This document shows, in pieces, positions 1-64,000 of a stretch of DNA of 64,000 bases (within the stretch, counting starts at the first letter, position 1; each line of letters starts with the position of its first letter). The stretch lies in NCBI RefSeq assembly GCF_000026545.1, contig NC_011601.1; one strand, written 5' to 3'. This DNA is from Escherichia coli O127:H6 str. E2348/69. GTDB taxonomy: Bacteria; Pseudomonadota; Gammaproteobacteria; Enterobacterales; Enterobacteriaceae. Under the pieces are notes generated by a model that saw only the letters and a list, made by a program, of their open reading frames with translations, had not been told where the DNA came from and did not search any database. The position numbers and the translations under genes were made by a program.

Positions 1-10383: not shown

Positions 10384-12216
10384 TCAATGTTTCAACGACC
10401 AGAAGATCTTTTCTGCCAGACCTTGCGAAATACCCGGCACTTTTGCAATTTCCTCGACGCTGGCGTTACGTAAACCTTGCAAACCACCCATATATTTCAA
10501 CAACATTTGCCGACGTTTTGGCCCGACGCCTTCAATGGTTTCCAGGGAACTGGTATTTTTGACCTTCGCCCGTTTTTTACGGTGCCCGCCAATCGCGTGA
10601 TCGTGTGATTCATCGCGAATATGCTGGATAACATGCAGCGCGGGAGAATCTGGCGGCAAACTAAATCCCTCACCTTCCGGCTCAAAGAACAGCGTTTCCA
10701 GCCCAGCCTTACGATCTGCTCCTTTGGCAACGCCAAGTAGCAGCGGATGATTTTTATCCCATGAGACATCCAGTTCGGCGAAGACATTTTTCGCCTGCGC
10801 AAGCTGGCCTTTGCCGCCGTCGATAAGGATCACATCCGGGATCTTACTGTCGTCAATGGCTTTACCATAACGCCGACGCAGCACCTGATTCATCGCCGCA
10901 TAATCATCGCCCGGCGTGATGCCAGTAATGTTATAGCGCCGATACTCCGCACGCAGCGGGCCGTTAGCATCAAACACCACACAGGAAGCGACGGTTTGTT
11001 CACCCATGGTATGGCTGATGTCAAAGCACTCCATCCGCTTCACTTCCGGCAATTTCAACACGCTGGCAAGCGCGGTCAGCCGCTGGTGAACGGTAGATTG
11101 CTGCGAAAGTTTGCTGGTTAAGGCCGTCGCCGCATTGGTACGCGCGAGTTTCAGATAACGCGCTCTATCGCCACGAGGTTTGGTTTGAACATTAATCTTG
11201 CGTCCCGCCAGTTCTGAAAGGGAATCGGCGAGCAGCGTTTTATCGCTAAGATTAAAATCGAGCAGGATCTCACCCGGTAAGGTGCGCATCTGGCTGCCTT
11301 GTAAATAGAACTGACCTACGAAGGTTTCCACCACCTCGCTCAGTTCCGTACCGCCAGGCACTTTCGGGAAATAGCTGCGGCTGCCGAGCACTTTGCCCTG
11401 ACGAATGAACAATACGTGGACACAAGCCATACCCGCATCGAACGCCACTCCAATAACGTCAAGGTCGTCGCCGGTATTGGAAACAAACTGTTTTTCGGTG
11501 ACACGTCGCACCGCCTGAATTTGGTCGCGAATCCGCGCCGCTTCTTCAAACTCCAGATTCTGGCTGGCAGTTTCCATACGACTAATGAGTTGCGTAAGCA
11601 CCTGATCATCTTTGCCAGACAAAAACAGGCGCACATACTCGACCTGCTGAGCGTATTCTTCTTCACTCACCAGTCCTTCAACGCACGGCCCCAGACAGCG
11701 CCCTATCTGATATTGCAGACACGGACGCGAGCGGTTGCGATAAACACTGTTTTCGCACTGGCGAATGGGAAAAATCTTTTGCAGTAGCGCCAGTGTTTCA
11801 CGTACGGCATAGCCATTCGGGAACGGGCCGAAATATTCACCTTTGGCATGCTTCGCTCCACGATGCATCGCCAGACGCGGGTGGGTATCGCCACTCAGGA
11901 AGATAAAAGGATATGATTTATCATCGCGTAGCAAAACGTTGTAACGCGGCTGATAAAGTTTGATGTAGTTGTGTTCCAGTAATAGCGCTTCGGTTTCTGT
12001 ATGAGTAACCGTTACATCAATTTGCTGGATCTGGGCGACCAGCGCTTCGGTTTTGCGCGAAGCGAGGTTGCTACGGAAATAGCTGGAAAGCCGTTTTTTC
12101 AGGTCTTTCGCTTTGCCGACATAGATAACCGTACCACCAGCATCGTACATGCGATAAACGCCTGGCTGGCTGGTTACGGTTTTTAAAAACGCTTTTGCGT
12201 CAAACTGATCACTCAC
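10384..12216 (-). CDS. uvrC: Excinuclease ABC subunit C UvrC (610 aa)
   Basis: Track [45 protein letters not shown]... (GIY-YIG N-terminus). Confidence 0.95.
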
Positions 12217-12869
12217 TGACTTGATAATGTCTCCGCATTACACAGACCATGGCGAATTGCCAGGTGAGTCAGCTCAACATCGCCATGAATGTTTAGTTTA
12301 CTGAACATACGATAGCGGTAGCTGTTCACCGTTTTCGGACTGAGATTGAGCTGTTCTGAGATCTCATTGACCTTCTGGCCCTTGGTGATCATCAGCATAA
12401 TCTGCAATTCACGTTCAGACAAACTGGCAAATGGGCTTTCTGTTTTTTCTGGTTCGATCTGGCTTAACGCCATTTGTTGAGCGATATCAGAAGCAATGTA
12501 ACGCTGCCCTGAATAGACAGAACGAATCGCACTCACGACTTCCTGCGGAGCCGCGCCTTTGCTGAGGTAGCCCGCAGCTCCGGCCTGCATGACTTTCGCT
12601 GGTAAAGGGTTTTCTGTATGGACGGTAAGCATGATGATTTTGACATCAGCTGTGGAACGCGCGATTTTACGCGTCGCCTCAAGACCGCCAATGCCCGGCA
12701 TACTCATGTCCATTAGCACCACGTCAACGGCATTTGCCCGGCACCATTTAACGGCGTCTTCACCGCACGATGCCTCACCGACGACTTTTATACCCTTTAT
12801 ATCTTCCAGAATGCGTCGTATCCCTGCGCGCACCAGTTCGTGGTCATCAACAAGTAGAACGTTGATCAA
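12213..12869 (-). CDS. uvrY: Response regulator UvrY (BarA/UvrY two-component system, 218 aa)
   Basis: Track [29 protein letters not shown]...; overlaps uvrC start by 4 bp as in K-12. Confidence 0.95.
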
Positions 12870-13327
12870 AGGAATATCTCCAGAAATAGGGATAACGCTA
12901 CTGATAGTTAGTCATTCGTATATTAGCGGTTTTTATTGCAACTTTGAAACGTTAAAAATGGTGGGTATTCGATTTTTCTCTCGTTTTTGTCAATTCGATT
13001 GTCCACAGTTATGGTCACGCCCGTCACCAACGGCTTCCGGGATCGTTTCACAGTAAGCCCGGCGATGAAATGTGACAAAAATTGACTTTATTCAGCAAAA
13101 ATGAAAATCAGCCCGCTGAATATGTAACATTAATTAACCCGAACAATACGGGCAAAAAACATTCATGATAAAAATATTTATTGGTCATTATATTAACGTA
13201 TTTTATAGTACTGTTGATATCACGCTCAAAAAACAACCACTGCTATTTTTAGCAAAGCTTATGGTATACTCCGCCGCCTTAACATTTTTCACCGCAAATT
13301 TTCATTGCAACATGACGAGGAAAATAA

Positions 13328-13552
13328 ATGAGTACGCCTGATTTTTCTACTGCCGAGAATAATCAAGAACTGGCAAATGAAGTCTCCTGCCTGAAAGCGA
13401 TGCTGACGCTGATGCTGCAGGCGATGGGACAAGCTGACGCGGGCCGCGTGATGTTAAAGATGGAAAAACAGCTTGCGCTGATCGAAGACGAAACCCAGGC
13501 TGCAGTATTTTCCAAAACGGTTAAGCAAATTAAACAAGCCTACCGTCAGTAA
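13328..13552 (+). CDS. yecF: DUF2594 protein YecF (74 aa)
   Basis: Track [29 protein letters not shown]... Confidence 0.85.
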
Positions 13553-13619
13553 TATAAAACCGGCTGAGAGCGTGCCTTTCAGCCGGTTTTTGCATCTGGC
13601 ACGCAGAACAGAAAAGAGA

Positions 13620-14342
13620 TCAAATTAAGCCAGTAGCGGCCGCGTAACAAGCAACCTGCGTCTTATTCGGTGCATTGATTTTTTTCTGCATGTTTTTCTG
13701 ATGGAAATTGACCGTATTCTCAGAGATTGACAAAATCATCGCTATCTCTGCTGATGTCTTACCTTCCGCCGTCCATTTCAGAATTTCTTTTTCGCGCTTG
13801 CTGAAATTCATCTCTGACGTCATCACTATTTCATCATTTAAACGCATCAGAGCCATCAGACTTTCGCGCACCAGTAGCTGCATTTTTAATTGCAGTTCAT
13901 CACTAAGAATGGGTATTTCGCGCGTGCTGCAACGGGAAAAGGACAAAAAGCCCAACGCCCGATTTGGCAGCATTAAATACTGAGTGACACCGCGGCGTAA
14001 ACCATGTGCGCGCGCAGCTTCCCATAACGGCTGTGCTTCGCTGAATAAGTCATCATTCCACATTAAATGGCCCTGACTAAAGTTTTCAGGGTTCAGCACC
14101 GGATCAATTGCGAGAAAATTTTTTGCCTGATAATAACTAACCCACGACTCAGGGTAATTGGTGTAGAAAGCCACTTTAGGTCGCGTGAATGGTACCGGGT
14201 GGCGAACACATAACGAATAGTAATCGTACTCCAGCTGCTGAGCCTGAAGCTCTATTTCATGGTAGACCTCTTCTGCGGCCTCCATCCTCTGAAAACGCAA
14301 CAACATCGTGCGAAGCCAGCTGAAAAAATCCGTATCCTGCAT
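13620..14342 (-). CDS. sdiA: LuxR-family quorum-sensing regulator SdiA (240 aa)
   Basis: Track ORF trimmed to MQDTDFFSW...; C-terminal HTH ...TSAEIAMILSISENTVNFHQKNMQKK. Confidence 0.95.
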   Translation of the reverse strand: MQDTDFFSWLRTMLLRFQRMEAAEEVYHEIELQAQQLEYDYYSLCVRHPVPFTRPKVAFYTNYPESWVSYYQAKNFLAIDPVLNPENFSQGHLMWNDDLFSEAQPLWEAARAHGLRRGVTQYLMLPNRALGFLSFSRCSTREIPILSDELQLKMQLLVRESLMALMRLNDEIVMTSEMNFSKREKEILKWTAEGKTSAEIAMILSISENTVNFHQKNMQKKINAPNKTQVACYAAATGLI

Positions 14343-14399
14343 AGTAAACCGCAACGCCCCTGAGAGTGAGTATCATTTATAATGATAATTCAAACTATC

Positions 14400-14568
14400 A
14401 CATAAATAAGATTTATATATAATTTATATTATTCAAGCAATGAATTACTTTTGCAAGCCATCGCATTCTCTTATGTTATTAATGAGTTATGCTGATTTGT
14501 TAAGCAGTTTTATCACGTTTGAAATGGCGTCCCGCCCCGACTGGTGAATCGTCGGGGCTGATTTTTTC
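14400..14568 (+). ncRNA. sdsN: Candidate SdsN-type sRNA in the sdiA-tcyN intergenic region; 5' end not determined
   Basis: Plus-strand intrinsic terminator (ccccgactggtgaatcgtcgggg + T-run, 14535-14568) in a region with no plus-strand ORF; sigmaS-dependent sRNAs are reported adjacent to sdiA. Placement is from memory. Confidence 0.3.
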
Positions 14569-14571
14569 TTA

Positions 14572-15324
14572 TTATTGCAGCAGAAACTTCTCCAGGAACT
14601 GGCGGGTGCGAGGCTGCTGAGGATCAGCAAATAACGCTTTTGCTACCCCCTGCTCGACTATCCGCCCCTGGTCCATAAAAATCGCCCGGTCCGCAACATC
14701 CCGGGCAAAGCTCATTTCGTGCGTCACAATCACCATCGTGCGCTTTTCCTGCGCCAGCTGACGAATGGTGTTCAGGACTTCGCCCACCAGCTCTGGATCC
14801 AGCGCCGACGTTGGCTCATCAAACAAAATCACTTCAGGACGCATTGCCAGAGCACGCGCAATCGCAACGCGCTGCTGTTGACCGCCAGACAAACGACGTG
14901 GATAACTGGTTTCTTTACCGGCCAGCCCAACTTTCGCCAGCAGCTCGCGAGCGCGCGCCGTGGCCTCTTCTTTCGGTTCGCCTTTGACGATCACCGGCCC
15001 TTCAATAATGTTTTCCAGCACCGTACGATGCGGAAACAGATTAAAGTTCTGGAAGACAAACCCGACGTGCTGACGCAACTGGCGAATCAGCGATTTTTGC
15101 TGACTTAATGAACGTGCAGTATCAATAGTGATATCGCCAACGGTGATGGTTCCCGCTTCCGGTTGTTCCAGCAGATTTATGCTGCGTAGCAACGTGGTTT
15201 TGCCGGAACCACTCGGACCGATAATTGCCACTACTTCGCCAGGCTTCACCTCAAGGTCGATACCATGCAGCACCGTCTGACCGTGGAATTTTTTCACCAG
15301 GTTCTTAACTTCAATGGCACTCAT
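14572..15324 (-). CDS. tcyN: Cystine ABC transporter ATP-binding protein TcyN/YecC (250 aa)
   Basis: Track ORF with Walker A GPSGSGKTT and signature LSGGQQQRV. Confidence 0.9.
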   Translation of the reverse strand: MSAIEVKNLVKKFHGQTVLHGIDLEVKPGEVVAIIGPSGSGKTTLLRSINLLEQPEAGTITVGDITIDTARSLSQQKSLIRQLRQHVGFVFQNFNLFPHRTVLENIIEGPVIVKGEPKEEATARARELLAKVGLAGKETSYPRRLSGGQQQRVAIARALAMRPEVILFDEPTSALDPELVGEVLNTIRQLAQEKRTMVIVTHEMSFARDVADRAIFMDQGRIVEQGVAKALFADPQQPRTRQFLEKFLLQ

Positions 15325-15989
15325 TTGTGTTCCCTCTCCTGGCGATTAAGTTGATTCTCAAAATGGTTCTGCAACGTCGATAACACAGTCGCCATAATCC
15401 AGTAGATGAGCGAAGCCGCCAGGTACATGGTGAACACCTCCAGCGTGCGCGAGGTAATCAACTGCGCCTGACGGAACAGCTCCGGCACCTGGATTGTCGC
15501 GGCCAGCGACGTATCTTTTACCAGGCTGATAAAGCTGTTCGACAGCGGCGGCAACGCCACCCGCGCCGCCTGTGGCAAAATCGCGCGACGCATGGTCTGC
15601 CATGGCGTCATGCCAATACTGGCTGCAGCTTCCCACTGACCTTTATCAATAGAAGAAATGGCGGCGCGCAGCGTTTCGGCAGCATAGGCGGCAGTGTTCA
15701 GCGACAGACCAATCATTGCTGACGGAATGGGATCTAATTCGATACCAAACTGTGGCAGTCCGTAATAGATCATAAACAGTTGTGCGATGAGCGGCGTACC
15801 ACGAAAAATAGAGATATAAAAACGCGCCAGCCAGCGCACGGGCCAGATTGGCGACAGGCGCATCAGCGCGAGAATAAACCCGAGCAGTAAGCCAAAAAAC
15901 ATGCCGCCGATACTGAGTTGCAGCGTATACCCAGCCCCTTTCAGCAGGAACGGCAAGGAATCAATAACCAGTTGTATACTTTCTTGCAT
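15321..15989 (-). CDS. tcyL: Cystine ABC transporter permease TcyL/YecS (222 aa)
   Basis: Track ORF MQESIQLVIDSLPFLLKGAGYTLQLS...; polar amino-acid permease. Confidence 0.9.
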   Translation of the reverse strand: MQESIQLVIDSLPFLLKGAGYTLQLSIGGMFFGLLLGFILALMRLSPIWPVRWLARFYISIFRGTPLIAQLFMIYYGLPQFGIELDPIPSAMIGLSLNTAAYAAETLRAAISSIDKGQWEAAASIGMTPWQTMRRAILPQAARVALPPLSNSFISLVKDTSLAATIQVPELFRQAQLITSRTLEVFTMYLAASLIYWIMATVLSTLQNHFENQLNRQEREHK

Positions 15990-16003
15990 GAGCGTTCCCG
16001 GAG

Positions 16004-17895
<1,892 letters not shown>

Positions 17896-17982
17896 ATTTA
17901 CCCCGAATGTTGTTATGTCTGTTTGCAGTGTAGAGCCATTGTTTGTAAACACAAAAACAACTCCGCTACATCTTATTCTTAT

Positions 17983-18534
17983 TTAATATATATCAGAAGC
18001 AGGTTGGCTGGAGGATTTCTGCACAAGTCCGGTACACGTTTGACGCTGATAGTGTTGATACTTCCGTAACGCGATGCGGTAATTGTTGGTGCTGGTGGAG
18101 GGCAGCCACGGGGCGAGGATTTCATCAAGGAAACCGTCCTGCAGCTGGTCGAGGGAAATATTTTGCTCGTGTAGATGATTCCCCAAACGGCGCAGACGAA
18201 CGACATATTCACGCACCGTACCAGGGCTCATTTCAGTTTGCTCAAAAAGAAATTGCTTAAAGCCGATAATATCGAAAAAATCACTCTGCGTTTTGCAATG
18301 TAAATCACCGCAAAATCGGCACAATGCCGCCCATGATTGTTGTTCCACTTGCCAGCCATTTTCATCAAGCAGCGTGTCCAGGCGGGAAATCTCGATTTTA
18401 TTCACTATTTTGCCGTCGCGAACTAAGGTAATGCGATCGAGTAATTTACGGCAATGCGCGCAATGGGTCTGGCTGTGTTTAAAGTCTTTAAGATAGCGGC
18501 TTAATGGCCGTCTTTTCAGGTGCTGCACCATCAT
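17983..18534 (-). CDS. fliZ: Flagellar regulatory protein FliZ (183 aa)
   Basis: Track ORF trimmed to MMVQHLKRRPLSRYLKDFKH... Confidence 0.9.
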   Translation of the reverse strand: MMVQHLKRRPLSRYLKDFKHSQTHCAHCRKLLDRITLVRDGKIVNKIEISRLDTLLDENGWQVEQQSWAALCRFCGDLHCKTQSDFFDIIGFKQFLFEQTEMSPGTVREYVVRLRRLGNHLHEQNISLDQLQDGFLDEILAPWLPSTSTNNYRIALRKYQHYQRQTCTGLVQKSSSQPASDIY

Positions 18535-18579
18535 TAAGAACTCCTGGTAGTCAAAATTAAAGTGCGGCATTTACTGACG

Positions 18580-19299
18580 TTATAACTTACCCAGTTTAGT
18601 GCGTAACCGTTTAATAGCCTGGCTGTGTAACTGACTGACCCGCGATTCCCCGACCTCCAGCACCGCACCAATCTCTTTGAGATTCAGCTCTTCCTGATAA
18701 TAGAGGGTTAATACCAGTTTTTCGCGCTCCGGCAACGTTTCGATGGCTTCCATCACCCGCTGGCGCAGATTACTGTCCAGCAGTTGTTGTAGCGGGTTTT
18801 CTCGCTGATGATCATCAGTAACCAGTTCGATGCTATCGCCGTGCTCTTCGCGCCACTCATCGTAGGAGAAGAGCTGGCTGTTATTGGTGTCGAGCAACAT
18901 TTGGCGATAATCGGCAATATCGATCCCTAAACGTTCCGCTACCTCAGTTTCCGTGGCGTTGCGGCCAAGTTCCTGCTCCAGTTGCCCTATTGCCTGTGCC
19001 ACTTCACGCGCGTTGCGTCGCACGCTGCGCGGCACCCAGTCACGGCTGCGAAGTTCATCCAGCATAGCGCCACGTATACGCTGCACTGCGTAAGTTGTAA
19101 ATGCCGTTCCTTGTAGGGCGTCATAGCGTTCGACGGCATTAAGTAACCCAATGCCGCCCGCCTGTAGCAGATCGTCAAGTTCCACGCTCGCGGGCAGTCG
19201 AACCTGCAGGCGCAATGCTTCGTGACGCACCAGCGGGACATAACGCTGCCACAGCGAGTGTTTATCCATTACACCTTCAGCGGTATAGAGTGAATTCAC
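18580..19299 (-). CDS. fliA: Flagellar sigma factor FliA (sigma-28, 239 aa)
   Basis: Track ORF MNSLYTAEGVMDKHSLWQRYVPLVRHEALRL... Confidence 0.95.
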   Translation of the reverse strand: MNSLYTAEGVMDKHSLWQRYVPLVRHEALRLQVRLPASVELDDLLQAGGIGLLNAVERYDALQGTAFTTYAVQRIRGAMLDELRSRDWVPRSVRRNAREVAQAIGQLEQELGRNATETEVAERLGIDIADYRQMLLDTNNSQLFSYDEWREEHGDSIELVTDDHQRENPLQQLLDSNLRQRVMEAIETLPEREKLVLTLYYQEELNLKEIGAVLEVGESRVSQLHSQAIKRLRTKLGKL

Positions 19300-19424
19300 G
19301 ATAAACAGCCCTGCGTTATATGAGTTATCGGCATGATTATCCGTTTCTGCAGGGTTTTTAATCGGGCGATTAGTGGGTGAAATGAGGGGTTATTTGGGGG
19401 TTACCGGTAAATTGCGGGCAGAAA

Positions 19425-19619
<195 letters not shown>

Positions 19620-21266
19620 TTAACCCTGCAGCAGAGACAGAACCTGCTGCGGTACCTGGTTGGCTTTTGCCAGTACGGAGTTACCGGCCTGCTGGATAAT
19701 CTGCGCTTTCGACATGTTGGACACTTCGGTCGCATAGTCGGCGTCCTGAATACGGGACTGCGCTTCAGACAGGTTGGTAGTGGTGTTGTTCAGGTTGGTC
19801 ACTGCGGAATCCAGACGGTTTTGCACCGCACCCAGGGAGGAGCGGAATTTGTCGATCTGGCTGATAGCGTCGTCAAGAGCTGCCAGCGGATCTGATGTTG
19901 ATTCTGCTTTGCTAGTCGTATCCGTTGTTAACTTACCATCGGAACCTTTGTAGACCAGTTTCCCGGCAGCCGCATCCTCAGTAGTTGTGATACTTCCATC
20001 AGCTTGTGCATAGTAAGTTGGCGGAGTATCACTGAGAACCCCATTGCTCATATAAGCGGTGTCTGCAGCAGCAGAACCTGTTGTTACGCTATAAGTCTTA
20101 GCACCTACAGTGGCAGTATAAGTGTCATTTTTTACTGCATTTGCAAATGTATTGGCATCAATGGACATTGATGCACCATCAAACGCTGTACCGTCACTGG
20201 TGAATGTTCCTTTATCAGTTTGGATGGTCGCGGCTTTAGCACCAGTAGCAGTAGCAACTTTAGCCAAAGTAGCTTGTGTATCACCACCAGCATTATTTTT
20301 AGTTAAGTTACCGGTAGCATCCATATAAAGTACTGCGCCATCATCAGCAGCAGTTAAATTACCGGATTTATCGATGTTTACATCTTGATCTTTGCCACCA
20401 ATTGTAACTGTAGCTTTAGTCGTATCTCTGGCCTGAGGATTGAGGAAAGCAGCCAGGTTAGCGCTGGAAATATCATCAGAAGCGGCGGAATATGAATTAG
20501 TGTCTTTATTGTAGGTATAGGTTACAGCAGCGGCTGGTGTACCAAAACCAACATCGGCGCTAGTTGTAACTTTATTTCCATCTGCGCCAGCAACAGCATT
20601 TAGAATATCTACGCTACTTGCTACAGCCGATTTGTCAGTATATTGAGTTACACCAACAGTTCCCCCTGGTGCCGCCGCAGCTGTGAATCCAGACATATCT
20701 TTCAGGGTTGCTGCCGTATTAGCCGTTTCCCCTTTGCCGTTCACATTAAACCCATTCAGCCCCAGCGTATCAGAGTCAATTTTCTTCAGATCAATAGTGA
20801 TAGTCTGGCCGTCATTCGCACCAACCTGAATTTTCATCGAACCGTCTTTTGCCAGTACGTTCACGCCGTTGAACTGGGTCTGACCGGATACGCGGTCAAT
20901 TTCGTCGAGACGGGATTTGATTTCGTCCTGAATGGAGTCCAGATCCGAATCAGAGTTAGTCCCGGTAGAAGCCTGAACCGTCAGCTCACGGATACGCTGT
21001 AAGTTGTTGTTGATTTCGGACAGCGCGCCTTCAGTGGTCTGTGCAACAGAAATACCGTCGTTGGCGTTACGTGCAGCCTGAGTCAGGCCTTTAATGTTAG
21101 AAGTAAAACGGTTAGCAATCGCCTGACCCGCGGCGTCATCCTTCGCGCTGTTAATACGCAAGCCAGAAGACAGACGCTCGATAGAACTCGACAGCGCAGA
21201 CTGGTTCTTGTTGATATTATTTTGAGTGATCAGCGAGAGGCTGTTGGTATTAATGACTTGTGCCAT
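19620..21266 (-). CDS. fliC: Flagellin FliC, 548 aa, non-K-12 H-antigen variant
   Basis: Conserved N-terminus [54 protein letters not shown] and C-terminus ...[12 protein letters not shown] flank a long Thr/Ala/Gly-rich central region; K-12 FliC is 498 aa. Confidence 0.95.
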
Positions 21267-21342
21267 GATTCGTTATCCTATATTGCAAGTCGTTGATTAC
21301 GTTTTGGGTTTCCACCCGTCGGCTCAATCGCCGTCAACCCTG

Positions 21343-21369
21343 TTATCGTCTGTCGTAAAACAACCTTTA
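21343..21369 (-). promoter_or_regulatory. fliC sigma-28 (class 3) promoter
   Basis: Minus strand reads TAAAGGTT-N11-GACGATAA versus consensus TAAAGTTT-N11-GCCGATAA, about 80 bp upstream of the fliC ATG. Confidence 0.7.
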
Positions 21370-21461
21370 GAATTTTTTTCACAAACAGCCATTTTTTGTT
21401 AGTCGACGAAATACTCTTTTCTCTGCCCCTTATTCCCGCTATTAAAAAAAACAATTAAACG

Positions 21462-21488
21462 TAAACTTTGCGCAATTCAGGCCGATAA
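21462..21488 (+). promoter_or_regulatory. fliD sigma-28 (class 3) promoter
   Basis: TAAACTTT-N11-GCCGATAA about 45 bp upstream of the fliD ATG. Confidence 0.75.
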
Positions 21489-21531
21489 CCCCGGTATTCG
21501 TTTTACGTGTCGAAAGATAAAAGGAAATCGC

Positions 21532-22938
21532 ATGGCAAGTATTTCATCGCTGGGAGTCGGGTCAGGTCTGGATTTAAGTTCAATCCTTGATAGCCTCACC
21601 GCCGCGCAAAAAGCGACGCTAACCCCTATTTCAAATCAGCAATCGTCGTTTACCGCTAAACTTAGCGCCTACGGTACGCTGAAAAGCGCGCTGACGACTT
21701 TCCAGACCGCCAATACTGCATTGTCTAAAGCCGATCTTTTTTCCGCTACCAGCACCACCAGCAGCACCACCGCGTTCAGTGCCACCACCGCGGGTAATGC
21801 CATCGCCGGGAAATACACCATCAGCGTCACCCATCTGGCGCAGGCGCAAACCCTGACAACGCGCACCACCAGAGACGATACGAAAACGGCGATCGCCACC
21901 AGCGACAGCAAACTCACCATTCAACAAGGCGGCGACAAAGATCCGATTTCCATTGATATCAGCGCGGCTAACTCGTCTTTAAGCGGGATCCGTGATGCCA
22001 TCAACAACGCAAAAGCAGGCGTAAGCGCAAGCATCATTAACGTGGGTAACGGTGAATATCGTCTGTCAGTCACATCAAATGACACCGGCCTTGATAATGC
22101 GATGACACTCTCGGTCAGCGGTGATGATGCGCTACAAAGTTTTATGGGCTATGACGCCAGTGCCAGCAGCAACGGCATGGAGGTCTCGGTCGCCGCCCAG
22201 AATGCACAGCTGACGGTCAATAACGTCGCCATTGAGAACAGCAGCAACACCATCAGCGACGCGCTGGAAAACATCACCCTGAACCTGAACGATGTCACCA
22301 CAGGCAACCAGACGCTGACCATCACTCAGGACACCTCCAAAGCGCAAACGGCGATTAAAGACTGGGTGAATGCCTATAACTCGCTAATAGATACCTTCAG
22401 CAGCCTGACCAAATACACCGCCGTAGATGCGGGAGCTGATAGCCAGAATTCTAGCAATGGCGCACTACTCGGCGACTCCACGCTGCGAACGATTCAGACG
22501 CAGTTGAAATCGATGCTGAGTAATACCGTCAGTTCTTCCAACTATAAAACGCTGGCGCAGATTGGTATCACGACCGATCCCAGCGATGGCAAACTGGAAC
22601 TGGATGCCGACAAACTCACCGCTGCATTGAAAAAAGATGCCAGCGGCGTAGGTGCATTGATTGTTGGCGATGGTAAAAAAACCGGCATCACGACCACCAT
22701 CGGCAGCAACCTGACCAGTTGGCTTTCGACAACGGGCATTATTAAAGCCGCTACCGATGGCGTTAGTAAGACCCTGAATAAGTTAACTAAAGACTACAAC
22801 GCCGCCAGCGATCGCATTGATGCGCAAGTCGCGCGCTATAAAGAACAATTTACCCAACTGGACGTTTTAATGACCTCGTTAAACAGCACCAGCAGCTACT
22901 TAACGCAGCAGTTCGAAAACAACAGTAATTCCAAGTAA
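21532..22938 (+). CDS. fliD: Flagellar filament cap protein FliD (468 aa)
   Basis: Track ORF MASISSLGVGSGLDLSSILDSLTAAQKATL... Confidence 0.95.
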   Translation: MASISSLGVGSGLDLSSILDSLTAAQKATLTPISNQQSSFTAKLSAYGTLKSALTTFQTANTALSKADLFSATSTTSSTTAFSATTAGNAIAGKYTISVTHLAQAQTLTTRTTRDDTKTAIATSDSKLTIQQGGDKDPISIDISAANSSLSGIRDAINNAKAGVSASIINVGNGEYRLSVTSNDTGLDNAMTLSVSGDDALQSFMGYDASASSNGMEVSVAAQNAQLTVNNVAIENSSNTISDALENITLNLNDVTTGNQTLTITQDTSKAQTAIKDWVNAYNSLIDTFSSLTKYTAVDAGADSQNSSNGALLGDSTLRTIQTQLKSMLSNTVSSSNYKTLAQIGITTDPSDGKLELDADKLTAALKKDASGVGALIVGDGKKTGITTTIGSNLTSWLSTTGIIKAATDGVSKTLNKLTKDYNAASDRIDAQVARYKEQFTQLDVLMTSLNSTSSYLTQQFENNSNSK

Positions 22939-22962
22939 TCAATATTCATCGGGAGACAGGTC

Positions 22963-23373
22963 ATGTACGCGGCAAAAGGCACCCAGGCCTATGCACAAAT
23001 TGGCGTCGAAAGCGCCGTAATGAGCGCCAGCCAACAGCAGTTGGTCACCATGCTATTTGATGGAGTGTTGAGCGCACTGGTTAGAGCGCGCCTGTTTATG
23101 CAGGACAACAATCAGCAAGGCAAAGGCGTCTCTTTGTCAAAAGCGATCAACATCATTGAAAACGGACTGCGGGTGAGTCTTGATGAAAAGAGCAAAGACG
23201 AATTAACCCAAAACTTAATTGCTCTTTATAGCTATATGGTCAGGCGTTTGCTGCAAGCCAATTTACGCAACGATGTCTCCGCAGTCGAAGAGGTGGAAGC
23301 ATTAATGCGTAATATTGCCGATGCCTGGAAAGAGTCTTTACTCTCCCCTTCTTTGATTCAGGACCCAGTCTGA
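22963..23373 (+). CDS. fliS: Flagellin chaperone FliS (136 aa)
   Basis: Track [37 protein letters not shown]... Confidence 0.95.
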
Positions 23374-23738
23374 TGAACAATGCACCGCATTTGTATTTCG
23401 CCTGGCAACAACTCGTCGAAAAAAGCCAGCTCATGTTACGCCTGGCAACGGAAGAACAATGGGACGAACTCATCGCCAGCGAAATGGCGTATGTGAATGC
23501 GGTGCAGGAGATCGCACACCTGACTGAAGAGGTTGCCCCGTCCACTACGATGCAGGAGCAGCTCCGCCCGATGCTGCACCTGATTCTCGACAACGAAAGC
23601 AAGGTAAAGCAGTTATTACAGATTCGGATGGATGAACTGGCGAAACTGGTCGGTCAGTCATCGGTGCAAAAATCGGTGTTAAGTGCCTATGGCGATCAGG
23701 GCGGCTTTGTGCTGGCTCCGCAGGATAACCTCTTTTGA
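23373..23738 (+). CDS. fliT: FliD chaperone / anti-FlhDC factor FliT (121 aa)
   Basis: Track [37 protein letters not shown]... Confidence 0.95.
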
Positions 23739-23815
23739 ATCTTAATGAGCCGATGGCTCGCGAATAATCCGATTACGGCTACGCTTCTAATATTCCCCTT
23801 GAATGGAGTCGAAGA

Positions 23816-39058: not shown

Positions 39059-39328
39059 ATGACACCTGAATCGGTCATGATGATGGGAACTGAAGCGATG
39101 AAAGTCGCGCTGGCACTGGCAGCCCCGCTGTTGCTGGTGGCGCTGGTCACGGGCCTTATCATCAGTATTTTGCAGGCAGCCACGCAGATTAACGAAATGA
39201 CGCTGTCGTTTATTCCGAAAATCATCGCCGTATTTATCGCCATTATTATTGCCGGACCGTGGATGCTCAATCTGTTGCTGGATTACGTCCGCACCTTGTT
39301 CACTAACCTGCCGTATATCATCGGGTAG
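39059..39328 (+). CDS. fliQ: Flagellar export apparatus protein FliQ (89 aa)
   Basis: Track [32 protein letters not shown]... Confidence 0.95.
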
Positions 39329-39336
39329 CCCGTACA

Positions 39337-40122
39337 ATGATGCAGGTGACAAGCGATCAATGGCTTTCCTGGTTAAGCCTGTACTTCTGGCCGTTACTGC
39401 GCGTGCTGGCGCTCATTTCTACCGCGCCAATTCTGAGCGAACGCAGCGTGCCGAAACGGGTAAAACTGGGTCTGGCAATGATGATCACGTTCGCCATTGC
39501 CCCATCATTACCTGCCAACGATGTTCCTGTTTTTTCGTTCTTTGCTCTGTGGCTGGCCGTGCAGCAGATCCTGATCGGCATTGCGCTTGGTTTTACCATG
39601 CAATTTGCCTTTGCCGCTGTGCGAACCGCTGGCGAAATTATCGGTCTGCAAATGGGGCTGTCATTTGCGACATTTGTCGATCCTGGCAGCCATCTCAATA
39701 TGCCCGTTTTAGCGCGCATCATGGATATGCTGGCATTACTGCTGTTCCTGACATTTAACGGTCATTTATGGTTGATTTCACTGCTGGTCGATACCTTTCA
39801 CACCCTGCCGATTGGTAGCGAACCGTTGAACAGCAATGCGTTTCTGGCACTCACCAAAGCAGGGAGTTTGATTTTCCTTAACGGGCTGATGCTGGCGTTA
39901 CCGCTCATTACTCTGTTGCTGACCCTGAATCTGGCATTAGGTTTACTGAATCGTATGGCCCCGCAATTATCCATTTTTGTTATTGGATTTCCATTAACTC
40001 TGACTGTCGGCATCTCTTTAATGGCGGCATTAATGCCGTTAATTGCGCCTTTTTGCGAACATTTATTCAGTGAAATTTTTAATTTGCTGGCTGATATTAT
40101 TAGTGAATTACCATTAATATAA
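39337..40122 (+). CDS. fliR: Flagellar export apparatus protein FliR (261 aa)
   Basis: Track [36 protein letters not shown]... Confidence 0.95.
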
Positions 40123-40147
40123 TTCCGTAACGTTTATCATGCTACCC

Positions 40148-40161
40148 TAAGGATTATCCGA
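40148..40161. promoter_or_regulatory. Candidate RcsAB box upstream of rcsA
   Basis: TAAGGATTATCCGA resembles the RcsAB box consensus (TaAGaatatTCctA); rcsA is autoregulated. Confidence 0.4.
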
Positions 40162-40411
40162 AAAATAATATCTGCGAACATCTTCCAGGATACTCCTGTA
40201 GCGAAATATTTGTTTTAAGCTCACTCACATATCGCAACATTTACTTTACTTTAAGACAATTCCAGGCAAATTATACAACACTTTACGGGATAGTAAGTCC
40301 GCCTGAAAAATTGCGAGAGTGGCGCATTAGGTGACCCATGTTGTTCCGTTTAGTCATGATGAAATATTCAGGTAAGGGGAATTATCGTTACGCATTGAGT
40401 GAGGGTATGCC

Positions 40412-41035
40412 ATGTCAACGATTATTATGGATTTATGTAGTTACACCCGACTAGGTTTAACCGGGTATCTGTTGAGTAGAGGGGTTAAAAAAAGAGAAAT
40501 CAACGACATTGAAACCGTTGATGACCTTGCCATAGCTTGTGATTCACAGCGCCCTTCAGTGGTGTTTATTAATGAGGACTGTTTCATCCACGATGCTTCT
40601 AACAGTCAGCGCATCAAGCACATCATTAATCAACATCCCAATACGTTATTTATCGTTTTTATGGCAATTGCCAATGTTCATTTTGATGAATATCTATTGG
40701 TCAGAAAAAATTTATTGATCAGTTCTAAATCGATTAAACCGGAATCTCTCGACGATATCCTTGGCGATATTCTGAAAAAAGAGACAACGATAACCTCGTT
40801 TTTAAATATGCCGACGTTATCATTGAGCCGAACCGAATCGAGTATGTTGCGAATGTGGATGGCAGGTCAGGGAACCATTCAAATCTCCGACCAAATGAAT
40901 ATCAAAGCCAAGACCGTTTCATCGCATAAAGGTAATATTAAACGTAAGATCAAAACGCATAATAAACAGGTTATCTACCATGTCGTTCGACTGACGGATA
41001 ATGTGACTAATGGTATTTTTGTCAACATGCGCTAA
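40412..41035 (+). CDS. rcsA: Colanic-acid capsule regulator RcsA (LuxR-type, 207 aa)
   Basis: Track [34 protein letters not shown]... Confidence 0.95.
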
Positions 41036-41041
41036 CACATT

Positions 41042-41067
41042 CTGACTGGTGGTTTCCCACCAGTCAG
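41042..41067. terminator. Bidirectional hairpin between rcsA and dsrB
   Basis: ctgactggtgg tttc ccaccagtcag perfect stem-loop. Confidence 0.6.
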
Positions 41068-41078
41068 GCTGAATAAGA

Positions 41079-41357
<279 letters not shown>

Positions 41358-41429
41358 CTATACTTAAGAGATGCCAGGCGGACTTAACGACTGGCGGCAA
41401 CAACAGAGTAACGGTTGCGAGGAAAGATG

Positions 41430-41657
41430 ATGAAAACCGCAAAAGAGTACAGCGATACCGCAAAACGTGAGGTCAGCGTCGATGTCGATGCCCTGCTGGC
41501 GGCGATCAATGAAATTAGCGAAAGCGAAGTTCATCGCAGCCAGAACGATTCTGAACACGTTAGCGTCGATGGACGTGAATATCATACATGGCGTGAATTG
41601 GCGGATGCCTTCGAACTGGATATTCATGACTTCAGCGTCTCTGAAGTGAATCGTTGA
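41430..41657 (+). CDS. yodD: Stress-induced small protein YodD (75 aa)
   Basis: Track ORF trimmed to MKTAKEYSDTAKREVSVDVDALLAAINEISE... Confidence 0.85.
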   Translation: MKTAKEYSDTAKREVSVDVDALLAAINEISESEVHRSQNDSEHVSVDGREYHTWRELADAFELDIHDFSVSEVNR

Positions 41658-41670
41658 ATGCACAATAAAA

Positions 41671-41757
41671 AAATCCCGACCCTGAGGGGGTCGGGATGAA
41701 ACTTGCTTAAGCAAGAAGCACTTAAAAAATTCGTTACACCAGGAAATCTGATGTGTT
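41671..41757 (-). ncRNA. dsrA: DsrA small regulatory RNA (87 nt)
   Basis: Reverse complement reads AACACATCAGATTTCCTGGTGTAACGAATTTTTTAAGTGCTTCTTGCTTAAGCAAGTTTCATCCCGACCCCCTCAGGGTCGGGATTT, matching DsrA as recalled, including its terminator hairpin. Confidence 0.9.
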
Positions 41758-41936
41758 CATCACCTTATCCGCAATTTTTTTCGCTGACAAGAAAATATTC
41801 GCGTTATGAATGATTAACGCTACTTATGAATAGAAATGTGACGCGCGTCACACCTTGGTGGCTCTGGTGTCAACGGGATCGCTCCCGAAAAAATCATCTT
41901 TGATTATTTGTGCTGTTTTGAGAATCATCCTTGTAA

Positions 41937-44460
<2,524 letters not shown>

Positions 44461-44630
44461 CCTGACGACTCCCAACCTGCTTTTTTATGATTCTGGCATA
44501 ACCCGGCGATAGCGTACCGCAAAACAGCGATAATTTTATAATGGTGGCATGATAAGACGCGACTATCATTCATTGCAGGCATTGGGACACCAGGCCGGAT
44601 GTGATCCGGCCTGGTGTTAATGATACCCTT

Positions 44631-44813
44631 TCAAACTTCTTCCGCAGAACGACTCCCCTCCCCCGGAACAAGCTCGGTTTCATGAAAAGCCTCCCGCTTG
44701 ACCCCGTAACCGTCATACCAACGACACTCAACCATACCGCTGGAGTATCCAGTGACAATCATCCGCGGGCCGCCCTCTTTAACCGTAACTTCCTCACTAA
44801 CCATAAAGCTCAT
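44631..44813 (-). CDS. yodC: DUF2158 small protein YodC (60 aa)
   Basis: Track ORF MSFMVSEEVTVKEGGPRMIVTGYSSGMVECRWYDGYGVKREAFHETELVPGEGSRSAEEV. Confidence 0.85.
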   Translation of the reverse strand: MSFMVSEEVTVKEGGPRMIVTGYSSGMVECRWYDGYGVKREAFHETELVPGEGSRSAEEV

Positions 44814-44891
44814 ACTCGCCTCCTTTTTTCGAGTGAAACTTGTTCACCTTAGTTGAAGATGGCGAATTTTGCATAATGGCCAGTGCGAGTA

Positions 44892-45809
44892 TTAATGTGC
44901 CTGACCGCGCATTTTCGCTACTGCTTTCACTCCCAGCACCACGATGCCGCCGATGATAAATCCAAGAATCAGATTTAAAACAGTCGGTAATATCATCGCC
45001 ACCACTGCACTTTGCTGCCCGGCGAAATGTTCAATGGCGTGATGCAGCGGCGCAATACCATGTACCACAATCCCGCCGCCGACGAGGAACATCGCCAGCG
45101 TGCCGACAATCGATAATGCTTTCATCAACCAGGGCGCAATGATCAATAACCCTTTACCTAATGCCTGCATCAGCGCGCTGGATTTTTCCGCCAGCCAATA
45201 CCCCAGGTCATCAATCTTAACGATAACCCCTACCAGACCGTAGACGCCCACGGTCACTACCAGCGCGATGCCTGAAAGCACCAGCACCTGATTAAGCAAC
45301 GGCGCTTCTGCCACAATCCCCAGCGTGATGGCGACGATTTCCGCAGACAATATAAAATCGGTACGAATCGCCCCTTTTATTTTGTCTTTTTCAAACTTCA
45401 GCGGATCCTGCGCCGCCAGCTTCTCCAGACGCTGCTGACTCTGCGCCGGATCTTCTTTATGTTTACGCGCCTCCAGCATATGCAGCACTTTCTCTACCCC
45501 TTCAAAGCAGAGAAACGCGCCGCCAATCATCAACAGTGGCGTAATCGCCCACGGGATAAACGCACTGATGATCAGCGCCAGCGGCACCAGAATCACTTTA
45601 TTGATCAGCGATCCTTTCGCCACGCCCCAGACCACGGGAAGTTCCCGGTTGGCCCGCACGCCTGAAACTTGTTGCGCATTGAGCGATAAGTCATCCCCTA
45701 ATACACCGGCGGTTTTCTTCGCCGCCAGTTTGCCCATCACGGAGATATCGTCCAGCAGTGTGGCGATATCATCGAGCAACGTCAGTAAACTACTCCCGGC
45801 CAAAAGCAT
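44892..45809 (-). CDS. yedI: DUF808 inner-membrane protein YedI (305 aa)
   Basis: Track [35 protein letters not shown]... Confidence 0.9.
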
Positions 45810-45981
45810 TCCCTCTCATTTTTATTGTTGAAGGGTGTAAGTATGAAGCAAAAACGGCAGCTCTGATACTTGCTTCACAGGTCAACATTTTTTTAACAAT
45901 CAAGTGCAATTATATCTCTCGCCAGCAGAATGATTTTCACGTTTACTATGAACCACCTTTTTATTTCCACCGTGAGGGATT

Positions 45982-46902
45982 ATGCGTTTCCGCCAGTTGT
46001 TACCGCTTTTTGGCGCGCTGTTTGCGTTGTATATCATTTGGGGCTCAACCTATTTTGTCATTCGGATTGGCGTGGAAAGCTGGCCTCCATTAATGATGGC
46101 GGGCGTGCGATTCCTGGCAGCCGGTATTTTATTGCTGGCATTTTTGCTACTGCGCGGACACAAGCTCCCCCCGCTACGTCCGCTGCTCAATGCCGCGCTG
46201 ATTGGCCTGTTATTGCTGGCTGTCGGTAATGGCATGGTGACGGTTGCCGAACATCAAAATGTTCCTTCCGGCATCGCCGCCGTTGTGGTTGCAACCGTGC
46301 CCCTCTTTACCCTGTGCTTCAGCCGCCTGTTTGGCATTAAAACGCGCAAACTGGAATGGGTGGGTATCGCCATTGGGCTTGCCGGAATCATCATGCTCAA
46401 TAGCGGTGGAAATTTAAGCGGCAATCCGTGGGGCGCGATTCTGATTTTAATCGGCTCGATTAGCTGGGCGTTTGGCTCGGTTTATGGCTCGCGCATTACC
46501 TTACCTGTAGGGATGATGGCGGGTGCGATTGAGATGCTGGCGGCAGGCGTGGTGTTAATGATCGCGTCGATGATTGCGGGTGAAAAACTGACGGCGCTCC
46601 CTTCCCTTTCAGGCTTCCTTGCGGTCGGCTATCTGGCGCTGTTTGGTTCGATTATCGCCATTAACGCTTATATGTATTTAATCCGCAACGTCAGTCCGGC
46701 TCTCGCCACCAGCTACGCCTACGTTAACCCGGTGGTCGCGGTCTTGCTGGGTACGGGACTGGGCGGAGAGACGCTGTCGAAGATTGAATGGCTGGCGCTC
46801 GGCGTGATTGTCTTCGCGGTGGTACTGGTCACGTTGGGAAAATATCTCTTCCCGGCAAAACCCGTAGTTGCGCCAGTTATTCAGGACGCATCAAGCGAGT
46901 AA
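45982..46902 (+). CDS. yedA: EamA/DMT-family transporter YedA (306 aa)
   Basis: Track ORF MRFRQLLPLFGALFALYIIWGSTYFVIRIG... Confidence 0.9.
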   Translation: MRFRQLLPLFGALFALYIIWGSTYFVIRIGVESWPPLMMAGVRFLAAGILLLAFLLLRGHKLPPLRPLLNAALIGLLLLAVGNGMVTVAEHQNVPSGIAAVVVATVPLFTLCFSRLFGIKTRKLEWVGIAIGLAGIIMLNSGGNLSGNPWGAILILIGSISWAFGSVYGSRITLPVGMMAGAIEMLAAGVVLMIASMIAGEKLTALPSLSGFLAVGYLALFGSIIAINAYMYLIRNVSPALATSYAYVNPVVAVLLGTGLGGETLSKIEWLALGVIVFAVVLVTLGKYLFPAKPVVAPVIQDASSE

Positions 46903-47361
46903 ATGAATCCCCTGCGTGTCGATCTGCGCGCTGGCACCTTCGCCGCAGATCCACTCTTCCAGACGCTCGGTAAGCGCTTCATCCGTCAGCTTCTCGCGCC
47001 CACGTAACGCACACTCCCAGACAATCAGTACACGCCAGCCGAGTGCCTGCAAGCGATTGATATCGCGGCGATCCCGCTCAACATTTTTACCTATCTTCTC
47101 CAGCCAGAACTCGGTTCGAGTCACAGGCACTTTAAACAGATAGCAGTGATGATGATGCCAGAAGCAGCCGTGGGTAAATATCACGCAGCGATATTCATCA
47201 ACGACAAAATCCGGGCGTCCGGGCAGACTGGCGTCCTGAACGCGAAATGCCAGGCCCTGCCCGGTTAACAGACTGGCGAGGCGCTTCTCAATCACCGTAT
47301 CACGCGTGGCAATCGCGCGCATATTTTTGCTGCGGGTGGCCTTATCGTGAACGTCGGCCAT
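46891..47361 (-). CDS. vsr: Very-short-patch repair endonuclease Vsr (156 aa)
   Basis: Track ORF trimmed to [17 protein letters not shown]...; overlaps the dcm 3' end. Confidence 0.95.
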
Positions 47362-48760
47362 GTTGTGCCTCTTGCTGACGCAACGCCACCGCCTGTTTGA
47401 TTTTTGGCTCAAGCAGTTTTGCCACCGCTGCAAAGACCGGTACGATCACCGAGTTACCGAACTGGCGATAGGCCTGAGTGTCCGAAACCGGAATGCGGAA
47501 TTTCGCTTCTCCCGGCGCTTCAAAACCCATTAAGCGCGCACATTCACGAGGCGTTAACCGACGTGGACGATGTTGCTGATTCAGCGGATCGTCAAAGTCT
47601 TTCTCACCCGTGGCCATATCCCAACCGCGATCGATTAAAATTTCCGCGCCATCTTTGTAATAACGAGCAGACAGCGTACGCGTGACGCTTTGCGGATTGT
47701 TCGGATAAACCATTCCATAACCGAAGCCGTTACCGCGTGCCTGATGTTTTTTCGCATAACGATAGAGGTACTTCCACAGCACCGGCGTCAGGATATATTT
47801 CGCCTCGACCATCGGGTCCAGCAGCTGCGCCAGCGTCACTCGCTGTGCAGGGAAACATTTGCTGATATCACGCAGAGTAAAATCGGCTTTCAGATTCAGA
47901 TCGCGACGAAAACCCACCAGCACGATGCGTTCACGGTGCTGCGGCAGAAAATGTTTGCCGTCGATGATTTTCGGATCGTCCGGCCCGTTATCTTCTGCAT
48001 CAGCCACGTCATAGCCCAGTTCGTCCAGCGTCTGCATGATGATGCGGAACGTTTTACCCTGGTCGTGACTTTTCAGGTTTTTGACGTTTTCGAGCACAAA
48101 CATCGCCGGACGACGCGCGTCGATAATGCGCACCACATCAAAGAACAGCGTGCCCTGGGTATCGCAGGCAAAACCGTGCGCCCGCCCGAGCGAGTTCTTT
48201 TTCGATACGCCAGCCAGCGAAAATGGCTGACAAGGGAAACCGGCCAGTAAAACATCGTGTTCAGGAATGTGTTGACGAATATGTTCCGCCGCCGCCTCAT
48301 CACTCACGCCTTCTTGATGGCTGAGGGTGATGTCGCGGATATCCTCATTAAAATGATGCGTCGCCGGGTCGCAATAATGGTTGGCTTTATAAGTGCGTAC
48401 CGCATGTTTGTTCCATTCGCTGGTAAACACGCACTGTCCGCCAATCGATTCAAAACCGCGACGGATGCCGCCAATTCCGGCAAATAGATCGATAAAGCGA
48501 AACGCATAATGCGGATGATGTTCCGGTGGTTTGGGTAACAACGTTTGCAGATGGGCAAACTCTTTCTCACTTAAACGGTGCCATGCCGAGTCATTCGCCA
48601 GCGCACGTTTTAAAATTGCCGCACTCCAGTGATTCTCACCCACACCATTAAGCTGCGCCACCAGCGTTTTAACATCATAAATTTGCAGCAGTTTCTCCAG
48701 CATTGCCTGTGCGGCATTCCCGGTGCTGTATGAATCGGTTACTGATATATTTTCCTGCAT
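47342..48760 (-). CDS. dcm: DNA-cytosine C5 methyltransferase Dcm (472 aa)
   Basis: Track [28 protein letters not shown]...; motifs FAGIGG and PCQPFS. Confidence 0.95.
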
Positions 48761-48826
48761 AGATTTAACCGGCCATCTGAGATGGCCGACAGGTTAACAT
48801 AATTACTGCCGTTTAGGGCCACGCGC

Positions 48827-49522
48827 TCAGCCAGCGGGTGAAAACGCATCTATCACCTTGTGATCGATACCTTCATTCTCCCCCGCCAGTTCGGCACCGA
48901 GCTTCGCCATAAACTCGACTAAAAATTGCGCGTTGTGCTGTGCCAGCTGCTTGCCTCTTGCGGTTTGCATGGTTTGCGGTAATTTCAGTAACTTTGTCTG
49001 GAAATGATCCAGCGCGTAGCGTTTATCATCAAGCGGGCGATGCTGTGCGAACGGATCTTCGCCATCAAACAGCGCCAAGCCCAATGCCCCTGAAACGGCA
49101 AATACGCGCGTCAGGCCAATCGCCCCCAGGGCTTCCAGCCGATCCGCATCCTGGACGATTTTAGCTTCCGTTGTTAAGGGGGCGATTTGCGCGCTGAAAC
49201 TGTGAGCGGCAATGGCATGACAAACGGCCTCAATTTTCTCCGCCGGAAATTGCACGAACTCTTCACGGAGCAGGCGACGCGTCTCTTCTGCCGCCAGAAT
49301 TGAAGAACGCTGCCGTTGCGGATGATTTTTCGCCAGGCTCACGATATCGTGAAAATAACAGGCGGTTAAAATCACCAGCATATCGACATCGTCATCTGCC
49401 GCCAGCTTCTGTGCCGTAGCCCAGACACGGCGAAAATGACACAGGTCATGCGCCGCGTCCTGATGTTGATGATGGTTTTTCAACCAGTTCTCGAACTGTG
49501 CCTGCCAGTGTTGTAACTCCAT
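48827..49522 (-). CDS. yedJ: HD-domain phosphohydrolase YedJ (231 aa)
   Basis: Track ORF trimmed to [19 protein letters not shown]... Confidence 0.9.
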
Positions 49523-49561
49523 ACGCGCTCCGTTGCCAAAGAGTCGCAACCTTAGCAGTTT

Positions 49562-49945
49562 TTATTCATAGCGTCTGCAACGTGCGGGACGAGGTCGGGT
49601 GTACCATGCAATGCCGCCTAACAAGGCACCAACCAGGGCCATAAACAGAAATCCGACCAATGCTCCTAACCACTTCCCCGCGGTAGATCCTAAATCACTT
49701 TCAAATCCCGACACGGGGGCATCGGGGATCCGGCTCATCACCCAGATGTATCGCGCCATTGCCCAGACGAAATAGCCACACCATGTATAGAAAGCCCACA
49801 AAGCCAATTTGCCGCCAGGACTGCGAGAGAGTCTCTCTTCCATCTTTGTCGAACCGTATTCCATTTTGAGATAACCCGGAAAATTCAGACTTAGAACTAT
49901 TATGTGATAAAAATCACATTTTTCCACATTGGATGAGCCAGTCAA
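49562..49945 (-). CDS. yedR: Inner-membrane protein YedR (start codon uncertain)
   Basis: Track ORF MTGSSNVEKCDFYHIIVLSLNFPGYLKMEYGSTKMEERL...; two predicted TM helices; true start may be an internal Met. Confidence 0.55.
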   Translation of the reverse strand: MTGSSNVEKCDFYHIIVLSLNFPGYLKMEYGSTKMEERLSRSPGGKLALWAFYTWCGYFVWAMARYIWVMSRIPDAPVSGFESDLGSTAGKWLGALVGFLFMALVGALLGGIAWYTRPRPARCRRYE

Positions 49946-50092
49946 GACTCAATCATTTTTTGAACAAATAGATAAATTTTGCGCAACGGCGGTGAATACA
50001 GGAAAACTCGATTTGAACGATTTTATTTATCTTTGATTTCGGCTTTATTAATTCATTCAATCAATATATTGGTACTGATTACAATTATACCT

Positions 50093-50182
50093 TTTTATTT
50101 TTCTGTGTCATCATGCCTCCGTTATTAGCCTTTTATCGTCTTGTTTATATTTTTTTTGGCCGGCATGATGCCGGCTTTTTTT
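50093..50182 (+). ncRNA. rseX: Candidate RseX sRNA (boundaries approximate)
   Basis: Intrinsic terminator ggccggcatgatgccggc + T7 at 50158-50182 in the yedR-yedS spacer; upstream CCUCC-containing stretch (catcatgcctcc). RseX is reported between yedR and yedS; placement from memory. Confidence 0.35.
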
Positions 50183-50492
50183 ATGCCTTCATTAATGTGC
50201 GCGAGATCACGCCAGCCGTTTAGCGCAACAATCATTGATACTCCCTATCTTCTCAATCAACTCATAACATATTGATATACATCCATAATATTCATGAATA
50301 TTTATATTCAGAATTCATAACTATGAATTATATTAAACAGATTAGAAACATTATGAAATCTTTTAAATACATTTGTTACATGTAATCTTTAAAATAAAAT
50401 GAACTTCATAGAATAGTATCCAAATGTGCTTTTTTTGGATAACAGCACTTATTGATATATTCATGAAGATTATAATCACAAGGGAATACATA

Positions 50493-51551
50493 ATGAAAAG
50501 AAAAGTTCTGGCAATGCTGGTCCCGGCGTTATTAGTTGCTGGCGCAGCAAATGCGGCTGAAATTTATAATAAAAATGGCAATAAAGTTGAGCTATACGGC
50601 AAGATGGTTGGTGAGCGCATTCTGACCGACCGTGAAAGTGGTGAAAAAGGCGATAATTCTCAAGATACCTCTTATGCCCGTGTAGGCGTGAAAGGTGAAA
50701 CTCAGATCAACCCTGAACTGACTGGTTACGGTCAGTTTGAACTAGACCTGGAAGCATCAAACAGACACAACCCTGACCAAACTCGTTTGGCATATGCTGG
50801 TTTGAGTTACAAAGATTTTGGTTCATTCGACTACGGTCGTAATGTCGGTGTCGCGTATGATGCAGAAGCATTTACTGATATGTTTGTTGAGTGGGGCGGT
50901 GACTCATGGGCTGGTACTGACCTGTTCATGACCAACCGTACCAACGGTGTTGCAACCTATCGTAACACAGATTTCTTTGGCATGGTTGAAGGTCTAAATT
51001 TTGCTCTGCAATATCAGGGTAAAAATGAAGGTACAGGCAACTACAAAGCAAATGGCGATGGCCATGGTTTATCTGCAACTTACACTATTGACGGTTTCTC
51101 ATTTGCTGGTGCTTATGCAAACTCTGACCGTACTGATTGGCAGTCTGGTGATGGTAAAGGCGAAAGAGCCGAAGTTTGGGCGTTGTCAACAAAATATGAC
51201 GCTAACAATGTCTATGCTGCTGTAATGTACGGTGAATCTCACAACATGAATTCCGACGACGGTGATGTTGTGAACAAAACACAAAACTTCGAAGCTGTTC
51301 TGCAATATCAGTTCGACTTTGGTCTGCGTCCATCCATCGGTTACTCCTATTCTAAAGCACTGGACGTAGCAGGTTACAAAGATTCTGATCGTCTGAACTA
51401 TATTGAAATCGGTACCTGGTATTACTTCAATAAGAATATGAACGTATATACCGCTTATCAGATCAACCTGCTTGATAAGAGTGATTATGTTCTCGCTCAT
51501 GGACAGAACACCGACGACCAACTGGCAGTTGGTATCGTCTACCAGTTCTAA
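50493..51551 (+). CDS. yedS: OmpC/OmpF-family general porin YedS, apparently intact (352 aa)
   Basis: Track ORF trimmed to MKRKVLAMLVPALLVAGAANA signal peptide; mature AEIYNKNGNKVELYGK...; C-terminal ...GIVYQF with terminal Phe. Confidence 0.85.
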   Translation: MKRKVLAMLVPALLVAGAANAAEIYNKNGNKVELYGKMVGERILTDRESGEKGDNSQDTSYARVGVKGETQINPELTGYGQFELDLEASNRHNPDQTRLAYAGLSYKDFGSFDYGRNVGVAYDAEAFTDMFVEWGGDSWAGTDLFMTNRTNGVATYRNTDFFGMVEGLNFALQYQGKNEGTGNYKANGDGHGLSATYTIDGFSFAGAYANSDRTDWQSGDGKGERAEVWALSTKYDANNVYAAVMYGESHNMNSDDGDVVNKTQNFEAVLQYQFDFGLRPSIGYSYSKALDVAGYKDSDRLNYIEIGTWYYFNKNMNVYTAYQINLLDKSDYVLAHGQNTDDQLAVGIVYQF

Positions 51552-51593
51552 TCAGCCAACGCGCCGCGGCGTGTTACTGTAAAACTTAACACC

Positions 51594-51633
51594 AGCCTGA
51601 GTTCGTCCCTCATCGAACTCAGGCTTTTTTATT
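51594..51633 (+). terminator. Rho-independent terminator of yedS
   Basis: cctgagttcg…cgaactcagg stem followed by ctttttt. Confidence 0.7.
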
Positions 51634-52144
51634 GGCATTTCATCTCCATCTGCGGCACACGCAATTGCCAAAGCATATCGATACAGCCCCTTACCCTGCC
51701 CCTCCTGGCACAATAACATCAACCAGCGACTCTTCAAGCCAACACCCAAATGCATTTCTTTATAAATTTAATCTGTAACAAAACCGCTTCCCATATAGAA
51801 ATATTTGCAAAAATAGTGCATGAAAAAAGCTTTTTCCCTACCAATCCGGGATATAAATATTCATCAGTACCACAACATTCCACAGTACTAAATCTCTCCC
51901 CATCGCCCCCAAACCTCTGATAATGGTCTAAAATCATTGAGGCCACTTGCGATGACGTTACTCAATAAGGAAAGTTTGGCGTGAATAATATTCAACACCA
52001 GTGCAGCATCATCATTACATACTTATGCCCGCCAACTACCGCTTTCGATATATTGACTCAATTTTTCAGCCTGGTTAAAAATAGCGACCAGCTCAGTCGC
52101 AAATATAGTGACTACCCTAACTAAGCAACAATAAGGAATACACT

Positions 52145-52996
52145 ATGACTGTTCAAACAAGTAAAAACCCGCAGGTCGATATTGCTGAAGATAATGCATT
52201 CTTCCCTTCAGAATATTCGCTTAGCCAATATACGAGTCCCGTCTCTGATCTTGATGGCGTGGACTATCCAAAACCGTATCGCGGTAAACATAAAATTCTG
52301 GTGATCGCCGCGGACGAACGTTATTTGCCGACCGATAACGGAAAACTGTTCTCGACCGGTAACCACCCGATTGAAACGTTGCTGCCGTTGTATCATCTCC
52401 ATGCTGCAGGTTTCGAATTCGAAGTGGCGACCATTTCCGGTCTGATGACCAAGTTTGAATACTGGGCTATGCCGCACAAAGATGAAAAAGTAATGCCATT
52501 CTTTGAACAGCATAAATCGTTATTCCGCAATCCGAAGAAACTCGCGGAGGTTGTCGCCAACCTCAACGCTGATAGCGAATATGCAGCAATCTTTGTTCCT
52601 GGTGGGCATGGCGCACTCATTGGTTTACCAGAAAGCCAGGACGTGGCTGCCGCTTTACAGTGGGCAATCAAAAATGACCGTTTTGTTATCTCCCTTTGCC
52701 ACGGTCCGGCGGCTTTTCTGGCACTTCGCCGCAGCGATAACCCACTGAATGGTTATTCTATTTGCGCATTCCCAGACGCCGCAGACAAACAAACGCCAGA
52801 TATTGGCTATATTCCGGGTCATCTCACCTGGTACTTCGGCGAAGAGTTGAAGAAAATGGGCATGAACATCATTAATGACGACATCACCGGGCGAGTACAT
52901 AAGGACCGTAAACTTCTCACCGGCGACAGTCCTTTTGCAGCGAATGCGTTGGGTAAACTGGCGGCGCAGGAAATGCTGGCAGCTTACGCGAGTTAA
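52145..52996 (+). CDS. hchA: Hsp31 chaperone / glyoxalase III HchA (283 aa)
   Basis: Track ORF MTVQTSKNPQVDIAEDNAFFPSEYSLSQYTSP...; DJ-1/PfpI fold. Confidence 0.95.
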   Translation: MTVQTSKNPQVDIAEDNAFFPSEYSLSQYTSPVSDLDGVDYPKPYRGKHKILVIAADERYLPTDNGKLFSTGNHPIETLLPLYHLHAAGFEFEVATISGLMTKFEYWAMPHKDEKVMPFFEQHKSLFRNPKKLAEVVANLNADSEYAAIFVPGGHGALIGLPESQDVAAALQWAIKNDRFVISLCHGPAAFLALRRSDNPLNGYSICAFPDAADKQTPDIGYIPGHLTWYFGEELKKMGMNIINDDITGRVHKDRKLLTGDSPFAANALGKLAAQEMLAAYAS

Positions 52997-53031
52997 TCCC
53001 TGTTACATTGTGATGTAAGCGCATAATCAAT

Positions 53032-53070
53032 CGCAGCCACGTTAATACTCACGACGTGGCTGCGTTTTTT
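53032..53070. terminator. Hairpin terminator between convergent hchA and hprS
   Basis: gcagccacg…cgtggctgc stem followed by gtttttt. Confidence 0.6.
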
Positions 53071-53103
53071 CACGGTTAACTTATGGCGTACTGAAGCCCG
53101 ATG

Positions 53104-64000: not shown

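Follow-up and report, generated by a model that had tools for sequence, protein, structure and literature searches.

SdsN has been described as an Hfq-dependent and RpoS-dependent small RNA that accumulates in stationary phase and represses narP translation, with control of narP abolished in the pairing mutant SdsN137-1; the source of this account cites as its ref. 12 the primary description by Hao, Updegrove, Livingston & Storz, Nucleic Acids Res 2016 (passages on SdsN in PMC9262595). Two of its forms, SdsN137 and SdsN178, are reported to arise from two RpoS-dependent promoters and to end at one common terminator, and NfsA is reported to be repressed (passages on SdsN in PMC5736990). Three isoforms and three confirmed targets, narP, nfsA and hmpA, are given elsewhere, where SdsN levels are also said to respond to nitrogen source in a NarP-dependent manner and where a direct action of RpoS is described as unproven or unclear (SdsN passages of PMC8139620). 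The sigma-S dependence, the Hfq dependence and the targets of SdsN are taken here as reported in this literature.

SdsN shares its general character with SdsR, GadY and SraL, which, in the parts of PMC5137417 and PMC5736990 that deal with them, are likewise stationary-phase, sigma-S-dependent, Hfq-binding sRNAs, roughly 100-180 nt long, whose 3' end is an intrinsic terminator with a U tail and whose action is through base pairing. No sequence relationship of SdsN to SdsR, GadY or SraL was seen. Furthermore, SdsR is a core enterobacterial sRNA, whereas the body and plus-strand terminator of SdsN were found in Escherichia only among 78 species representatives. The second sRNA repressor of narP, RprA, is encoded at another locus by an unrelated gene, and its control lies with the Rcs phosphorelay and not with RpoS.

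The sdiA-tcyN spacer and the sdsN gene

The window, a 64-kb stretch that matches the chromosome of E. coli O127:H6 str. E2348/69 at 100% identity, contains the spacer between sdiA and tcyN, in which a preliminary description had pointed to a plus-strand intrinsic terminator and had proposed SdsN as its source. The features of the locus are as follows.

13620-14342, minus strand: sdiA coding sequence, given as context, divergent from sdsN
14343-14571: sdiA-tcyN spacer, between two minus-strand genes
14378-14383, plus strand: TATAAT, -10 box for a putative SdsN178 start at 14390, 6 nt upstream of it
14390-14430, plus strand: putative 5' extension found only in the longer SdsN178, from 178 nt counted back from 14567
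14418-14423, plus strand: TATAAT, -10 box for the SdsN137 start at 14431, 7 nt upstream of it
14428-14456, minus strand: sigma-70-like promoter match and candidate sdiA promoter (TTGCAA, 17-nt spacer, AATAAT), from a consensus scan
14431-14567, plus strand: SdsN137, the annotated 137-nt form, by homology to b4719
14432-14439, plus strand: 5'-end motif UUCAAGCA (UUCAGGCA in K-12), predicted by RNAduplex as the pairing site for the narP start codon; includes the single-nucleotide difference at 14436
14534-14558, plus strand: terminator hairpin with an 8-bp stem, 7 G-C pairs and a 9-nt loop, from RNAfold
14559-14567, plus strand: UGA spacer and U6 tail (six U at 14562-14567), the sRNA 3' end, by direct reading of the sequence
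14572-15324, minus strand: tcyN coding sequence, convergent with sdsN and given as context; the stop codon lies 4 nt beyond the 3' end of the sRNA

The K-12 MG1655 RefSeq record (NC_000913.3) carries the entry 'ncRNA sdsN, b4719, small regulatory RNA SdsN' at 1996921-1997057 on the plus strand, 137 nt long and located between sdiA and tcyN. Pairwise alignment places b4719 at 14431-14567 of the window, gap-free and with 132 of 137 positions identical, its 3' end coinciding with the last U of the T run that had drawn attention to the spacer; over the whole spacers, identity to K-12 is 97.9%, again with no gaps. The comparison with the published SdsN that had been suggested as a check, run here against K-12 b4719, thus bears out the proposal of an SdsN gene adjoining sdiA. 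To the accompanying caution that the 5' end cannot be set from sequence alone, it can be added that homology sets it at 14431 for the 137-nt form. The five substitutions fall at 14436, 14516, 14518, 14533 and 14542, corresponding to nt 6 (A here, G in K-12), 86, 88, 103 and 112, the last of which sits in the terminator loop. Position, strand, terminator and 3' end are hence alike in the window and in K-12 sdsN (SdsN137/SdsN178/SdsN124), the differences being these five substitutions and the annotation, present as b4719 in K-12 and missing for the E2348/69 gene. At a threshold of at least 90% identity, the sdsN region occurs in 5375 of 5426 complete E. coli genomes. We regard it as nearly certain that the spacer encodes sdsN, the known trans-acting, Hfq-dependent sRNA gene of Escherichia, with SdsN178 and SdsN137 among its forms. 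By homology, the plus-strand terminator of the spacer is the 3' end of SdsN, a stationary-phase sRNA that has already been described, and is not a new one.

Automatic annotation gives no indication of this gene. The E2348/69 RefSeq record, annotated with PGAP, has no feature in the sdiA-tcyN spacer, and no Rfam family (Rfam 15) matches the spacer, either in a search of 13000-16000 at E <= 1 or in one of the whole window at gathering thresholds. The empty Rfam result says nothing against an sRNA, because Rfam is without an SdsN model. With sdsN unmarked by both resources, an automatic procedure can reach it only through homology to the K-12 record.

The terminator itself reads as had been claimed, with ccccgactggtgaatcgtcgggg at 14535-14557 followed by ctgattttttc at 14558-14568, and both flanking genes lie on the minus strand as stated. 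RNAfold adds an outer G-C pair to the stem originally quoted, giving arms GCCCCGAC (14534-14541) and GUCGGGGC (14551-14558), followed by UGAUUUUUU, with a hairpin centroid energy of -16.7 kcal/mol. A terminator followed by six U fits Hfq-binding sRNAs in general. A generic terminator scan returned a different and weaker stem at 14541-14555, because it accepts loops of 3-8 nt only and its range thus stops short of the 9-nt loop. A strict scan, which accepted only stems of 7 bp or more that included 5 or more G-C pairs, with loops of 3-10 nt and a T6 run no more than 4 nt away, found 7 sites on both strands of the 64-kb window, against 0.23 +/- 0.42 in block-wise dinucleotide shuffles, and two of the other six sites are the terminators of DsrA and RseX. 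The sdsN hairpin and its T6 run are therefore real and well above chance (7 vs 0.23). Folding energies of the whole molecule are unremarkable, with z of about -1.2 to -1.7.

The strict scan marked four more strong hairpins with a T6 run, at 19429-19445 (minus), 51595-51624 (plus), 53032-53064 (plus) and 58685-58708 (plus). Rfam identified DsrA at 41671-41757 (minus, 102.5 bits) and RseX at 50092-50182 (plus, 89.4 bits), both known Hfq-binding sRNAs. The window further contains a tRNA-Leu(taa)/Cys(gca)/Gly(gcc) cluster at 9326-9627 (minus), tRNA-Ser(cga) at 59005-59094 (minus) and tRNA-Asn(gtt) at 60086-60161 (plus). Just downstream of tRNA-Asn, at 60400-61265 (plus), are two short ORFs, one of which has a Big_1 / invasin-D3 domain and resembles part of a large adhesin gene, and at 61521-62636 (minus) there is an ORF of 371 aa that weakly matches glycosyltransferase family 9 (heptosyltransferase). 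The region 60400-62636 by tRNA-Asn may represent a strain-specific insertion at a tRNA gene.

Conservation and the hairpin at the tcyN stop codon

A probe with SdiA returned 80 loci from species-representative genomes, from which 78 spacers could be extracted, the window and K-12 included; tcyN-sdiA synteny holds throughout the fetched loci. The Escherichia set comprises seven sequences, namely the window, K-12 and five further representatives (L003-L007), E. whittamii and E. albertii among them. Within this set, spacer identity to the window drops to 82.5%. The blocks that are conserved comprise 14395-14435, which is almost invariant, a nearly invariant body at 14443-14500, and the hairpin with its T run, which is kept as a run of T5-T6 in all seven representatives. 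RNAalifold independently recovered the terminator helix from the seven sequences, in which 91% of helix cells are paired; sliding the partners by 1-3 columns lowers this share to no more than 54%. Two stem pairs show compensatory changes, from A-U to G-C and from C-G to U-A, and covariation among these seven sequences thus appears to lend the helix modest support.

Beyond the genus, the Escherichia spacer profile matches the other 71 spacers only over positions ~10-110, equivalent to 14352-14452 of the window, and none of these 71 non-Escherichia spacers has five or more consecutive T on the plus strand within its final 60 nt. As judged from the spacer alignments, Escherichia alone has the sRNA body and the plus-strand terminator in this sample of 78 species representatives.

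A distance of 13 nt separates the tcyN stop codon from the hairpin downstream of it, and it is quite possible that the hairpin mainly or also ends the convergent minus-strand transcript of tcyN (tcyJ-dcyD-tcyLN), with its plus-strand activity a by-product or one half of a bidirectional function. Folded as the minus strand, the hairpin reaches -19 kcal/mol (z = -3.7), a hairpin lies at the equivalent position by the tcyN stop in most other Enterobacteriaceae genera, and the scan found a T-rich tail on the tcyN strand in about 32 of the 71 non-Escherichia spacers. Since many hairpins of other genera carry a T-rich tail on the tcyN strand, ending tcyN was probably the ancestral role of the hairpin at this position. 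Against this account as it applies to Escherichia, the minus strand after the hairpin reads CGGGACGCCAUUUCAAA, without a U tract, the scan found no minus-strand terminator in any of the seven Escherichia spacers, and the T6 run, which is conserved, belongs to the plus strand alone. A canonical bidirectional terminator was also considered and rejected, with U6 on the plus strand but CGGGACGCCAUUUC, again lacking a U tract, following the hairpin on the minus strand. Termination of tcyN and production of SdsN can in any case coexist, and the former is plausible as an additional function of the hairpin. The tcyN-stop hairpins outside Escherichia (loci L008-L082) differ in sequence by genus, and their polarity is opposite to that in Escherichia. 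Together with the reading of the spacer as sdsN, these patterns would fit a recent origin of the sRNA, either beside the terminator hairpin of the convergent gene or out of that hairpin.

Promoters, isoforms and the sdiA boundary

A TATAAT box stands 6-7 nt upstream of each of the two SdsN 5' ends, so that the presence of boxes agrees with the reported pair of promoters, the use of which is predicted. Both boxes are the same in K-12 and in the window. The SdsN137 box at 14418-14423 is invariant in the seven Escherichia representatives, and the SdsN178 box occurs among them as TATAAT, CATAAT, TATACT, TATAGT and TATATT, with T, A and the final T kept. From the transcript length and this box, we infer that the 5' end of SdsN178 lies at 14390. 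On inspection of the sequence, both promoters lack a good -35 hexamer as well as the -13 C that is characteristic of sigma-S promoters; the sigma-S dependence of sdsN therefore rests on the literature.

In the resulting model, plus-strand transcription in stationary phase would start at ~14390 and at 14431, from promoters reported to be sigma-S-dependent, and both transcripts would stop at the single intrinsic terminator (14534-14558 plus U6 to 14567), yielding SdsN178 and SdsN137. SdsN137, together with Hfq, would pair with the translation initiation regions of nfsA, hmpA and narP and bring about their repression. SdsN would hence place both nitrate/nitrite signalling and the handling of nitro and nitroso compounds in connection with the general stress response.

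On the opposite strand, a promoter-like match with its -35 element TTGCAA at 14456-14451 and its -10 element AATAAT at 14433-14428 lies across the SdsN137 start, and the stretch of spacer shared with other genera, which extends to about 14452, coincides with this site. The part of the spacer that is conserved across genera is thus probably the sdiA promoter and leader. The SdsN137 start falls within the minus-strand -10 element, and the -10 box of SdsN137 just inside the predicted sdiA leader; because of this overlap and the interdigitation of the boxes, the sdiA and SdsN137 promoters may exclude each other. This arrangement raises the alternative that the transcripts act in cis on sdiA, instead of or besides acting in trans, either through promoter occlusion or through the SdsN178 5' extension as an antisense RNA to the sdiA 5' UTR. 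An sdiA start near 14421 would make 14390-14421 of SdsN178 antisense to the sdiA leader, and the near invariance of the block 14395-14435 in the genus would suit such a role. We nevertheless consider a cis effect improbable, as 3 kb gave 6 sites in the promoter scan where 4.2 were expected, which makes a single match weak evidence, and as the targets of SdsN given in the relevant passages of PMC9262595 and PMC8139620 are in trans only.

The preliminary description had also held that the spacer has no plus-strand ORF, which proved inexact, since an ATG ORF of 35 codons runs from 14440 to 14547 and a TTG ORF of 33 codons from 14519 to 14620. A role of the transcript as a dual-function RNA, or as a small mRNA encoding the 35-residue protein (MNYFCKPSHS...), is very improbable. 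The ORF does lie wholly within SdsN137, and E2348/69, K-12 and two more of the Escherichia representatives have it intact, but no Shine-Dalgarno sequence precedes it, its start is ATT in L005, its codon 8 is a stop in L006 and in L007 (E. albertii), and its C-terminal half changes freely, with indels. With no Shine-Dalgarno sequence and with the frame broken in 3 of the 7 Escherichia representatives, coding status for the 35-codon ORF was rejected.

Target pairing and the substitution at nt 6

Duplexes computed with RNAduplex between nt 1-100 of the sRNA and 100-nt target regions were long and loop-ridden, with shuffled sRNAs performing at least as well in a fraction of 0.07-0.74, and local pairing was recomputed with 24-nt windows in place of the full-length duplexes. 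Under these conditions, positions +2 to +10 of nfsA are predicted to pair with nt 94-102 (-12.8 kcal/mol), and hmp with nt 62-82 (-13.1 kcal/mol) or, alternatively, with nt 2-11 (-10.9 kcal/mol). For narP, positions +2 to +9 (UGCCUGAA) are predicted to form 8 contiguous base pairs with nt 2-9 (UUCAGGCA) in the K-12 allele only. We infer from these models which SdsN nucleotides would pair with which target.

The substitution at nt 6 falls within the predicted narP site. When nt 1-14 are paired with narP -12 to +18, RNAduplex predicts -12.8 kcal/mol for the K-12 allele and -6.2 kcal/mol for the window allele, the latter being weaker because of an A.C mismatch at nt 6. For hmp, the predicted pairing with the 5' end is essentially the same for both alleles (-10.6 and -10.9 kcal/mol), and the change from G to A makes the predicted hmpA pairing perfect. 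On the target side, the narP leader and the first 14 coding nucleotides are the same in E2348/69 and K-12. Codon 5 of narP (position 515 of L084) is ACA in K-12, a minority synonymous allele, and ACG in E2348/69 and CRE10; the K-12 narP 38-mer is matched exactly by only 355 of ~5400 genomes.

The exact 60-mer 14425-14484 was found in 3 of 4638 matching complete E. coli genomes, all three of them assemblies of the E2348/69 lineage, and the other genomes that match the 60-mer all differ from it at one position. Furthermore, nt 6 is G in every other Escherichia representative. In the genomes compared, the A at nt 6 (14436) is private to the E2348/69 lineage, a small new point.

In the primary description, the 178-nt form is reportedly inactive owing to unusual Hfq binding, and the cleaved 124-nt form is said to repress nfsA and hmpA; a 124-nt form that reportedly represses only these two targets would fit the 5' end as the narP seed. 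If the 5' end is indeed the narP seed, this EPEC lineage might have partly uncoupled NarP synthesis from sigma-S/SdsN control while keeping the repression of hmpA and nfsA, a scenario that the pairing models allow and that we hold to be rather unlikely.

The sdsN gene is known, yet it is easily missed by automatic annotation, a matter of little consequence beyond annotation itself. The lineage-private substitution in the predicted narP seed offers a simple testable case of natural variation in the target set of an sRNA and, if the scenario of partial uncoupling is true, would provide a natural example of the rewiring of such a set by a single nucleotide.

Follow-up and report, generated by a model that had tools for sequence, protein, structure and literature searches.

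The closest described system is the flagellar filament of enteropathogenic Escherichia coli (EPEC) O127:H6, which was solved by cryo-electron microscopy (cryo-EM) by Kreutzberger et al. (2022; PMC8931119). In that structure, the D0/D1 domains of the flagellin form the canonical core, and the outer domains D2, D3, and D4 form an outer-domain sheath built of tetramers, with a seam at which helical symmetry is broken. The same authors found that the outer domains of the H6, H7, and Achromobacter flagellins are alike (although the H7 outer domains form dimers without a seam), whereas those of K-12 resemble the outer domains of Salmonella FliC and form no sheath (PMC8931119). H6 flagella are adhesive: they attach the bacteria to HeLa cells and also bind to mucins, collagen, and laminin (reviewed in PMC4009794), and the FliC protein of strain E2348/69 activates TLR5 and NF-κB and can leak out through the LEE type III system (PMC2647546); activation of IL-8 has been reported alongside TLR5 for H6 flagellin (PMC4009794, PMC2647546). 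In the accepted picture, H types are exchanged by recombination that ends in the conserved ends of fliC (Hu and Reeves 2020; PMC7018530). The fliC gene of E2348/69, its protein, its serology, its adhesion and TLR5 roles, and the structure of its filament are all published and already known.

Here, we analyzed a window of 64,000 bases (the whole stretch of DNA under study) and computed the identity, domain layout, mosaic boundaries, and regulatory motifs of the fliC gene that it contains, as well as the membership and frequency of the corresponding allele class. We consider it close to certain (a probability of about 0.98) that this gene is fliC of EPEC O127:H6 strain E2348/69 and that it encodes the H6 flagellin. 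By direct string comparison, the window is the same, base for base, as positions 2039214-2103213 of NZ_LT827011.1. The 1,647 nt of fliC are 100.0% identical in DNA sequence to three E2348/69 assemblies, two of which carry the deposited name Escherichia coli O127:H6, and the 24 kb around the gene are 100% identical to E2348/69 assemblies only, the next best genome standing at 97.8%. Exact look-up and RefSeq annotation identify the product as FLIC_ECO27 (Swiss-Prot), CAS09589.1, and WP_000079695.1. The chains in PDB entries 7SQJ, 8CVI, and 8CYE are identical to all 548 residues, and 7SN7 comprises residues 3-548, such that cryo-EM filament structures exist for precisely this sequence (PMC8931119). 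When set against the described E2348/69 flagellin, then, the gene is the same one throughout its nucleotides, residues, and context, and we found no difference; nor did we find any evidence at this locus of E2348/69 that contradicts its reading as fliC encoding H6 flagellin.

The original prediction of a 548-residue flagellin at 19620-21266, which was made without a strand, agrees with both the open reading frame and the Pfam domains of its product; the peptide quoted with that prediction corresponds to residues 177-212 of the translated frame. The N- and C-terminal helical regions of bacterial flagellin (FliC/FljB family) are both present, as Flagellin_N (PF00669; residues 5-140, E value of 1.4e-46, 158.5 bits against a cutoff of 26.6) and Flagellin_C (PF00700; residues 462-546, E value of 5.4e-32, 110.4 bits against a cutoff of 23). 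Between them, residues 338-452 match the enterobacterial FliC domain PF12445. The protein contains no Cys, Trp, or His. The features of the locus are collected in the table.

Table. Features of the fliC locus, with positions numbered from the first base of the window
Feature	Position	Strand	Basis and remarks
fliC, H6 flagellin, 548 aa	19620..21266	minus	Intact ORF with ATG start; stop codon included
Conserved N-terminal D0/D1 coding part, residues 1-175	20742..21266	minus	Identity to K-12; Flagellin_N
Hypervariable central region, residues 176-455; H6 antigen determinant, outer domains D2-D4	19902..20741	minus	Divergence from K-12; PMC8931119
Conserved C-terminal D1/D0 coding part, residues 456-548, plus stop codon	19620..19901	minus	Identity to K-12; Flagellin_C
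Codons N320-N325 (NLTKNN), D4 dimer-site motif	20292..20309	minus	Alignment with Sakai H7; site from PMC8931119
(GCTACT)2, encoding Ala-Thr-Ala-Thr, residues 338-341; variable in copy number	20244..20255	minus	Protein and DNA alignments
Sigma-28 (FliA) class 3 promoter-like element, TAAAGGTT-N11-GACGATAA	21343..21369	minus	Motif match upstream of fliC
fliC 3'UTR, 195 nt, from the stop codon to the end of the T run	19422..19616	minus	Colinear with K-12 sRNA FliX (b4827); REP-like palindromes
fliC intrinsic terminator, 7-bp all-G:C stem (CCCCGCC AAC GGCGGGG) plus T7 run	19422..19445	minus	Conserved in K-12
fliA, sigma-28 factor that transcribes fliC	18580..19299	minus	ORF, Pfam, annotation; downstream of fliC on the same strand
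fliD-fliS-fliT: filament cap, flagellin export chaperone, and regulator	21532..23738	plus	Divergent from fliC

The comparison with K-12 MG1655, whose H48 FliC (b1923; PDB 8CXM) has 498 residues and a middle that is 50 residues shorter, divides the gene into three parts. The two ends had been described as canonical D0/D1 segments, and indeed 164 of the first 175 residues (93.7%; BLASTP) and 94.6% of residues 456-548 are identical to K-12 FliC; against the H18 and H7 alleles, the identity of residues 1-175 rises to 97-99%. The middle, by contrast, can hardly be aligned with K-12 at all. Residues 176-455 are 29.5% identical to their K-12 counterparts in a pairwise alignment, with 91 gap columns, and 24.0% identical in an alignment of five sequences, with gap columns ranging from 91 to 103 across alignments. 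A search for high central identity to K-12 fliC therefore returned only 24-30%, and the original prediction that the middle is unlike K-12 H48 FliC in both length and sequence holds, as does its description of this region as rich in Thr, Ala, Gly, and Asp (16.4, 18.6, 10.0, and 9.6%, respectively). By similarity of the central region, fliC of E2348/69 lies outside the K-12 H48 allele class, and no K-12-type genome appeared among the megablast matches to the H6 central region.

The transitions between these parts are abrupt. In 60-nt bins, DNA identity to K-12 is mostly 92-100% outside the central part of fliC, declines to 75-87% as the N-terminal boundary is approached, and drops to the chance level (28-58%) nowhere but in the interval from about 20752 to 19852. 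The intergenic regions that flank fliC on both sides are 98-99% identical to K-12, as are the neighboring genes. The center has a GC content of 0.449, lower than that of either end (0.491 and 0.553). As judged from these alignments, fliC is a sharp mosaic, in which a shared frame holds a replaced center. The H6 center also was found with two flank haplotypes, which differ at 46 nt and have 3'UTRs of unequal length; one H6 haplotype carries these 46 differences relative to E2348/69, with about 8 amino acid substitutions as read off the alignment. Sharp divergence boundaries within a K-12-like frame, together with the two flank haplotypes, fit the replacement of H types by recombination events that terminate in the conserved parts of the gene.

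The original prediction held that the middle is the H-antigen determinant and thereby types the strain, but left the H type open. That type is H6. The assignment draws on serotype-labeled genomes, PDB entries, and the literature, the serotype labels in RefSeq being the depositors' own. Apart from its complete identity to E2348/69, full-length fliC is 99.3-99.8% identical to records labeled O150:H6, O99:H6, and O2:H6. The central 840 nt, which are 100% identical to E2348/69 (O127:H6) and 99.6% identical to the O99:H6 record, occur at full length and in single copy in 233 of 5,426 complete E. coli genomes, at 96.6-100% identity (megablast); all of the serotype-labeled records among the matches listed for the central region are H6. 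With a more sensitive blastn search, no genome was found between 95% and 65.5% central-region identity; the few matches to the region at 90-95% are probably long-repeat variants. The next allele class, at about 65% DNA identity in the same search, includes an O15:H18 record. On this DNA similarity, H6 is best described as a discrete and moderately common allele class, present in roughly 4% of complete E. coli genomes.

It might be argued that the allele represents a related H type (H18, for instance, or a further type in its sequence group) and that the H6 label has been misassigned. The H18-class flagellin (O15:H18 ST69; WP_000079726.1; 554 aa) is the nearest distinct class; its ends are 93-97% identical to those of H6, its center is colinear with the H6 center but has no Ala-Thr tract at the equivalent position, and the two middles share 58.5% of their residues, versus 26.0% and 24.0% for H7 and H48 in the five-sequence alignment. 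Moreover, related H types, e.g., H1 and H12, can cross-react serologically (PMC4753304). However, the gene is identical to that of the reference O127:H6 strain, H6-labeled records from four O groups match it at 99.3-100%, and H18 reaches only about 65% at the DNA level, with no intermediates. In addition, both the PDB entries and the published papers refer to this exact protein as EPEC H6. We therefore regard a misassigned label as extremely improbable and retain the reading of the gene as H6 fliC.

The surroundings of the gene are those expected of it. The gene order, fliZ-fliA, fliC, and fliD-fliS-fliT, is the same in K-12 and in O157:H7 Sakai (ORFs, Pfam, and annotation), and the position between fliA and the divergent fliDST genes is the usual one for fliC in E. 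coli. The established sigma-28 consensus is TAAAGTTT-N11-GCCGATAA; the upstream element TAAAGGTT-N11-GACGATAA matches it and is a putative sigma-28 promoter on that basis, and the stretch from 21369 to 21343 is identical in K-12. At the other end of the gene, the terminator stem occupies 19445..19429 and is followed by the T7 run. The whole 320-nt spacer between fliC and fliA shows 98% column identity to K-12 in an alignment. No Rfam family was found in the 3'UTR at the gathering threshold, and so the correspondence with FliX rests on alignment to the K-12 annotation. We also observed that the fliC-fliA spacer exists in two forms among H6 genomes: the 320-nt form (19300-19619 here, shared with K-12 and O15:H18) and a 163-nt form in ST405-like genomes, in which only the terminator is left and some 155 nt of REP-like palindromes, the main body of K-12 FliX, are absent.

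The steps by which the E. coli flagellar regulon yields a filament are established knowledge, and we infer that they apply at this locus as well. FliA, encoded next door, would transcribe fliC as a class 3 gene from the sigma-28 promoter. The flagellin presumably would then be bound by its chaperone, FliS, leave the cell through the flagellar type III apparatus, and polymerize under the FliD cap. Residues 1-175 and 456-548 are expected to fold together as the D0/D1 coiled-coil core, giving a tube of 11 protofilaments and the surface recognized by TLR5. Residues from about 176 to 455 would fold as the outer domains D2-D4, pairing into the tetrameric sheath with its seam as seen in the published cryo-EM work, and the surface of this D2-D4 sheath would constitute the H6 serological determinant.

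A second possibility is that fliC is not the expressed H antigen, either because it is silent or because a second flagellin locus (of the flk, fll, or flm type) is expressed in its place. Some H types of E. coli are encoded outside fliC (PMC7018530 refers to flk phase variation), and gene decay does occur in E2348/69, as evidenced by the pseudogenes yedD, dgcQ, and araH in the window. Against a silent gene, the open reading frame, promoter, and terminator of fliC are all intact, as are fliA, fliD, fliS, and fliT. Against a second locus, a megablast search with fliC as the query located one flagellin place in each E2348/69 record and no second one, and DNA similarity revealed no other flagellin gene in this genome. 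Filaments purified from E2348/69 yielded the 7SN7 structure with the same sequence, which in effect shows expression, and anti-H6 FliC antibodies detect the product, with a fliC deletion mutant as the negative control (PMC2647546). We thus consider it hardly credible that fliC is replaced or silent as the H antigen, and we take it as the expressed H6 gene in what follows.

Other H6 alleles (those of the ST405-like genomes 222, NT1W25, and AR_0372, of GN05476, and of NC101, O2:H6) share the domains and locus of E2348/69, with centers that are 95-99.6% identical. At a greater distance, the flagellins of O157:H7 (585 aa; PDB 7SN4), Achromobacter (7SQD), and Azotobacter (9N59) share with H6 the D4 dimer motif GNLTxNNAG and the sheath-forming architecture of three outer domains, D2-D4 (PMC8931119). 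In our alignment, N320 and N324 of H6 correspond to N319 and N323 of H7, which lie in GNLTTNNAGS, and the motif of two asparagines four residues apart at the D4 dimer site is therefore present in H6. The overall similarity of the H6 and H7 middles is nonetheless low (about 26% identity, with 105 gap columns). When the central 280 residues were searched against the PDB by sequence, only H6 itself and one weak match, 9N59 (E value of 0.0011), were found, which indicates that sequence alone misses the kinship of the H6 and H7 outer domains. The evidence for it comes instead from the shared motif, from the published comparison (PMC8931119), and from the ranking in a fold search. For the latter, an AlphaFold model of FliC built from a nine-sequence alignment was used; the model is of low quality, with a mean pLDDT of 58.5, a TM score of 0.34, and a root mean square deviation of 34 Å to 7SN7. 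Even this poor model retrieved 7SN7 and then 7SN4, 9N59, and 7SQD from the PDB, ahead of the Salmonella FliC types. Given a global TM score of only 0.34, we base our statements on the published structure rather than the model.

Several other features of the window were noted in passing. The first, at 1-1050, is a junction between the end of an IS4-like ISEc13 transposase gene and a truncated araH lacking its C terminus (RefSeq annotation); this arabinose ABC transporter permease gene appears to be disrupted by ISEc13 in E2348/69. Two further genes are annotated as frameshifted pseudogenes in this strain: yedD (25337-25749), for a lipoprotein, and dgcQ/yedQ (42767-44460), for a diguanylate cyclase that controls the synthesis of cellulose. 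Between yedL and fliE, at 28978-29118, there is a short remnant of an integrase gene; the corresponding site in O157:H7 Sakai is occupied by espR3 and espR4, two effector-like genes, which points to a position within the fli region where insertions vary. Toward the end of the window, a tRNA-Asn gene (60086-60161) is directly followed by a degraded invasin-domain pseudogene (60466-61360) with a frameshift, an internal stop, and both ends missing, and then by a gene for a family 9 glycosyltransferase (61521-62573); the interval 60086-62573 looks like an islet remnant at the tRNA-Asn site. Rfam searches identified the small RNAs DsrA (41671-41757, minus strand, 102.5 bits) and RseX (50092-50182, plus strand, 89.4 bits), as well as tRNA genes at 9329-9627, 59008-59094, and 60086-60158. 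With the H6 fliC gene named, the window can be placed in the prototype EPEC strain, at its fli region, and this helps in annotating the remainder.

The H6 alleles vary among themselves in an in-frame (GCTACT)n, or (Ala-Thr)n, repeat that follows residue 337. E2348/69 has two copies, while alignments of four other H6 genomes gave 3, 4, 5, and 10, and an allele of about 8 copies also was seen, its copy number being inferred from hit length. Among 60 of the 233 H6 genomes, sampled systematically and typed by the length of the hit, two copies were the most frequent (28 genomes), followed by three (14), four (10), and five (5), with single genomes at 8 and 10; one sampled allele was frameshifted. 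The alleles with 3, 4, and 5 copies have no other differences over 1,635 nt of coding sequence, and the two-copy allele of E2348/69 and the 10-copy allele of GN05476 are otherwise just 3 nt apart. That identical or nearly identical alleles should differ in this way implies that copy number changes faster than point substitutions accrue, and the pattern suggests replication slippage as a likely source of the variation. The tract lies 13 residues past the D4 dimer-site motif. The structural model gives a weak hint that it may fall at a helix-to-loop transition, where a short helix (residues 334-339) comes to its end; pLDDT there is 70-84.

We found no description of the (Ala-Thr)n repeat of H6 fliC in the part of the literature that our search covered, and we view the polymorphism as mildly new; it sits near an outer-domain dimer interface in a filament of known structure. 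One speculative, and in our estimation rather unlikely, possibility is that the tract is a slippage-prone coding microsatellite that quickly alters the length of an element on the sheath surface in a contingency-like manner. If this were true, the length of the Ala-Thr tract could tune the seam and packing of the sheath, the motility of cells in viscous media, or their escape from antibodies or phage.

Follow-up and report, generated by a model that had tools for sequence, protein, structure and literature searches.

In Escherichia coli K-12, the small RNA RseX (RF01401; Douchin et al. 2006) is an Hfq-binding repressor of ompA and ompC (PMC7648144, PMC8313858). Its sigma-70 promoter is backed by 5' RACE, and rseX is silenced by H-NS/StpA (PMC8313858). 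The gene lies between drpB (yedR) and yedS, a porin gene to which the name of the Salmonella porin OmpS1 (ompS) has been applied (PMC2731931; database names). Salmonella ompS1 is silenced by H-NS/StpA, induced by LeuO, and dependent on OmpR (PMC4264507, PMC3586657), and an OmpR ChIP-seq motif, TGTWACAW, lies upstream of S. Typhi ompS1 (PMC3586657). RybB destabilises Salmonella ompS mRNA (PMC1804206), and sigma-E repression of yedS (ompS1) is described in E. coli (PMC2731931). For the locus described here we expect similar regulation, namely H-NS/StpA silencing, OmpR dependence, a TGTWACAW motif, and RybB targeting. By database names, OmpS1 belongs to a long OmpC-like class, unlike the porin of E. 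coli E2348/69. We take the Salmonella gene order around ompS1 to match that of the yedS locus. Our DNA pattern search for yedS-type loci recovered no Salmonella locus, and a protein search with a K-12-type allele returned Escherichia and Shigella proteins only, with no Salmonella link; therefore, the equation with ompS1 rests on database names, PMC2731931, and this assumed gene order.

Among proteins of known structure, the best match to the E2348/69 porin by both sequence and fold is OmpK35 of Klebsiella pneumoniae (PDB 5o77, 9hn1), which has the same loop-3 motif, VEWGGD. Pore-lining K/R/D/E residues of OmpK35, OmpF, and PhoE are conserved in the E2348/69 porin. OmpK35, the Klebsiella counterpart of OmpF, is a paralogue with ~58% identity rather than an orthologue; its gene lies at a different locus, adjoining asnS. 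A functional analogy only, unrelated by descent at this level, is Neisseria porB (PorB1a/PorB1b; class 2/class 3), where mutually exclusive, deeply divergent alleles occupy one locus within one species. The Neisseria porin is a major, essential protein, whereas the gene described here is probably a quiescent extra. A role for YedS in permeability and antibiotic susceptibility, including carbapenem entry, was reportedly described by Warner and coworkers in 2013 (cited in PMC4048246 and PMC11267920). Control of YedS by MicF is reported to come from the same study. Finally, Ec042-2121 of enteroaggregative E. coli 042 (PMC2808357) has a gene number that fits the yedS locus, making it a candidate counterpart.

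We analysed a 64,000-nucleotide stretch of E. coli O127:H6 str. E2348/69 (NC_011601.1), referred to here as the window. The annotated gene order is vsr-dcm-yedJ-drpB, porin, hchA-hprS. Using the annotations of E2348/69 and the K-12 derivative MGY, together with tblastn searches for the flanking proteins in every locus, we found that the porin gene occupies the yedS/ompS1 position, between drpB (yedR)/rseX and hchA and divergent from drpB-yedJ-dcm. The stretch is the drpB(yedR)-rseX-yedS-hchA locus, and it carries two separate plus-strand units, rseX and an intact general-porin gene, 310 nt apart (Table 1). The porin open reading frame, upstream terminator, AT-rich region, and repeats listed in an earlier note on this DNA were all found where it had placed them. 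The identity of these parts, the allele structure, and the conservation are established directly, and we consider it very probable that locus identity, an OmpF/OmpK35-like allele class, the regulatory model set out below, and quiescence together explain the data. As first written, the finding was of small import, with RseX, the yedS/ompS1 locus, the K-12 pseudogene, and the porin fold already known in kind. What is out of the ordinary here is that the porin is of an uncharacterised type, unlike the broken yedS copy that K-12 carries at the same site.

Table 1. Features of the rseX-porin region of E2348/69 (positions in the window)
Feature	Position	Strand	Basis
Putative RseX -10, TACAAT	50080..50085	+	Read from sequence; putative placement
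rseX, Hfq-binding small RNA RseX, 91 nt	50092..50182	+	Rfam RF01401
RseX intrinsic terminator, GGCCGGC-ATGAT-GCCGGC then T7	50158..50182	+	Terminator scan and Rfam consensus terminator helix
CRP-like site TAATGTGCGCGAGATCACGCCA, core TGTGC-N6-TCACG	50193..50214	.	Alignment to K-12 site
AT-rich regulatory region and porin 5' UTR, 21-27% GC	50230..50492	+	Composition profile
Three tandem 20-bp OmpR-like boxes, GAATTATATTAAACAGATTA, GAAACATTATGAAATCTTTT, AAATACATTTGTTACATGTA	50325..50384	+	Cross-genus conservation
Predicted -10, TAGTAT (predicted transcription start ~50424-50426)	50414..50419	+	Conservation
mRNA 5'-end hairpin, GUGCU...AGCAC in E. coli	50426..50448	+	Predicted, covariation
Near-invariant ATTCA block, part of second TTCATGAA copy	50459..50463	+	Cross-genus alignment
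Shine-Dalgarno AAGGG, 8 nt before ATG	50480..50484	+	Conservation
Porin CDS, 352 aa	50493..51551	+	ORF list; RefSeq WP_000824393.1 'porin'
Predicted RybB seed pairing site AAAAGAAAAGUUCUGGCA, codons 2-7	50496..50513	+	Duplex energy
Allele-specific 'cassette'	50563..51536	+	Identity to K-12 changes from ~100% to ~65% (DNA)
Porin intrinsic terminator	51594..51631	+	Terminator scan; identical in K-12

The rseX gene matched Rfam RF01401 over model positions 1-94, untruncated, with 89.4 bits (gathering score 50; E = 6e-12). The strong terminator that the earlier note had placed where RseX is reported is indeed that of RseX: the hairpin, an 8-pair stem at 50158-50176 (6 G-C pairs, loop of 3) with seven T at 50176-50182, coincides with the 3' end of the full-length Rfam match. 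We detected rseX at the same place in all five of the other E. coli allele classes tested (93.8-99 bits) and, by nhmmer, in other Escherichia species; it was undetectable in Klebsiella, Enterobacter, and most other genera. The putative -10 lies 7 nt before the Rfam match begins, and the consensus promoter scan did not return it because its -35 is weak. With position, length, and terminator all like those of K-12 RseX, this unit would produce a 91-nt Hfq-binding sRNA from its own weak promoter, ending at the strong intrinsic terminator, and its overproduction would repress ompA and ompC. E2348/69 RseX differs from that of K-12 by a few substitutions in the 5' stem-loop (CATCATGCC in E2348/69, CATGATGCT in K-12), which disrupt one pair in the Rfam consensus helix and make 9 nt complementary to the terminator: CAUCAUGCC (50109-50117) is the exact complement of the terminator-internal GGCAUGAUG (50162-50170).

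In the minimum-energy fold of E2348/69 RseX, this pairing replaces the terminator hairpin. Such a fold, like the shared strand and short distance, would suit a porin gene that lacks its own promoter and depends mainly on read-through transcription started at the RseX promoter, with RseX and the porin mRNA forming one regulatory unit. We regard this as very improbable, given that the terminator is strong, with six G-C pairs and seven U, and that Klebsiella, Enterobacter, and most other genera keep the porin gene's conserved proximal promoter and 5' UTR where rseX is undetectable. Furthermore, the RseX promoter is itself silenced (PMC8313858), and shuffled sequences match the pairing of the RseX seed segments with the porin mRNA. 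Two separate units remain our reading of the region.

The porin gene is complete, as the earlier note had claimed: its 352-aa reading frame has no internal stop, is identical to WP_000824393.1, starts with MKRKVLAMLVPALLVAGAANA|AEIY, and ends in ...VYQF. The signal peptide comprises residues 1-21 (50493-50555), leaving a mature protein of 331 aa. The cleavage region, MKRKVLAMLVPALLVAGAANA|AEIYNK, has the same form as those of OmpC and OmpF, and the C terminus is aromatic. The note's term 'OmpC-family' holds at the level of Pfam Porin_1 (PF00267; 367 bits where the gathering score is 23.7, aligned over the whole profile, positions 1-337) but goes no further, with scores below the NCBIfam cut-offs for OmpC (NF007841; 385.6 vs 484), OmpF (NF007446; 409.3 vs 583), and PhoE (NF007544; 407.3 vs 599); therefore, the porin is none of these three. 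The comparison with OmpC, OmpF, and PhoE and the beta-strand prediction that the note had proposed returned full-length PDB matches to OmpK35 (442 bits), PhoE, OmpF, and OmpC chains and a modelled barrel.

The AlphaFold2 model (pLDDT 77.8, pTM 0.75) is a beta-barrel with strands throughout and a partly helical segment at residues 115-152; it has the 16 strands and the loop 3 folded into the pore that are expected of this family, with low confidence for loop 3 residues 140-149. The best Foldseek match was the OmpK35 entry 5o77 (TM-score 0.86/0.90), and matches to OmpK35 and OmpF together ranged from 0.81 to 0.90. Among 50 homologues, the constriction-zone residues K37, R63, R98, D129, and R149 are invariant, and E133 is conserved in at least 90%. 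These align with OmpF K16, R42, R82, D113, R132, and E117, respectively. The gene is best explained as encoding a classical 16-stranded general porin, presumably trimeric, with a Sec signal peptide. The gene is followed by an intrinsic terminator with a 12-pair stem (51594-51625; 7 G-C pairs) and a T-run.

The earlier note had described the gene as an intact yedS, in contrast to the pseudogene of K-12. The K-12 half of this statement is borne out by MGY, in which a 1193-nt pseudogene at the same place is annotated 'porin OmpC; frameshifted; internal stop'. The other half does not hold, as the mature protein is 57-60% identical to that of K-12 yedS and synonymous sites are saturated, while the codons of the signal peptide are identical. 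By identity, dS, loop-3 motif, and length class, the E2348/69 gene falls outside the lineage of the K-12 YedS/OmpS1-named alleles. What it has in common with K-12 yedS and with the intact alleles named 'YedS' or 'outer membrane protein S1' (~395 aa) is the locus, promoter region, 5' UTR, signal peptide, last five codons, and terminator, all at 95-100% DNA identity. In the DNA alignment, identity to K-12 falls at 50563 and recovers at GTCTACCAGTTCTAA. The E2348/69 porin has 352 aa, compared to 387-397 aa for K-12-type alleles, and its loops L4, L5, and L7 are shorter by 11-14 residues. Loop 3 carries VEWGGD, as in OmpF and OmpK35, whereas the K-12 type has the OmpC-like PEFGGD. PGAP names the K-12 type 'porin OmpC' and the E2348/69 type 'porin' only.

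E. coli has four deep allele classes at the yedS site. Across 5426 complete genomes, we counted 1142 of the E2348 type (~21%), 1356 of JNE23/Esc6, 366 of L006, and 1660 of K-12/L008. Between classes, dS of the mature part ranges from 1.5 to saturated, compared to 0 for the first 22 codons and 0.02-0.37 for the flanking genes; strand identity is 59-74%. Only the mature part is exchanged between classes, which have the promoter, 5' UTR, signal peptide, and terminator in common. The E2348 type itself comprises two sub-lineages, with at least 99% and ~96.6% identity, and also occurs, at 98% identity, in L020, the GTDB representative of a separate Escherichia species cluster. The same site was found in 54 loci across Enterobacteriaceae, and the Klebsiella oxytoca locus has the same gene order. 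Almost every locus whose sequence reaches far enough has yedJ and/or drpB upstream. At this yedJ/drpB-linked site, the same allele classes recur and cluster across genera. We considered whether the K. pneumoniae porin at the yedS site is OmpK37 and rejected this, since it scored only 532 bits against OmpK37 and is a paralogue. We found no paper describing allele classes at the yedS site in a literature search of incomplete coverage, which does not prove novelty.

The sharp divergence boundaries, saturated dS relative to the other E. coli classes, grouping of classes with alleles from other genera, not by species, and a coding GC content of 43-47%, slightly lower than that of the neighbouring genes, could all be produced by a recent horizontal import of the E2348-type gene into the yedS site, as opposed to an old E. 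coli allele lineage. We consider a recent import unlikely. A search of 5.8 billion proteins and 100,044 species representatives revealed no close donor, the nearest non-Escherichia proteins being only 68-69% identical; the type is common, with its two sub-lineages, and reaches a separate species cluster; and all four classes are at intermediate frequencies. This pattern of frequencies and donors fits a long-maintained polymorphism with occasional exchange better than a single recent import.

Upstream of the porin start, the earlier note had pointed to an AT-rich stretch, and the composition profile agrees: 50190-50492 has 27% GC, with 200-nt windows as low as 21.5% and flanks of ~50%. This region is 95-100% identical to K-12 despite the diverged coding sequence. 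By analogy with ompS1 and the adjacent rseX, H-NS/StpA may silence the E2348/69 porin gene. Far upstream, ~220 bp before the predicted start of porin transcription, the CRP-like TAATGTGCGCGAGATCACGCCA aligns with the K-12 sequence ggTGTGAtcaggcGCACAtta at 2033766 and matches 8 of 10 core positions, compared to 9 of 10 in K-12. A table of a Footprint-seq preprint assigns ggTGTGAtcaggcGCACAtta to yedS as an in-vitro site and also contains CRP-type TGTGA-N6-TCACA sites (PMC12871828).

The repeats that the note had proposed as possible regulator binding sites present a mixed picture. As a pre-named motif, TTCAT/ATGAA is present in 9 copies where dinucleotide shuffles give 2.6 (P ~0.001), and the palindromic 8-mer TTCATGAA is present in 2 copies where 0.03 are expected. 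In addition, a 15-nt near-repeat, ATATTCATGAA(T/G)ATT, occurs at 50288 and 50457 with 93% identity. A repeated 5-mer as such does not exceed chance: the commonest 5-mer reaches at least nine copies in 39% of shuffled sequences, therefore 'some repeated 5-mer' is unremarkable at such AT-richness. That the TTCATGAA/ATGAAT repeats are a by-product of AT-richness and not the binding array of one regulator is, in our judgement, slightly the better supported view. The copies are scattered over the distal region at 50291, OmpR-like boxes 1 and 2, the promoter spacer, and the 5' UTR, and outside Escherichia only some of them are conserved. The excess of the pre-named motif and 8-mer over shuffles and the near-repeat count against a by-product, as does the ATTCA core of the second TTCATGAA copy, in the 5' UTR, which is near-invariant across genera. 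A regulatory role for the upstream region as a whole is plausible, but cross-genus conservation skips the distal TTCATGAAT copy at 50291. Conserved instead are the OmpR-like boxes at 50325-50384, an invariant ATAGTAT at 50413-50419, a covarying hairpin where the 5' UTR begins, and a RybB seed site over codons 2-7.

The position of the promoter, its regulators, and the expression state are inferred. All 49 distinct upstream sequences have TAGTAT 68-84 nt 5' of the ATG, and ATAGTAT-type conservation is visible in a 37-locus alignment. The covarying hairpin begins 7-9 nt past TAGTAT, and the transcription start would therefore lie between them. This suggests a promoter with TAGTAT as its -10 and a start at ~50424-50426. 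Its -35 region is poor, and a simple promoter scan passed over TAGTAT, proposing TTGTTA-16-TAAAAT at 50373-50400. The candidate -10 TATAAT at 50471-50476 was rejected because transcription would begin within the Shine-Dalgarno sequence, where 54 loci all have AAGGGAATAYATAATG. TAGTATC was also considered as an OmpR box, on the model of ompC box C3, and dropped in favour of a -10, given the hairpin 7-9 nt downstream.

The OmpR-like boxes span about -101 to -42 of the predicted start site. Boxes 2 and 3 are the best-conserved upstream blocks in 37 loci from more than 12 genera; relative to the predicted start, these blocks lie at -81 to -42 and resemble ompC box C1, and a weaker third block lies at ~-101 to -82. 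The third box, AAATACATTTGTTACATGTA, matches ompC box C1, TTTACATTTTGAAACATCTA, except for a 1-nt gap that makes it 1 nt shorter. For this comparison the ompC promoter sequence was confirmed in E. coli genomes, and the box boundaries follow published OmpR footprints. The third box also contains TGTTACAT, which fits TGTWACAW, a motif without enrichment in the window.

In 46 of the 49 distinct sequences, the mRNA 5' end is predicted to form a hairpin that opens with a G-U dinucleotide; the remaining 3 are predicted to form other hairpins. Stem positions vary in a compensatory manner: position 3 pairs as GC (13 sequences), CG (5), AU (27), or GU (1) and position 4 as CG (13), AU (19), GC (8), GU (5), or UA (1). 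The hairpin emerged only when sequences were folded singly and their stems compared by position. RNAalifold gave no structure for the 5' UTRs when these were simply aligned with MAFFT, and the stability of the E. coli 5' UTR and hairpin was no better than that of shuffled sequence.

Nucleotides 1-16 of RybB, whose sequence we checked in E. coli genomes and against Rfam RF00110, are predicted to pair with the porin mRNA at 50496-50513 at -17.2 kcal/mol. Shuffled seeds gave -8.8 +/- 1.8 kcal/mol, and none of 1000 reached -17.2. This seed complementarity falls within the translation-initiation region, as expected of a RybB target. For MicF, MicC, MicA, and two RseX segments, seed-restricted pairing with the porin mRNA stayed within the range of shuffles (P = 0.17-0.64), a weak null for MicF, MicC, and MicA, which were entered with provisional sequences. 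Full-length sRNA-mRNA duplexes were discarded as long, meaningless, and equalled by shuffles.

Taken together, these elements suggest a regulatory model in which the E2348/69 porin gene is probably quiescent, silenced like Salmonella OmpS1. H-NS/StpA would silence the AT-rich upstream DNA. Transcription would start at ~50426 from an activator-dependent promoter with the -10 TAGTAT and no good -35, which the OmpR-type boxes in tandem between about -100 and -40 would serve. A stabilising hairpin would form the beginning of the porin mRNA. Under envelope stress, RybB would pair with codons 2-7 and shut the porin off. When expressed, the porin would add a general diffusion channel with surface loops unlike those of OmpC and OmpF.

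The pattern of the cassette itself is seen directly here, with the four E. coli classes at frequencies of 7-31%. A broader reading, which we offer tentatively and think somewhat more apt to fail than to hold, is that long-term balancing selection acts across Enterobacteriaceae on a porin 'cassette' locus at the yedJ/drpB-adjacent site. The constant frame of this locus would consist of an OmpR-type promoter, 5' hairpin, ribosome-binding site, RybB site, signal peptide, and C-terminal beta-signal, within which three ancient mature-porin superclasses, VEWGGD (OmpF/OmpK35-like), PEFGGD (OmpC-like), and PVFGGD, would be swappable by homologous recombination. If this is true, the classes would be kept in circulation by phages, colicins, or antibodies exerting pressure on a 'reserve' porin that is normally silent.

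Across E. coli strains, 'yedS' is at least four proteins rather than one, differing about as much as OmpF does from OmpC, and the E2348-type class, which has the shortest loops, has no characterised member. Results for one allele, such as the carbapenem entry reportedly attributed to YedS, are not transferable to E2348/69-type strains. As these make up about one-fifth of sequenced E. coli, the distinction is relevant to annotation and to work on antibiotic permeability. The conserved promoter and 5'-UTR frame makes the switching of a quiescent porin testable, through OmpR, H-NS, RybB, and the 5' hairpin.

The window matches the chromosome of the enteropathogenic E. coli strain E2348/69 at 100% identity; there, RefSeq gives WP_000824393.1 just the product name "porin." The earlier note had read this gene as an intact yedS encoding an OmpC-family porin. 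The open reading frame is complete, without a stop, from a signal peptide typical of enterobacterial porins (MKRKVLAMLVPALLVAGAANA followed by AEIYNK) to a C-terminal Phe (...VYQF). The protein scored 367 bits against Pfam Porin_1 and matched every solved enterobacterial porin over its full length, with K. pneumoniae OmpK35 (442 bits) ahead of E. coli PhoE and OmpF (both approximately 365 bits) and OmpC (approximately 308 bits). An AlphaFold2 model built with 50 homologues as input (pLDDT 77.8, pTM 0.75) is a beta-barrel that encloses loop 3; its closest structural match is OmpK35 (TM-score 0.86/0.90), and the constriction-lining residues are invariant or near-invariant across homologues. Given the Porin_1 score, the full-length matches, the modeled barrel, and the constriction residues, WP_000824393.1 is, as judged from sequence and model, a general porin. 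Because its NCBIfam profile scores for OmpF, PhoE, and OmpC all fell well under the cut-offs, it is none of these named porins, and "OmpC-family" holds only in the sense of general porin. The family is well known; its E2348 class is uncharacterised.

Features of the locus (coordinates of the whole stretch)
Feature	Position	Strand	Remark
vsr-dcm-yedJ-drpB		minus	RefSeq annotation
drpB	49562-49843	minus	
rseX	50092-50182		Rfam RF01401, full length, 89.4 bits (gathering score 50)
Terminator hairpin	50158-50176		followed by seven T; 3' end of the rseX match
CRP-like site	50193-50214		corresponds to K-12 in-vitro site
Weaker block			5' of GAAACATTATGAAATCTTTT/AAATACATTTGTTACATGTA; contains ATGAATTAT of the earlier note
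Proximal element 1	50345-50384		GAAACATTATGAAATCTTTT + AAATACATTTGTTACATGTA
Proximal element 2	50413-50419		invariant ATAGTAT
Proximal element 3			hairpin; sequence varies, pairing kept
Proximal element 4	50459-50463		ATTCA
Proximal element 5			ATTAT, AAGGGAATAYATA, ATG
Porin CDS (WP_000824393.1)	50493-51551	plus	352 codons; RefSeq annotation
hchA	starts 52145	plus	after porin CDS, before hprS-hprR; RefSeq annotation

As the earlier note stated, yedS is a pseudogene in K-12: an MG1655 derivative has a 1193-nt pseudogene at the same position, annotated as "porin OmpC; frameshifted; internal stop." The E2348 gene is not simply the intact form of that gene. The intergenic region, rseX, 5' UTR, and first 23 codons are 95 to 100% identical to K-12, then identity falls to approximately 65% over 50563-51536, with several in-frame indels, and abruptly returns at GTCTACCAGTTCTAA, remaining high through the porin terminator. 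"Intact yedS" is right in that a complete porin gene occupies the yedS site, but its mature part is not that of K-12. The 510-bp gap without coding between the porin terminator and hchA (51634-52144; 37 to 45% GC, strongly negative GC skew) is near-identical to K-12 over the first 67 bases aligned.

We compared representatives of the other megablast identity bands. Proteins of 352, 357, 371, 387, and 395 aa at this site are 96, 69, 68, 59, and 60% identical to the E2348 porin, respectively, and all share an identical signal peptide. Between classes, synonymous sites of the mature part have reached saturation (dS 1.5 to infinity); dS is zero in the first 22 codons and 0.02 to 0.37 in the flanking drpB, yedJ, and hchA. 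The divergence extends beyond the surface loops (predicted strands 59 to 74% identical, loops 46 to 50%), and L4 to L7 are shortest in the E2348 type. We searched 5426 complete E. coli genomes for places with at least 80% coverage of each mature-part query and found the K-12/L008 type in 1660, the JNE23/Esc6 type in 1356, the E2348 type in 1142, and the L006 type in 366 (L008 and L006 are loci from this comparison). Pseudogene copies occur in K-12, in O157:H7, and in one IS30-flanked copy. In Res13-Lact-PER12-33-A (L005 2859-3702), a truncated transposase and an IS30 element follow the porin pseudogene at the expected hchA position. The database names "yedS" and "outer membrane protein S1" belong to the long PEFGGD class. 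The "additional phylogenetically distinct porin" of strain 042, function unknown in the 2010 genome paper (PMC2808357), probably sits at the yedS locus.

Against strains with different porin classes (loci L003, L006, and L008), dS in drpB was 0.28 to 0.37, several-fold that of hchA (0.02 to 0.10), which could reflect hitch-hiking with old porin alleles. drpB, which functions in cell division, carries a pseudogene annotation in one O157:H7 strain (L007 318-598, frameshift) and in strain 52148 (L009 317-598, internal stop).

We searched species-representative genomes for the conserved pattern of ribosome-binding site and start, which returned 54 loci from Escherichia, Citrobacter, Enterobacter, Klebsiella, Raoultella, Leclercia, Lelliottia, Trabulsiella, Pluralibacter, Silvania, Yokenella, and Huaxiibacter. 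In almost all sufficiently long loci, yedJ, with or without drpB, lies immediately upstream. We defined three porin superclasses by loop-3 motif and length: VEWGGD (351 to 371 aa), PEFGGD (365 to 397 aa), and PVFGGD (380 to 395 aa). These cross genus lines, with more than one each in Citrobacter, Enterobacter, Klebsiella, and Escherichia, and all three in E. coli. The closest non-Escherichia proteins are Klebsiella oxytoca-group porins (68 to 69% identity), and in K. oxytoca the genes are arranged alike, with dcm-yedJ-drpB pointing away from the porin gene. Outside Escherichia, no protein among the loci compared exceeds 68% identity to the E2348 subclass, and no close donor of this type is visible there. 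A single recent import is therefore less favored than the maintenance of old allele lineages that are occasionally exchanged.

Cross-genus synteny is limited to the upstream side; downstream of the K. oxytoca porin (L010 5289-5375, 6367-6439) are tRNA genes, a Peptidase_M90 gene, and a LysR-family regulator, with hchA absent there. Two contigs of approximately 2 kb (L041, L042), binned as Collinsella sp. (an actinobacterium) in a metagenome-assembled genome, contain porin genes of the enterobacterial yedS locus; one of these genes has hchA adjoining and shares 99% identity with an E. coli allele. The two contigs are almost certainly bin contamination.

The strong intrinsic terminator that the earlier note placed at the RseX site was called by a consensus scan and ends the Rfam match. 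rseX was found in all Escherichia allele classes and species examined and was not detected in Klebsiella or Enterobacter. In Citrobacter amalonaticus (L031), nhmmer gave a clear but weaker match (33.6 bits, E = 1e-9) in the corresponding place, positions 396-483 of the 800-nt stretch that precedes the porin ATG. Weaker, marginal matches come from further Citrobacter loci and from Leclercia and Trabulsiella (L033, L025, L049, L029, L051), and several genera have a terminator-like hairpin approximately 300 nt upstream of the porin; RseX may thus be an older sRNA, diverged further than Rfam can detect. In E2348/69 RseX, CAUCAUGCC (50109-50117) is perfectly complementary to GGCAUGAUG (50162-50170) inside the terminator, and in the minimum-energy fold this pairing replaces the Rfam 5' hairpin and terminator. 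K-12 RseX instead has CAUGAUGCU, so that one position is mismatched and another is a wobble pair; the E2348 variant also occurs in strain Esc6 (L004). Predicted pairing of RseX to the porin mRNA was no better than chance.

The top match of our promoter scan is a near-consensus minus-strand sigma-70 promoter (ATGACA-16-TATAAT, 11/12 positions) within the rseX 5' end at 50084-50111. Its -10 (50089-50084) overlaps a putative RseX -10, TACAAT (50080-50085), back-to-back and divergent, facing drpB; the published drpB promoter is far nearer drpB (PMC7648144). A perfect CRP core, TGTGA-TAAAAA-TCACA, lies at 49900-49921, immediately upstream of drpB. A Footprint-seq preprint table with CRP-type sites (PMC12871828) includes the K-12 equivalent, taTGTGAtaaaagTCACAttt, as the in-vitro site "(yedR)," and also the K-12 counterpart of the CRP-like site at 50193-50214, which is too distant upstream for usual action on the predicted porin promoter.

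The region before the porin is AT-rich, as claimed (27% GC over 50190-50492, compared to approximately 50% in the flanks). The claim of repeats held in part: TTCAT/ATGAA, the motif named beforehand, occurs nine times against 2.6 expected, but some 5-mer reaches nine copies in 39% of dinucleotide shuffles; TTCATGAA has two copies against 0.03 expected in such shuffles. An alignment of 37 loci over the 330 nt that precede the ATG separates two zones. The distal zone (50190 to approximately 50320), including the TTCATGAAT motif of the earlier note at 50291, is conserved within Escherichia only; the proximal zone is conserved across genera irrespective of the porin class that follows. Of 49 distinct upstream sequences, 46 are predicted to form its hairpin, with GC, CG, AU, and GU pairs at stem position 3 and CG, AU, GC, GU, and UA at position 4. 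Because this covariation indicates that the hairpin acts as RNA, transcription should start between ATAGTAT and the hairpin, which makes TAGTAT the predicted -10, the start approximately 50424-50426, and the 5' UTR approximately 67 nt. The two strong boxes would then lie at -81 to -42, the placement of OmpR sites C2 and C3 of ompC, whose promoter sequence was confirmed against E. coli genomes. The third yedS box, counting the weaker block as the first, matches ompC box C1 apart from one T missing in yedS. It includes TGTTACAT, a match to TGTWACAW, the OmpR ChIP-seq motif reported to occur twice upstream of S. Typhi ompS1 (PMC3586657). That motif on its own has no significance in the window; the case for an OmpR-like motif comes from conservation.

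The RybB 5' seed GCCACUGCUUUUCUUU, from a sequence verified against both Rfam and E. coli genomes, is predicted to pair with porin codons 2 to 7 (50496-50513) at -17.2 kcal/mol, a value matched by 0 of 1000 shuffled seeds. This agrees with the RybB-dependent decay of Salmonella ompS mRNA (PMC1804206; PMC3495738) and the sigma-E-dependent repression of E. coli "yedS (ompS1)" (PMC2731931). H-NS/StpA silencing has been described for rseX (PMC8313858) and ompS1 (PMC4264507), and the AT-rich region may be silenced likewise. Activation of the porin promoter would depend on OmpR, the 5' hairpin would stabilise the mRNA, and RybB would shut the porin off.

Overall, the earlier note's observation is confirmed, and its interpretation is right in outline, with the corrections described here. 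The locus holds the known sRNA gene rseX and its terminator, a complete gene for a general porin from an OmpF/OmpK35-like allele class, and a regulatory frame shared across genera. The reported role of YedS in carbapenem entry, as Warner 2013 is cited in PMC4048246 and PMC11267920, is not to be assumed for the E2348 type. The parts of the locus are already known in kind, and its allele-class structure is the one result that we consider moderately interesting.
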